A stretch of 44,651 nucleotides of DNA from a virus. Its lineage: Duplodnaviria > Heunggongvirae > Uroviricota > Caudoviricetes. Positions within the stretch are counted from its first letter, which is position 1; each line of letters opens with the position of its first letter. The position numbers and the translations under genes were made by a program. Positions 1 through 44,651 of this stretch are shown here, in pieces. The DNA is taken from positions 1 to 44,651 of IMG/VR virus record IMGVR_UViG_3300042691_019384; one strand, given 5' to 3'. The notes beneath the pieces were generated by a model. It made no database searches and was not told where the DNA came from. It saw nothing but the letters and a program-made list of their open reading frames with translations.

Positions 1-2
1 GT

Positions 3-2384
3 TTGTCTAAATTAGGTAGATATAAAGTTGGTGGTAAAATTTTTGGTAGAGGTAAAATTGACCAAGAAGCTGGTGCTAAGATACAACAAATTATTGATAA
101 AGCATCTAACACATTAATTAAAAATCTTAACGATAAAATTAAAGAAGAAAACCCACAATTCCCAAATAATAAAGACCCACAACAATTTTTATCAACTGTT
201 ATGTCAATAGCAGCTGTTTATGATTCTATTATTGATGCTACAACAAAAAATCCTAATGAAGAAGGATATCTATCTGTTGATGCAGCTAATGGTGTTATAA
301 ATGATTTAAGAGAATACGTTAAAAAATTCTTAGATATTGATTTAACAGCAGTATATTCAGTGGTTAATGAATCTGAACAAGATTTAATGAATGAAGAGTA
401 TGATATAACTGATGAGCAAATGGCTCAAATAGATGAAGAATTTGGTTTATCTGAACAAGAACCATCAGATGCTGGTAAGGTTTATGATGATAAAGCCGTT
501 AGACAAAGTTTAGCTGCAAAAAGAGGTGGTGGTGATGATTTTGCTAGTACAAGAATGGACACTCTTAAATCAAATAGATTACCTTTAACATTAGCTGGTG
601 TTGGTTCTTCTTTAGGTGCTTTTAGTTGGTTAGTTAATACAGAATGGTTTAAAAGTTTATTTCTTGAAATAACCAAAAACCCTTCTATTGAATATGTTAG
701 ACAAATAGTAAAAGAAAAATCTTCAATTTTTGCGTCAATAAAACCAGGTGAAGGTATGACACAAATAATGAATAGGGCTATGGGATTAAACTTAAGTCCA
801 AATTCTTCACCACAAGATTTTGTAAATGCTGTAAAACAACTTGGTGGTGGTAATTTACAAGCTGGTATTGATGCATTATCAGCTAAAGGTGGTATATTTA
901 TGGACCCTGATAACGCTAAAAAAGTTCTTGAAGAAATTGCTAAAAACCCTAATAGTTATGGTAAAAATTTAGGTGAAATGTTCCAAGGTAGTTGGGCTGG
1001 AACAGGTAAAAGTGTTGGTGATTTATTGGTAACACAAACTGGTGGTGGTTTACAAGGTCTTGTTGTCAATGCTATAGTAAAAATGGTACCAACAATTGTT
1101 ATGAAAACTGGTCTTAAGGTTGGTGCTGGTTATCTTGTTGCAAAAGGTTTAGGTGCTTTATTAGGACCTATTGGTGTTGGTTTAATAGCTACTGGTGCTT
1201 TGGTTAAACTTATGCGAATGAAAGGCCAAAAATCTTCAAGAGCTGCAACACTTAATGCGTTATATCAATCAATTAGAAATATTGAAGGTGGGGATGGTGT
1301 TATAAAACCAGATGAACCACCAATTTCTGTAGCTCAAGCTCAAGACCCGAAAAAAATATCACAAGATAGTGGTTCTACAGATGGTTTATTTAATGATTTA
1401 AAAAGTCTTTTTCAATTTATAGTTAATAATAGAGGTACAATGGGTACTGGTGCTAAATCACCTTCTAAATCTCAAAGTTCTTCAGCTAGAGATAGTTTAG
1501 GTGGTAGAACATATCAAGGTGGTCAAATAATGAAAGGTGGTAATAGAGCACAAGCTGGTGGGCAAACACAAAGTGGTAGAGAAAGATTTTTTGCTAATCA
1601 AAATTATGTAAGAGAAGGTGAAGAAATGTTATACGAAGGCAAATTTTTTAAAGATAAAAGAGTTATTACTTATTTATCAAAAAATTTAAAAGTTGACCAA
1701 TTACAAAAATTTGAAGAGTTGTTAAAAAGAATAGAGTATGTTAGAAATACTTTAAGGAAAAGTTTAGCTAAAACAAATGATAATGTTATTAAGGGTTTCT
1801 TAAATCAATTAGATTCAAACCCTATTATGATGACAAATTTTGAAGCTTTAACTAATGCTAATCCTGACAATGAACAAGATATGAGACAACTTTTAACATT
1901 TATAAAAGAAACTTTAAATACAGTTTATTCTACGGATTATAAAACAGTTAGTAACGCTTTCTCAGGTAAAATAAAGAATTTAGACCCTAATAATCAATAT
2001 ACTAAAGATAATAGTATGGTTGGTAAAATGAAAGGTTTAGGTGGTGGTAATATAAATAAAATTGCAGAGGTTGAAGCTGGTTATGGTGCTTCAATGCCTA
2101 ATAAATCATTTTCTAAAGATGCTCAAAGTAGAACAGCATTTAAAAAGAATTTGGCTAATTTCTTAAAAACATTAATTGGTCTTTTTCAATATCTATATAA
2201 ATTAAAAACACAAGGTGGTAATAATCAACAACAACAACAAAAACAACAACAACCACAACAACAAGCTGGTGGTAACAATAACCAACAGGCTAATCGACCA
2301 CAAATTTTTGAAAGGAAAGTTATTCCAAAAGAAGTTTTAATAGAAAATGAAATAGAAAAGATAAAGAAATTAATAAAATACTAA
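3..2384 (+). CDS. Large putative internal virion / ejection-type protein, 5'-truncated at the window edge
   Basis: Frame open for 793 codons from the window edge. Gly/Ala-rich hydrophobic segments (LTLAGVGSSLGAFSWLV; GAGYLVAKGLGALLGPIGVGLIATGALVKL), a Q/N-rich linker and a C-terminal LIENEIEKIKKLIKY motif. Product is inferred. Confidence 0.5.
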   Translation: MSKLGRYKVGGKIFGRGKIDQEAGAKIQQIIDKASNTLIKNLNDKIKEENPQFPNNKDPQQFLSTVMSIAAVYDSIIDATTKNPNEEGYLSVDAANGVINDLREYVKKFLDIDLTAVYSVVNESEQDLMNEEYDITDEQMAQIDEEFGLSEQEPSDAGKVYDDKAVRQSLAAKRGGGDDFASTRMDTLKSNRLPLTLAGVGSSLGAFSWLVNTEWFKSLFLEITKNPSIEYVRQIVKEKSSIFASIKPGEGMTQIMNRAMGLNLSPNSSPQDFVNAVKQLGGGNLQAGIDALSAKGGIFMDPDNAKKVLEEIAKNPNSYGKNLGEMFQGSWAGTGKSVGDLLVTQTGGGLQGLVVNAIVKMVPTIVMKTGLKVGAGYLVAKGLGALLGPIGVGLIATGALVKLMRMKGQKSSRAATLNALYQSIRNIEGGDGVIKPDEPPISVAQAQDPKKISQDSGSTDGLFNDLKSLFQFIVNNRGTMGTGAKSPSKSQSSSARDSLGGRTYQGGQIMKGGNRAQAGGQTQSGRERFFANQNYVREGEEMLYEGKFFKDKRVITYLSKNLKVDQLQKFEELLKRIEYVRNTLRKSLAKTNDNVIKGFLNQLDSNPIMMTNFEALTNANPDNEQDMRQLLTFIKETLNTVYSTDYKTVSNAFSGKIKNLDPNNQYTKDNSMVGKMKGLGGGNINKIAEVEAGYGASMPNKSFSKDAQSRTAFKKNLANFLKTLIGLFQYLYKLKTQGGNNQQQQQKQQQPQQQAGGNNNQQANRPQIFERKVIPKEVLIENEIEKIKKLIKY

Positions 2385-2391
2385 AAACAAT

Positions 2392-2420
2392 AAAAACCTA
2401 ACTTATGTTAGGTTTTTTTT
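2392..2420 (+). terminator. Rho-independent terminator
   Basis: Stem aaaaacctaac / ttat / gttaggttttt followed by a T-run, just after the ORF stop. Confidence 0.85.
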
Positions 2421-2468
2421 TATTTACATAAAAATATAACTAATTATATTTAATATAAAGTAATTGTT

Positions 2469-3611
2469 ATGAGTAAACTTAATGTAATACCTTCAAATGA
2501 AGATATGGAAGCAGCAAAAAGAAAAGCTGAAGAAGAAAAATATCATAGAGAAAAAATTGATGTAGCAAAAGAAATTTATGAAAACACTAAAAATTCAAAT
2601 GAAGTAAATCAAAATTATGCTTCTGCTGTAGAGGCGATGATGAAAAGAACACAAGAACAATTAAATTTAAAGAATAACACTGGTGTTGTTGTTGAAGATA
2701 ATTTAAGTGAGGTTAAAAAAGTAAATAAGGTTGTAGATACAACAATTAATCAAAATAAAGTAGAAAATAAAAATTATAATACAATTAAAACTAATATGAC
2801 AACTAAAAACAAACCAGAAAATTATGGTGAATTACCATCAAATTTAAATTCACAAATTATAGAATTAAGTCAACCAGATTTTAATTCAGCATTTGATGTT
2901 ATTCCATTACCATCTCAAGGTAAAGTATATCGAAATAGAAAACCAAATATTAAAGTTTCTTATATGACAACTGCTGATGAGAATATTTTGACGAGTCCTA
3001 ATCTATTACAAAGCGGTGAGTTTTTAAAAATATTAATTAATAGAAAAATTTTAGATACCGAATTAAGATATGAAGATTTATTAATTGGTGATAGAAATGC
3101 TATTATGATTTGGTTAAGGGCAACTAGTTATGGTGAAATGTATCCTGTAACGTTACTAGATGAACTAGATGACCCATTTGATACTGAAGTTAATTTAAAT
3201 GATTTAAAAATTAAAAAATTAGAAGTTGACCCTGACGATGAAGGTTTATTTACTTTTACATTACCAATTAGTAAATCAGTAATTAAATTTAAATTATTAA
3301 CTTGTGGTGATGTTGATGTTATTGAACAAATTATAGCTAAAGAAAAAGAAGATAATGTGGCTGTTAATAATACAAACACATATACATTAGAAAAAATGAT
3401 TGTTGAGATTGATGGTGATAGAGATAGAAATCTTATTTCAAATTTATCAAAATCAATGAGAATTGGTGATTCAAAAGCTTTATTAAAATATATATCTACG
3501 ATTGAACCAGGTATTGATTTAAATATCAGTGTTCCGACTCCTAGAGGTGGGTCAATTGATACCTTTCTTCCACTTAACATCAAGTTTTTTTGGCCTGATG
3601 CCAGAATTTAA
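2469..3611 (+). CDS. Baseplate hub / tail assembly chaperone (T4 gp26-like)
   Basis: Motifs FDVIPLPSQGKVY, MTTADENILTSPNLL, DLLIGDRNAIMIWLRATSYG and a terminal FFWP; lies upstream of the tape measure gene. Confidence 0.7.
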   Translation: MSKLNVIPSNEDMEAAKRKAEEEKYHREKIDVAKEIYENTKNSNEVNQNYASAVEAMMKRTQEQLNLKNNTGVVVEDNLSEVKKVNKVVDTTINQNKVENKNYNTIKTNMTTKNKPENYGELPSNLNSQIIELSQPDFNSAFDVIPLPSQGKVYRNRKPNIKVSYMTTADENILTSPNLLQSGEFLKILINRKILDTELRYEDLLIGDRNAIMIWLRATSYGEMYPVTLLDELDDPFDTEVNLNDLKIKKLEVDPDDEGLFTFTLPISKSVIKFKLLTCGDVDVIEQIIAKEKEDNVAVNNTNTYTLEKMIVEIDGDRDRNLISNLSKSMRIGDSKALLKYISTIEPGIDLNISVPTPRGGSIDTFLPLNIKFFWPDARI

Positions 3612-3861
3612 ACCATCACTACTTGAGGAAATATTTATTTGTACACAACATTTAAAAGGTTTTACTTATTCTGATATTCTTAATTTACCAATTTATGAAA
3701 GAAGATATTATTTATCATTATTAACAAAACAAGCAAGACAACGTGAAGAACAATATGAAGAAATGAAAAATAAATCAAGCGGTAAAAGTGGTAGAACAAC
3801 AAAAATAAGTGGTGAAGCACTAAAATCAAAATTAAAAAGCGGTGAAATACCAAATAATTAA
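3598..3861 (+). CDS. Small tail assembly chaperone partner (T4 gp51-like / gpT-like)
   Basis: Overlaps the end of the gp26-like gene in the +1 frame. Motif LLEEIF..GFTYSDILNLPIYERRYYLSLL. The ATG at 3598 is preferred over the ORF-track start at 3529. Confidence 0.6.
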   Translation: MPEFKPSLLEEIFICTQHLKGFTYSDILNLPIYERRYYLSLLTKQARQREEQYEEMKNKSSGKSGRTTKISGEALKSKLKSGEIPNN

Positions 3862-3884
3862 CCCAATTAATTTTGGGTTTTTTT
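3860..3884 (+). terminator. Rho-independent terminator
   Basis: aacccaa/ttaatt/ttgggtt followed by a T-run. Confidence 0.75.
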
Positions 3885-3894
3885 ATTTTTTCTA

Positions 3895-3902
3895 TATTTA
3901 TA
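3895..3902 (+). promoter_or_regulatory. Putative late promoter (TATTTATA)
   Basis: Motif 16 nt upstream of ATG 3919, directly after a terminator; the motif recurs upstream of structural genes. Confidence 0.55.
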
Positions 3903-3918
3903 TTATATAATTAGCTTT

Positions 3919-4857
3919 ATGAAAATAATAATCACTGAAAATCAATATAAAACACTTAAAAATAATTTGATAGAATCAACAGTTAAAGATTTTATATCAA
4001 AATTGAAAAAGAATGATGTCATAACATTTAAAATAGAAAACAAAGATGTTAAACTATCAGTTTTTGATTTAACAAAAAAAATTTTTAAAAACCAAAACCC
4101 AAAACACAAAGATAAGTTGTATTACATTGATGGTGTTATCAATGATAAATTAAGATTAAGAATTGCTGATACAGTTAAAGACAAATTTAAATTAAATAAC
4201 CCTAAAATATGGGATATAGAAGAATTTAATATGATGTCACCAATTCAATTAGTTAGAGGTAGTAATGTTGTTGATACTATTGACGGACCTACAAATTCTA
4301 ATCAACAAGGTAATCAACAAGGTAATCAACAAGGTGGTGAACAAGGTGGTGAACAAGGTGGTGAAAGTGTTAGTGCAGATAGTATAGATTATAATAAATT
4401 ATTGGATGACCCATTATTAAGACAATCTTTTTATAAGGCACCTAATTTATTTGGTAGGTTATTTAATGTTATAAAAGGTAATAAAGCTAGAGAAGGTAAG
4501 GGTATAATTAAATTGGATGATTTAACACGTGATTTAAGAAATAGTATTAATTATAAACTTAAATCTGTTCCAAATAATAAAAATTTTATATCAAACAAAA
4601 ATGCTGAATTTAAATATGATAATCAAAAATATACTGGTAAAGTAATAAATGATTATAAAGAAATTAAATTAGATACAAATAAATATATATTTACAATAAT
4701 TAAAACATATAATGTTCGTGACAATACGTTTATAACAAAAGTTAGAGATAAAAGAACTGGTGAATTAGTTGATAATGATAACGACACTAATAATAACATA
4801 TTAACAATGATACCTGGTTCTGGAGATAATTATGGTTATATTGTACCTAATAACTAA
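3919..4857 (+). CDS. Hypothetical protein with MKIIITENQYKTLKNNLIE leader (putative internal head protein)
   Basis: 312-aa ORF with its own promoter; central NQQG/EQGG tandem repeat linker (about 4297-4365). Confidence 0.6.
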   Translation: MKIIITENQYKTLKNNLIESTVKDFISKLKKNDVITFKIENKDVKLSVFDLTKKIFKNQNPKHKDKLYYIDGVINDKLRLRIADTVKDKFKLNNPKIWDIEEFNMMSPIQLVRGSNVVDTIDGPTNSNQQGNQQGNQQGGEQGGEQGGESVSADSIDYNKLLDDPLLRQSFYKAPNLFGRLFNVIKGNKAREGKGIIKLDDLTRDLRNSINYKLKSVPNNKNFISNKNAEFKYDNQKYTGKVINDYKEIKLDTNKYIFTIIKTYNVRDNTFITKVRDKRTGELVDNDNDTNNNILTMIPGSGDNYGYIVPNN

Positions 4858-4871
4858 TAAAATAAATAATT

Positions 4872-7307
4872 ATGGCTGGAGAAAGAGAAAGAGAAAAACT
4901 TTTAGAACAATTAAGAGATGAAGCAGAGTTAGTAAGACGAATAAACGAAGATACTGGCGGTTATATTGAATTTGTAAAAAAGATTAAAGCTATTAAGAGT
5001 AATATAGCTTATTTAGAAAAACAAATATCAAAAGCTACTGGCGAACAAAAGGATATTTTAGAAGAAGAATTAAGGCAAGTAAAAGAATTAGAAGTAAGAT
5101 ATAAGCGCATAGCAAAAGAAACGTCTAATATAGTCAAAGCACAAGAATTTTCTGCATCAGCTCTACAAACGTCAAAAAATTTATTAGGTGGTATTACTAG
5201 CGCATATGGTAGTATAGTTTCTTATACACGATATTTAGCTGAAATAGACAAAAAAATTAAAATGTCTGCTTTAAACATGGGCATTTTAGATACACAAACA
5301 AAATCTTTTAGAAAGTCATTAGCTGATGCTGGTCGAATCACAAATGAATTTGGTATAAACCAAGGTCAATTAGCTGAGATGCAAGCGGCATACACTGAAG
5401 AAATGGGTAGAACAGTAATGTTAGGTAAAGATGGATTGGTGGCTATCGGTGCTATGGCTGCTGCAACTGGTTTAGGTGCTGAAGGTGCAGCTAAAATGGC
5501 TGCTGATTTTGAACTTATAGGTTATAGTGCTGAAAGAACTGGTGAATTTATTGACCAAACGATGAATGATTCTAGTAAAATGGGTTTAAATGCTAGTAAA
5601 GTTGTAAAAGCAATATCAAATAACATTAAATTATTAAATAAATATAATTTTAAAGGTGGTGTAGCTGGTTTAAAGAAAATGGCTGAAACAACAACAAGAC
5701 TTGGTGTTGATATGAACTTTGCAACTGGTATGGCTGAAAAGTTATTTGATATTGAAGGTGCTGTTCAAATGTCTGCTCAATTGCAAGTTTTGGGTGGTTC
5801 ATTTTCAAATTTGGCTGACCCATTTCATTTAATGTATATGGCAAGAAATGATGTTGCTGGATTAACTGAAGAAATAGGTAAAGCTGTTGAACAATCAGTC
5901 GAATTTAATAGTAAGACTGGTGAATTTGATATGTCAGGTCTTGAATTACATAGATTAAGAAAAATTGCTGAACAAACTGGTATCGCTTTTGAAGATTTGG
6001 TTACAGCTGGAAAAAACGCAAAAAAATTCAGTATGATAGAAGGCCAAGTTTCGTTTAGTATTGGTGATGAAGAAAAAGAATTTTTGATGAATACCGCTAA
6101 ATTAGATAAAAACGGTAAAGCTTATATTGAAGTTAATGGTGAAAAGAAATTTTTAAGTGCACTTGGTAAATCAGGTAATGAATTTATTAAAAAACAAATG
6201 GAAGAAAAAAAATCATTAGCTGAAAGAGCTGAAAGTGCACAAACATTTGATGAAACAATAACTAATTTTATAAATGGTGTAAAAGAATTATTTTTACCCA
6301 TTATGCCAGTTTTGGATGTTTTTGCTAAAGAATTAGTTAAAAGTTTTAAACCAGCAGTAGAAAAATTAGCATATTATCTTAAAAACGTAAAATTTGAAGA
6401 CTATGCGAAAAAATTAGTTAGTTTTGCTGAAACAATTGGTGGGTATGTTAAATGGTTTATTGATAATCCAGGTTTGGGTATAGGAAGTGCAATTCTTGGT
6501 ATAGGTTTACTTGAAGGGGCTAAATGGTTTGCATCTGGTTTATCTTTTGGTGCTGGTTTTAATTTAGCTACAATGAAAAATCTTGGACCTATGATACAAG
6601 GTGCATTTTCTTTTGTTAAGCCTTTATTGGGTGGTTTAACTAGACTTGCTGGTACGTTAGCAGGTATAGCGGCAATACTCGGTGCAGCTAAAGATATATT
6701 TGATTTTGCGAGTGATGAAAAAACTAGAAACACAGGATTTGGTGGTTTTTTTGAGTCATTTGGAGGTTCAGGTATGTCATTACTTGAAAGTGTGGGTGAG
6801 GATAGTTTCAACCCTCTTAAATATGTAAATAAGAAAATCGGGTTAAGTGTTGAAAACATGGGTACAGACAATTTAGCTAATGCTAGAGCAATTTATAGAA
6901 AAAAATACCCTAATGCACCAACTGTTATACCTAATAAAGATTTATTTTCAGACATTAGGGGTAATCCAAATGATTATACGAGTGATATTGTTGATGATGC
7001 AAGTGATGTTACTATTAATGATGGTATAATAAAATTTAACCCAAAAGATAAATTTATGAAGTTAAATGACGCTACTATGATTGCTGGAACAGATGCTGGT
7101 GGTAATAGAGCATTAGCTGAAGCTATGAATAGTAATGGTAATATGATACATAGATTTGATGAATTAAAAATTAGTGGTGATATTAAAATATCTTTACCTG
7201 GTGGAAATAATATATCAACTGGATTAATAAGTGACCCAACATTCATTAAAAATATGACAAGATTGGTTAATATTCAAATTTCTGAGAATATTAACGGTAA
7301 ATTATAA
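4872..7307 (+). CDS. Tail tape measure protein
   Basis: 811 aa, helical and Ala/Gly-rich, with an N-terminal coiled coil and KLFDIEGAVQMSAQLQVLGG motif. Hydrophobic Gly-rich segments in the C-terminal third. Lies between the chaperones and baseplate genes. Confidence 0.75.
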   Translation: MAGEREREKLLEQLRDEAELVRRINEDTGGYIEFVKKIKAIKSNIAYLEKQISKATGEQKDILEEELRQVKELEVRYKRIAKETSNIVKAQEFSASALQTSKNLLGGITSAYGSIVSYTRYLAEIDKKIKMSALNMGILDTQTKSFRKSLADAGRITNEFGINQGQLAEMQAAYTEEMGRTVMLGKDGLVAIGAMAAATGLGAEGAAKMAADFELIGYSAERTGEFIDQTMNDSSKMGLNASKVVKAISNNIKLLNKYNFKGGVAGLKKMAETTTRLGVDMNFATGMAEKLFDIEGAVQMSAQLQVLGGSFSNLADPFHLMYMARNDVAGLTEEIGKAVEQSVEFNSKTGEFDMSGLELHRLRKIAEQTGIAFEDLVTAGKNAKKFSMIEGQVSFSIGDEEKEFLMNTAKLDKNGKAYIEVNGEKKFLSALGKSGNEFIKKQMEEKKSLAERAESAQTFDETITNFINGVKELFLPIMPVLDVFAKELVKSFKPAVEKLAYYLKNVKFEDYAKKLVSFAETIGGYVKWFIDNPGLGIGSAILGIGLLEGAKWFASGLSFGAGFNLATMKNLGPMIQGAFSFVKPLLGGLTRLAGTLAGIAAILGAAKDIFDFASDEKTRNTGFGGFFESFGGSGMSLLESVGEDSFNPLKYVNKKIGLSVENMGTDNLANARAIYRKKYPNAPTVIPNKDLFSDIRGNPNDYTSDIVDDASDVTINDGIIKFNPKDKFMKLNDATMIAGTDAGGNRALAEAMNSNGNMIHRFDELKISGDIKISLPGGNNISTGLISDPTFIKNMTRLVNIQISENINGKL

Positions 7308-7348
7308 TGATAATTATTGAAAAATAGTTAATTTTTTTATAAAAAAAC

Positions 7349-7379
7349 TTGATTTTGTCAGAAAAAATCAGTATATTTG
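7349..7379 (+). promoter_or_regulatory. Bacteroidota-type housekeeping-sigma promoter (TTG-N20-TATATTTG)
   Basis: TTG at 7349-7351 and TAnnTTTG at 7372-7379, with the same 20-nt spacing as at 19793 and 29627. Confidence 0.65.
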
Positions 7380-7483
7380 TTTATATATATAAATAATAAT
7401 AAATAATATATAATATATAATATTAATAATATATAATATATAATATTAATAATAATAAATAATTTATATAAAAAATATAAAAA
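7380..7483. repeat. 104-nt A/T-only tract with a 20-nt direct repeat
   Basis: No G or C between 7380 and 7483; taatatataatattaataat occurs at 7411-7430 and 7434-7453. Confidence 0.9.
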
Positions 7484-7488
7484 CAATC

Positions 7489-7496
7489 TATTTATT
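7489..7496 (+). promoter_or_regulatory. Putative late promoter (TATTTATT)
   Basis: Motif 34 nt upstream of ATG 7531, in a very AT-rich context. Confidence 0.4.
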
Positions 7497-7530
7497 ATTA
7501 AATAAATAATAATATTATAATATTATATAA

Positions 7531-10500
7531 ATGCCAATTTTTTATAATACATCTGAACCAACACCAGGTAATAAAAATACCATAACAGATATTGCTACTA
7601 ATTTTGGTATTAGAGATTTTTTATTAAATAAAAAATTACAACCAAGATACCCACAAATATCAACAAATGTTAATGGTTCACCAAGAATAGGTGAACCTGT
7701 ATTAGATACTGTAGTTGGTACTAATTCAAATATAACACCTGATTTTTCACCTATTGAAGAATATAGTGCCAATAATGCACAAGATAGTTTTGGTAGAAAT
7801 ACATTTAGACCAGACCAAGATACAAGAACAAATCCTTATGTAACGGTAGATTATATTCAAGATATAAATAATCCACAATTTGGTGATGCTGAATGGCCAC
7901 ATGGTACGCAACAATACCCTGAATCAGCAACAGATGAGGTTAGTCAATATGGTATTATAGGTAAAACAAATAACGCTGGTTATAGAGAGTTTAATACGGC
8001 AAAGAATGAATATTTGGATGCGTCTGAACAAACAGATGCTCAAATCCAAACAGAGTCACAAATAACTAAACAAATAAATGGTTATTTAAATGAATACGGT
8101 GCTTTAAATTTAGGACAAGGAGGTGCTGTTCAAGCTTCTAATGTTATTGGTAGTTTATTGAATGGCCAAGGATTAGGTTTTTCAAATGAAGGGTTAGTAA
8201 CAAATTTTGATTTAAGGTCAACATTAGCTGGTAGAGCATTGGGATTGACAGGTGTATTAAATGATACTGAATTAGGTATTATTGGTGCACAACAACTTGC
8301 AGTTGCATTAGGAAATAACGCAGCGTTTAATGTTCAACAAGAGATATTAGGTAGTTTAAATGTTGGTGAAAATATATTAAATTTAATAAAAGAAGGTACA
8401 TCACCAGTATTTAGACCTAACTATAAGATTACTGTACCTGGTGATACATTAGGTAGAGTAGCTGATTATACATCAAGAATATTAGGATTTACTTTACCTA
8501 AAAGTTATCTACAAGATAGCGGCTCTATTTTTCAATATGAAAACGGTAATAGCGAAAATATAGCAAGAGCTAATGCTATGTTAGATAACACTGGTAAAGG
8601 TCAGATAAAAGCCTTAATAACAAACGTTAACGGTAGTTTGCAAGGTATATATGGTATTGATAACCCTAGTTTAGCGACATTTAGAAGTGGTTATGCTGCT
8701 GGTTATACTAATGATAGAGATATTAAATCAAATGACTATAATATATACGCTTATTATAATGGTAATGGTACATTAATAAATCCTTTAAGTATTAATGATA
8801 GAATAATACCAGATTTAAATTATAATAAACGAAAAATAGATGAATATGGTTTTTATGGTTTTGAAGATGTTTTACCTAATATAACGAAATATAATGGTAG
8901 AACACCTAAAACAACAACATTTACTTGGGTAAGTGATAACCAAAGTCAAGACACACCATCTCCATTACAAACAGGACCATTAAATAGAGTAAATGATAGC
9001 ACAACAACAATACCTTTTTTACCTGTTTCTAATGTTTTCCCAGATGAGTATAATGGTAAGAATTTAAAGAAAACATTATTAAAAAAGACACAAAAATTAT
9101 TTAATAGTTCTAGTAATAGAAATATAGTGTCTGTTAAAGGTGATACAGAATTAAGAGATTCAACTCAAATAAGTACAGCTAATGGTAATGCCACGTCTAA
9201 GGGTAGTGCTGTGCTAAAAAGTGGTCAATTCACTAATTATACGTTTAATGGTGTTGGTGGTAGTGCTGATGATATATTTTGTAGGAGTTGGGTTGCAACT
9301 AATAGATATGATAGTATAGGTAATTTAATCAGAAGAAGTGCATTACTTAAAGATAATATGCCTTATAGAAATGATAAATTCAATCCTAATTTATCTGTGT
9401 TAGAAGATACTGGATTTGTTAAGATAGCACCATATACAAGTGATTTTGACCAAAATGGACCTATCATAACAAGAAAAGCTAATGTTAAAAATTATATGTT
9501 TTCTATTGAAAATTTAGCTTGGAATGATAATTATCCTGATTTACCTGCTGGTGAAAGAGGACCAGGTGACACAACAACAAATAGAAAAGGTAGAATAATG
9601 TGGTTTCCACCATATGATATTAATTTTTCTGAAAGTGTATCAGTTCAATGGGAATCAACAAATTTTATCGGGAGAGGCGAACCAATATATACATATAATA
9701 ATACAGAAAGAACAGGTACATTATCATTTTCTATTATAGTTGACCATCCTACATATGCTAATGCGTTTAAAAATAAAAATAACAGACCTGATGATAATTA
9801 TATAGCGTCATTTTTTGCTGGTTGTTGTATTTTACCTGATGAAACATTAACTAATGAATTAATAGCAACAAAAATAAGAGAAAAAATAACACAAAAAACA
9901 GAACAAACTCAAAATAGTTCAGCAACATCAGAAGAACAAAAAACAGCTAGTGAAGAAAAAGTACCAATGAATTCATTTAAAATTTATTTTCCTAATGACT
10001 ATCCTAGTCAAAATGATATAAATGTTTCAGTTGATAAGATTTTAAATGGTGGCATTGGTAGTACAACAAACAAATATGAATCTGGGTTTAATTTAAATAC
10101 ACCAATAGATTATACTATTAATGCAGCTGGTGTGGAAGGATATCCACCAGGTGTTAATGACCCGACTTCAAAATGGGGTGGTATAGGTAATTTTGATGGT
10201 GGTTATACATCAAACACAGATTTTACGGATAAAACTAATTTTGGTTTAAATGGTGTAAACCAAAAATTATCTATTGATGGTAAACCATATACGTTGCAAG
10301 ACCCTAATTTTTTTACAGATTTAAAAAAACATTTAGATGATAAATGTAAAACTTGCACTATAACAATTCAAGGATTTGCAACAATACAAGGTGGTGTTGA
10401 TAAAGAAAAAGGCAATAGAGACCAAACAGAATTAACTAATTATAGGTCTCAAGCGGTTGAATATTATTTAAAAAATACTGTAGGTATAACTAACGATATT

Positions 10501-11889
10501 AAAATTATAAGTGGTCAAGTAGTTGAAAGTGAAAGCTGTAAACCAAAAATAACTCCAACCAACTTAAACCCAACCAGACCAGATGCTAAAGCCTGTAAAG
10601 AAGGTAGATATGTAACAATTACTTTCAACACAAACCCAGAAAAGGCATCAGAAGAAGTTAAACCAGATAACACAACAACAACAACAACAACAATAACTGA
10701 AACTATAAAAGATACTGATGGTAGATATAATTTTTACAATGAACTTAATTTCTTTGAAAAGTTAGAAAAAGGTGATTGTAATAATGAAGGTGGTTCGTTT
10801 ATTTTTGATAGTTTTAGAGAAAAGATAAAATATTTTCATCCAGCGTTCCATTCAACAACACCAGAAGGTTTAAATTCTAGGTTAACATTTTTACATCAAT
10901 GCACTAGACAAGGGGCGACAAAAGAAGAACAAGGAGCTGATAACTTAGCTTTTGGTAGAGCACCTATATGTATATTAAGAATTGGTGATTTCTTTCACAC
11001 AAAAATAGCTATTGATAGTTTAAGTATTGATTATGAACCATTAGTTTGGGATTTAAACCCAGAAGGTATTGGTGTTCAACCAATGATTGCAAAAGTTACA
11101 TTAGGTCTTAAGATTATTGGTGGTTCATCATTAAATGGTCCTTTAAATAAATTACAAAACGCATTATCTTTTAATTATTATGCAAATACTGAAGTTTATG
11201 ACCCAAGGGCTGATTACATAGAAATTGATACTAGTGGAAATGGTACGATTAAGAATGGTATTAAAAATGCAAATGATTCATTTGAACCATTTTCTACTAC
11301 AGATGATAAATTTAAGGGTGGTAGTGGCAGTGGTAGTGATATTGGTAAATCTTTAAGTTATAACCCATCAAATCAAACTCAAGAAGCTGATAAACAACTT
11401 AATGGAGAAGTACCATCACAATCAGGTACAACAAGTGAACCTAAAATAACAAGGATACAAGAAGCTGATTGGCTTATTGAACAATCCAATATAACTAATT
11501 TATTACTTAAAATAAAATTAGAAAGTCAAAATATATTTGATGCTAATGGTAATTTTGTTACTGGAATGAATGACGATAAATTTAATAAATTAATAAAAAA
11601 AGGTGTTAATATAACAATAAATGAAGAAATAACTTATCCAGACCCAAATCAAATAACAATTTTTGGTGAACAAGAAACAAATATAACTGATATTAAAACA
11701 ATTTATAGTAATGTATTCACAGATAGTGAAAATATAAAAAAAATATTGTTAAATGGTAATATAATAGAAATAATAAATAAGGATACATTAGAAAATAATT
11801 ATAAAAAAGATTATAAACTTATAGTAAAATATAATAATAATAATATAGGTAATAAAAATTTAACTAACCCATTTTTAAACTTAAAATAA
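7531..11889 (+). CDS. Large baseplate / tail-tube initiator protein (two gp48/gp54-like segments) with an inserted OmpA-like domain
   Basis: Tube-initiator-like motifs WFPPYDINFSESVSVQWESTNFIGRGEPIYTYNNTERTGTLSF and PICILRIGDFFHTKIAIDSLSIDYEP. OmpA-like segment at about 9976-10626. Lies between the tape measure and the LysM wedge gene. Confidence 0.6.
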   Translation: MPIFYNTSEPTPGNKNTITDIATNFGIRDFLLNKKLQPRYPQISTNVNGSPRIGEPVLDTVVGTNSNITPDFSPIEEYSANNAQDSFGRNTFRPDQDTRTNPYVTVDYIQDINNPQFGDAEWPHGTQQYPESATDEVSQYGIIGKTNNAGYREFNTAKNEYLDASEQTDAQIQTESQITKQINGYLNEYGALNLGQGGAVQASNVIGSLLNGQGLGFSNEGLVTNFDLRSTLAGRALGLTGVLNDTELGIIGAQQLAVALGNNAAFNVQQEILGSLNVGENILNLIKEGTSPVFRPNYKITVPGDTLGRVADYTSRILGFTLPKSYLQDSGSIFQYENGNSENIARANAMLDNTGKGQIKALITNVNGSLQGIYGIDNPSLATFRSGYAAGYTNDRDIKSNDYNIYAYYNGNGTLINPLSINDRIIPDLNYNKRKIDEYGFYGFEDVLPNITKYNGRTPKTTTFTWVSDNQSQDTPSPLQTGPLNRVNDSTTTIPFLPVSNVFPDEYNGKNLKKTLLKKTQKLFNSSSNRNIVSVKGDTELRDSTQISTANGNATSKGSAVLKSGQFTNYTFNGVGGSADDIFCRSWVATNRYDSIGNLIRRSALLKDNMPYRNDKFNPNLSVLEDTGFVKIAPYTSDFDQNGPIITRKANVKNYMFSIENLAWNDNYPDLPAGERGPGDTTTNRKGRIMWFPPYDINFSESVSVQWESTNFIGRGEPIYTYNNTERTGTLSFSIIVDHPTYANAFKNKNNRPDDNYIASFFAGCCILPDETLTNELIATKIREKITQKTEQTQNSSATSEEQKTASEEKVPMNSFKIYFPNDYPSQNDINVSVDKILNGGIGSTTNKYESGFNLNTPIDYTINAAGVEGYPPGVNDPTSKWGGIGNFDGGYTSNTDFTDKTNFGLNGVNQKLSIDGKPYTLQDPNFFTDLKKHLDDKCKTCTITIQGFATIQGGVDKEKGNRDQTELTNYRSQAVEYYLKNTVGITNDIKIISGQVVESESCKPKITPTNLNPTRPDAKACKEGRYVTITFNTNPEKASEEVKPDNTTTTTTTITETIKDTDGRYNFYNELNFFEKLEKGDCNNEGGSFIFDSFREKIKYFHPAFHSTTPEGLNSRLTFLHQCTRQGATKEEQGADNLAFGRAPICILRIGDFFHTKIAIDSLSIDYEPLVWDLNPEGIGVQPMIAKVTLGLKIIGGSSLNGPLNKLQNALSFNYYANTEVYDPRADYIEIDTSGNGTIKNGIKNANDSFEPFSTTDDKFKGGSGSGSDIGKSLSYNPSNQTQEADKQLNGEVPSQSGTTSEPKITRIQEADWLIEQSNITNLLLKIKLESQNIFDANGNFVTGMNDDKFNKLIKKGVNITINEEITYPDPNQITIFGEQETNITDIKTIYSNVFTDSENIKKILLNGNIIEIINKDTLENNYKKDYKLIVKYNNNNIGNKNLTNPFLNLK

Positions 11890-12212
11890 TGGCACAATAT
11901 TTTGATAGATATTCAGACTTTAAGATTGGTGATAATATCATAAAACCAGTACCTGGTATTGTAATCCCAGAAGACCCTAATGATAAATATGCTTTATATA
12001 AAAAAGGCAATACAAGACTTGACAATGTTAGTAATGAGTATTATAATAATCCTTATAGCGGTTGGTTAATTTTGTTAGCTAATCCACAATTTGGTGGGTT
12101 AGAATTTAATATACCAGATATGACAGTATTAAGGATTCCTTTTCCATATAGTTCTGGTTTATCTAGGTATGTAACACAAGTTAATAACCATAAAACATTG
12201 TATGGCATCTGA
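11889..12212 (+). CDS. LysM-like baseplate wedge protein (T4 gp53 / tail protein X-like)
   Basis: TRLDNVSNEYYNNPYSGWLILLANP..FNIPDMTVLRIPFP pattern; canonical position. Confidence 0.75.
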   Translation: MAQYFDRYSDFKIGDNIIKPVPGIVIPEDPNDKYALYKKGNTRLDNVSNEYYNNPYSGWLILLANPQFGGLEFNIPDMTVLRIPFPYSSGLSRYVTQVNNHKTLYGI

Positions 12213-15200
12213 ATCTATTAATAAAAATAAAACTGGTTGTTCTGTAAATGGAATAACAATAATTGACCCTAATGATGGTAGAGATTTTTTGGATTCAACT
12301 AATAATGTTCCTATTCAAAATGAAGAATTAAACATATCAGTTCAGTTAAGAACTACTACAAGAGGTAGAACAATTTTCAGAGCGTCAGGACAACAACAAA
12401 CAACTGAAGAGACAGGTGGTGTCACTATTTCATTTATTGGTGATGATAGTATAGAAAGTAAAAATAAATCATTAACGACAAACTATACATTATTAACAAC
12501 ATCATTTGATAATAATGAAAGAGATAATGATGAAAATTTTGGTATAACTGATATTAATATTGAATTCGATACTTCTTACCATCCTATGGTAACAATTAAC
12601 TTTGTTGATATTAGAGGTAGTGCTATATTTCAAAATGATTATCAATTAAATAAGAACAAATATCGTGTATTATTTGATTTTCCATATCCATTATATGAAT
12701 TAACTATTAAAGGTTATTTTGGTAAACCTGTTAAATATTGTCTACACATGACAAATTTTTCTTCTAAATTTAATTCACAAACAGGTAATTTTGAAATAAC
12801 GGCTAAATTTATTGGTTATACTTATGCAATGTTAGCTGATATGTTACTAGGTTATTTATCGGTTATTAATTATACTGATTTAGGTAAAGAAGAATATAAA
12901 AACAGTAATATACCAACAATTGATGAATTTATAAAACAAGTACAAGATTTTAATAATGACCTAACTAAATTATCGCAAAACACTGAAGCTTCAAAAACAA
13001 AAGAAAAATTAGAAGATTGTGAAAATATAATAAATCAAATTAAAGACCAAATAACTACTTTAGGTTCAACAGTAGAAACAACTTTTGTTGTTGAAGATAA
13101 AAAACCTAATAACACCAACGATTTATTGGATTTTTATAAAATAATATTATCTGGTAATGATGATAAAACACAAATAGATATATATAATAACTCAATTAAA
13201 GATTTAATAAATACTTTTAATACCGATAACACAATAAAATTAAATGAAAATCTTTTATCCTTAGAATTTAGTAAAAAAATAACGATAAACGATATTAAAA
13301 ATGGTGCTATAAGTTTTGGTCCTATTACTAGTTCATCAATAGAAGTAAAAAAACAAGAACTTATTGATTTAATTAAAAATAAATCAACATTAACAGACAC
13401 TCAAGAATTTTTTTATATTGATACAAGAGTAGCAATAAGTGCTTTAAATGAAATAACATCAGAAATAAATTTAGCTAAAGATAAAAATACGATAGAGTTT
13501 AATCAACAAATAGAAAACTTAGCAAGTAATTCAAATTTTACACCTACTATAAAATATGTTACATCAATTTTCACTAAAGCTATTGAAACTTTTTTAAAAG
13601 TTATTTTTAAAGTTTCAGTTAGTGCTGAAAAAAACCAAGAAAGAAAAAATATATTAAAAGAAACTTTTTCTAGTGATTACTACAAAAATGATTATAGTAA
13701 CAACGATAATAAAAATAATAATTATTATCCTTGGCCTTCTTATTTTGAAAAAGGTACTAACCAAGGTGATTCATATGTTGAAAAATATTTAGGGTCAGCT
13801 CAAAACATAAAAGGTAATAATGAAAGTAAAATAGATGAGTTATTATTTGTTGAAAATTTATTACAAGCGTTTATAGAGAGAGAGAAACAAAAAAGGCTTG
13901 AAGAAATAGCAACTTCTAATTTAGAAAAAAATTGGATACCTGTTAATCCAGCTGACACTATATTATTTGGTGTTGATAAAACACCTTATTCTAGATTGGA
14001 CACACAATCAAATGATTTTGCTTCATTAAAAACATTACTTTTAATGCGAGCTATAACTTTTTTAGGTTATAGTAACAATGAAACTAATTTAACAAATGAT
14101 GAAATAACAAAAATGGCTGAAGCTGAGGCTAGTTTGTTAAGTGAAATCCAAGATAAACAATTGATTATAGCATTAATAAATGATTTAGCAACCCCTAATA
14201 CATTTATAACAAATACAAAAGGTACATTTGGTTTTAATAAACCTATTATTGTTGATGACGGTCAAAATTATAAATATGATTTTATACAATATCGTGATGC
14301 AAATGATTCACCATATAAAGTATTACCAATACAAAATGATTTTAACCCTAATGAAACAACTTCATTTACAAAATGGCCATCACCAAAAAAACAAAGCAGT
14401 GAAATAATAAAAGATTTAAATGTTAAATCAGAAACTAGCGTTTTTTTAACTAATTATAGTGCTGAAAATAGTTTATTAAAAGGTTTAAATGGTGGTGTTT
14501 ATATTAAGATATTTAATTTAGATGATTTTTATAATCAAGCAAATTTAAAAGAATTAAAATATGAAGTTCCAACTGATAATGTTATTTCTTTATCTGGGTT
14601 AAAAGATTCAAGTGCAAATAGTGCTGGACTTAATTCTTTTGGTGGTAGTTATGGTATTCAAGAATTTGTTAAAATGAATTTTGATGATGAAAATTTGGGT
14701 GAATCAGATTTAAAATATATGTTTTATCATTCAAATAGTTTTAACTCAATTTGTAAACCTAGAACTAATGATGATAAAAGTCCTTATGATTTAAGTAATA
14801 ATGTTATACCAATAGTAACTGATTATTCTGATATAGTAACTGCAAAACAAAACACACCAATGTATAAAGATGATAAATCATTTGGTAAAATAAGGAACTT
14901 TTTAATTGAAAATGAAACTGATATAACATATCCTTTTGTAAAACAAATTTTTAGAGGTGAAGATGGTGTACGTGTAAATAATCCTATTAGTTTGTTTATA
15001 AACGCTTTTTCTAATTATTATGGTTTTAGTTTATTTGGTTCTTCTTTTTATTATTCACAAGAAGACACAACACCATATAGAAAAATAGTTGGTAATTATA
15101 GCAAGGCATTATTATTTTTAAATACATTACCTTTCACTTATTATAAAGAAGGTGTTTTTCAAGACACAATAAATATATTCACAACCGAAGTTTTAAATCT

Positions 15201-17691
15201 TTTTAATAAAAAAGCTTCTTTTATACATGTACCAAAACTTTGGTGTGCTTTTATAGGTGGTTTAATTTGGAGAAATGATAAATCACTTTATACTTTAGAC
15301 AATAATCTAAGAATAGTTGGTGGTGGTTCTGGTAGTATAGACCCAATAAATTGGTCAGAGTTATTTAGTCAAGGTGATGTTTGGACACCTAATAGAAACG
15401 ATTTATTTAGTATTATAGTACTCAATAAATTTGTTCCATTAATTTCAAACATAACATTTAAAAAAGATTATGATGAAATATTAGAATCATTACCAGCTCA
15501 AGTTAAAGAAGAATTTAAAAAAATTTTTTTTGATTTTGTTAATAACGATTGGCAAGATTTTAAAACAAAATTAGAAATACATAATGGTGATGTGGTAACG
15601 TTTAAATCAAAAGTAGATTTGTTAACAACACTAACAAATGTTAGCAAAACAACATTAGAAAAAACATTCAATCTAACATATTATAACAATATTATAATTA
15701 ATAATGTAGAACAAAATACTAAATATTTTATAGAACTAGAATTAAAAGGTAAATATAATACAATTATTAATGGAGAAACAACACCAGTAACTCTTATTAT
15801 TGATGGGTTAAAGGAAGAAGTTGTTATTGCTAACACTAGTTATAAAATATGGTTAGACCCAAAATTAGCTAATACTAGATATTCTGAAATAACATCTAAA
15901 AAAGAAAATTTAGAATTATATATAAAAACAATATATGATTTATTAAATGTAAAAAAAGAAGAATTAGCTAATGAAGATAAACAAGCACTACAAAAAACTT
16001 TTGGTACGGCTGATTTAAATATAATTAAGTTAAATTTATATAAATTTTGTAAAAACATAAATGATAAATGGGTTACAAGTTCTGAAGATGAAAATAAAAT
16101 AATTTATAAATGTACTGGTGATTATGCATCATTTAATAAAACTAATGGTGCGACATTATTAGATAGTTTTAGATTTGTTTCTAGAAGTTTTAGAGATATT
16201 GGTGATGTTTTTTATATAAACCCTTCTGAAATACCAAACACTATAAACACAAACCCTAATATAAGTTTTTATAATTTTTATGCTAAGTTATTAACTGATA
16301 ATAATTTTGATTTTATACCATTACCAACATTTATAAATTATCGTGATGAAGAAGAATTAAAATCGGTTTTTAAAACGTTTCCAGATTGGTATGATAAAAC
16401 ACCAACATGTGGACCAACATTTATTTGTATTTATTCTGGAGAAAAGTCTAGAGCGTTAGATTTAAGTGATTCGGCTAATTTAAAAAATGATGGTTTTGAT
16501 TTTATATGTCCATCAAATAATAGTACTATACCATCAGATTTTGATAACACTGGAACTGAAAATGGTTTAGCTGTTTTTAAAGTTAATTATAGCCAACAAA
16601 ATCAAAGTATATTTACAGATATTGAATTAGACCAAAGCGAATTTAAAGAAACTGATGAATCACTTAGAACTACTTCAGATTTGGTCGATAATAAATCTGA
16701 AAATAATAGAACATTTATTGGACAAAATTTATATAACGTATATAATGTTAGAAGTTATTCCGCAAAAGTAAGCATGTTAGGTAACCCTATGATACAACCA
16801 ATGATGTATTTTCAATTAAATAATATACCAATGTTTCATGGTGCTTATTTAATAACAAATGTATCACATAATATAAAACCTAATTACATGACAACATCAT
16901 TTACTGGTCAAAGAATTAAATATTCTCAATTACCTCTAGTTGATAGACAATCTTTATTTGTAAATATAAGTAAAGCGTTAGGTTATAGTACACCAAGTGA
17001 GTTTATAAGTAATAGCAGTGCAGGTGAATCTGGTGCAATACCAGAAAAAGATTTAGGGTTCGATGACCCTATAAGAAGTTATATACGCTTAGGTAGAGGT
17101 GTTAATTTATTTCATGAAAAAGGTGATGTACATAAAGGTATTGATATACCAGCTAAAAAGGGTTCCGATTTGTATGCTATCTATAATGGTACAATAGAGA
17201 AAATAGCATATCAAGGGTCTGGTTCAGGGTATGGTCTTTATTTAATTATAAACCATGGTTTATTAAGTGATGGTTTTTATTATAAATCATTATATGGTCA
17301 TTTATCAGATATAGAATCAAATATAGTTGCTAATGTATCAAATAATAATTTAACACAAGATTTAAAAACAAAAATTTTAAGTAAATATTGGAATCCAGGT
17401 ATAAATGTTATTAAAAATCAAATAATAGCAAAAAGTGGTGGTGATGATAATAATCCATCATATTTAGGTGGTGATTTAAAACTACCTATGGAAGGAGAAT
17501 CAAGTGGTGCGCATTTACATTTTGAGATAAGACGAGGACAACAACAAGGTTTTGAATTTTTTAGTGGTGAAGTAGTAAATGTTGATACTTGTTTACCTTT
17601 AGGTAGAAAAAAACCAGAAGTAATTGGTGATATAGCAATTTTACCAGCACAAACATTACCAAGTATTGGAGATAAACAAATAAAAATATAA
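12202..17691 (+). CDS. Baseplate hub (gp27-like) protein fused to a C-terminal M23 peptidase
   Basis: 1829 aa. Hub-type motif SYSAKVSMLGNPMIQPMMYFQLNNIPMFHGAYLITNVSHNI. M23 Zn motifs HKGID (codon 17131), GYG..LIINH..LYGHL and HLHFEIR. Confidence 0.75.
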   Translation: MASESINKNKTGCSVNGITIIDPNDGRDFLDSTNNVPIQNEELNISVQLRTTTRGRTIFRASGQQQTTEETGGVTISFIGDDSIESKNKSLTTNYTLLTTSFDNNERDNDENFGITDINIEFDTSYHPMVTINFVDIRGSAIFQNDYQLNKNKYRVLFDFPYPLYELTIKGYFGKPVKYCLHMTNFSSKFNSQTGNFEITAKFIGYTYAMLADMLLGYLSVINYTDLGKEEYKNSNIPTIDEFIKQVQDFNNDLTKLSQNTEASKTKEKLEDCENIINQIKDQITTLGSTVETTFVVEDKKPNNTNDLLDFYKIILSGNDDKTQIDIYNNSIKDLINTFNTDNTIKLNENLLSLEFSKKITINDIKNGAISFGPITSSSIEVKKQELIDLIKNKSTLTDTQEFFYIDTRVAISALNEITSEINLAKDKNTIEFNQQIENLASNSNFTPTIKYVTSIFTKAIETFLKVIFKVSVSAEKNQERKNILKETFSSDYYKNDYSNNDNKNNNYYPWPSYFEKGTNQGDSYVEKYLGSAQNIKGNNESKIDELLFVENLLQAFIEREKQKRLEEIATSNLEKNWIPVNPADTILFGVDKTPYSRLDTQSNDFASLKTLLLMRAITFLGYSNNETNLTNDEITKMAEAEASLLSEIQDKQLIIALINDLATPNTFITNTKGTFGFNKPIIVDDGQNYKYDFIQYRDANDSPYKVLPIQNDFNPNETTSFTKWPSPKKQSSEIIKDLNVKSETSVFLTNYSAENSLLKGLNGGVYIKIFNLDDFYNQANLKELKYEVPTDNVISLSGLKDSSANSAGLNSFGGSYGIQEFVKMNFDDENLGESDLKYMFYHSNSFNSICKPRTNDDKSPYDLSNNVIPIVTDYSDIVTAKQNTPMYKDDKSFGKIRNFLIENETDITYPFVKQIFRGEDGVRVNNPISLFINAFSNYYGFSLFGSSFYYSQEDTTPYRKIVGNYSKALLFLNTLPFTYYKEGVFQDTINIFTTEVLNLFNKKASFIHVPKLWCAFIGGLIWRNDKSLYTLDNNLRIVGGGSGSIDPINWSELFSQGDVWTPNRNDLFSIIVLNKFVPLISNITFKKDYDEILESLPAQVKEEFKKIFFDFVNNDWQDFKTKLEIHNGDVVTFKSKVDLLTTLTNVSKTTLEKTFNLTYYNNIIINNVEQNTKYFIELELKGKYNTIINGETTPVTLIIDGLKEEVVIANTSYKIWLDPKLANTRYSEITSKKENLELYIKTIYDLLNVKKEELANEDKQALQKTFGTADLNIIKLNLYKFCKNINDKWVTSSEDENKIIYKCTGDYASFNKTNGATLLDSFRFVSRSFRDIGDVFYINPSEIPNTINTNPNISFYNFYAKLLTDNNFDFIPLPTFINYRDEEELKSVFKTFPDWYDKTPTCGPTFICIYSGEKSRALDLSDSANLKNDGFDFICPSNNSTIPSDFDNTGTENGLAVFKVNYSQQNQSIFTDIELDQSEFKETDESLRTTSDLVDNKSENNRTFIGQNLYNVYNVRSYSAKVSMLGNPMIQPMMYFQLNNIPMFHGAYLITNVSHNIKPNYMTTSFTGQRIKYSQLPLVDRQSLFVNISKALGYSTPSEFISNSSAGESGAIPEKDLGFDDPIRSYIRLGRGVNLFHEKGDVHKGIDIPAKKGSDLYAIYNGTIEKIAYQGSGSGYGLYLIINHGLLSDGFYYKSLYGHLSDIESNIVANVSNNNLTQDLKTKILSKYWNPGINVIKNQIIAKSGGDDNNPSYLGGDLKLPMEGESSGAHLHFEIRRGQQQGFEFFSGEVVNVDTCLPLGRKKPEVIGDIAILPAQTLPSIGDKQIKI

Positions 17692-17697
17692 AATTTT

Positions 17698-18171
17698 ATG
17701 ACAAATTACGAAAAAGCTTTCTTAGATTTATTGTCTTATTGTGAGGGAACATATGGTAAAAGTAAAAATGGTTACGATGTTTTATATTCAGCAAAACCCA
17801 GTGAGTTAAGAGTAATAAATAATTGGACTGAAGATACAACAATTATACATGGTAAAGAAAAATGGAAAGTCGCTATAAACAAAGATAAAACATTATTCAC
17901 TACAGCCGCTGGTAGGTATCAATTTATTGGGTCAACTTGGGAAGAAATGAATAATAAAATAAACGCACCTATGACTAAAGTAAATCAAGATAATGCAGCG
18001 TTAAAATTAATTAAAAGAATATTAGGTCAAAATTTTGATTTTAACATTACTAATGAAGCTGAAATGACTGAAGTAAGCAATAAATTAAAAACTACTTGGA
18101 CTTCTTTAAATAAATTTAAACCTGATAAAACATTATTATTATATAAACAAGCTTATTACAAATATAATTAA
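17698..18171 (+). CDS. Lambda R-like lytic transglycosylase / muramidase
   Basis: AFLDLLSYCEGT (catalytic Glu), YDVLY, TAAGRYQF..STW, QD.AAL.LI and W.SL motifs. Confidence 0.8.
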   Translation: MTNYEKAFLDLLSYCEGTYGKSKNGYDVLYSAKPSELRVINNWTEDTTIIHGKEKWKVAINKDKTLFTTAAGRYQFIGSTWEEMNNKINAPMTKVNQDNAALKLIKRILGQNFDFNITNEAEMTEVSNKLKTTWTSLNKFKPDKTLLLYKQAYYKYN

Positions 18172-18180
18172 TAAAAATAG

Positions 18181-18188
18181 TATATTTG
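18181..18188 (+). promoter_or_regulatory. Bacteroidota-type -7 box (TATATTTG)
   Basis: GTATATTTGT identical to the 7371 and 19815 sites; no clear TTG at the 20-nt spacing; 4 nt upstream of ATG 18193. Confidence 0.45.
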
Positions 18189-18192
18189 TAGT

Positions 18193-18822
18193 ATGAAAAT
18201 AGCAAATATAGTTTCTACTTCGAATATTTCATTACCTGAACAATTTAATATTGTTTCATCAATAGATGACATAATAGATAACCTACCAACACTTATTGTT
18301 GGATATGATTTAACAAAAAAATTGTTTAAAGACTTTGATATATTAAACAGAGAAATCAAACCTAATTTATATTGGACAGTTAAAAAAACAGAAGATAGAG
18401 ATAAATTCCAAGACGATTTGAATTGGTTTCAACATAAGTTATATAACGAATTAATAACAAATGTTAAATATATCATTATAGACCCAATACAACAAAATAA
18501 AAAAACAATTAAAAAGATAATCAATAAAATATATTCACTAAATAATATTATATCATATGAAAAAAATAATATGATTTATATATATTCAGATAACTTAATA
18601 TTCGGTGTTGATTTAAATCTATTAAAATACATAGGTATAAATATAAATAAAATAAAACAAAAAATAAAAAATATTAGTAATACCTACTTAATAGGTAATG
18701 ATATTATTTCACAATATAAACAATATATAGAATATATTAACAATAATGTAAAATATATACCATTTTTATATTTCATTTTTAATAAAGTAGAAGATAAATT
18801 AAACTTTTTTTATAAAACATAA
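18193..18822 (+). CDS. Hypothetical protein
   Basis: 209-aa ORF in the gene-dense + strand; no family recognised. Confidence 0.7.
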   Translation: MKIANIVSTSNISLPEQFNIVSSIDDIIDNLPTLIVGYDLTKKLFKDFDILNREIKPNLYWTVKKTEDRDKFQDDLNWFQHKLYNELITNVKYIIIDPIQQNKKTIKKIINKIYSLNNIISYEKNNMIYIYSDNLIFGVDLNLLKYIGININKIKQKIKNISNTYLIGNDIISQYKQYIEYINNNVKYIPFLYFIFNKVEDKLNFFYKT

Positions 18823-18830
18823 TATTTATT
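18823..18830 (+). promoter_or_regulatory. Putative late promoter (TATTTATT)
   Basis: Motif 19 nt upstream of ATG 18850. Confidence 0.55.
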
Positions 18831-18849
18831 AGTATAATAAATTTATATT

Positions 18850-19044
18850 ATGGAAAATAATACTAATAATCAGAACAACAAAAAAGATTTAAACAAAGCT
18901 CTTGATTTAATGATTGATGAAAACAATCAAGACCCTAATTTAGACTGTTCCTCTGGCGTATGCGTTATTAAAGGTGATAAAAGCATCGTAGAAAGAATTA
19001 ATAAAAAAATAATTACTGAAGATGGTAGACAACTATTGATTTGA
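18850..19044 (+). CDS. Small hypothetical protein (KIITEDGRQLL C-terminus)
   Basis: 64-aa ORF with its own late-type motif; stop is 1 nt before the next start. Confidence 0.65.
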   Translation: MENNTNNQNNKKDLNKALDLMIDENNQDPNLDCSSGVCVIKGDKSIVERINKKIITEDGRQLLI

Positions 19045-19045
19045 T

Positions 19046-19774
19046 ATGAAAAAAAATATTAACAAACAACTATTAAACGAAGAACTTAAAAGATTTAAGT
19101 TATTATTAGAATATGACTTTTATAATGAAGAAAAAGATGAAAAAGATGTTATATTAGGCTCATTATCAGAACAAGACGAAGAACCAGAACCAGGTGCTGA
19201 AGCAACTCCAGAACAACCTGCTGACACTGGTGCTGAAGAAACTCCAGAACAACCTATTGATGCTGGTGCTGATATGGGAACAGAACAACCTACTGATATG
19301 GCTGGTGATATGGGTGCTGATATGGGTATGGAACAACCTGCTGACATGGGTGGTGGAGAAGAAGATGTTGAAATAGATGTCACAGAATTAGTTAAAGGCT
19401 CTGAAGAAGCTAAAAGGTCAGCAGAAGAAGCAACAAGAAATACTGAAACCTTAATAAGTAAATTGGCTGATTTGGAAAGTAGATTGGCAAAAATGGATAA
19501 CATAACCAATAAAATCGATGACTTAGAAAGAGAAATGGTTAAAAGAAACCCAACACCAGTTGAAAAATTAGAATTAAGGTCTTTAAGCTCTTTCCCATAT
19601 AATCAAAAATTAACTGATTTTTGGGGTCAAAAACACGATGGTTATGAAGTCACTAGTGACACTAATAAAGAATATACATTAACTACTGATGATATTAATT
19701 ATGATTATAGCGACAACAACATAAGACAATCGTTTAGTGTTGACGATAATTCATACGAAGAAGAAGATATTTAA
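19046..19774 (+). CDS. Acidic coiled-coil protein, putative prohead core / scaffold
   Basis: LLNEELKRFKLLLEY N-terminus, EQPxD-type low-complexity repeats, heptad segment LISKLADLESRLAKMDNITNKIDDLE; very acidic. Confidence 0.5.
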   Translation: MKKNINKQLLNEELKRFKLLLEYDFYNEEKDEKDVILGSLSEQDEEPEPGAEATPEQPADTGAEETPEQPIDAGADMGTEQPTDMAGDMGADMGMEQPADMGGGEEDVEIDVTELVKGSEEAKRSAEEATRNTETLISKLADLESRLAKMDNITNKIDDLEREMVKRNPTPVEKLELRSLSSFPYNQKLTDFWGQKHDGYEVTSDTNKEYTLTTDDINYDYSDNNIRQSFSVDDNSYEEEDI

Positions 19775-19792
19775 AAAAAATATTTAAAATAC

Positions 19793-19823
19793 TTGATAAA
19801 CGTGTTTTAATTTAGTATATTTG
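19793..19823 (+). promoter_or_regulatory. Bacteroidota-type promoter (TTG-N20-TATATTTG) driving the replication genes
   Basis: TTG at 19793-19795 and TATATTTG at 19816-19823, upstream of the SSB gene. Confidence 0.7.
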
Positions 19824-19868
19824 TAAATATAGGTTAGTAAATAACGTTAAATTTTAAATATATTAAAA

Positions 19869-20786
19869 ATGAGTAAAACAAGTGAAAACAGCTTAGAAGC
19901 AATTCTGGCACAGTACGAAAAAAACAGTAAACCACTGTACGAAAAGAAAAGTGAGAAAGTTTATGACTTAAAAAACTATTTCTCTACTTACATTAAAGAA
20001 GGTGTTAAGTCAGCAACAAAAACTATTAGGGTTTTACCATCTGAAAATGGTTCACCATTTACTGAAGTTTGGGGTCATAAAATCCAAGTTAATGGAGAAT
20101 GGAAAACATTTGCTTGCTTAAAACACGAAAGAGAAGAACCTTGCCCTTTTTGTGAAGCACGTGAAGCCTTATTAGAAACAGGTACAGAAACAGACAAAGA
20201 ACTTTCTAAAAACTATAAAGCAAGACTTATGTATGTTGTTAAAGTTATCGATAGAGATAACGAACAAGATGGTGTTAAGTTCTGGAGATTTAATCATGAT
20301 TATAGAAAAGAAGGTATCTATGATAAAATCATTGGTGCTATGAATGCACTTAAAAAGAATAAAGATATTACAGACGTTGAAAATGGTAGAGACCTTGTGG
20401 TAACTATTAATAGAAACCAAAATAACGCTATCGTTGTATCCGCAATTGCAGCTGGCGACCCATCACCATTGAGCGAAGATTCAGCAGAAGCTGAACTTTG
20501 GTTGTCAGATACCAGAACATGGGAAGATGTGTATGCTGTTAAGAATTATGATTATCTTGAAATCATTGTAAAAGGTGGTACACCAGCTTGGGATTCTAAC
20601 CAAAACAAATATGTTGATAAAGATTCGTTGACTTCCACTGAAGAAGAATCAGTTGAATTAAATGGAGAAATCAATACAAGTTTGGAAACAGTTAAATCTA
20701 ACATGTTGGCAAGTAAATCAAAACCATCAACAAAAATTGAAGAACCTTCTGAAGAAGAAGATGAAGATGATGACCTTCCATTTTAA
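19869..20786 (+). CDS. Single-stranded DNA-binding protein (T4 gp32-like)
   Basis: Zn-type CLKH..EPCPFCEA motif, LMYVVKVIDR..GVKFWRF, GRDLVVT and an acidic C-terminal tail ending DDDLPF. Confidence 0.8.
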   Translation: MSKTSENSLEAILAQYEKNSKPLYEKKSEKVYDLKNYFSTYIKEGVKSATKTIRVLPSENGSPFTEVWGHKIQVNGEWKTFACLKHEREEPCPFCEAREALLETGTETDKELSKNYKARLMYVVKVIDRDNEQDGVKFWRFNHDYRKEGIYDKIIGAMNALKKNKDITDVENGRDLVVTINRNQNNAIVVSAIAAGDPSPLSEDSAEAELWLSDTRTWEDVYAVKNYDYLEIIVKGGTPAWDSNQNKYVDKDSLTSTEEESVELNGEINTSLETVKSNMLASKSKPSTKIEEPSEEEDEDDDLPF

Positions 20787-20808
20787 TATAAAAAATGTTT
20801 AACAAAAT

Positions 20809-20838
20809 AAAAAGGGGTAGTTAAAACTATCCCTTTTT
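20809..20838 (+). terminator. Rho-independent terminator
   Basis: aaaaaggggtagtt/aa/aactatcccttttt hairpin with one G-U pair. Confidence 0.8.
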
Positions 20839-20878
20839 ATTAAAAAAATAAATAAAGTAAATAAATAAAAATAGATAT

Positions 20879-21973
20879 ATGGCAAAAAAACCACAAAAAG
20901 AAATTGAAAAAAAAGAATTTGATTTAGAAGCATTTAAAAAACAAATGGGTCTTGATTTTAATGTAAAAGAAAAAGAATTAGCATGGATTCCAATGTCTGA
21001 AGCATTTCATGAAGCTGTTAAAGTTCCAGGTATCCCTATTGGGTATTTCACATCATTTAGAGGATATTCAAACACTGGTAAATCAACAGCTATAATTGAA
21101 ACGATAGTTGGCTGTCAAAAATTAGGTATTTTACCGATTATATATGATACAGAAACTAATTTTAATTGGGAACACGCTAGAAATATTGGTATTGATTATA
21201 GTATTGTTTATGATGAAGAAACAAATAAAGAAAAATATGTTGGTGATTTTATTTACATTTCTGGTTATGATTTAGTAACTATGTACGCAAATTACGACCA
21301 CCAACATAGTAAAATGGGTACAAAACCATTAAGAGATGAACCAGTTGTTGAAGATATTGCTTTACATATGCATTCTATATTGGATGCACAAAAAAATGGT
21401 AGCTTACAAAAAAATGTTTGTTTCTTATGGGATTCTGTTGGTAGCGTTAATTGTTTTAAATCTGCAACATCAAAAACAAGCAATAATCAGTGGACAGCAG
21501 GTGCGTTAGCTAATTCTTTTAAAAGTTTAATTAACTATAGAATACCATCAACAAGACGTGAAACTTCAGAGTATACTGCTACATTTGCTGTAGTTCAACA
21601 AATATGGTTAGATAATGAAAATAAAGTCATTAAACATAAAGGCGGTGAAGCGTTTTTCTATTCCCCAAGATTAATTTTCCATTTTGGCGGTATTTTAACA
21701 CATTCAACAGAAAAATTAAAAGCAACACTAAATGGTGAAGAATATCAGTTTGGTGTTGAAACTAAAATTAGATGTGAAAAAAACCAAGTTAACGGTATTG
21801 AGCAAAAAGGTAGATTAGCATCAACACCACATGGTTATTGGAACCCAGATAGATTAAACGAATATAAAGAAATTCATAAAGAGTATATTAAAACCCGTTT
21901 AAATACTGAATATGATGACTTTATCATCGAAAAAGAAGAAAGTAATTTAAGCGATAACGATTTCAAAGCGTAA
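20879..21973 (+). CDS. uvsX: RecA/UvsX-like recombinase
   Basis: Walker A GYSNTGKST, YDTE, Walker B FLWDSVGS, VVQQIW and GGEAFFYSPRL. Confidence 0.8.
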   Translation: MAKKPQKEIEKKEFDLEAFKKQMGLDFNVKEKELAWIPMSEAFHEAVKVPGIPIGYFTSFRGYSNTGKSTAIIETIVGCQKLGILPIIYDTETNFNWEHARNIGIDYSIVYDEETNKEKYVGDFIYISGYDLVTMYANYDHQHSKMGTKPLRDEPVVEDIALHMHSILDAQKNGSLQKNVCFLWDSVGSVNCFKSATSKTSNNQWTAGALANSFKSLINYRIPSTRRETSEYTATFAVVQQIWLDNENKVIKHKGGEAFFYSPRLIFHFGGILTHSTEKLKATLNGEEYQFGVETKIRCEKNQVNGIEQKGRLASTPHGYWNPDRLNEYKEIHKEYIKTRLNTEYDDFIIEKEESNLSDNDFKA

Positions 21974-21975
21974 TT

Positions 21976-23028
21976 GTGAATAGAAGACCACCAAAAAACG
22001 GAGAAAATAAAATAAAAAAAACAAATACATTACTTATAGATGGTAATGCTTTATTTAAATTCTCATATCTTGGTGCTAAGAATGAGTATAACACAAACGG
22101 TGAACACATCGGTGGGTTATACTCATTTTTAGTTATTATGAGAAAATTATTGAATGAAGATTTATACCATAAAGTATTTGTTTTTTGGGACGGTAAACTT
22201 AGCGGTAAGTTAAGATATGAAATATATAAACCATACAAAAGTTCTAGAGGTAAAGACTATGAAAATGGTACACACCCAATAGACTTAGCTGAACTAGAAC
22301 AAAGAAAAAAGATATGGGATTATCTAAATGCATTAAACGTTAGACAATTAACAGATGAAATCGTAGAAAGTGATGATTTTATAGGTTATTATTGTCTAAA
22401 CAAAAAAGAAAATGAAACTATCACCATAGCATCAACAGACAGAGATTTTTTACAGCTGATTTCCAATGATATAAAAATTTATTTTCTTGATTTAAGACAA
22501 TATGTTGAAATTAGTAATTATTCTTCGTATTTTTGTTATATACAAGAAAACGCAATGTTATTGAAAACAATACTTGGAGATAATAGTGATACGATAAAAG
22601 GTATTAAAGGATTGCGTGAAAAAACATTATTAAAATTAATCCCTGAGTTGAATGAAAGAAAATTAACTATTGATGAAGTAATTGAATTGGCTAACGCTAG
22701 ACAAAACCAACGTTTATCTGAAAAGAAAAAACCACTTAAAGTATTAAATAATATAATAAATAAAGTTACTGATGGGGTTCAAAAAGAAAACATTTACGAG
22801 ATAAATGAAAGATTGGTTAATTTAAAAAAACCTATGATTACTGAAAAAGCCATGGATGAATTAAATGAACTAATAAACGGTAACTTTGATTATACTGATT
22901 TTTCACTTAAAACAATATTGGGTTTGATGAAAAGAGATGGATTAGATAAAGCAATGGGTGCATCAAGATATGACGATTTTCTAATACCATTTAAAAAATT
23001 AGCGAATCGTGATTGTAATATGAATTAA
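21976..23028 (+). CDS. 5'-3' exonuclease / flap endonuclease (T4 RNase H-like)
   Basis: GTG start; LLIDGNAL, VFWDG..R.EIY..YK..R, ESDD, STDRDFLQL and GDNSDTIKGIKG (H3TH) motifs. Confidence 0.9.
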   Translation: MNRRPPKNGENKIKKTNTLLIDGNALFKFSYLGAKNEYNTNGEHIGGLYSFLVIMRKLLNEDLYHKVFVFWDGKLSGKLRYEIYKPYKSSRGKDYENGTHPIDLAELEQRKKIWDYLNALNVRQLTDEIVESDDFIGYYCLNKKENETITIASTDRDFLQLISNDIKIYFLDLRQYVEISNYSSYFCYIQENAMLLKTILGDNSDTIKGIKGLREKTLLKLIPELNERKLTIDEVIELANARQNQRLSEKKKPLKVLNNIINKVTDGVQKENIYEINERLVNLKKPMITEKAMDELNELINGNFDYTDFSLKTILGLMKRDGLDKAMGASRYDDFLIPFKKLANRDCNMN

Positions 23029-23047
23029 ATTTAAATAAATAAATAAA

Positions 23048-23539
23048 ATGAAAAAAGAAGAAGCAAAAAAAATTGAACAAGAAAGATTTGAGTTCGTACT
23101 CTACATCAATGACAACATTATTTGTCAACGTTATTTTCCAATAAATAACTTTAATCCTAATTCAGTAAAGTCTTATGAGATTAAAGAATTAATGGATAAT
23201 ATTTGTGGTATGAATAATGGTCAATATGGGAGTATGGGTATTATCCCAACATATCTTAAGAATAAAACAATCGAATTTATGTTGGCCAACTCTCATTATT
23301 TTATGAATCAATCTGAACAGGCTGTTAAACAACCTTCAGATAAAGAAGATAATTTCAGTTTTGAAATTAAAATAGATAGAAAAACAGTTGCTAAATCTAT
23401 TTTTTCTGGAACATCATTCCACCAAAAATTTAGATACGCTGTTGATATTAAAGAAATCATCCCAGATATTATCTCTGAGATTAGAAGTAAACTAAGCAAA
23501 AAAAACTATACCAAGACGTATCTTAATATTAGCATTTAA
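23048..23539 (+). CDS. Hypothetical protein
   Basis: 163-aa ORF between the exonuclease and helicase genes; no family recognised. Confidence 0.7.
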   Translation: MKKEEAKKIEQERFEFVLYINDNIICQRYFPINNFNPNSVKSYEIKELMDNICGMNNGQYGSMGIIPTYLKNKTIEFMLANSHYFMNQSEQAVKQPSDKEDNFSFEIKIDRKTVAKSIFSGTSFHQKFRYAVDIKEIIPDIISEIRSKLSKKNYTKTYLNISI

Positions 23540-23566
23540 TATTTATAACAAATAATTTAAATATAA

Positions 23567-24976
23567 ATGAATGATAGTATAAATAAAGAAGCAACTTTAG
23601 ATTACTTAGGTGTTAAATATGAAGAGAAACTTATTAATCAAATAATCGTAGACCAAAAGTTTGGTAATAACATTATAGATATTGTTAACCCAAATTATTT
23701 TAGTAACGATGAAAGTAAATTAATAATCTCTTTAATAAAACAAAGTAAAAAAGATTATAATGTTGTACCAGATTTTGATAGCTTATTAATAAGAGCAGCT
23801 GAATTAGATTTAAAAGAATTAAAGAAAAATTATCTAATTAAAACCATAGCCAAAATTAAAGAATTGGTTGTGCATGATGCGCTTTATATTCAAGATGTTT
23901 CTAAAAAGTTTTTTAAACAACAAGAAATTAATAAAGCCGTACAGCAAATACAAAAGATAATCTCAAAACATCAACATGAAAAGTATGATGAGTGTCTAGA
24001 AATTCTTAAAACAGCTATAAGTTATGGTAATACAGAAAATGATGGTGTAGATATTCTACATAATATAACAGAAGCTTTATCAGATGACTTCAGAAAGCCA
24101 ATTAGAACAGGTATAACGAAGCTTGATGAGATAATGAATGGTGGACTATCAAAAGGTGAATTGGGGCTTATATTGGCCCCATTTGGGGTCGGAAAAACAA
24201 CTCTAATCACCAAAATGGCTAACACAGCATATAATGATGGTTATAAGGTATTACAAATATTTTTTGAAGATAAAACAAAAATAATTCAGAGAAAACATTT
24301 GGCATGTTGGACTGGTATTGAATTAAATGAACTACATAACCATAAAGAAGAAGTCTTCAATAAAACTGAAGAAATGAAAAAAAATGGTGGTAGATTGGTT
24401 TTGTTAAAACTTCCTAGCGATGGTATAACAATGCCAATGATTAGAAAACACATTGAAAAGAAAATATCAGAAGGTTTTAGACCAGATATCGTATTATTAG
24501 ACTATATAGACTGCGTTAGCCCTTCAAAGGAATATACAGATGTCTTTACAAGTGAAGGTGCTGTAATGAGACAATTTGAGACGATATTATCTGATTTTGA
24601 TATGGCAGGTTGGACAGCTGTTCAAGGGAATAGACAAAGCTTAAATTCAGAGATTGTTGAAGCAGATAAAATGGGTGGGTCAATCAAAAAAGGTCAAGTA
24701 GCTCACTTTATAATGTCTGTAGGTAAATCATTACCACAAAGAGAAACACATAAAGCAACAATAACAATCCTTAAATCAAGATTTGGTAAAGATGGAATGG
24801 TATTTGAAGATGTTGAATTCGATAACTCAAGAATAGCAGTATCTATGGATAATACTACTTTTGGTGTAACAAGAACAGAAATAAAAAATAATACACAAAA
24901 AGAGAACCAACAAAGAGTTGCCGAGATATTTAATAATAGAAAGAATTTATTAAACATAACAACAGAAGAAAATTAA
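23567..24976 (+). CDS. dnaB: Replicative DNA helicase (DnaB / T4 gp41-like)
   Basis: Walker A APFGVGKTT, Walker B LLDYID, WTAVQGNR and ILKSRFG (arginine finger). Confidence 0.9.
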   Translation: MNDSINKEATLDYLGVKYEEKLINQIIVDQKFGNNIIDIVNPNYFSNDESKLIISLIKQSKKDYNVVPDFDSLLIRAAELDLKELKKNYLIKTIAKIKELVVHDALYIQDVSKKFFKQQEINKAVQQIQKIISKHQHEKYDECLEILKTAISYGNTENDGVDILHNITEALSDDFRKPIRTGITKLDEIMNGGLSKGELGLILAPFGVGKTTLITKMANTAYNDGYKVLQIFFEDKTKIIQRKHLACWTGIELNELHNHKEEVFNKTEEMKKNGGRLVLLKLPSDGITMPMIRKHIEKKISEGFRPDIVLLDYIDCVSPSKEYTDVFTSEGAVMRQFETILSDFDMAGWTAVQGNRQSLNSEIVEADKMGGSIKKGQVAHFIMSVGKSLPQRETHKATITILKSRFGKDGMVFEDVEFDNSRIAVSMDNTTFGVTRTEIKNNTQKENQQRVAEIFNNRKNLLNITTEEN

Positions 24977-24982
24977 AAACAT

Positions 24983-25936
24983 ATGTACCTGAAAGATTCA
25001 ACAATTAAAAAAAGATATTCCATTTTCCCAATCATACACAATGATTTATGGCAAATGTATAAAAAAGCAGAATCCCAAACATGGGTTGCTGAAGAAACTG
25101 ATTTGAGTAAAGATAAATTCGATGAACTAAAAGATAATGAAAAAACATATCTTAAAAACATCTTAGCTTTCTTTGCTGTATCTGATGGTCTCGTTATTGA
25201 TAACTTAGCAACAAACTTTTTAAATGAAGTTGAATTGTTAGAGGCACAATATTTTTATGGACACCAAACATTTATTGAACAAGTTCATGCAAATGGTTAT
25301 TCATTATTAATCGATACCTACATAAAAAATCTACAAGAAAAAGAAGATTTATTTAATGCGATGGAAACAAACAAAGCTGTATTTAAAAAAGCTGAATGGG
25401 CTGAAAAATGGATACAACACCCATCATTTCCACATAGATTATTAGCTTTTGCTTGTGTTGAAGGTATTTCATTTGCTAGTGTGTTCTCTGGTGTGTTCTG
25501 GTTTAGAAGTAGAAATAAAATGCAAGGTTTAGCAGCTATGAATGAACTTATATTAAGAGATGAAACATTTCATTACGAGTTCGCATTAAACTTATATAAA
25601 AACTATCTAAAAGAAGAATATAAGCTAAATAAAACAGAAATTAGAAATATAATTCTTGGTTGCTATGATGTAGAAAAAACATTTGTTGAAGAAAGTATGC
25701 CAGATGGTCTTCAAGGTCTGACAAAAAATGATATGTTAAAATATATACAATATGTTACAGATATCGTTTTAAATGACTTTGGTTGCGAAAGAGAATTTAT
25801 GGTCTCAAATCCACTTGATTTTATGTCAAGAATAGGTCTATCAACAAAAAATAATTTCTTTGAAAAAAGAGAAGGTGAATACACAAGAATTGAAATACCA
25901 AAAACAATGGATGGTATTTTTGATGAAGAATTCTAA
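24983..25936 (+). CDS. nrdB: Ribonucleotide reductase class Ia beta subunit
   Basis: W..EE.DLSKD, FFAVSDG, EQVHANGY (ExxH plus radical Tyr), EGISF and RDETFH motifs. Confidence 0.95.
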   Translation: MYLKDSTIKKRYSIFPIIHNDLWQMYKKAESQTWVAEETDLSKDKFDELKDNEKTYLKNILAFFAVSDGLVIDNLATNFLNEVELLEAQYFYGHQTFIEQVHANGYSLLIDTYIKNLQEKEDLFNAMETNKAVFKKAEWAEKWIQHPSFPHRLLAFACVEGISFASVFSGVFWFRSRNKMQGLAAMNELILRDETFHYEFALNLYKNYLKEEYKLNKTEIRNIILGCYDVEKTFVEESMPDGLQGLTKNDMLKYIQYVTDIVLNDFGCEREFMVSNPLDFMSRIGLSTKNNFFEKREGEYTRIEIPKTMDGIFDEEF

Positions 25937-25942
25937 AAATAT

Positions 25943-25968
25943 AAACCCACTTTAAAGTGGGTTTTTTT
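25943..25968 (+). terminator. Rho-independent terminator
   Basis: Perfect palindrome aaacccactttaaagtgggttt plus T-run after nrdB. Confidence 0.85.
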
Positions 25969-25978
25969 ATTGTTAATA

Positions 25979-25986
25979 TATTTATA
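25979..25986 (+). promoter_or_regulatory. Putative late promoter (TATTTATA)
   Basis: Motif 16 nt upstream of ATG 26003, right after a terminator. Confidence 0.55.
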
Positions 25987-26002
25987 TAAAAATTAATATA
26001 TT

Positions 26003-26842
26003 ATGAGCAAAGAAATGAGAATGTTTATGAATAAGTTTAAGAACTTATTAGAAGAACAACAAAATCACACTAAAATTGAGTTTAATAAAGAATTCTTAAT
26101 AGAACATAAATTAACAAAAAATTTTATTGAAAATAAAATAAGTGAAAAAGAATATATTAAAGAATTAAATTTAACAATTAATGAAAATATATTTTCAAAT
26201 ATATCTGAAAAAATAAACCAAAAGATAATAGAAGTGTTAAACACTTTTTTGTTAAACGCATCTAAAATAGGATTAAAAATATTAGAAAAATTAAAAACTT
26301 TTATTAATTGGGTATCAAAAACAGTTCTATCTTTTAGAGAAAAATACCCTGTAGTATTTAAACTTATTAACTTAACTATATTAGTTATGGTTTTTTTAAT
26401 TATTTCAGCTTCATTAGCATACGCTAGTACAACTAATCAACCAATAAGTGAAATGCATATAAATATTGCCATAGGTTTTATAATGGATATGAAAGAAAGA
26501 GGGTCAGAACATTTAAGAGATACTAACATGGTAACTAAAGCAATAATATATTTAATAAGATTAAGAGAGTCACATGGTGTTGTTAACCCAGAAGACATTA
26601 AAACATTTGGTGAGGCTAGTATAAACTTAGCTAATGGTGGGTTAAGAGCAGCTGAAGAAATTATTAAAGAAACTAATGACACACAGTCTAATACATTATA
26701 TAAATATTGTACAAATTTAATTAAAGAAGGTTCAGAATATGTTAAATATACCTATCAAACTATTTCTAACTATGATGATAGCGGCAATCTTATTGGAACA
26801 TCAGAAAAAATTAATTTATATAAAATGAGTAAAGAAAAGTAA
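26003..26842 (+). CDS. Hypothetical protein with one predicted transmembrane helix
   Basis: Hydrophobic stretch LINLTILVMVFLIISASLAYA; N-terminal LLEE/LIE/INE sites. Confidence 0.65.
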   Translation: MSKEMRMFMNKFKNLLEEQQNHTKIEFNKEFLIEHKLTKNFIENKISEKEYIKELNLTINENIFSNISEKINQKIIEVLNTFLLNASKIGLKILEKLKTFINWVSKTVLSFREKYPVVFKLINLTILVMVFLIISASLAYASTTNQPISEMHINIAIGFIMDMKERGSEHLRDTNMVTKAIIYLIRLRESHGVVNPEDIKTFGEASINLANGGLRAAEEIIKETNDTQSNTLYKYCTNLIKEGSEYVKYTYQTISNYDDSGNLIGTSEKINLYKMSKEK

Positions 26843-26843
26843 C

Positions 26844-27419
26844 GTGAAAAATTTAATTAAAAAAATATTAAGAGAAAATTTAAATGAATATAATGAATAT
26901 GATTCATTTTTATCTAACTACGAAACAGCGACAAAATACGCTTATGAAAATATAGAAGACGTTGCTGAATCTTTTGATGCGTATGAAGAAGATAAAAATG
27001 ATATACAAGCAGAATACTCTAGAGATAATTATATAGAAAGAATAGAACTATATGTTGATAAATATAATGAATTAAAAAACAGTAATAAAATAACAATTTA
27101 TAGATTAATTAAATTAAATTCTATAAAAGATTTAGATATAAAAGATATAGGTAAGCATTGGTCATTTGATGAAAATGGCGTTGGGGCATACGGAGAGCGA
27201 CACCCAAATATAAAAATGATGAAAACGGGTGAACCTTATATATTAGAAGCTATTATTAACCCAAAAGATATAGATTGGATTTATGGGTTTCATTCATTTA
27301 TTTGGTATGGTGAAGACCAATGGGAATGTGCGCTAAATAAAGGTACTAATGTGAAAATAATTAAAATAAATGGTGAAGAATTAAAAAAACCAATTAACGC
27401 TATTGTCGGAGACCATTAA
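26844..27419 (+). CDS. Leader-bearing putative ADP-ribosyltransferase-fold protein (R-S-E class)
   Basis: GTG start, MKNLIKKILRE leader; IYR (R87), GKHWS (S107) and QWE (E161) fit the R-S-E ART pattern. Confidence 0.5.
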   Translation: MKNLIKKILRENLNEYNEYDSFLSNYETATKYAYENIEDVAESFDAYEEDKNDIQAEYSRDNYIERIELYVDKYNELKNSNKITIYRLIKLNSIKDLDIKDIGKHWSFDENGVGAYGERHPNIKMMKTGEPYILEAIINPKDIDWIYGFHSFIWYGEDQWECALNKGTNVKIIKINGEELKKPINAIVGDH

Positions 27420-27423
27420 TAAC

Positions 27424-27933
27424 ATGAAAAAATTAATTAAAAAATTACTAAGAGAAAACTTAGAATCAAACAATAATATTAAAGATATATTAATTAAAAG
27501 AATCCCTTTTCTTAAAGAATATAATATATTTAAACACCCTAGAGACGAAAAAAGATTAGAAGCACAAAGAGTAGTTTATAATGAAAACGTAACAATGATG
27601 ATGGGTGATGAAATAATAAAATTCCCACAGTTAAACATCTCATCTGAAATCATTTATTACCCACATAAAATAAATGATAATACGTTTCATAAATTTATTA
27701 TAAAAAATCAATTTCATACAATGCAACCAAAAGAAATGGATGATTTAACATTTAGAGTTTTTATTATTGCGATGAAAGGTTTAAATGAAACCCTATCTTA
27801 TAATAAAGAAATAATGGTAAAAAATAATGAAGAAATACCAAAAAACGAATTAGATAGAATAATAAATGATATGAACAGAACCCTATTTAAAATAGAAGAA
27901 TTCACCCAAAAATATTATATTGATTTATTTTAA
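27424..27933 (+). CDS. Leader-bearing hypothetical protein
   Basis: ATG 27424 gives MKKLIKKLLRENLE, matching neighbouring genes; preferred over the track start at 27403. Confidence 0.65.
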   Translation: MKKLIKKLLRENLESNNNIKDILIKRIPFLKEYNIFKHPRDEKRLEAQRVVYNENVTMMMGDEIIKFPQLNISSEIIYYPHKINDNTFHKFIIKNQFHTMQPKEMDDLTFRVFIIAMKGLNETLSYNKEIMVKNNEEIPKNELDRIINDMNRTLFKIEEFTQKYYIDLF

Positions 27934-27948
27934 TAAAAAAAAAGATAA

Positions 27949-28842
27949 ATGAAACAACTAATAAGAAAACTATTAAGGGAAATTACCAATAATAATGAAC
28001 AGATTTATCTTTATCATGGGACTAGTAAAGGTGCTGCAAACAATATAAAAAAAGATGGTTATATTAAAACAAATAATGTTGGTGAAATAAAACCTTCAAT
28101 TAGCTTCACAAACGATATTGATTATGCAAAATATTATGCCATGTCTAAAGGTGGTAAAGATAGAATGGTAATATTAAGAACAATTTTAACTGATGATTTT
28201 GAATTGTCTAACAGAATAAAAAATAATAAAGGTGATGAATATATAACATTTGAAAATATCCCAGTAAATAAATTAGAAATAAAAACAAAATATGGGTGGA
28301 TACCTCTAACCAAATGGGATGTTATTTTTGACGAACTAATAACTGAAAACACATTATATAATGATGTTTTTAAATTTAAAAATGATTTATACATTAATGA
28401 TTTAAAAAAAGAATTATCAAAATATGAAACATCAGAACAATTACTTAGAAGTGGTGGTTTATCAATAGAACTATTAGATAGATTAGCACATGGTTTTTCT
28501 GAAGAAGATATTAAAACCTTAAAACCAAAAGAATTAAAATTAAAATGGTTAGCCGATTTGGAAAATGTTGTATATGAAATAGAAAAAAGCGGTTTATCAC
28601 CAAAAGAATGGGCTAAAAAAATAAACTTATCAGAACCAATTGATGTCTCATTTTTAAAAATTAAAAATAAAAAACCAGGGTTTTATATAGAAGATGGTCA
28701 TCATAGATATATGGCAGCAAAAATATTAAATAAAGAACTACCAATAAATTTAGAAATAAAAATTAACCCTATTGTAACAATATCACCAGATTTAACCTAC
28801 GATGAGTTCCATAGAAAAATTTTTGACACGTTTAGTAATTAA
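27949..28842 (+). CDS. Leader-bearing ART-fold domain fused to a ParB/Srx-like domain
   Basis: MKQLIRKLLRE leader; YLYHGTS (H23), SFT..A..YA and DEY (E97); LITE linker (130-133); C-terminal PIDV..FYIEDGHHRYMAAKIL. Confidence 0.65.
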   Translation: MKQLIRKLLREITNNNEQIYLYHGTSKGAANNIKKDGYIKTNNVGEIKPSISFTNDIDYAKYYAMSKGGKDRMVILRTILTDDFELSNRIKNNKGDEYITFENIPVNKLEIKTKYGWIPLTKWDVIFDELITENTLYNDVFKFKNDLYINDLKKELSKYETSEQLLRSGGLSIELLDRLAHGFSEEDIKTLKPKELKLKWLADLENVVYEIEKSGLSPKEWAKKINLSEPIDVSFLKIKNKKPGFYIEDGHHRYMAAKILNKELPINLEIKINPIVTISPDLTYDEFHRKIFDTFSN

Positions 28843-28915
28843 TTACCCATTTAACAGTACCACAATCATATATCTTATTTATACCTCTAGATAACATAAT
28901 TTCTGATTCTGACAT
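28832..28915 (-). pseudogene. C-terminal remnant of a phage homing endonuclease
   Basis: Hand-translated minus-strand peptide MSESEIMLSRGINKIYDCGTVKWVINY*, resembling the E.EIM..G..RIYDCG..KW terminus of Hef/Vsr-like phage endonucleases. Not in the ORF track. Confidence 0.5.
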
Positions 28916-28937
28916 ACACTTAATTATATTAAAATAA

Positions 28938-28965
28938 AAAAACTCTTTCGTTTGAAAGAGTTTTT
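28938..28965. terminator. Bidirectional terminator
   Basis: aaaaactctttc/gttt/gaaagagttttt, lying between convergent genes. Confidence 0.85.
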
Positions 28966-29001
28966 ATTAAAAAAATACGTAAGTAGTTGATAATCAAAAA
29001 A

Positions 29002-29490
29002 TCAAAAAAGGAGTATTGCTCTATCAAATCTTAAAGTTGCTGTAATTTCAGCAATACCATCATCTTCAAAAGAAAGGTCACCAAAATTAACGTTAGTTAA
29101 CATAGTACCATCAAGTAACCATTTTTCAACCACAACACCAGTAGGGTCAAGCATTTCCAATTCTACAGGTCTTTTATAACCAACTGCATAACCTTGTCTA
29201 CCAGTAATTGATTCTGAGTGTAAACGAACCCATTCCATAATAGCTTGAGAAGCTGAAGGTCCGATAGGGTCACGGAAAGTAACATCAATAGCTTCCCAAT
29301 TAAAACGACCCACAACCCAAGTTGAGGTATTTAAAAATGCTATTTCAGTTTCATTTTGTGTTATTGATGGTCTTGAAGCTGAAGACAACCACCATTGTTG
29401 AATACCTAAATCTGCTGGAAAAGTAATAAGCCACCTATTTTTTCTTTTAGGTTCATAAGGTAGTGGCATTTTCATGAGTAAATCGGCCAT
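29002..29490 (-). CDS. Tail tube protein (T4 gp19-like)
   Basis: YEPKRKNRW, SASRPSIT, GRFNWEAIDVTFRDPI, MEW..H..TGRQGY..YKR and EMLDPTG.VVEKW motifs. Confidence 0.85.
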   Translation of the reverse strand: MADLLMKMPLPYEPKRKNRWLITFPADLGIQQWWLSSASRPSITQNETEIAFLNTSTWVVGRFNWEAIDVTFRDPIGPSASQAIMEWVRLHSESITGRQGYAVGYKRPVELEMLDPTGVVVEKWLLDGTMLTNVNFGDLSFEDDGIAEITATLRFDRAILLF

Positions 29491-29544
29491 AGTAATTTAT
29501 TTTTTTTAGTTAATTGTTATTTTTTTATTTTTGTTATTGTTAAT

Positions 29545-29552
29545 AATAAATA
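29545..29552 (-). promoter_or_regulatory. Putative late promoter (TATTTATT on the minus strand)
   Basis: aataaata on the + strand, 54 nt upstream of the tube gene start. Confidence 0.45.
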
Positions 29553-29625
29553 TGTTAAAAGAAAAAAAGTATTGATTTTTTATAAATAATAATTTTTTTT
29601 TTATATTTTATTTGTTATTTGTTTC

Positions 29626-29657
29626 TTTGTTATATTTAAAAAAAAGTAGTAAATTTG
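29626..29657 (+). promoter_or_regulatory. Bacteroidota-type promoter (TTTG-N20-TAAATTTG) for nrdA
   Basis: TTTG at 29626-29629 and TAAATTTG at 29650-29657; ATG at 29665. Confidence 0.65.
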
Positions 29658-29664
29658 TAATTAT

Positions 29665-31146
29665 ATGAGAATATTAAAGAGAGATAAAACGACACAGGCA
29701 TTTATGCCAAATAAGATTCTAAGTAGAATAAAAGGTCAATCAAATGGATTAAAAATTGATTCTGATTCATTATTTCAAGAGGTTATACCATTGATAACGG
29801 ATAACATAACAACAACTGAGATTGACGAGATAATAGCGTTTAAAGCGGCTGACAAGATAATACAACACCCAGATTATTCATTACTTGGTGGTAGGATTTT
29901 ATTAAGTAGACAATCTAAATTAATTGGTAAAGAATTAAAACCAGTTGATTTAACATATGATTTTTTTGCTGCAACAACTTTTTTAACTAAATATTCTAAA
30001 AGAGATTCTAATAAAAACCCTATTGAATTACCATCATGTATGTATGAAAGGGTTGCAAATCATTTACATGGTGATAATGAAGAGTTAAGAAATAATTTAA
30101 TAAATGAGCTTAATTTAAAAAGAATTAATTTTGCCACACCAATTTATACCAATGCTGGTATTGATAAACGAGGTGGTATGATTTCTTGTAACTTAACACA
30201 TTTAGAAGGGGATAGCTTTCAAGAAATAGAAAACACATTAACGATGATATCAGCAGCATCTAAAGAAGGTTCTGGTATTGGGTTATTGGTTGACCCATTA
30301 AGAAGCAAAGAAAGTGTTGTAGAATCTTTTCAAGGTAATGCTGGTGGTATTGTTAGATTTGCTGACATGGTACAATCAAAAATGAGATTTTATAAACAAG
30401 GTTCTCGTTCTGGTAGTTGCGCTTTATATTTATCTGTTTGGCATAAAGATATTATTGATTTCTTAGAATTAACATTACCAATTGGGGATGAACAATTAAG
30501 AACACGTGATTTATTTACAGCTGTTGTAATAAATGATTTGTTTATGGAGAGATTAGAAACTGGTGGTGATTGGTATTTATTTTGTCCTAATGATATTAAA
30601 AAAGCTGGATTAAGACCATTATATGATTTATATGGTACTGAATTTAATGAAGAGTATGAAAAAGCTGTTAATCTAGGTATAGGTAAGAAAGTAAATCCTA
30701 AAGAAATATTTGACTCTATTATTAAATCTCAAGTTGAGAGTGGCAGACCTTATGTTATGTATAAAGACAACGCTAACAAAAGAAATATGCAATCAAATAT
30801 TGGTCCAATTAAAATGAGTAATCTATGCATATCTGAAGATTCAATAATAGACATAATTTTAGATAATGAAGAACATAAGGTTGATATCAAAACATTAAAT
30901 GAATTATTTAAAGTCAATAAGAATATATTAGTTAAATCTTATAATATTGAAAACGATATTATAGAATACAAACAGCTATTAGCATCAGCTATGACTAGTA
31001 AAGATGCAGAAGTTTTAGAAATAATAGATGATAAAACAAATAAAAAACTAATATGCACACCAGAACATAAAATATATACAATTAATAGAGGGTATGTTAT
31101 GGCTAAAGACTTAATTGAAAACGATATGTTAAAAATATTACAATAA
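29665..31146 (+). CDS. nrdA: Ribonucleotide reductase alpha subunit, N-terminal half, fused to split intein N-fragment
   Basis: ATP-cone-like start, FATP, MISC (C225-equivalent), GRSGSCALYL and GRPYVMYKDNAN motifs; ends MSNL followed by intein block A (CISEDS). Confidence 0.95.
   Translation: MRILKRDKTTQAFMPNKILSRIKGQSNGLKIDSDSLFQEVIPLITDNITTTEIDEIIAFKAADKIIQHPDYSLLGGRILLSRQSKLIGKELKPVDLTYDFFAATTFLTKYSKRDSNKNPIELPSCMYERVANHLHGDNEELRNNLINELNLKRINFATPIYTNAGIDKRGGMISCNLTHLEGDSFQEIENTLTMISAASKEGSGIGLLVDPLRSKESVVESFQGNAGGIVRFADMVQSKMRFYKQGSRSGSCALYLSVWHKDIIDFLELTLPIGDEQLRTRDLFTAVVINDLFMERLETGGDWYLFCPNDIKKAGLRPLYDLYGTEFNEEYEKAVNLGIGKKVNPKEIFDSIIKSQVESGRPYVMYKDNANKRNMQSNIGPIKMSNLCISEDSIIDIILDNEEHKVDIKTLNELFKVNKNILVKSYNIENDIIEYKQLLASAMTSKDAEVLEIIDDKTNKKLICTPEHKIYTINRGYVMAKDLIENDMLKILQ
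30826..31143 (+). mobile_element. Split intein, N-fragment (106 aa)
   Basis: Starts at Cys388 (CISEDSIID), contains block B CTPEHKIYT and NRGYVMAKDL..D.L, then stops; no endonuclease domain inside. Confidence 0.95.
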
Positions 31147-31153
31147 CCTAAAC

Positions 31154-31205
31154 ATAAATTGGTCTTTTTAATAAATTAAAATATTTATTAAAAAGACCAA
31201 TTTAT
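31154..31205 (+). promoter_or_regulatory. Perfect 23-bp hairpin abutting the endonuclease start codon, containing a TATTTATT late-promoter motif (31182-31189)
   Basis: ataaattggtctttttaataaat (31154-31176), a 6-nt loop, then its exact reverse complement (31183-31205); ATG at 31206. Confidence 0.85.
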
Positions 31206-32243
31206 ATGATAAAAAAACACACAAAAATAAATGAATTAATTAATAACAAAGATTTTATAACGTTATTTGATTCAGAATTAATTAAATATATTGATAAAAT
31301 AATAAAAGATGTATATCAAAAACACAAAGCTTTGAAAAACTTATATTTAAATAACGTATTAACATTTGATAATTTTAAGAATTGTTACTCAAATAACAAC
31401 ATATTAAAAATATGGAAGAACGGTAGATTTGCATGGCCTGATGACTGCGTTAATTTTTTTAAGGGTTATCATAGTAAAGGTAAATTAAGACCAGAACATT
31501 CTGAAAAGATGAAAATAAAAATGAAGGGTATTAATAGAGGCGATTCGTTTAGAGAAACAAAAAAAATTCAAAACTCTAGTATTAATTTTAAAATAAAATT
31601 TTTAAATAATAAAAACATAGATACAACATTAAAAACGGAAGATGAAATAAATAAATTATATGGATTAACAATTTCAGATTTAAGAAAATCAAAACAATAT
31701 AAGATAAAAAAGGTTAAAAATTTTTTAAAATCTAATAAATATTTAAATGAAACGATATTTTTAAACTTTAAGAATGAAATTAATGATATTAATATATGTG
31801 ATGAAAATATAAATACTATACACACAAAAATGATGTCAATAATATCAACTATTAGCATGAATAGGAATGAAAATATGGGGTCAACAAAATTCTTTAAAAC
31901 TGGTTTTATTAAAGTAAAGAATTGTTTAAATAAAAGTATAATAAGGTATAGAAGTTCTTGGGAATTTAAAACAATAGAATTTTTAGAACTAAATAATATA
32001 ATATATAGTTATGAACCTTTTTATATTGAAAAGGAAAACGGTACGTTATACTTACCAGATTTTTTAATCGAATATAATGGTGAAAAAATATTATTAGAGA
32101 TTAAAGGGTTTATTAGGGGTGTAAAAGGAAAATTAAATGAAGAAATGAAAATTAATGCCGCTAAAAAATATTGTAATGAAAATAAAATAAGATACGTATA
32201 CCTAAAAAAAGTATTAACAAACATAAATGAAATAATAAAATAA
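31206..32243 (+). CDS. Free-standing putative homing endonuclease, PD-(D/E)XK TnsA-N-like
   Basis: C-terminal YRSSWE..YEPF.I..YLPDFLI..LLEIKG..K..AA..C motif; NUMOD3-like RPEHSEKMKIKMKG; sits between the two nrdA halves. Confidence 0.75.
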   Translation: MIKKHTKINELINNKDFITLFDSELIKYIDKIIKDVYQKHKALKNLYLNNVLTFDNFKNCYSNNNILKIWKNGRFAWPDDCVNFFKGYHSKGKLRPEHSEKMKIKMKGINRGDSFRETKKIQNSSINFKIKFLNNKNIDTTLKTEDEINKLYGLTISDLRKSKQYKIKKVKNFLKSNKYLNETIFLNFKNEINDINICDENINTIHTKMMSIISTISMNRNENMGSTKFFKTGFIKVKNCLNKSIIRYRSSWEFKTIEFLELNNIIYSYEPFYIEKENGTLYLPDFLIEYNGEKILLEIKGFIRGVKGKLNEEMKINAAKKYCNENKIRYVYLKKVLTNINEIIK

Positions 32244-32244
32244 T

Positions 32245-32346
32245 ATGGGGATTAAAATAAGAAAAATCGAGACAACATTACCAGTATATGATTTAACGAT
32301 AGATGGTAATAATAATTTTTTTGCAAATGGAATACTTATCCACAAC
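32245..32346 (+). mobile_element. Split intein, C-fragment (34 aa)
   Basis: MGIKIRKIETTLPVYDLTIDGNNNFFANGILIHN, with blocks F and G, terminal His-Asn and +1 Cys at 32347-32349. Confidence 0.95.
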
Positions 32347-33339
32347 TGTGCAGAAATTTTCCAGGCCAGCTCACCAAGAAAAACATCTCAATGCACATTA
32401 GCATCAATTAATTTATCTGAACATGATGATATTGATACAATAGAAACATCAACAAAGATATTGGTTAGAGGATTAAATGAGGTTATAAATAAAAATAAAT
32501 GGAGTGATGAATGGAGCGAATCTGCTGGTTTAGAACAAAGAGCATTAGCAATTGGTGTAGCTGGTTTAGCTGATTTCTTTGCAAAGAAAAAAATATCTTT
32601 TGAAAGTGAAGAAGCTAAAGAATGGACACATAAGATATTTGAAACAATGTATAAATCAGCAATTATTGAATCAATGACAATTGCTGAAGAACTTGGTGTT
32701 AATTATCCAGCTTGGGAAGGTAGTTTATATTCAAAGGGTGAAACATATATTGAAGGATGGTCACCAAAACCAAATGGAGAACCAATACCATTGTATAACA
32801 GTTTGTTATTAGGATTAATGCCTACAGCTACCAGTGCGATTTTATTAGGTGTTTTTGAATCATTTGAACCTGTAACATCAAATTTATTTACAAGGCGTGT
32901 TGGTCAAGGTGAGTTTTTGGTTATCAACAAATATCTTGTTAATGAATTGCTTGAAAATAATCTTTGGGATGTTGAAATGATTGATAAGGTTATTAAGAAT
33001 AAGGGAAGTATACAGAACATTACTGAAATACCTGAAGAGGTTAGGTATAGGTATAAAGATGTATGGGAAATACCACAAAGAGTTTTATTAGATTTAGCTA
33101 TAATTAGAAACAAATATGTTGACCAATCACAGTCATTAAATGTTTATCATTCTGATGCTAAATATGGTAAAATTGCCAGTGCATTAATGTATGCTTGGAA
33201 AGGTGGATTAAAAACTGGTGTTTATTATACTAGAACAAAATCAAAGCTTGACACTAATACAAAATTAGCTTCAACACAAATAACCGTTACCAAAAAACCA
33301 ACCGACAGTCAATTTGAATGTTTTGGTTGTTCAAGTTAA
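32245..33339 (+). CDS. nrdA: Split intein C-fragment fused to the ribonucleotide reductase alpha subunit C-terminal half
   Basis: After HN|CAEI: QCTLASINL (C462-equivalent), RALAIGVAGLAD, LMPTATSA, QSQSLN, GLKTGVYY and terminal CFGC. Confidence 0.95.
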   Translation: MGIKIRKIETTLPVYDLTIDGNNNFFANGILIHNCAEIFQASSPRKTSQCTLASINLSEHDDIDTIETSTKILVRGLNEVINKNKWSDEWSESAGLEQRALAIGVAGLADFFAKKKISFESEEAKEWTHKIFETMYKSAIIESMTIAEELGVNYPAWEGSLYSKGETYIEGWSPKPNGEPIPLYNSLLLGLMPTATSAILLGVFESFEPVTSNLFTRRVGQGEFLVINKYLVNELLENNLWDVEMIDKVIKNKGSIQNITEIPEEVRYRYKDVWEIPQRVLLDLAIIRNKYVDQSQSLNVYHSDAKYGKIASALMYAWKGGLKTGVYYTRTKSKLDTNTKLASTQITVTKKPTDSQFECFGCSS

Positions 33340-33361
33340 AATAATAATAAATAACACAAAC

Positions 33362-33394
33362 AAAAAACCACAAATATTTGTGGTTTTTTTTTTT
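33362..33394 (+). terminator. nrdA terminator, also the first element of the cassette repeat
   Basis: Perfect 28-nt palindrome aaaaaaccacaaatatttgtggtttttt, with a run of 11 T. Confidence 0.85.
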
Positions 33395-33527
33395 CTTAAT
33401 GTATTTATTATAAAACATAAAAAAGATATGAAAAAAGTTGTAAGAATTAAAGAAAGTGAATTGGTTAATTTAATCGATAAAATTATCACAGAAACTACTA
33501 GAAAAAGAAAAATTACTGAAGGCGTTA
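33362..33527 (+). repeat. Cassette 5' repeat, copy 1 (terminator + TATTTATT at 33402-33409 + 33-codon leader)
   Basis: Aligns with 34446-34610; coding differences are mostly synonymous. Confidence 0.95.
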
Positions 33528-34411
33528 CAATACCAACAAAAGATGTTAGCGGTTGGTCATTAAAAGATAAATTAGAGGATGTACATGGTAAAGTTGGTCA
33601 AGGTTCTATTTTTGCTAAATCTATTGATGATGTTTTAAATATAGTTCAAGACACATTAAATAAAAGAAATGATATTGATAAAATTGCTAATACAACTGGA
33701 ACAGTAAATATTAAAGTACCAAATATTGGTTACAATTTGGTACTACCAATAGAAGATGCTAAAAAATTACCTAATGCTCAAGAAACTGAAGTTGAGAAAA
33801 TTGAAGGTCCTAATAAAATAAAAGTACCAGCAATTAAAACAACAGCACCAATAAACCAATTTAGAACAGATGAATTAACAATAATCGTTAGACCAAAAAA
33901 AGATGAAAAAGGCACTGCAATACCTAATGAATATATTGTATTATCCGCTTTCCCAGGAGACCCAAATATACCAAGAACATCAGAATGGGGTGGAAGATAT
34001 GCTGTTATTATACCTGATTCTAAAGAAATAAATGAAAATAAAAAAGTTGTAAGAATTAAAGAAAGTGATTTGGTTAATTTAATCGATAAAATTATTACAG
34101 AATCAAATAAAACTATTAGACAAATGATTAATGAAGAAGAATATTATCATAGAGGACAAGATGGAACTCAATCTGTTATTATTCCAGATAATTTAGGTGA
34201 AGTAAATTCTGAAGATTTTGCTTATGCTTTAGAATCTTATGGTCAAGGGTCGATGGATGAACGAGATTTTCAAGTCGGTGTAGAATATACAATTATTGTT
34301 ACATCTCAAAGTGGTGATGAACCCACTAAAGAAGTTACTTTTAAACTTAAAAAATCTAATGGCGATAAATTAGAAGTTGATAAAGATTCTATATCAACTG
34401 ATATTTTGTAA
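33428..34411 (+). CDS. Cassette 1: leader + domain A (possible RNase-toxin-like) + internal leader copy + domain B
   Basis: Start reassigned to ATG 33428 (327 aa) from the repeat structure; the leader sequence recurs in frame at 34040-34102. Confidence 0.75.
   Translation: MKKVVRIKESELVNLIDKIITETTRKRKITEGVTIPTKDVSGWSLKDKLEDVHGKVGQGSIFAKSIDDVLNIVQDTLNKRNDIDKIANTTGTVNIKVPNIGYNLVLPIEDAKKLPNAQETEVEKIEGPNKIKVPAIKTTAPINQFRTDELTIIVRPKKDEKGTAIPNEYIVLSAFPGDPNIPRTSEWGGRYAVIIPDSKEINENKKVVRIKESDLVNLIDKIITESNKTIRQMINEEEYYHRGQDGTQSVIIPDNLGEVNSEDFAYALESYGQGSMDERDFQVGVEYTIIVTSQSGDEPTKEVTFKLKKSNGDKLEVDKDSISTDIL
34040..34102 (+). repeat. Internal in-frame copy of the leader coding sequence
   Basis: aaaaaagttgtaagaattaaagaaagtgatttggttaatttaatcgataaaattattacagaa encodes KKVVRIKESDLVNLIDKIITE. 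Confidence 0.95.
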
Positions 34412-34445
34412 AATTATTGAGAATATAATGGTATTACACAAATGA

Positions 34446-34610
34446 AAAAAACCACAAAATTTGTGGTTTTTTTTTTTCTTAATATATTTATTATAAAACA
34501 TAAAAAAGATATGAAAAAAGTTGTAAGAATTAAAGAAAGTGAATTGGTTAATTTAATCGATAAGATTATTACAGAAACTACCAGAAAACAAAAGATTACT
34601 GAAGGTGTTA
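34446..34610 (+). repeat. Cassette 5' repeat, copy 2 (TATTTATT at 34485-34492)
   Basis: 34457-34610 matches 35181-35334 at 152 of 154 nt by manual alignment. Confidence 0.95.
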
Positions 34611-35056
34611 GAAACTTAGCTGGAAAACAGATTATTAATGAAGAAATGGTTTTGAAAGAAGATGCTTTAGTATTAAAAAATTACGGTAAACAATTATATT
34701 CTTTATTTAAAAAAGAAGGAGCGACACCACTTCTAGATTTTGGTGGTAAAAAAGTAACAAGTCCAGATGTTAAAAATCAAAACGTTTTTATTAGTGCTTA
34801 TGGTGATGTATTACATGTTGATATTAGGGGTGTTAATAAAGCTAATGCTCAAAAATACGGTAATTTAGTTGCTAAGCAATTTCCAGACCTAGAACTAAAA
34901 AAAGGATTAAGTGGTGAATATATAGAGATTGGAAGCGGATGGGGTGGTGAAGAAAAAGATTCTTATGCCAGACTTACCCTAGGTCCTAAAACAACAAGAA
35001 AGGGTGGAGAGGTAAATCCAAATCAAAGACCCAATGCACCGAAACCACAAGCTTAA
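34511..35056 (+). CDS. Cassette 2: leader + unknown cargo domain
   Basis: Start reassigned to ATG 34511 (181 aa). Confidence 0.75.
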   Translation: MKKVVRIKESELVNLIDKIITETTRKQKITEGVRNLAGKQIINEEMVLKEDALVLKNYGKQLYSLFKKEGATPLLDFGGKKVTSPDVKNQNVFISAYGDVLHVDIRGVNKANAQKYGNLVAKQFPDLELKKGLSGEYIEIGSGWGGEEKDSYARLTLGPKTTRKGGEVNPNQRPNAPKPQA

Positions 35057-35120
35057 CAACAAAAAGTTAGTGAAAATTTAAGAATAAAAAATTATTTTAA
35101 ATAACCTACCACAAAAAAAG

Positions 35121-35160
35121 AATAAAACCTCTAAATAACATTAGGGGTTTTTTTATTTAT
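35121..35160 (+). repeat. Cassette 3' repeat with terminator, copy 1
   Basis: aataaaacctctaaataacattaggggtttttttatttat, identical to 35570-35609; contains a hairpin and T-run. Confidence 0.95.
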
Positions 35161-35180
35161 TAGTAAATAAAAAAATAATT

Positions 35181-35334
35181 AAATTTGTGGTTTTTTTTTT
35201 TCTTAATGTATTTATTATAAAACATAAAAAAGATATGAAAAAAGTTGTAAGAATTAAAGAAAGTGAATTGGTTAATTTAATCGATAAGATTATTACAGAA
35301 ACTACCAGAAAACAAAAGATTACTGAAGGGGTTA
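35181..35334 (+). repeat. Cassette 5' repeat, copy 3 (half hairpin only; TATTTATT at 35209-35216)
   Basis: Begins at the centre of the terminator palindrome (aaatttgtgg); otherwise near-identical to copy 2. Confidence 0.95.
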
Positions 35335-35552
35335 TTAAGGAAGATGAGATTGGTATGTTCCACGACCCAAGAATGAATTCAATCCATTCTTTTAAAGACG
35401 ATGATGATAAATGGGAAAATGGTGCATTGTGGGTTAGAATCACAATGTTAAAAAATATTATAGGTATTAAAGATGATGAAATTGCTAAAATAAATGCCGT
35501 AAATTTAGAGAATAAAACTTGGGATGAAGTTAAAAAAATATTTAATAAATAA
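35235..35552 (+). CDS. Cassette 3: leader + short unknown cargo domain
   Basis: Start reassigned to ATG 35235 (105 aa). Confidence 0.75.
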   Translation: MKKVVRIKESELVNLIDKIITETTRKQKITEGVIKEDEIGMFHDPRMNSIHSFKDDDDKWENGALWVRITMLKNIIGIKDDEIAKINAVNLENKTWDEVKKIFNK

Positions 35553-35569
35553 CCCCACCACACAAAAAT

Positions 35570-35609
35570 AATAAAACCTCTAAATAACATTAGGGGTTTT
35601 TTTATTTAT
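35570..35609 (+). repeat. Cassette 3' repeat with terminator, copy 2
   Basis: 40-nt exact repeat of 35121-35160. Confidence 0.95.
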
Positions 35610-35628
35610 ATAAAATTATGTTTTAATA

Positions 35629-35636
35629 TATTTATA
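35629..35636 (+). promoter_or_regulatory. Putative late promoter (TATTTATA)
   Basis: Motif 12 nt upstream of the gp25-like ATG. Confidence 0.55.
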
Positions 35637-35648
35637 AAATAAAGATAT

Positions 35649-36035
35649 ATGGCTAGCAAGAGATATATAAATATTAATTTTCCGTTTAAGAATAGTCCAG
35701 AGGGTTTTTTTCTTGATTTAACGACAACAGATAATGCTGCAATTAAAGCTGATTTAATGCATTTAATATTAACAAGAAAGGGTCAGAGATTATATAATCC
35801 AGATTTTGGTACTAATTTATTATTATATATATTTGAACCAAATGATAGTATCACATATAGTGACTTACAAGATGAAATATCAACAACAGTAAAAAAATAT
35901 TTCCCCACAATTAATATTGATAATTTATCAGTTACAGAAGATGAAGAAAGAGAATATACCGCTGTAATAAAATTAGAATACACAATTAATGACGGTGTTT
36001 TTACAGCAAGAGATTTTATTATAGTTAAAATATAA
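35649..36035 (+). CDS. Baseplate wedge subunit (T4 gp25-like)
   Basis: FPF..DL..IKADL.HLILTRKGQRLYNPDFGTNLLLYIFEP motif; 128 aa. Confidence 0.9.
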   Translation: MASKRYININFPFKNSPEGFFLDLTTTDNAAIKADLMHLILTRKGQRLYNPDFGTNLLLYIFEPNDSITYSDLQDEISTTVKKYFPTINIDNLSVTEDEEREYTAVIKLEYTINDGVFTARDFIIVKI

Positions 36036-36072
36036 CAAAAAATAATTATTCATTAATTTTTTTCATGCTATA

Positions 36073-36080
36073 TATTTATA
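36073..36080 (+). promoter_or_regulatory. Putative late promoter (TATTTATA)
   Basis: Motif 12 nt upstream of the gp6-like ATG. Confidence 0.55.
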
Positions 36081-36092
36081 ATTAAAAATATT

Positions 36093-37913
36093 ATGGCAAA
36101 TCAAGGTATTAATTACTCTTCCAGAAACTTTGTGGATATACGTACTGACCTTATTAATATGGTTAGACAATATTATAGTGAGTTTTTTAATGATTTTAAC
36201 GATGCATCCATCGGACTAATGCTTCTGGAACTCAATGCAGCTGTAGGTGACATGTTGTCACATAATACTGACAGAATGTTCCAAGAGACACAAATAGATT
36301 ATGCACAAGAGAGAAAATCTATATTATCATTAGCAAGGACATTTGGGTTAAAGGTACCAGGTAAAAGACCTAGTGTAACAATTGTTGATTTCACGGTAAC
36401 AGTACCGACATTTGGTGATACATTTGATGTTTCATATGCGCCAATAATAAGAATTGGTTCACAAGTAACTGGTGCAGGTAAAGTATTTGAAACTATGTCA
36501 GATATTGATTTTTCAAGTCCATTTACAATTGGTGGTATACCAAATAGATTAATTCTACCAAATTTTGATGCTAATGGCAATGTTATAAATTATAATTTGG
36601 TAAAGAGAGAAATGGTCGTTAATGGTTACACAAAATATTATCAAAGACCAATTACAGTTAGTGATGTTGTTCCTTTTTTAGAAGTTGTATTACCAGATAC
36701 AAATGTTTTGTCTATTGATTCAGTAATTACATTAGATGGCACAAATTATCCAACAACACCAAATATTGATAACTTTTTTAATAATGATTTAAGGTGGTTT
36801 GAAGTTGATGCTTTGGCTGAAGATAAAATTTATGTTGAAGATACAACAAGAGCATCAGATAATTCAAATGTTTTGGTTGGTAAATGGATAAAAACAACAA
36901 AAAAATTCATGACAGAATACACTGACTTGGGTTTTTATAAAATGATTTTTGGTAGTGGTTCAAGAGATGTCACAAGTTTATGTGATTTTGATTCAAATAT
37001 TGCTTTAATAAATCAAATTGGTGATTTCGTTAATAATAACACATTAGGTGAAACACTAAAACCAAATACAACATTATTTGTTAAATATAGAGTTGGTGGT
37101 GGTGCTGATACAAATCTTGGGGTTAATGTTATTAATGGATTAGGATTACTAGATATGACAGTAAATGGCCCAGACCAGACAATAAATAGTGCTGTTAGAA
37201 CATCATTAACTGTCAATAACGCATTTCCAGCGTTAGGTGGTAGAGATGAACCTAGTGTTAATGAATTAAGGAATTTGGTTAAATATAATTTTGCTTCTCA
37301 GAATAGAGCAGTTACAATTAAAGATTATCAAGCAAGAATTGCATTAATGCCTGGTAGATTTGGTGTACCATTTAGATGTGGTGTCTTTGAAGAACAAAAC
37401 AAAATAAACATATACATATTAGGATTAAATGCACAAGGAAAACTAAGCAATACATCAACAAGCACATTAAGAGATAATATAGCCACTTATTTGGCTCAAT
37501 ATAGAATGTTAAATGATTATGTTCAAGTAACTAACGGTAGGATAATAAATTTAGCGTTTGAAGTTGATTTATATATTGATAAGAGACAACCACAATCAAG
37601 CATTGTAACACAAGTAATAATAACCATACAGAATTATATGAATATCAATAATTTTGAAATGGGTGATAATATATACATGTCACAATTGATTGAGGCAATA
37701 AATAATGTTGGTGGTGTATTAAACGTAATTGATTTAAGAGTGTTTAATAAAGTAGGTGAAGGTAAATATAGTTTAAATGAGATTTCACAACCTTATTTGG
37801 ATTCAACAACCAGACAAGTTGATATATCACAAGATTTTACTTTATTCGGGGAACCAACAAGTTTATATGAAATTAAATTCCCTGAAACTGATATTAAAGT
37901 AAGGGTCAAATAA
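36093..37913 (+). CDS. Baseplate wedge subunit (T4 gp6 / baseplate J-like)
   Basis: YSSRNF.DIR.DL, LLELNAAVGDMLS, A..FG.K, KYRVGGG, GGRDE..V.E and QNRAVT.KDY motifs; follows gp25. Confidence 0.9.
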   Translation: MANQGINYSSRNFVDIRTDLINMVRQYYSEFFNDFNDASIGLMLLELNAAVGDMLSHNTDRMFQETQIDYAQERKSILSLARTFGLKVPGKRPSVTIVDFTVTVPTFGDTFDVSYAPIIRIGSQVTGAGKVFETMSDIDFSSPFTIGGIPNRLILPNFDANGNVINYNLVKREMVVNGYTKYYQRPITVSDVVPFLEVVLPDTNVLSIDSVITLDGTNYPTTPNIDNFFNNDLRWFEVDALAEDKIYVEDTTRASDNSNVLVGKWIKTTKKFMTEYTDLGFYKMIFGSGSRDVTSLCDFDSNIALINQIGDFVNNNTLGETLKPNTTLFVKYRVGGGADTNLGVNVINGLGLLDMTVNGPDQTINSAVRTSLTVNNAFPALGGRDEPSVNELRNLVKYNFASQNRAVTIKDYQARIALMPGRFGVPFRCGVFEEQNKINIYILGLNAQGKLSNTSTSTLRDNIATYLAQYRMLNDYVQVTNGRIINLAFEVDLYIDKRQPQSSIVTQVIITIQNYMNINNFEMGDNIYMSQLIEAINNVGGVLNVIDLRVFNKVGEGKYSLNEISQPYLDSTTRQVDISQDFTLFGEPTSLYEIKFPETDIKVRVK

Positions 37914-37970
37914 ACTGTTTTCTTTAACAATAAAATAATTATATTATTTAATAATAAAACGATAAAAACA

Positions 37971-38321
37971 ATGAGTTGTGGATGTAAAAGTGGTGATATA
38001 ACACCAACAAATTTAAGTAATAATGAAAATAAAATTTCTGTTAGTAACGTTAAAAATACGTTAATTAATAGTATGTATTTTTTATTTGTATTAATAATTG
38101 GTTTACCATTTATTAATATATTTTTTATTTGGTTTTTATTTAAAACTATTGTTGTTAATCAGAATATTGATATTACAAATTTATTAGCGATTGTGGCTAA
38201 GAAAATGAATGTTAAATTAAATGAAGAGCCAGAGGAAGATGATGATTATGAAGAATTAAGCGTATTAACTGAAGATGATGTTGTATTATTGGATGTTGAA
38301 GACATAACAAGTAAAAATTAA
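37971..38321 (+). CDS. Small single-pass membrane protein
   Basis: MSCGCK N-terminus, hydrophobic MYFLFVLIIGLPFINIFFIWFLF and acidic C-terminus. Confidence 0.6.
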   Translation: MSCGCKSGDITPTNLSNNENKISVSNVKNTLINSMYFLFVLIIGLPFINIFFIWFLFKTIVVNQNIDITNLLAIVAKKMNVKLNEEPEEDDDYEELSVLTEDDVVLLDVEDITSKN

Positions 38322-38330
38322 TTCTGTTAA

Positions 38331-41300
38331 ATGTCTAAAACAATAAGAATAAGAACAACACCAAATGGATTAGATAAGTACATAAAAGTACCTATTGAAC
38401 AAGAATTTGATTTTATTGAGATATTAAGTTTAAGAATATCTCAAGAAGAGGCTTATAGGAACTTTTGTGCTGATTATGGTGCAATAGTTGGGAGGGTAAC
38501 AATAAACTCTGGATTTGGGGTTCCTAATGCCAAGGTAAGTGTTTTTATACCTATTGATGATATTGATAAAGAAGACCCATTAATTAGTGGTCTATATCCT
38601 TATGAAGTTATTACTGATAGGAATATTGATGGTGTAAGATATAATCTATTGCCTAAAAATGCTGATGTTGGTAATGATTGCTATACACCAGTTGGAACAT
38701 TCCCTGATAAGCGTGAGATACTTAATAATGAAGTTTTAAATAAAATATATTGTAAATATTATAAATTCACCACAACAACAAATCACGCTGGTGATTTTAT
38801 GCTTTTTGGAGTCCCTGTTGGAACTTATACCTTACATATTGATGCTGATATATCAGACATTGGTATCGCATCACAGAGGCCTTATGATTTAATAAATCAA
38901 GGTTCATCTGAAAAGTTATTTGAAAGTACAACAAAATTTAAAGGTGGTACAAATTTAGATAAATTACCACAAATAAAAACATCAAATGCTGGTGTTAATG
39001 TCAGACCTTTTTGGGGAAATTTTGAAACGTGTGAGATAGGAATAACAAGGGTTGATTTTGATTTAAACTATACATTAATACCTAATGCTATTTTTATGGG
39101 TAGTATATTTGGTGACCAAGATAAAAATAGTGTAAATAAAAATTGTAGACCAAGAAGAAAATTAGGTTTATTATGTGAACAAGAAACAAGTCAAGGAACC
39201 ATTAATATGATTAGAAAAACTATTGATGGTTCAATAGAATCTTTTGATGTTGAGGGTGGACAAGTTATTGATGAAAATGGTGCTTGGGCTTATCAGATAC
39301 CTATGAATCTTGATTATGTTGTTACTGATGAATTTGGTAATTTACAATTAACAGAAGACCCTAATGTTGGAATACCAACAAGAGCTAGTGTTAGGTTTAA
39401 AATAGGTATGGATGATACTGGTGGTGAAGGTAGACTTAGGACAAGAGCAAAATATTTGGTACCAAATAACCCACAAAACCAGAGTGAAATTGATTATGAA
39501 TTTGGTCCAGACACAAAAGATACAAGTTTTAGGGATTTATATTGGAATAAGATATATACAGTAAGTTCATTTATATCAAGGTATCAAAAAGTTGGTGCTG
39601 GTCCAAGAGATAGAAATTCAACAGGGTTAAAGAATATTGATGATTGCGTTGGAGATAAAACACCATTTCCTTATAATAAAATACATACAGACACAAATCC
39701 AATTTTTTCAGTATTATGTTTATTAATTAATATAATTGGACAAATTGTTTGGGGTTTAAATAACCTTATATTACCACCAATAAATGTTTTATTTTATATA
39801 TTCACTTGGGTTGTTAATACAATTGTAGCTTATATAATAAACCCTATATTGGCAGTATTAATTGTTATTTTATTTATAGTTTTAGGTATTATATCTATAA
39901 TATTATTTGCTATTTCGTTACCAATAAGCTTATTAGCACCATCACTAGGTCAACAGTTAAGAGATTTCGTAAACCCTTCACAAAGTAGATGTTTTGACCC
40001 AAATGTTAAAACAAAAAGCTTATGGTGTGCTTTTTATGAGTTAGAAAAAAATTTCCCCCTTAAAAAAATATTAGAAGACGCTGATGGCAATAATATTGGT
40101 TGTTTAACAATAGAATGTGGTGAAGACTCACCAAAAGTATACGCACCAGGTTGTAGAAAAGATAATATACTTGAAAATAGGGCGATTAAACTTTTTAAAT
40201 TTAGTTTTTATATTGTAGCTGGTATTTTACATTTTACATTGGGTCAAATAGTAAATTTATTTGCAATTATTTTAGGTAATAAAAAATTAAAATTCCCTGA
40301 TGATGTTGAACCAAAATGGAAAACAACTTGGGAAACAGCTAATGATAGAAAACCAATAGATGTATACCCAGGAAAAAATTGTCCAACTGGTATAGATGGT
40401 GTCTTTAATTTATGTAGTCTTGATGAATGTATTTCATTACAAATTGCAAAGGCTTTAGGTTTATTTGAATTTGATTTTTATAATGATTGGATTAATGGTT
40501 CATTATATTCTTTTTTATTAAAATATAAAAAAATAAGAAGAAATAAAAAAGAAAAATTTTGTGATGTCGATTGTCGTATAGGAGATTCAGAAAATAATTG
40601 TAACAATGTTAAGTTAATTGATACTTGTTATAATTGTAATGGAGCTAGTGTATATACTCAAGCATGTTCTTTAGGCGGTTTAACAGGCGGTGGTTTTGAT
40701 GATTGTCAAGCACAATATAAAGATTTTATACTAAACAATAGAGAAGGGCTTGTAAAAAAGTTTAATGATGATTTATATTATGCCGCAACATCAAGAAATG
40801 GTGATGTTAAATTCTTTGCAACAGATATTATATCATTAGGTTCAGTATTTGATTGTGATTGGCAAGGACAACCAAAACTACAACAGTTTTTAATTCCAAC
40901 AACATATAAATTACCACCAGATATATCAGAATATTTTGAAGACAACAACAATAATAAAATATTAGTTGAAACTGGTATGATTGATTTAACAGATAAAAAA
41001 GATGGGTTATTTTTTGCTATCAATTGTTGTGGTGTCCATGTTGATTCTAGACAATGTTCAAATATTAGACACATATGTGAATATGGTGTTGATATAGATG
41101 AACAAAAAATAGACCCAGTTAATAATACTATAATAGCACCAGATGGTGTTATTGGTAGTAACGATATTGATACAGATTTTGGTATTCAATTTAGAAATGA
41201 TTTTACAATTTTAAATAAACCATACTCTTTAAATACAATACCAGATACTCTTTTTAATAAAAATAATACAAACACTTTTTCAGTTGATTCATTAACAGAA

Positions 41301-42740
41301 AATGGTAAAGAATATGTGGAATTTAGAGGGTTTAATCCTAGTAATTATCAGACTAGTTTTTCACAACCAAAACATTCTTACTATTTTTATTTTGGTATTA
41401 TACCAGGTAAATCAGCTGTTGAAAAATTAACAAAAAAATATTTTGTAACTTGCCCTGTTGTTCAAAAAAGTGTCTTAACAATTGACGCAACATCAACAGT
41501 GGTTAATAATCAAGCTTTAAATAATGGTACAATAACATTCTCATTTATTGGTGTTAATTCACCATTTTCATATACTGTTACTGGACCTAATTCATATAAT
41601 AACACTGGTACAGTACAAGGTAATAATCAAGTAGTATTAAATGGTTTAGTACAAGGACAATACATAATAAGCGGTACAGATAGTTTAGGTTATCCAGTTA
41701 ATAAAACAATAACAGTAGGTGGACCAATACCATTGTATGGTGTTGTTAGTGTAACAAAGAACGTATCATCAGTATTGGCTAATGATGGTGAAATAACTAT
41801 TGCTTCTGTTGGTGGTGGATTACCACCATATTCTTATATCTTAAGAAATGGTCTTGGTGGGATTATTTCAACAGGTAATAACATAACACCACCATTAGTG
41901 TTATCAAATTTACCAGTTGATAATACTATAGGATATTCATTAACTATAACTGATAATTCACTTCCACAACAAACGACATTAATTAGCGGATTAACAGTAG
42001 GTGGACCAACTTCAATTGCGGTAACAACAACTAAAACAGATGAACAATGTTTTAATAGTGGTAATGGGTCTATATTAATTACAGTTAATGGCGGAACACA
42101 ACCATATGGTGTTCAAACAACTGGACCTAATAGCTTCTTTAGCACGTCATTAAATTTACAGAATTTAACATCTGGTACATATATAACAAACGTAGTTGAT
42201 TCTAACAATACATCAGCAACAACTAGCACTATTGTTAGTTCATTAAATCAGCAATTAACAATATCTGCTGGGACACAAGCAGAATTAACAAAACAATGTA
42301 GTCCTAATCAATATATTGTAACATTTAGGATTACATCTGGTTTAAATCCAAATAGCACAGCGTATGTTGAATATAGTTTAGATGGTGGTACCTATATACA
42401 AACAACAATGCCATTTGTTAATTCAAGTACACCTATGACATTAACAATACCATCAAATCAATTAAACTCTAATATTAGAATAAGATTTAGTAATACATCT
42501 AATTATACATGTGTTAGTAATGAAATACAGATACCTATATTCATAATGCCGCTACCAATAGCACCATTAAATTCTACAATAACTGTTAGTGGTAACATTA
42601 GAACAATAAACACACCAACAGGTGGGTTCTCACCATACACTAGCACACCATTCCCTATTAATCAGGCTATAACTAGCAATTCACCAATAACAGTAACAAT
42701 AACAGATAATGTTGGTTGCACAATAACAATAACAGGATAA
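38331..42740 (+). CDS. Large baseplate-associated protein with a long hydrophobic segment, Cys-rich region and SprB-like Ig repeats
   Basis: 1469 aa; 82 uncharged residues at 39702-39947; C-terminal repeats such as DGEITIASVGGGLPPYSY and GSILITVNGGTQPYGV..NLTSGTYITNVVDSN. Confidence 0.6.
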   Translation: MSKTIRIRTTPNGLDKYIKVPIEQEFDFIEILSLRISQEEAYRNFCADYGAIVGRVTINSGFGVPNAKVSVFIPIDDIDKEDPLISGLYPYEVITDRNIDGVRYNLLPKNADVGNDCYTPVGTFPDKREILNNEVLNKIYCKYYKFTTTTNHAGDFMLFGVPVGTYTLHIDADISDIGIASQRPYDLINQGSSEKLFESTTKFKGGTNLDKLPQIKTSNAGVNVRPFWGNFETCEIGITRVDFDLNYTLIPNAIFMGSIFGDQDKNSVNKNCRPRRKLGLLCEQETSQGTINMIRKTIDGSIESFDVEGGQVIDENGAWAYQIPMNLDYVVTDEFGNLQLTEDPNVGIPTRASVRFKIGMDDTGGEGRLRTRAKYLVPNNPQNQSEIDYEFGPDTKDTSFRDLYWNKIYTVSSFISRYQKVGAGPRDRNSTGLKNIDDCVGDKTPFPYNKIHTDTNPIFSVLCLLINIIGQIVWGLNNLILPPINVLFYIFTWVVNTIVAYIINPILAVLIVILFIVLGIISIILFAISLPISLLAPSLGQQLRDFVNPSQSRCFDPNVKTKSLWCAFYELEKNFPLKKILEDADGNNIGCLTIECGEDSPKVYAPGCRKDNILENRAIKLFKFSFYIVAGILHFTLGQIVNLFAIILGNKKLKFPDDVEPKWKTTWETANDRKPIDVYPGKNCPTGIDGVFNLCSLDECISLQIAKALGLFEFDFYNDWINGSLYSFLLKYKKIRRNKKEKFCDVDCRIGDSENNCNNVKLIDTCYNCNGASVYTQACSLGGLTGGGFDDCQAQYKDFILNNREGLVKKFNDDLYYAATSRNGDVKFFATDIISLGSVFDCDWQGQPKLQQFLIPTTYKLPPDISEYFEDNNNNKILVETGMIDLTDKKDGLFFAINCCGVHVDSRQCSNIRHICEYGVDIDEQKIDPVNNTIIAPDGVIGSNDIDTDFGIQFRNDFTILNKPYSLNTIPDTLFNKNNTNTFSVDSLTENGKEYVEFRGFNPSNYQTSFSQPKHSYYFYFGIIPGKSAVEKLTKKYFVTCPVVQKSVLTIDATSTVVNNQALNNGTITFSFIGVNSPFSYTVTGPNSYNNTGTVQGNNQVVLNGLVQGQYIISGTDSLGYPVNKTITVGGPIPLYGVVSVTKNVSSVLANDGEITIASVGGGLPPYSYILRNGLGGIISTGNNITPPLVLSNLPVDNTIGYSLTITDNSLPQQTTLISGLTVGGPTSIAVTTTKTDEQCFNSGNGSILITVNGGTQPYGVQTTGPNSFFSTSLNLQNLTSGTYITNVVDSNNTSATTSTIVSSLNQQLTISAGTQAELTKQCSPNQYIVTFRITSGLNPNSTAYVEYSLDGGTYIQTTMPFVNSSTPMTLTIPSNQLNSNIRIRFSNTSNYTCVSNEIQIPIFIMPLPIAPLNSTITVSGNIRTINTPTGGFSPYTSTPFPINQAITSNSPITVTITDNVGCTITITG

Positions 42741-42742
42741 TT

Positions 42743-44449
42743 ATGAACGAAGAAAGAATACAACAAATACTGAATGTAAATACGTCAAAAAATTCTGTTA
42801 ATACAGATACGTTATTAAAAATAAATTTAGATAGCACACAAAAATTATTACCAAATGATGATATTAATAATATTGTTGACGTTGGTGAAATATTTGATAG
42901 AGAAAGAAACAAATGTTCTTTTTATAGAATTATTGGCACATTAAATTCAACAGTATCAAATGGATTAATTAACTTAAATAATTCATTGGTTAATGATGAG
43001 TATACTTATAGTACTTTCAATAACACAATTTTTAATGGTGACACATATTTTGATAGAATAACAAATAATTTAAAAGATATTGATGGTTGGTTTGGATATT
43101 ATAACCCTAATAAAACAACTTTTGGGTTATGTAATTTTATTGACATGGAACCAAAAAGAGAAAGGTTTTCATTTATATCAGATATTAAACCATATAATAC
43201 TTCAGTACCACAACCTATCAGTAATTGGGATTTAACTATAACATATCCAGCTGCTGTTGATTCTGGTCATACTATGGTATTAAACGGGTTATTAATTTGC
43301 GATGCGTTACCAGCGACTATATCAACAATATCAATGGTGGCGATAGGATTACCATGTAAACATAATTTATCTATAGGAGATACGGTTAGAATAACAGGTA
43401 CAAACGGTTATGATGGTGACCATACTGTTGTTAGAACTGGTTTAGATAATGGTGATTTAAAAGAAAACTATTTTGTTATAAATAGACCACCAACAGGTGC
43501 TATATCTGGTAACTCAAGAATTAAAAGATTATCTGATGGTTTTGAATCAAAATATTATTTTAGAATTTTTAGAAAAATAAAAACAAGAAATTCACAAGTA
43601 ATAGAACCAGATGATTACGAAATATATAAATTGGCTTTTAGTCAAAATATATTTTCTGATTTTATAACCCAATTCACATTTAATGAGGATATTGATGTAT
43701 CTAATTTAGTTGATAATCTTGGCAGACCTTTAAGTGAATTATATTTAACTATAGTTAAAACAAGTAGCAATGGGTTATTTACAAATGTATCTTCAGGTAT
43801 TGAAACACCATTTATATCTAATTTAAATACTAGTTTAACAAATACGTATTTAACATCAATACCAGTAATAAATAAAATACATAATGGTGGGTCATCACCA
43901 TTTCCTACACATATACCATTAGAGAATAATGTTTTATTTAGTAGCACTGATTTTTATGGTGATTTAGTTGATTATAACCAAAATGAGCTTATAGAAACGG
44001 TATTAGCTGATGTTTACCATAGATTTAATACAAACAATAGGGAAACTAACCCACAATTAGTTACAAATACAACAATTAATTTAGGACCTAGACAAGAGGG
44101 TTATTATTATAAATCACATCACTTGATTAAAATAAGAAACTTTTCAAGTTATATTGAGCAAGGTGATGAATTTACAGAAAACAAACCATCATATGCTATT
44201 AACATGGGTGATGGTAGATATTTGTGGAGAGATTTATTACCAATTGGGTATAATGATACGACTAATGAATTCTTAGACTATCCTTTTACAAACAATGCTC
44301 ATTATATGTATGGTAATTATTGTTTTTTAGTTAAAAGACAAGACCCATTTAATGAGTGGGGGTTATATTATGCTAAGTTTCCAGCTGACCCTATTGAAAA
44401 TAAAGTTACAGATAGGTTTAATACCAATTCTGCTGAAGATGTTTGTTAA
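42743..44449 (+). CDS. Putative structural (baseplate/tail) protein
   Basis: ATG 42743, 2 nt after the previous stop, is preferred over 42716. Contains HNLSIGDTVRITGTNGYDG, a small beta-barrel insertion of a type seen in phage structural proteins. Confidence 0.55.
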   Translation: MNEERIQQILNVNTSKNSVNTDTLLKINLDSTQKLLPNDDINNIVDVGEIFDRERNKCSFYRIIGTLNSTVSNGLINLNNSLVNDEYTYSTFNNTIFNGDTYFDRITNNLKDIDGWFGYYNPNKTTFGLCNFIDMEPKRERFSFISDIKPYNTSVPQPISNWDLTITYPAAVDSGHTMVLNGLLICDALPATISTISMVAIGLPCKHNLSIGDTVRITGTNGYDGDHTVVRTGLDNGDLKENYFVINRPPTGAISGNSRIKRLSDGFESKYYFRIFRKIKTRNSQVIEPDDYEIYKLAFSQNIFSDFITQFTFNEDIDVSNLVDNLGRPLSELYLTIVKTSSNGLFTNVSSGIETPFISNLNTSLTNTYLTSIPVINKIHNGGSSPFPTHIPLENNVLFSSTDFYGDLVDYNQNELIETVLADVYHRFNTNNRETNPQLVTNTTINLGPRQEGYYYKSHHLIKIRNFSSYIEQGDEFTENKPSYAINMGDGRYLWRDLLPIGYNDTTNEFLDYPFTNNAHYMYGNYCFLVKRQDPFNEWGLYYAKFPADPIENKVTDRFNTNSAEDVC

Positions 44450-44454
44450 TTATT

Positions 44455-44651
44455 ATGAATAGATACCAAATAAGAATAGATAGTACAACAACAGCAACAA
44501 CAATTAATATTCCATTTACTATGGAATATCAATTAGCTGACCAAGCAGAATTAATAGATAGAGTATTTGTTGATGTTGAAACAGAAAATGCGATTAACCC
44601 TATCATAGATTTTGATAAAACAAGATATATACCAGTTGATTTAAATAATAA
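44455..44651 (+). CDS. Putative structural protein, 3'-truncated at the window edge
   Basis: Hand translation MNRYQIRIDSTTTATTINIPFTMEYQLADQAELIDRVFVDVETENAINPIIDFDKTRYIPVDLNN, open to the window end. Confidence 0.65.
   Translation, partial: MNRYQIRIDSTTTATTINIPFTMEYQLADQAELIDRVFVDVETENAINPIIDFDKTRYIPVDLNN

Follow-up and report, generated by a model that had tools for sequence, protein, structure and literature searches.

Analysis of a 44,651-nucleotide window (the whole stretch of DNA considered here) from a large uncultured phage indicates that it very probably carries the class Ia nrdA of a T4-like jumbo phage in fractured form, with a mobile cassette of split intein and endonuclease dividing the gene and its two products rejoined by trans-splicing. 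The fractured unit comprises three ORFs on one strand, which encode the N-extein with the N-terminal intein fragment (IntN), an endonuclease, and the C-terminal intein fragment (IntC) with the C-extein. ORF1 (29665-31146, +) specifies 493 aa reading ...GPIKMSNL/CISEDS...MLKILQ before its stop, and divides into a 387-aa N-extein (29665..30825) and a 106-aa IntN with a TAA stop (30826..31146). ORF3 (32245-33339, +) specifies 364 aa reading MGIKIRK...GILIHN/CAEIFQ..., of which the first 34 aa form IntC (32245..32346) and the remainder, beginning at the +1 Cys, forms the 330-aa C-extein with its stop (32347..33339). Together the exteins account for 387 + 330 = 717 aa. The preliminary description had placed the end of the N-half at SNL/CISEDS, with a 106-aa IntN and a stop, and the opening of the C-half at a 34-aa IntC ending HN/CAEI; both are exact in ORF1 and ORF3.

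We first consider the split itself. The sequence comes from a metagenomic assembly, and the split could reflect an error of assembly or gene calling that broke up one contiguous intein with an endonuclease domain inside it. We find this scarcely credible. ORF1 and ORF3 share a common frame while the middle ORF lies in a different one, following the TAA stop and 59 nt of non-coding spacer, so a contiguous intein has not been misread. The same stop position recurs in 27 database relatives, each with an IntN of 105-109 aa following SNL or SQM. Furthermore, the identical three-gene layout is found in more than 10 contigs (L003, L005-L008, L010, L011, L039, L062, L095 and L096) from independent JGI, ENA, Logan, NCBI and IMG/VR assemblies made by different pipelines, which argues that the split is not an assembly artefact.

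Inspection of the two exteins reveals all the parts of a class Ia large subunit. The N-extein matches the Pfam ATP-cone, Ribonuc_red_lgN and Ribonuc_red_lgC families and contains the ATP-cone, the all-alpha domain and the first half of the barrel, where the barrel profile (Ribonuc_red_lgC) continues from positions 2-213 in ORF1 to positions 212-523 in ORF3. Alignment with human RRM1 (3hnc for the N-extein, 2wgh for the C-extein) places SNL-C on N427 and C429 and the following Glu on E431. The catalytic Asn of the N-extein is N386, within the terminal SNL, and the thiyl-radical Cys is the +1 Cys, the first residue of the C-extein, followed by AE. That the +1 nucleophile is the catalytic Cys itself, as previously proposed, is borne out by its alignment with human C429. 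The redox Cys pair is likewise divided between the halves, with C175 of the N-extein aligning with human C218 and C50 of ORF3 with C444. The C-extein additionally carries the YY radical-transfer pair (GVYYTR) and a C-terminal CFGC. A partner small, radical-generating subunit, nrdB (24983..25936, +), is encoded in the same window and matches PF00268 at 268 bits, over the curated cut-off, as well as PHROG 86 (ribonucleoside diphosphate reductase small subunit) at E 2.7e-48. ATP-cone, catalytic Asn, Cys and Glu, Cys pairs, YY path and NrdB partner are thus all present.

Related loci show what the rejoined gene should look like. Searches recovered 72 loci with complete exteins, 75-87% identical, of which 62 are uninterrupted (the empty allele), 5 carry the type A allele and 5 the type B allele. 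In the uninterrupted relatives extein residue 387 is followed directly by C-extein residue 1 (...QSNL/CIEV...), without an indel at the junction. Since uninterrupted nrdA in some 62 related phage contigs runs through ...SNL/C... across the insertion point, splicing would give the native 717-aa enzyme; the rejoining at SNL-C put forward in the preliminary description agrees with both these relatives and the RRM1 alignment. The preponderance of uninterrupted relatives makes the interrupted form a minority state, which could be taken to mean that this nrdA is decaying and non-functional and that the phage uses another ribonucleotide reductase. We regard this as extremely unlikely given three intact ORFs, a full set of NrdA catalytic residues, dN/dS of about 0.1-0.15 in both exteins, and an accompanying intact nrdB. 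As judged from sequence, the split nrdA is real and looks functional.

The intein fragments retain every residue that class 1 splicing requires. IntN begins with Cys1 in CISEDS and carries the block B motif CTPEH (TPEH) at residues 77-81, and IntC contains blocks F and G (...NFFANGILIHN), ending in HN with the +1 Cys directly after it (...GILIHN/C, ORF3 residues 33-35). The Pfam Intein_splicing profile is divided between the two fragments, with positions 1-93 on IntN and 125-155 on IntC. Comparison with solved structures gave a match of IntN residues 15-103 to the NrdJ-1 intein (8ubs, E 2.3e-14), and IntC matches the C-terminal blocks of solved inteins. The fragments are encoded in separate ORFs, with a stop of their own for IntN and a start for IntC, and a complex model predicts their association: IntN with IntC scored 0.85, whereas the highest-scoring of 3 controls stood at 0.00; among 78 solved complexes 51 attain the mark of the pair, as do 2 of 108 mismatched pairs. 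Between model runs, agreement of contacts is at least 92%, and partner pLDDT is at least 74. Because a related split intein has already been solved (NrdJ-1, 8ubs), this result may only reflect likeness to solved inteins. Measured against L003 and L008, dN/dS is 0.10-0.15 in both intein halves, the same as in the exteins. With dS near 1 these ratios are rough, and they suggest that the intein halves evolve under a constraint roughly as tight as that on the enzyme, at dN/dS of about 0.1.

These features would allow a conventional order of events. A cassette sits directly before the thiyl-radical Cys codon of nrdA and would represent a class 1 intein that is itself divided, within its coding sequence, by a free-standing endonuclease gene. 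IntN and IntC would associate into a HINT fold, and trans-splicing would then proceed through an N-S acyl shift at Cys1, attack by the +1 Cys, Asn cyclisation and an S-N shift. The predicted product is native NrdA of 717 aa, with an active-site loop reading SNL-C-AE and a junction marked by the peptide MSNLCAEIFQASSPR; its partner would be the NrdB whose gene lies 4 kb upstream. Enzyme activity may depend on this splicing, as the preliminary description proposed.

An alternative is that the intein fragments merely hold the halves together non-covalently, leaving a two-chain NrdA without splicing. Precedent exists in Aeromonas phage Aeh1, whose nrdA is also broken by a free-standing endonuclease gene (mobE, HNH; PMC3045599) and whose two-chain enzyme is reported to be capable of activity. 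The strong IntN-IntC association predicted by the complex model would suit this arrangement. Aeh1 is intein-less and its halves stay two chains, whereas the intein fragments found here should rejoin the halves covalently. We consider a two-chain enzyme highly unlikely in the present case: every catalytic splicing residue is kept, the intein halves are constrained as strongly as the exteins, and the homologous NrdA-2 does splice. Furthermore, without splicing the Asn and the radical Cys of the active-site loop would be separated by a HINT domain of 140 aa.

Trans-splicing of the fractured nrdA remains our preferred reading, and its architecture has been described before. Dassa et al. 2009 (PMC2677866) reported fractured nrdA with the same architecture at the same insertion site, and the NrdA-1 to NrdA-7 loci from Global Ocean Sampling likewise have a same-strand endonuclease gene between the halves and a hairpin before it. 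The present locus differs in its spacer (59 nt versus 27-51 nt in Dassa 2009) and in the type of its endonuclease, a PD-ExK enzyme, where Dassa 2009 described only GIY-YIG and Vsr-like types. The closest published intein is NrdA-2, which splices both in cis (about 75-98%) and in trans and is orthogonal to other inteins (Pinto et al. 2020, PMC7090010). The two have in common the host gene, a point of insertion immediately N-terminal to the thiyl-radical Cys, the SNL/C junction and an IntN of 106 aa. NrdA-2 has the junction SNL/CNE and a listed IntC of 33 aa (PMC7090010), in contrast to a CAE start of the C-extein and 34 aa, including the initial Met, here. Homology is clear, for example in AEVLEIID...CTP[DE]HK[IV]YT[IL]NRGYV.AKDL. 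Hand alignment to the machine-read Supplementary Table 3 of Pinto et al. 2020 gives identities of about 45% for IntN (48/106) and about 58% for IntC (20/34 with an assumed initial Met, or 19/33 as listed). Among solved structures NrdJ-1 (8ubs, 9omb) comes closest to IntN; the two are of one intein lineage and are split at the same position. NrdJ-1 differs in residing in a class II enzyme, one residue further downstream (NPC/S), with a +1 Ser. The preliminary description had anticipated this resemblance to NrdA-2 and NrdJ-1, an architecture already known and a pair that may be new, and each of these points stands. By sequence comparison, then, the split intein joins the published NrdA-2 as a new relative and does not amount to a new kind of element. 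The nrdA locus leaves the understanding of fractured-gene elements unchanged; it adds one natural split-intein pair with a +1 Cys to the NrdA-2/NrdJ-1 lineage, a candidate ligation tool for protein chemists. A search of a phage collection at the DNA level returned as its sole match 156 bp of nrdE in a Bacillus phage, so that collection holds no annotated near relative.

[quoted passage not shown] Across 21 homologues E270, P284-D285, E298 and K300 are invariant, and this E...PD...(D/E)xK motif falls on the alpha-beta-beta-beta-alpha-beta core of such nucleases. Pfam Phage_endo_I was matched by 15 of the 21 homologues and TnsA-like_N by 13, all under the curated cut-offs; scores were 22.9 bits versus a cut-off of 26.5 for PF08722, and about 19-20 versus 29.1 for PF05367. 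None of the 21 members has a GIY-YIG or Vsr match in Pfam. An AF2 model (pLDDT 87) gave no match at E <= 0.001 in a Foldseek search of the PDB. Structural alignment with VIA-align placed TnsA (1t0f) first (Z 8.8, rmsd 2.8, 104 residues), not clearly separated from Vsr (1cw0, Z 7.0) or I-Bth0305I (3r3p, Z 6.6), and a restriction-endonuclease-like core is common to all of them. These matches cover mainly residues 223-345, and for the N-terminal 225 residues fold searches of that coverage recognised no relative. A NUMOD3-like motif was considered and rejected, as it had no Pfam support among the 21 members.

The endonuclease resembles TnsA of Tn7 and phage T7 endonuclease I in its catalytic motif and in the fold of its C-terminal 115 residues. 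Sequence similarity to them is marginal, however, and the putative role here is homing as opposed to transposition or junction resolution. It shares with the EDxHD endonucleases (prototype I-Bth0305I, 3r3p, PMC3239194) both a niche between split-intein halves and the restriction-endonuclease-like core. In contrast to that family, its members have an invariant E..PD..ExK and lack a Pfam Vsr match, and no His of the nuclease domain is invariant or near-invariant among the 21 homologues, an invariant Lys (ExK) being found instead. An EDxHD (Vsr-like) catalytic set was ruled out on the missing conserved His and the presence of this Lys. The endonuclease is of the canonical E..PD..ExK type, similar to TnsA and endonuclease I and outside the published GIY-YIG and Vsr-like (EDxHD) types, which makes it modestly new. 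PD-ExK would be the third nuclease family to exploit the niche of the split-intein gap. We found no report of a TnsA-type homing endonuclease with a split intein in the openly available literature searched. The TnsA-like PD-ExK lineage counts about 1100 cluster representatives, with occurrences in the nrdA genes of several types of phage and in at least one further gene that bears an intein. [quoted passage not shown] On the extein tree it requires at least 3 gains or losses. The empty allele L047 groups with three cassette-bearing alleles in a set of four (98% SH-aLRT), and about 3.4-4.7% of its extein DNA positions differ from those of L039, one of the three. [quoted passage not shown] These relatives came from protein searches; a related-locus search of viral contigs with the endonuclease as query confirmed none. 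Endonuclease dN/dS against L003 and L008 is 0.23-0.32. The homing role is putative, in that presence/absence polymorphism is seen and cleavage is predicted: the PD-ExK enzyme would cut cassette-free nrdA alleles of co-infecting phages, and repair of the cut would copy the whole cassette in.

Expression of the endonuclease is probably governed by an RNA hairpin of 23 bp (31154..31205, +) whose 3' arm ends on the base preceding the endonuclease ATG. Its MFE of -25.2 kcal/mol (z -9.9) was equalled by none of 200 shuffles. Hairpins abutting the ATG, with compensatory changes, are present in L003, L008/L039, L062 and L007, and ATATTTAT, contained in the hairpin, is conserved at this position in relatives. 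A hairpin precedes the endonuclease gene in 15 of 16 fractured-gene loci (Dassa 2009, PMC2677866), and translation of Aeh1 mobE is restrained by a hairpin that holds a late-promoter-like motif (PMC3045599). Across the whole window TATTTATT is not enriched, with 34 matches versus 26.5 expected and 34 reached in 7 of 100 shuffles, so the idea of a late promoter within the hairpin draws only on the conservation of ATATTTAT in relatives. The hairpin probably controls the translation or the timing of the endonuclease gene and may keep endonuclease translation low or late, as for Aeh1 mobE. No Shine-Dalgarno sequence is visible upstream of any of the three ORFs. The IntC ATG lies one base past the endonuclease stop codon, and a terminator-like hairpin (33362..33389, +), with a 12-bp stem followed by a T-run, closes the three-gene unit.

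Inspection of the unit at 29665-33339 (+) reveals three open reading frames on the same strand. In Pfam, ORF1 (29665-31146, 493 aa) carries an ATP-cone, the RNR all-alpha domain, positions 2-213 of the barrel profile and positions 1-93 of the Intein_splicing profile, and ORF3 (32245-33339, 364 aa) opens with positions 125-155 of the latter and continues with positions 212-523 of the former. ORF2 (31206-32243, 345 aa) lies between them in another frame; a TAA stop and a spacer of 59 nt separate it from ORF1, and one base separates it from the ORF3 ATG. The preliminary description had read this locus as a fractured nrdA joined by a naturally split intein at the catalytic Cys, a reading that the sequence indicates to be right; its junctions (SNL/CISEDS and HN/CAEI) and lengths (106 aa for the N-fragment, IntN; 34 aa for the C-fragment, IntC; 387 + 330 = 717 aa for the joined exteins) are exact. 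On alignment, SNL-C of the joined NrdA matches N427/C429 of human RRM1, the Glu two residues after the +1 Cys corresponds to E431, C175 to C218 and ORF3 C50 to C444; the joined protein also has the YY pair (GVYYTR) and, at its C-terminus, CFGC. Scanning viral contigs with the C-extein gave 80 loci at 75-84% identity. Loci with complete exteins number 72, counting the window and two further assemblies. nrdA is uninterrupted in 62 of these 72, and extein residue 387 there leads directly to C-extein residue 1 (...QSNL/CIEV...) with no indel. Exact excision of the 140-aa intein would therefore restore native NrdA, and these uninterrupted relatives are the strongest evidence for a properly joined product.

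The three-gene layout recurs in JGI, ENA, Logan, NCBI and IMG/VR assemblies. It occurs in T4-like contexts (loci L003, L008, L010, L039 and L062), beside a family A DNA polymerase (L005, L006 and L011) and in other contexts (L007, L095 and L096). An IntN of 105-109 aa directly after SNL or SQM ends 27 database proteins, and the 493-aa protein is called identically on six contigs. An assembly artefact is not credible, as the same split comes from different assemblers in different samples. The phage at L011, where nrdA is fractured and a family A DNA polymerase is also encoded, additionally holds a DnaB-like helicase gene (L011:896-2002) with HINT/intein matches in its 368-aa product; this may be a further replication gene of that genome that is split or interrupted by an intein.

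The class 1 splicing residues are complete in sequence (Cys1, TPEH, HN and the +1 Cys). Measured against L003 and L008, IntN and IntC have a dN/dS of 0.10-0.15, which equals that of the exteins, and ORF2 has 0.23-0.32; dS is near 1, which makes all these ratios rough. We modelled the complex of IntN plus five extein residues with IntC plus eleven, which scored 0.85 versus 0.00 for the best of three controls; 51 of 78 solved complexes attain this mark, as do 2 of 108 mismatched pairs. Contact agreement between runs was at least 92% and partner pLDDT at least 74. The NrdJ-1 split intein structure 8ubs matches IntN (E 2.3e-14), and since this related intein is solved, the model's pass may only mirror likeness to NrdJ-1. 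Ordinary trans-splicing would join the halves. It is very probably required for NrdA activity: the +1 nucleophile is itself the radical Cys, and an unspliced HINT domain would separate Asn from Cys in the active-site loop.

Fractured genes of this kind have been described at 26 loci, NrdA-1 to NrdA-7 among them (Dassa et al. 2009, PMC2677866). NrdA-2 splices at SNL/CNE, with cis-splicing of ~75-98% and trans-splicing in vitro, and is orthogonal to eleven other split-intein constructs, NrdJ-1 included; its IntN has 106 aa and its IntC is listed as 33 aa in the supplementary table (Pinto et al. 2020, PMC7090010), or 34 aa once an initial Met is assumed. Hand alignment gives about 48/106 identities between the two IntN and 20/34 between the two IntC (19/33 listed residues). 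The suggested resemblance to the NrdA-2/NrdJ-1 type is thus borne out by the SNL/C junction and homologous sequence of NrdA-2, and by the 8ubs match to IntN. By junction, fragment sizes and identities, the window locus is therefore a divergent NrdA-2 family member at the same site. It belongs to a kind already known and already exploited; only the member is new.

ORF2 has 25 relatives of 343-423 aa at 41-71% identity, and a profile search returned 1107 cluster representatives at E <= 0.001, 26 of them at E <= 1e-30. All relatives for which context was fetched sit between intein-bearing gene halves, mostly of nrdA. In L097:934-3432, one family member (E 1e-28 to the profile) immediately precedes a different 496-aa protein of unknown family with a faint intein match; the nuclease family is therefore not confined to nrdA. 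Among residues invariant in 21 members are E270, P284-D285, E298 and K300, by sequence a canonical PD-(D/E)xK site. Sub-threshold Pfam matches are to Phage_endo_I (15/21) and TnsA-like_N (13/21), with no Vsr, GIY-YIG, HNH or LAGLIDADG match in the 21. TnsA is the structure closest to the AF2 model (pLDDT 87), with Z 8.8 and rmsd 2.8 over 104 residues, followed by Vsr (Z 7.0) and I-Bth0305I (Z 6.6). Given such close scores, fold alone cannot set ORF2 apart from the published EDxHD family, whereas the predicted catalytic motif does. The first 225 residues form a helical region that the structure searches barely covered. Only GIY-YIG and Vsr-like (EDxHD) enzymes are reported in fractured genes (2009 and 2011 papers; PMC2677866), and our literature search found no paper tying a TnsA-like nuclease to split inteins. 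Separately, the 448-aa product of L012:689-2035 combines RecA_N with weak DUF559 and faint Vsr matches and adjoins a RecA-like gene fragment; one possible reading is a Vsr-like endonuclease that interrupts a UvsX/RecA gene or is fused with it.

The last base of a perfect 23-bp hairpin (31154-31205; -25.2 kcal/mol, z -9.9) directly adjoins the ORF2 ATG; a hairpin is kept at this position in relatives, with compensatory changes. Of 16 published loci, 15 have a hairpin ahead of the endonuclease start codon (Dassa et al. 2009, PMC2677866). Relatives also retain ATATTTAT ~15-20 nt upstream of the endonuclease ATG. Hairpin and octamer together fit the Aeh1 mobE model in the form cited by Dassa et al. 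2009 (PMC2677866). Over the whole window the octamer is not enriched, and ATATTTAT is therefore no more than a candidate promoter. A terminator-like hairpin (33362-33389) lies 3' of ORF3.

To describe cassette mobility, a tree was built on concatenated exteins. The cassette as found in the window (type A) needs four changes on this tree, at least three of them forced by well-supported branches, where the window, L062 and the L003/L008/L039 group occupy separate places among empty-site alleles. The empty allele L047 groups with cassette-bearing L003, L008 and L039 (98% SH-aLRT for the four). L047 and L039 differ at ~3.4-4.7% of extein DNA positions, and mismatch density is higher immediately 3' of the insertion point (22 within 240 nt, versus ~2-3% further on), which weakly suggests a co-conversion tract left by a recent homing or loss event. 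In five close relatives, whose exteins are ~80% identical, another split intein (type B) interrupts nrdA one codon further on, at SNLC/C (SNLC/CLDGET...VLVHN/CEIF), which is the NrdJ-type position. Its halves are ~1.2-1.3 kb apart in L031 (2877-4500), L041 (2824-4500) and L044, the extein-identical twin of L041; in L031 and L041 the gap contains a ~400-codon open frame for a product that starts MRYYVYVLLDD and looks GIY-YIG-like by eye. An 85-aa remnant of this frame persists in L069:3827-4500, and L036:4071-4500 has only a 13-nt spacer without endonuclease; decay of the endonuclease appears to advance stepwise from L031/L041 through L069 to L036. More distant relatives comprise L012 (a related split intein whose IntN is 51-52% identical, accompanied by a Pfam-confirmed GIY-YIG gene), L014 (split intein without endonuclease) and protein P0028 (contiguous mini-intein at the same site); with the type B series included, every stage of the gene-breaking cycle put forward in 2009 is represented. 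A further protein, P0003 (636 aa, IntN 93% identical), bears a second, contiguous mini-intein at ...GGMIS/C...VIVHN/CNLTHLEG. This insertion sits at the counterpart of the redox-active C175, and the site is empty in the window.

The window (GC ~27%) covers the initial 44.6 kb of an IMG/VR virus record of 108.6 kb, which CheckV rates ~31% complete; the source is thus a very large phage. T4-like neighbours are a gp32-type SSB, UvsX, an exonuclease, a DnaB-like helicase, tail tube and baseplate wedge proteins and nrdB, which is intact at 24983-25936. In L003, L008 and L010, nrdB lies immediately 5' and gp25 immediately 3' of nrdA. The window differs in that both junctions are filled (25979-29490 and 33314-35590), with genes that have common short N-terminal leaders (MKxLIKKLLRE..., MKKVVRIKESELVNLIDKIITE...) and unrelated bodies; the tail tube gene, on the reverse strand at 29002-29490, is also part of this fill.

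Follow-up and report, generated by a model that had tools for sequence, protein, structure and literature searches.

The DNA between nrdA and gp25 in this phage raises the question of why three unrelated genes should open with almost the same sequence. The window, by which we mean the whole stretch analysed (44,651 nucleotides), belongs to an incomplete 108.6-kb contig (CheckV 31%) that lacks the head module, from a very AT-rich genome (26.8% GC). Three units, 92–96% identical and each made of a T1 terminator hairpin, the motif TATTTATT, and a 32-codon leader, open three genes whose remaining parts, here called cargos, are mutually dissimilar and fall in no Pfam family. An earlier note on this DNA had seen in these units a recombination-driven system without an integrase. 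The features are listed below.

32245-33339, + strand: C-terminal half of nrdA, ribonucleotide reductase large subunit; left flank (PHROG 84, E 1.5e-62)
33362-33389, + strand: T1 terminator hairpin, copy 1 (12-bp stem and T-run; -12.3 kcal/mol, z -4.0)
33402-33409, + strand: late-type promoter motif TATTTATT of cassette 1, 18 nt upstream of the ATG
33428-33523, + strand: leader 1, 32 codons, first residues MKKVVRIKESELVNLIDKIITE, with two I-T-E triplets
33524-34036, + strand: cargo A1, a widespread domain of ~165 residues without a Pfam family (139 representative clusters)
34040-34135, + strand: internal fourth leader, in frame (tblastn E 1e-9, 75% amino acid identity)
34136-34411, + strand: cargo A2 and stop codon of cassette 1; A2 also stands alone (P0109, 86 aa)
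34444-34474, + strand: T1 terminator hairpin, copy 2 (14-bp stem; -13.6 kcal/mol, z -3.6)
34485-34492, + strand: promoter motif of cassette 2
34511-35056, + strand: cassette 2 gene, 181 aa; leader lengthened to ...KQIINEE, then cargo B
35057-35104, + strand: 3' box, an untranslated relic of a C-terminal tail (..VSENLRIKNYFK, stop)
35124-35151, + strand: T2 terminator hairpin, copy 1 (11-bp stem and T-run; within an exact 40-nt repeat)
35169-35234, + strand: repeat unit 3 begins here, with half of T1 (its right arm) and the promoter motif (35209-35216)
35235-35552, + strand: cassette 3 gene, 105 aa; leader, ..GVIKE, cargo C
35573-35600, + strand: T2 terminator hairpin, copy 2, right end of the array (-15.1 kcal/mol, z -6.9)
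35629-35636: gp25's own promoter motif ATATTTATA
35649-36035, + strand: gp25 baseplate wedge gene; right flank (PHROG 261, E 1.3e-22)
20879-21973, + strand: UvsX-like recombinase, outside the array (PHROG 97, E 5.7e-13)

The repeat search returned a single direct-repeat family (166 nt) at 33362-33527, 34445-34610, and 35169-35334 (92%, reference, and 96%), with a weaker fourth copy at 33971-34136, and BLAST within the contig was concordant. By tblastn, the 108.6-kb contig holds exactly four leader copies, the fourth lying in frame inside the ORF at 33428-34411 (cassette 1), where it is bordered by I-N-E, I-T-E, and I-N-E triplets. These searches bear out the three units and the internal leader of the earlier note, as well as the finer details of its description. 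T1 copy 1 closes the nrdA transcript and begins repeat unit 1 (33362-33527), and copy 2 begins unit 2 (34445-34610). Both fold (z ~ -4), whereas copy 3, reduced to its right arm, does not (z -0.26), as expected from the halved hairpin noted before; this half-T1 form also recurs in cassettes of relatives. Every cassette is preceded by a T1 or T2 hairpin and an ATATTTATW motif, and TATTTATT ends 18 nt ahead of the ATG in all three, again as described. Terminator-like sites number 6, compared with 0.9 expected from shuffled sequence. Genes 2 and 3 do share the exact 40-nt repeat that the note had picked out at their 3' ends (35121-35160 and 35570-35609), and it contains T2. The 3' box runs in frame past the cassette 2 stop and is translated in homologues (P0002-P0005 and P0034-P0037); in relatives, cargos E, F, and I, which are unrelated, are followed by the same box. 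The 5' and 3' modules span 150–290 nt of near-identical DNA.

To the left of the array, nrdA forms a conserved anchor (97–99% identical in relatives), with homology ending at 33360. To the right, the identity of gp25 is also seen in a Pfam GPW_gp25 match on an identical 190-kb contig. Between these same flanks we found four versions of the array:

Window: A, B, C
L035: 37-aa ORF, I, A, C
L010: 37-aa ORF, D, E, B
L011 and L012: 37-aa ORF, D, F, G, H

Across nrdA, cassettes A and C, and gp25, L035 matches the window at 98.4–99% identity, and its two cassette-sized differences begin and finish inside the T1-promoter-leader repeats. The flanks of L010, L011, and L012 are 94–97% identical to those of the window; homology breaks at 33360 and returns at 35531-35573. 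Cassette 2 sits at another position in L010 with 95.6% nucleotide identity. In relatives whose gp6 is 57–72% identical, nrdA directly adjoins gp25, and relatives also carry leader cassettes at two further loci. The comparison of the nrdA-gp25 interval, which the earlier note had proposed for finding cargo swaps, thus uncovered different cargo sets between flanks that are 94–99% identical. On these alignments, the recombination reading of the array is strongly supported, and the repeat units are supported as the points of exchange, with breakpoints falling at repeats. No integrase was found among the 30 window proteins scanned against PHROGs, which agrees with the absence claimed earlier, and the window encodes UvsX, the likely engine of repeat-mediated exchange. 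The claim that any gene caught between repeats would be recruited was overstated: what moves is ready-made leader-cargo units, or cargo joined at a cleavage triplet.

Beyond these relatives, a nucleotide search of the cultured phage collection gave no match, and the best isolates have a gp6 only 27–29% identical. A search of viral contigs with cassette 2 and exact-pattern leader scans of viral and metagenome contigs likewise gave no match, in scanned sets that may omit near-identical records.

The note's claim of late expression fared less evenly. In this DNA, ATATTTATW sits 13–20 nt upstream of many genes, gp25 and gp6 among them, and it also precedes the prohead protease, scaffold, and other head genes of a complete 362-kb relative, G001. 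By contrast, the early genes gp32 and nrdA have a TAnnTTTG box instead, a host-type, Bacteroidota-like early promoter. This much fits a late motif. However, the label is not clean because ATATTTATW also lies upstream of a helicase gene (23567) and of an endonuclease gene inside nrdA.

The leader itself is conserved as a peptide. Copies 1 and 2 differ by five synonymous changes and R27Q, the single replacement reported before, and homology among copies stops two residues (G, V) past the second ITE, which specifies the end point given earlier. Among nine DNA variants, codons 1–26 have a pN/pS of 0.13, and all replacements are conservative. High DNA identity among leaders could nevertheless come partly from gene conversion rather than from selection on the peptide. 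Across cassettes, the leader measures 32–45 residues, and a set of 25 distinct proteins places one leader in front of at least 15 cargo clusters. In L014, the peptide is retained despite different upstream DNA, in the second gene of an operon with no promoter of its own. At the sequence level, ITE and ITE/ISE triplets occur inside the leader and IKE/INE/LKE/LNE at the cargo joint. A hydrophobic-x-Glu triplet directly precedes the divergence into cargo in 17/19 distinct leader proteins, a count that is not phylogenetically independent and comes from a proteome rich in Lys, Ile, and Glu, where such triplets are frequent.

The cargos can be followed independently of this leader. Pfam and PHROGs returned nothing above threshold for any of them, and a Foldseek search of the PDB with the A1 and B models found no hit at E <= 0.001. 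The A1 AF2 model (pLDDT 90.7) weakly resembles CdiA-CT/MafB/RelE-type RNase toxin folds (Z 5–6.4, VIA-align), a likeness that we take as a lead and not an assignment; the cargo B model (pLDDT 78) has no clear fold match. In many other phage-like proteins, A1 likewise begins directly after a hydrophobic-x-Glu triplet. The leader-cargo-leader-cargo layout of cassette 1 is found also in P0138 and P0160, and A2 elsewhere takes other positions relative to A1 (P0040-P0042). Homologues of cargo B carry other leaders, and cargo C is 76–85% identical to proteins bearing the leader MATKKITLNELRSIVKQIIKE, with homology beginning at IKE-D. Cargos B and C are both found in another lineage behind a different leader. 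The pattern is one of lineage-specific leaders and of cargos common to several lineages.

Could such a leader direct proteins into the capsid? In T4, a 10-residue capsid targeting sequence (CTS) is enough for packaging, and gp21 cleaves after L/I-x-E (PMC9026906); giant-phage propeptides hold several cleavage sites (PMC5694885). Peptidase_S77 was not found in the 108.6-kb contig, a fragment without the head module, and the protease is therefore known only from G001, which encodes Peptidase_S77 (80 bits), has a gp6 64% identical to that of the window, and carries ..LLTE ahead of the mature-looking part of its capsid protein. A wider search for the protease brought up thousands of relatives, but none that could be linked to the phage of the window. 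Capsid addressing by the leader is plausible but unproven; it is plausible because at least 15 cargo families are fused to the leader, hydrophobic-x-Glu triplets stand at the junctions, and a relative has a gp21-type protease.

We consider it reasonably probable that the nrdA-gp25 slot holds exchangeable cassettes whose leader is a capsid-targeting propeptide removed by the protease. The junction is a hyperplastic slot for self-contained expression cassettes in an uncultured freshwater jumbo T4-like phage. Each cassette brings a 5' module (T1 hairpin, ATATTTATW late-type motif, short untranslated stretch, and 32–45-codon leader), then a variable cargo gene, and often a 3' module of relic tail box and T2. 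Comparison of the arrays shows that general recombination of the phage deletes, inserts, reorders, and fuses cassettes between co-infecting relatives. The leader would dock the product on the prohead core, and a gp21-type prohead protease would remove it at the hydrophobic-x-Glu triplets within the leader and before the cargo. The mature cargo would stay in the head and be ejected together with the DNA. The internal leader of cassette 1 would divide a polyprotein of two cargos.

An assembly artefact, which the earlier note had named as a danger, is scarcely credible here. Repeats of 150–290 nt can mislead short-read assemblers, but the 190-kb contig was assembled independently and matches at 100% identity over 19.5 kb, a span that takes in the array; the product of gene 3 occurs on five contigs, the longest of 289.7 kb; and analogous arrays exist in four other assemblies from other samples. 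We rejected this explanation given such recurrence in independent contigs and assemblies. It is also very improbable that the array is an ordinary tandem paralogue family, grown by duplication and divergence without cassette exchange. Tandem genes with common N-termini are frequent among paralogues, yet the cargos lack detectable mutual similarity and have homologues behind other leaders, and strains that are 99% identical differ in which genes they carry and in what order, the breakpoints lying in the repeats; on these grounds, the plain paralogue family was rejected as well.

The remaining doubt concerns what the leader does. It might be kept for DNA or RNA reasons only, as a recombination patch or for translation initiation, with the peptide a passenger: the repeat unit contains the promoter and start region, and leader copies within one genome are 95–100% identical in DNA, as under concerted evolution. 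We regard this as quite improbable, since synonymous differences build up while the peptide stays fixed, and it is kept both in the promoterless operon position of L014 and internally in cassette 1, where initiation is not needed. Somewhat less improbable, though still unlikely, is that exchange is real and the leader serves another role, such as an amphipathic oligomerisation helix, docking to another phage or host structure, or stability control, with the Glu triplets incidental. The leader has three to four times the length of the T4 CTS (PMC9026906), which counts against a capsid tag; the arrays adjoin baseplate genes and not head genes, hydrophobic-x-Glu is common in such composition, and packaging itself is a prediction from sequence. 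Against this stand the triplet's position exactly at the joint, also before A1 in unrelated phages, its match to the protease family found in G001, and the occurrence of the same cargos behind each lineage's own leader, as expected of a tag that fits its own core.

A capsid-addressed cassette array would have close precedents. The T-even literature (Repoila 1994, as cited in PMC2839356, PMC4122927, and PMC3012670) describes internal-protein (IP) loci as variable genes that share only a capsid targeting sequence and are flanked by PeSL-like promoter/stem-loop elements; the T4 CTS goes back to Mullaney and Black 1996, as cited in PMC9026906. As in those loci, unrelated small genes in this T4-like phage share only an N-terminal leader ending in a prohead-protease motif, gene number, order, and identity vary among close relatives, and a promoter and AT-rich stem-loops, proposed mediators of shuffling, flank the genes. 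Thus, the earlier view that a tagged version had not been described cannot stand: T-even IP loci already are tagged cassettes, and what is new here is a longer, apparently unrelated leader, a late-type promoter, and a distant jumbo phage. The leader is 32–45 residues long with several candidate cut sites, compared with 10–11 residues in T4, and has the L/I-x-E cleavage motif in common with the T4 CTS. T-even IP elements are described with early promoters (PMC2839356), whereas the array has the motif of structural genes. Unlike those loci, it also has a conserved 3' box and second terminator, occupies another genome position (nrdA-gp25), and belongs to a jumbo phage from freshwater, ~350 kb in size, whose early promoters are of Bacteroidota type and in which packaging is predicted.

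Other systems share parts of this design. PeSLs of T4-type phages (Arbiol 2010, PMC2839356; Comeau 2014, PMC4122927) are likewise composites of stem-loop and promoter repeated between ORFans, serve as homology patches for insertion, deletion, and replacement between close relatives, and have no known dedicated integrase. However, their promoters are early and sigma-70-like, their stems are G/C-rich, and they include no coding leader. The cassette motif does not match the early host sigma-70-like promoter that marks a PeSL, and the array repeat continues into 32 codons, so that the exchanged unit carries a peptide tag. Ejection proteins of phiKZ-like giant phages (PMC5694885, PMC9026906) resemble the cassette products in their long N-terminal propeptides with several Glu-ending protease sites; their N-termini are conserved on otherwise diverged head proteins, and their protease is a gp21 homologue. 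They are paralogues at fixed loci with an S/A/G-x-E motif, whereas the array has unrelated cargos in mobile cassettes. Polyvalent proteins and polymorphic toxins (PMC5512222, PMC3482391) also combine a constant delivery part with recombining effector domains, and fused multi-cargo forms occur both there and here, in cassette 1 and in homologues with two to four modules. The weak resemblance of A1 to CDI/RelE-type RNase toxin folds is a further likeness. Unlike polymorphic toxins, the array has small separate genes with their own promoter and terminator, and no secretion-system trafficking domains; immunity genes are absent from it, with no extra ORFs between a cargo and the next unit. Unlike those of integrons, its repeats are promoter-leader modules and not attC folds.

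A leader that served as a capsid address would single out the proteins delivered along with the DNA of an uncultured jumbo phage, likely first-strike tools against host defences. In that case, the window and the sister strain with 99% identity would show such an arsenal being re-dealt in nature, cassette by cassette. The T-even internal-protein picture would then extend to a distant lineage with a longer, different tag and a host that is probably a member of the Bacteroidota. A testable rule follows, in that cargo should begin after a hydrophobic-x-Glu triplet, and the leader with its flanking modules could be used to fill phage heads with foreign proteins, a use to which the T4 CTS is already put. 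It is a tentative proposal, with chances slightly short of even, that freshwater jumbo T4-like phages draw on a common pool of head-delivered effectors via lineage-specific leaders, one stretch of DNA serving as transcription boundary, capsid address, protease site, and recombination site. If so, the injected arsenal could be readable from sequence alone in uncultured phages, and strains infecting the same cell could re-deal it among themselves in the course of a few generations.

Three genes (327, 181 and 105 codons) fill the interval between the nrdA stop codon at 33339 and the start of gp25 at 35649, and each is preceded by one of three repeat units that are 92–96% identical to one another:

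33362-33527, repeat unit 1, 5' of cassette 1 (cargo A, comprising domains A1 and A2)
33524-34036, domain A1
34040-34135, fourth leader copy, in frame within cassette 1
34445-34610, repeat unit 2, 5' of cassette 2 (cargo B)
35169-35334, repeat unit 3, 5' of cassette 3 (cargo C)

Everything that the earlier note had described here was recovered. The units carry a terminator hairpin, T1, of which copy 3 keeps only the right half; TATTTATT lies 18 nt upstream of the ATG; homology among the cassettes stops two residues past the second ITE; leader copies 1 and 2 differ by five synonymous changes and one replacement; the fourth, fused leader copy is present; and cassettes 2 and 3 have in common an exact 40-nt 3' stretch, which contains a second terminator, T2. 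Each unit also encodes a leader of 32 codons. An assembly artefact was ruled out, as a 190-kb contig of another assembly is identical across 19.5 kb; the presence of the gene 3 product on five contigs, the longest of 289.7 kb, also counts against it.

To compare this locus among relatives, we used contigs reached via proteins with the same leader, which had the same flanks and other contents. As the earlier note had proposed, cargo is swapped in the nrdA-gp25 interval.

Cassette order between nrdA and gp25 in the window and in contigs of relatives
Window: A, B, C
L035: 37-aa ORF, I, A, C
L010: 37-aa ORF, D, E, B
L011 and L012: 37-aa ORF, D, F, G, H

The flanks of L010, L011 and L012 are 94–97% identical to the window, with homology ending at 33360 and restarting at 35531-35573, and the cargo-B cassette of L010 is 95.6% identical to cassette 2. 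G in L011 and L012 bears another leader, of the MKKLIRKILKE type, which two genes of the window, at 27424 and 27949, have as well. Between L035 and the window, identity is 98.4–99% across nrdA, cassettes A and C, and gp25. In L035, gene C sits behind the full T1 unit found 5' of B in the window, and gene A behind the 3' box (a relic tail before T2), T2 and half-T1 unit found 5' of C, an arrangement expected from recombination between leader units. Fusions also recur: P0138 reads leader-cargo-leader-cargo, P0160 has two tandem leaders, and A2 occurs as a stand-alone protein of 86 residues. Together, these comparisons indicate that the repeat units are exchange points. Because nrdA directly adjoins gp25 in relatives whose gp6 is 57–72% identical, the array is an insertion within one sub-lineage; two further loci hold leader cassettes in relatives, and both are empty in the window's genome. 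The 37-codon ORF, very basic at about half Lys/Arg, separates nrdA from the first cassette in each of the three other versions of the array (L010:9266-9379, L011:7823-7936, L035:2178-2291) and is missing from the window.

Past the cargo B stop codon, the reading frame runs on into a short tail ending ..NYFK before a second stop, and this tail is translated in homologues of other phages. In relatives, cargos E, F and I, which are unrelated, also have the untranslated 3' box and T2 on their 3' side, and these elements therefore act as the right-hand homology patch of a cassette.

At least 15 cargo clusters follow the leader among the 25 distinct proteins compared. Across leader codons 1–26, pN/pS was 0.13 (nine DNA variants, which are related sequences and not independent events), with replacements only of the V/I, S/T and N/T type. 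The peptide is retained in contig L014 despite different upstream DNA, in a gene without its own promoter, and within cassette 1. In a different phage lineage, cargos B and C (60–85% identity) follow another leader, MATKKITLNELRSIVKQIIKE, with the cargo C joint exactly at IKE-D, and cargo B is also found with a leader of a third type, whose end reads ..RMQKLAGIIxE. Of 19 distinct proteins with the leader, again related sequences and not independent events, 17 diverge into cargo right behind a hydrophobic-x-Glu triplet, and the leader interior holds two more. Many AT-rich phage-like proteins likewise have a short amphipathic N-terminus, then such a triplet, then A1. T4 gp21 cleaves after L/I-x-E, and the 10-residue N-terminal capsid targeting sequence (CTS) of T4, with its terminal L/I-x-E, is enough to load a foreign protein into the head (PMC9026906); propeptides of giant phages are longer and have several sites (PMC5694885). 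Among the IMG/VR relatives is G001, a complete genome of 362 kb that has terminal repeats and encodes a Peptidase_S77 above Pfam's threshold and a capsid protein in which ..LLTE precedes the mature-looking part. From the junction triplets, these precedents and the G001 peptidase, we infer that the leader is a capsid-targeting propeptide that would be packaged with its cargo and cleaved.

A 71-codon ORF of G001 (L029:1423-1638) has an N-terminus, ..VKVVRVKESDMVKMLEGIVAE, faintly similar to the leader (E 0.0016) and may be a distant homologue. About a dozen genes with an upstream ATATTTATW motif (contig-wide G000 coordinates 3919, 26003, 26844, 27424, 27949, 89840, 94111, 97809, 100632 and 107780) encode products with a short amphipathic N-terminus ending L/I-x-E, such as MKKLIKKLLRE, and are candidates for further capsid-tag families.

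Two classes of upstream region were found in the contig. The TAnnTTTG box, known as the -7 element in promoters of Bacteroidota, lies 5' of gp32, of nrdA and of numerous small genes. The ATATTTATW motif lies 13–20 nt 5' of the ATG, both in the cassettes, gp25 and gp6 and in many genes whose products start with similar amphipathic leaders. Because it precedes the prohead protease, scaffold and other head genes in G001, a "late-type" reading is supported, with the helicase gene as one exception and the endonuclease gene within nrdA as the other. T1, right behind nrdA, would shield the cassettes from early read-through.

None of the cargos matched a Pfam or PHROG family. The A1 model was confident (pLDDT 90.7), and its fold weakly but consistently resembled CdiA-CT, MafB, YxiD and RelE/ParE-type RNase toxins (Z 5–6.4, below the level of a trustworthy fold match); the B model was moderate (pLDDT 78) and had no clear counterpart. 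The domain family that includes A1 is large and unnamed (139 representative clusters); its His, Ser and Lys are invariant, its Arg and Glu nearly so. Members occur as stand-alone proteins, as parts of proteins with several modules and, in one case, at the end of a protein of 2278 residues. In the other phage lineage mentioned above (contigs L031-L034, up to 114.7 kb; e.g., L031:5001-10719), the cargo-C gene with the MATKKITLNELRS leader adjoins Cas3-like, Cas6 and Cas7fv-like genes, possibly a type I-F-like CRISPR-Cas system carried by a phage.

The window covers the opening 44.6 kb of an IMG/VR virus record 108.6 kb long (26.8% GC, CheckV completeness 31%), and the head module is absent from this 108.6-kb fragment. 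Gene content marks the phage as a distant T4-like myovirus: the window holds the T4-like marker genes gp25 and gp6, a baseplate hub, gp32-like SSB, UvsX, gp41-like helicase, nrdB, a tail tube gene, and nrdA interrupted by an intein and endonuclease gene. Identity of gp6 to the nearest cultured phages is just 27–29%. TAGTAnnTTTG-type boxes, the -7 promoter element of Bacteroidota, precede many early-looking genes (e.g., window 19869 and 29665; G000 59735, 65448, 83239 and 93553), and a 1469-aa protein has weak SprB repeat matches; both point to a Bacteroidota host. The nrdA insert (window 30832-32358) is polymorphic, since it is missing from L035, whose uninterrupted nrdA (704 codons, L035:33-2147) is 99% identical in the flanking sequence, and it is probably recent. 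At window 27936-28831 (a 297-aa leader-bearing gene with a ParB-like match), relatives instead carry, on the reverse strand, a gene of 518 aa that has weak Mom-family matches (L010:3220-4776); L010 has a gene like it, of 588 aa (DUF7487), inserted between gp25 and gp6 at L010:11830-13596.

The earlier note likened the array to PeSL cassettes and was aware of no version with a tag, yet one has already been described. PMC2839356, PMC4122927 and PMC3012670, each of which cites Repoila et al. (1994), present the T-even internal-protein loci as highly polymorphic, with more than 30 variants, genes that have only the CTS in common, and PeSL-like elements on the flanks. Our array appears to work in the manner of those loci. 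The differences lie in how long its leader is and how it reads, in the class of promoter, in the 3' box, and in the place within the genome and the lineage of the phage.
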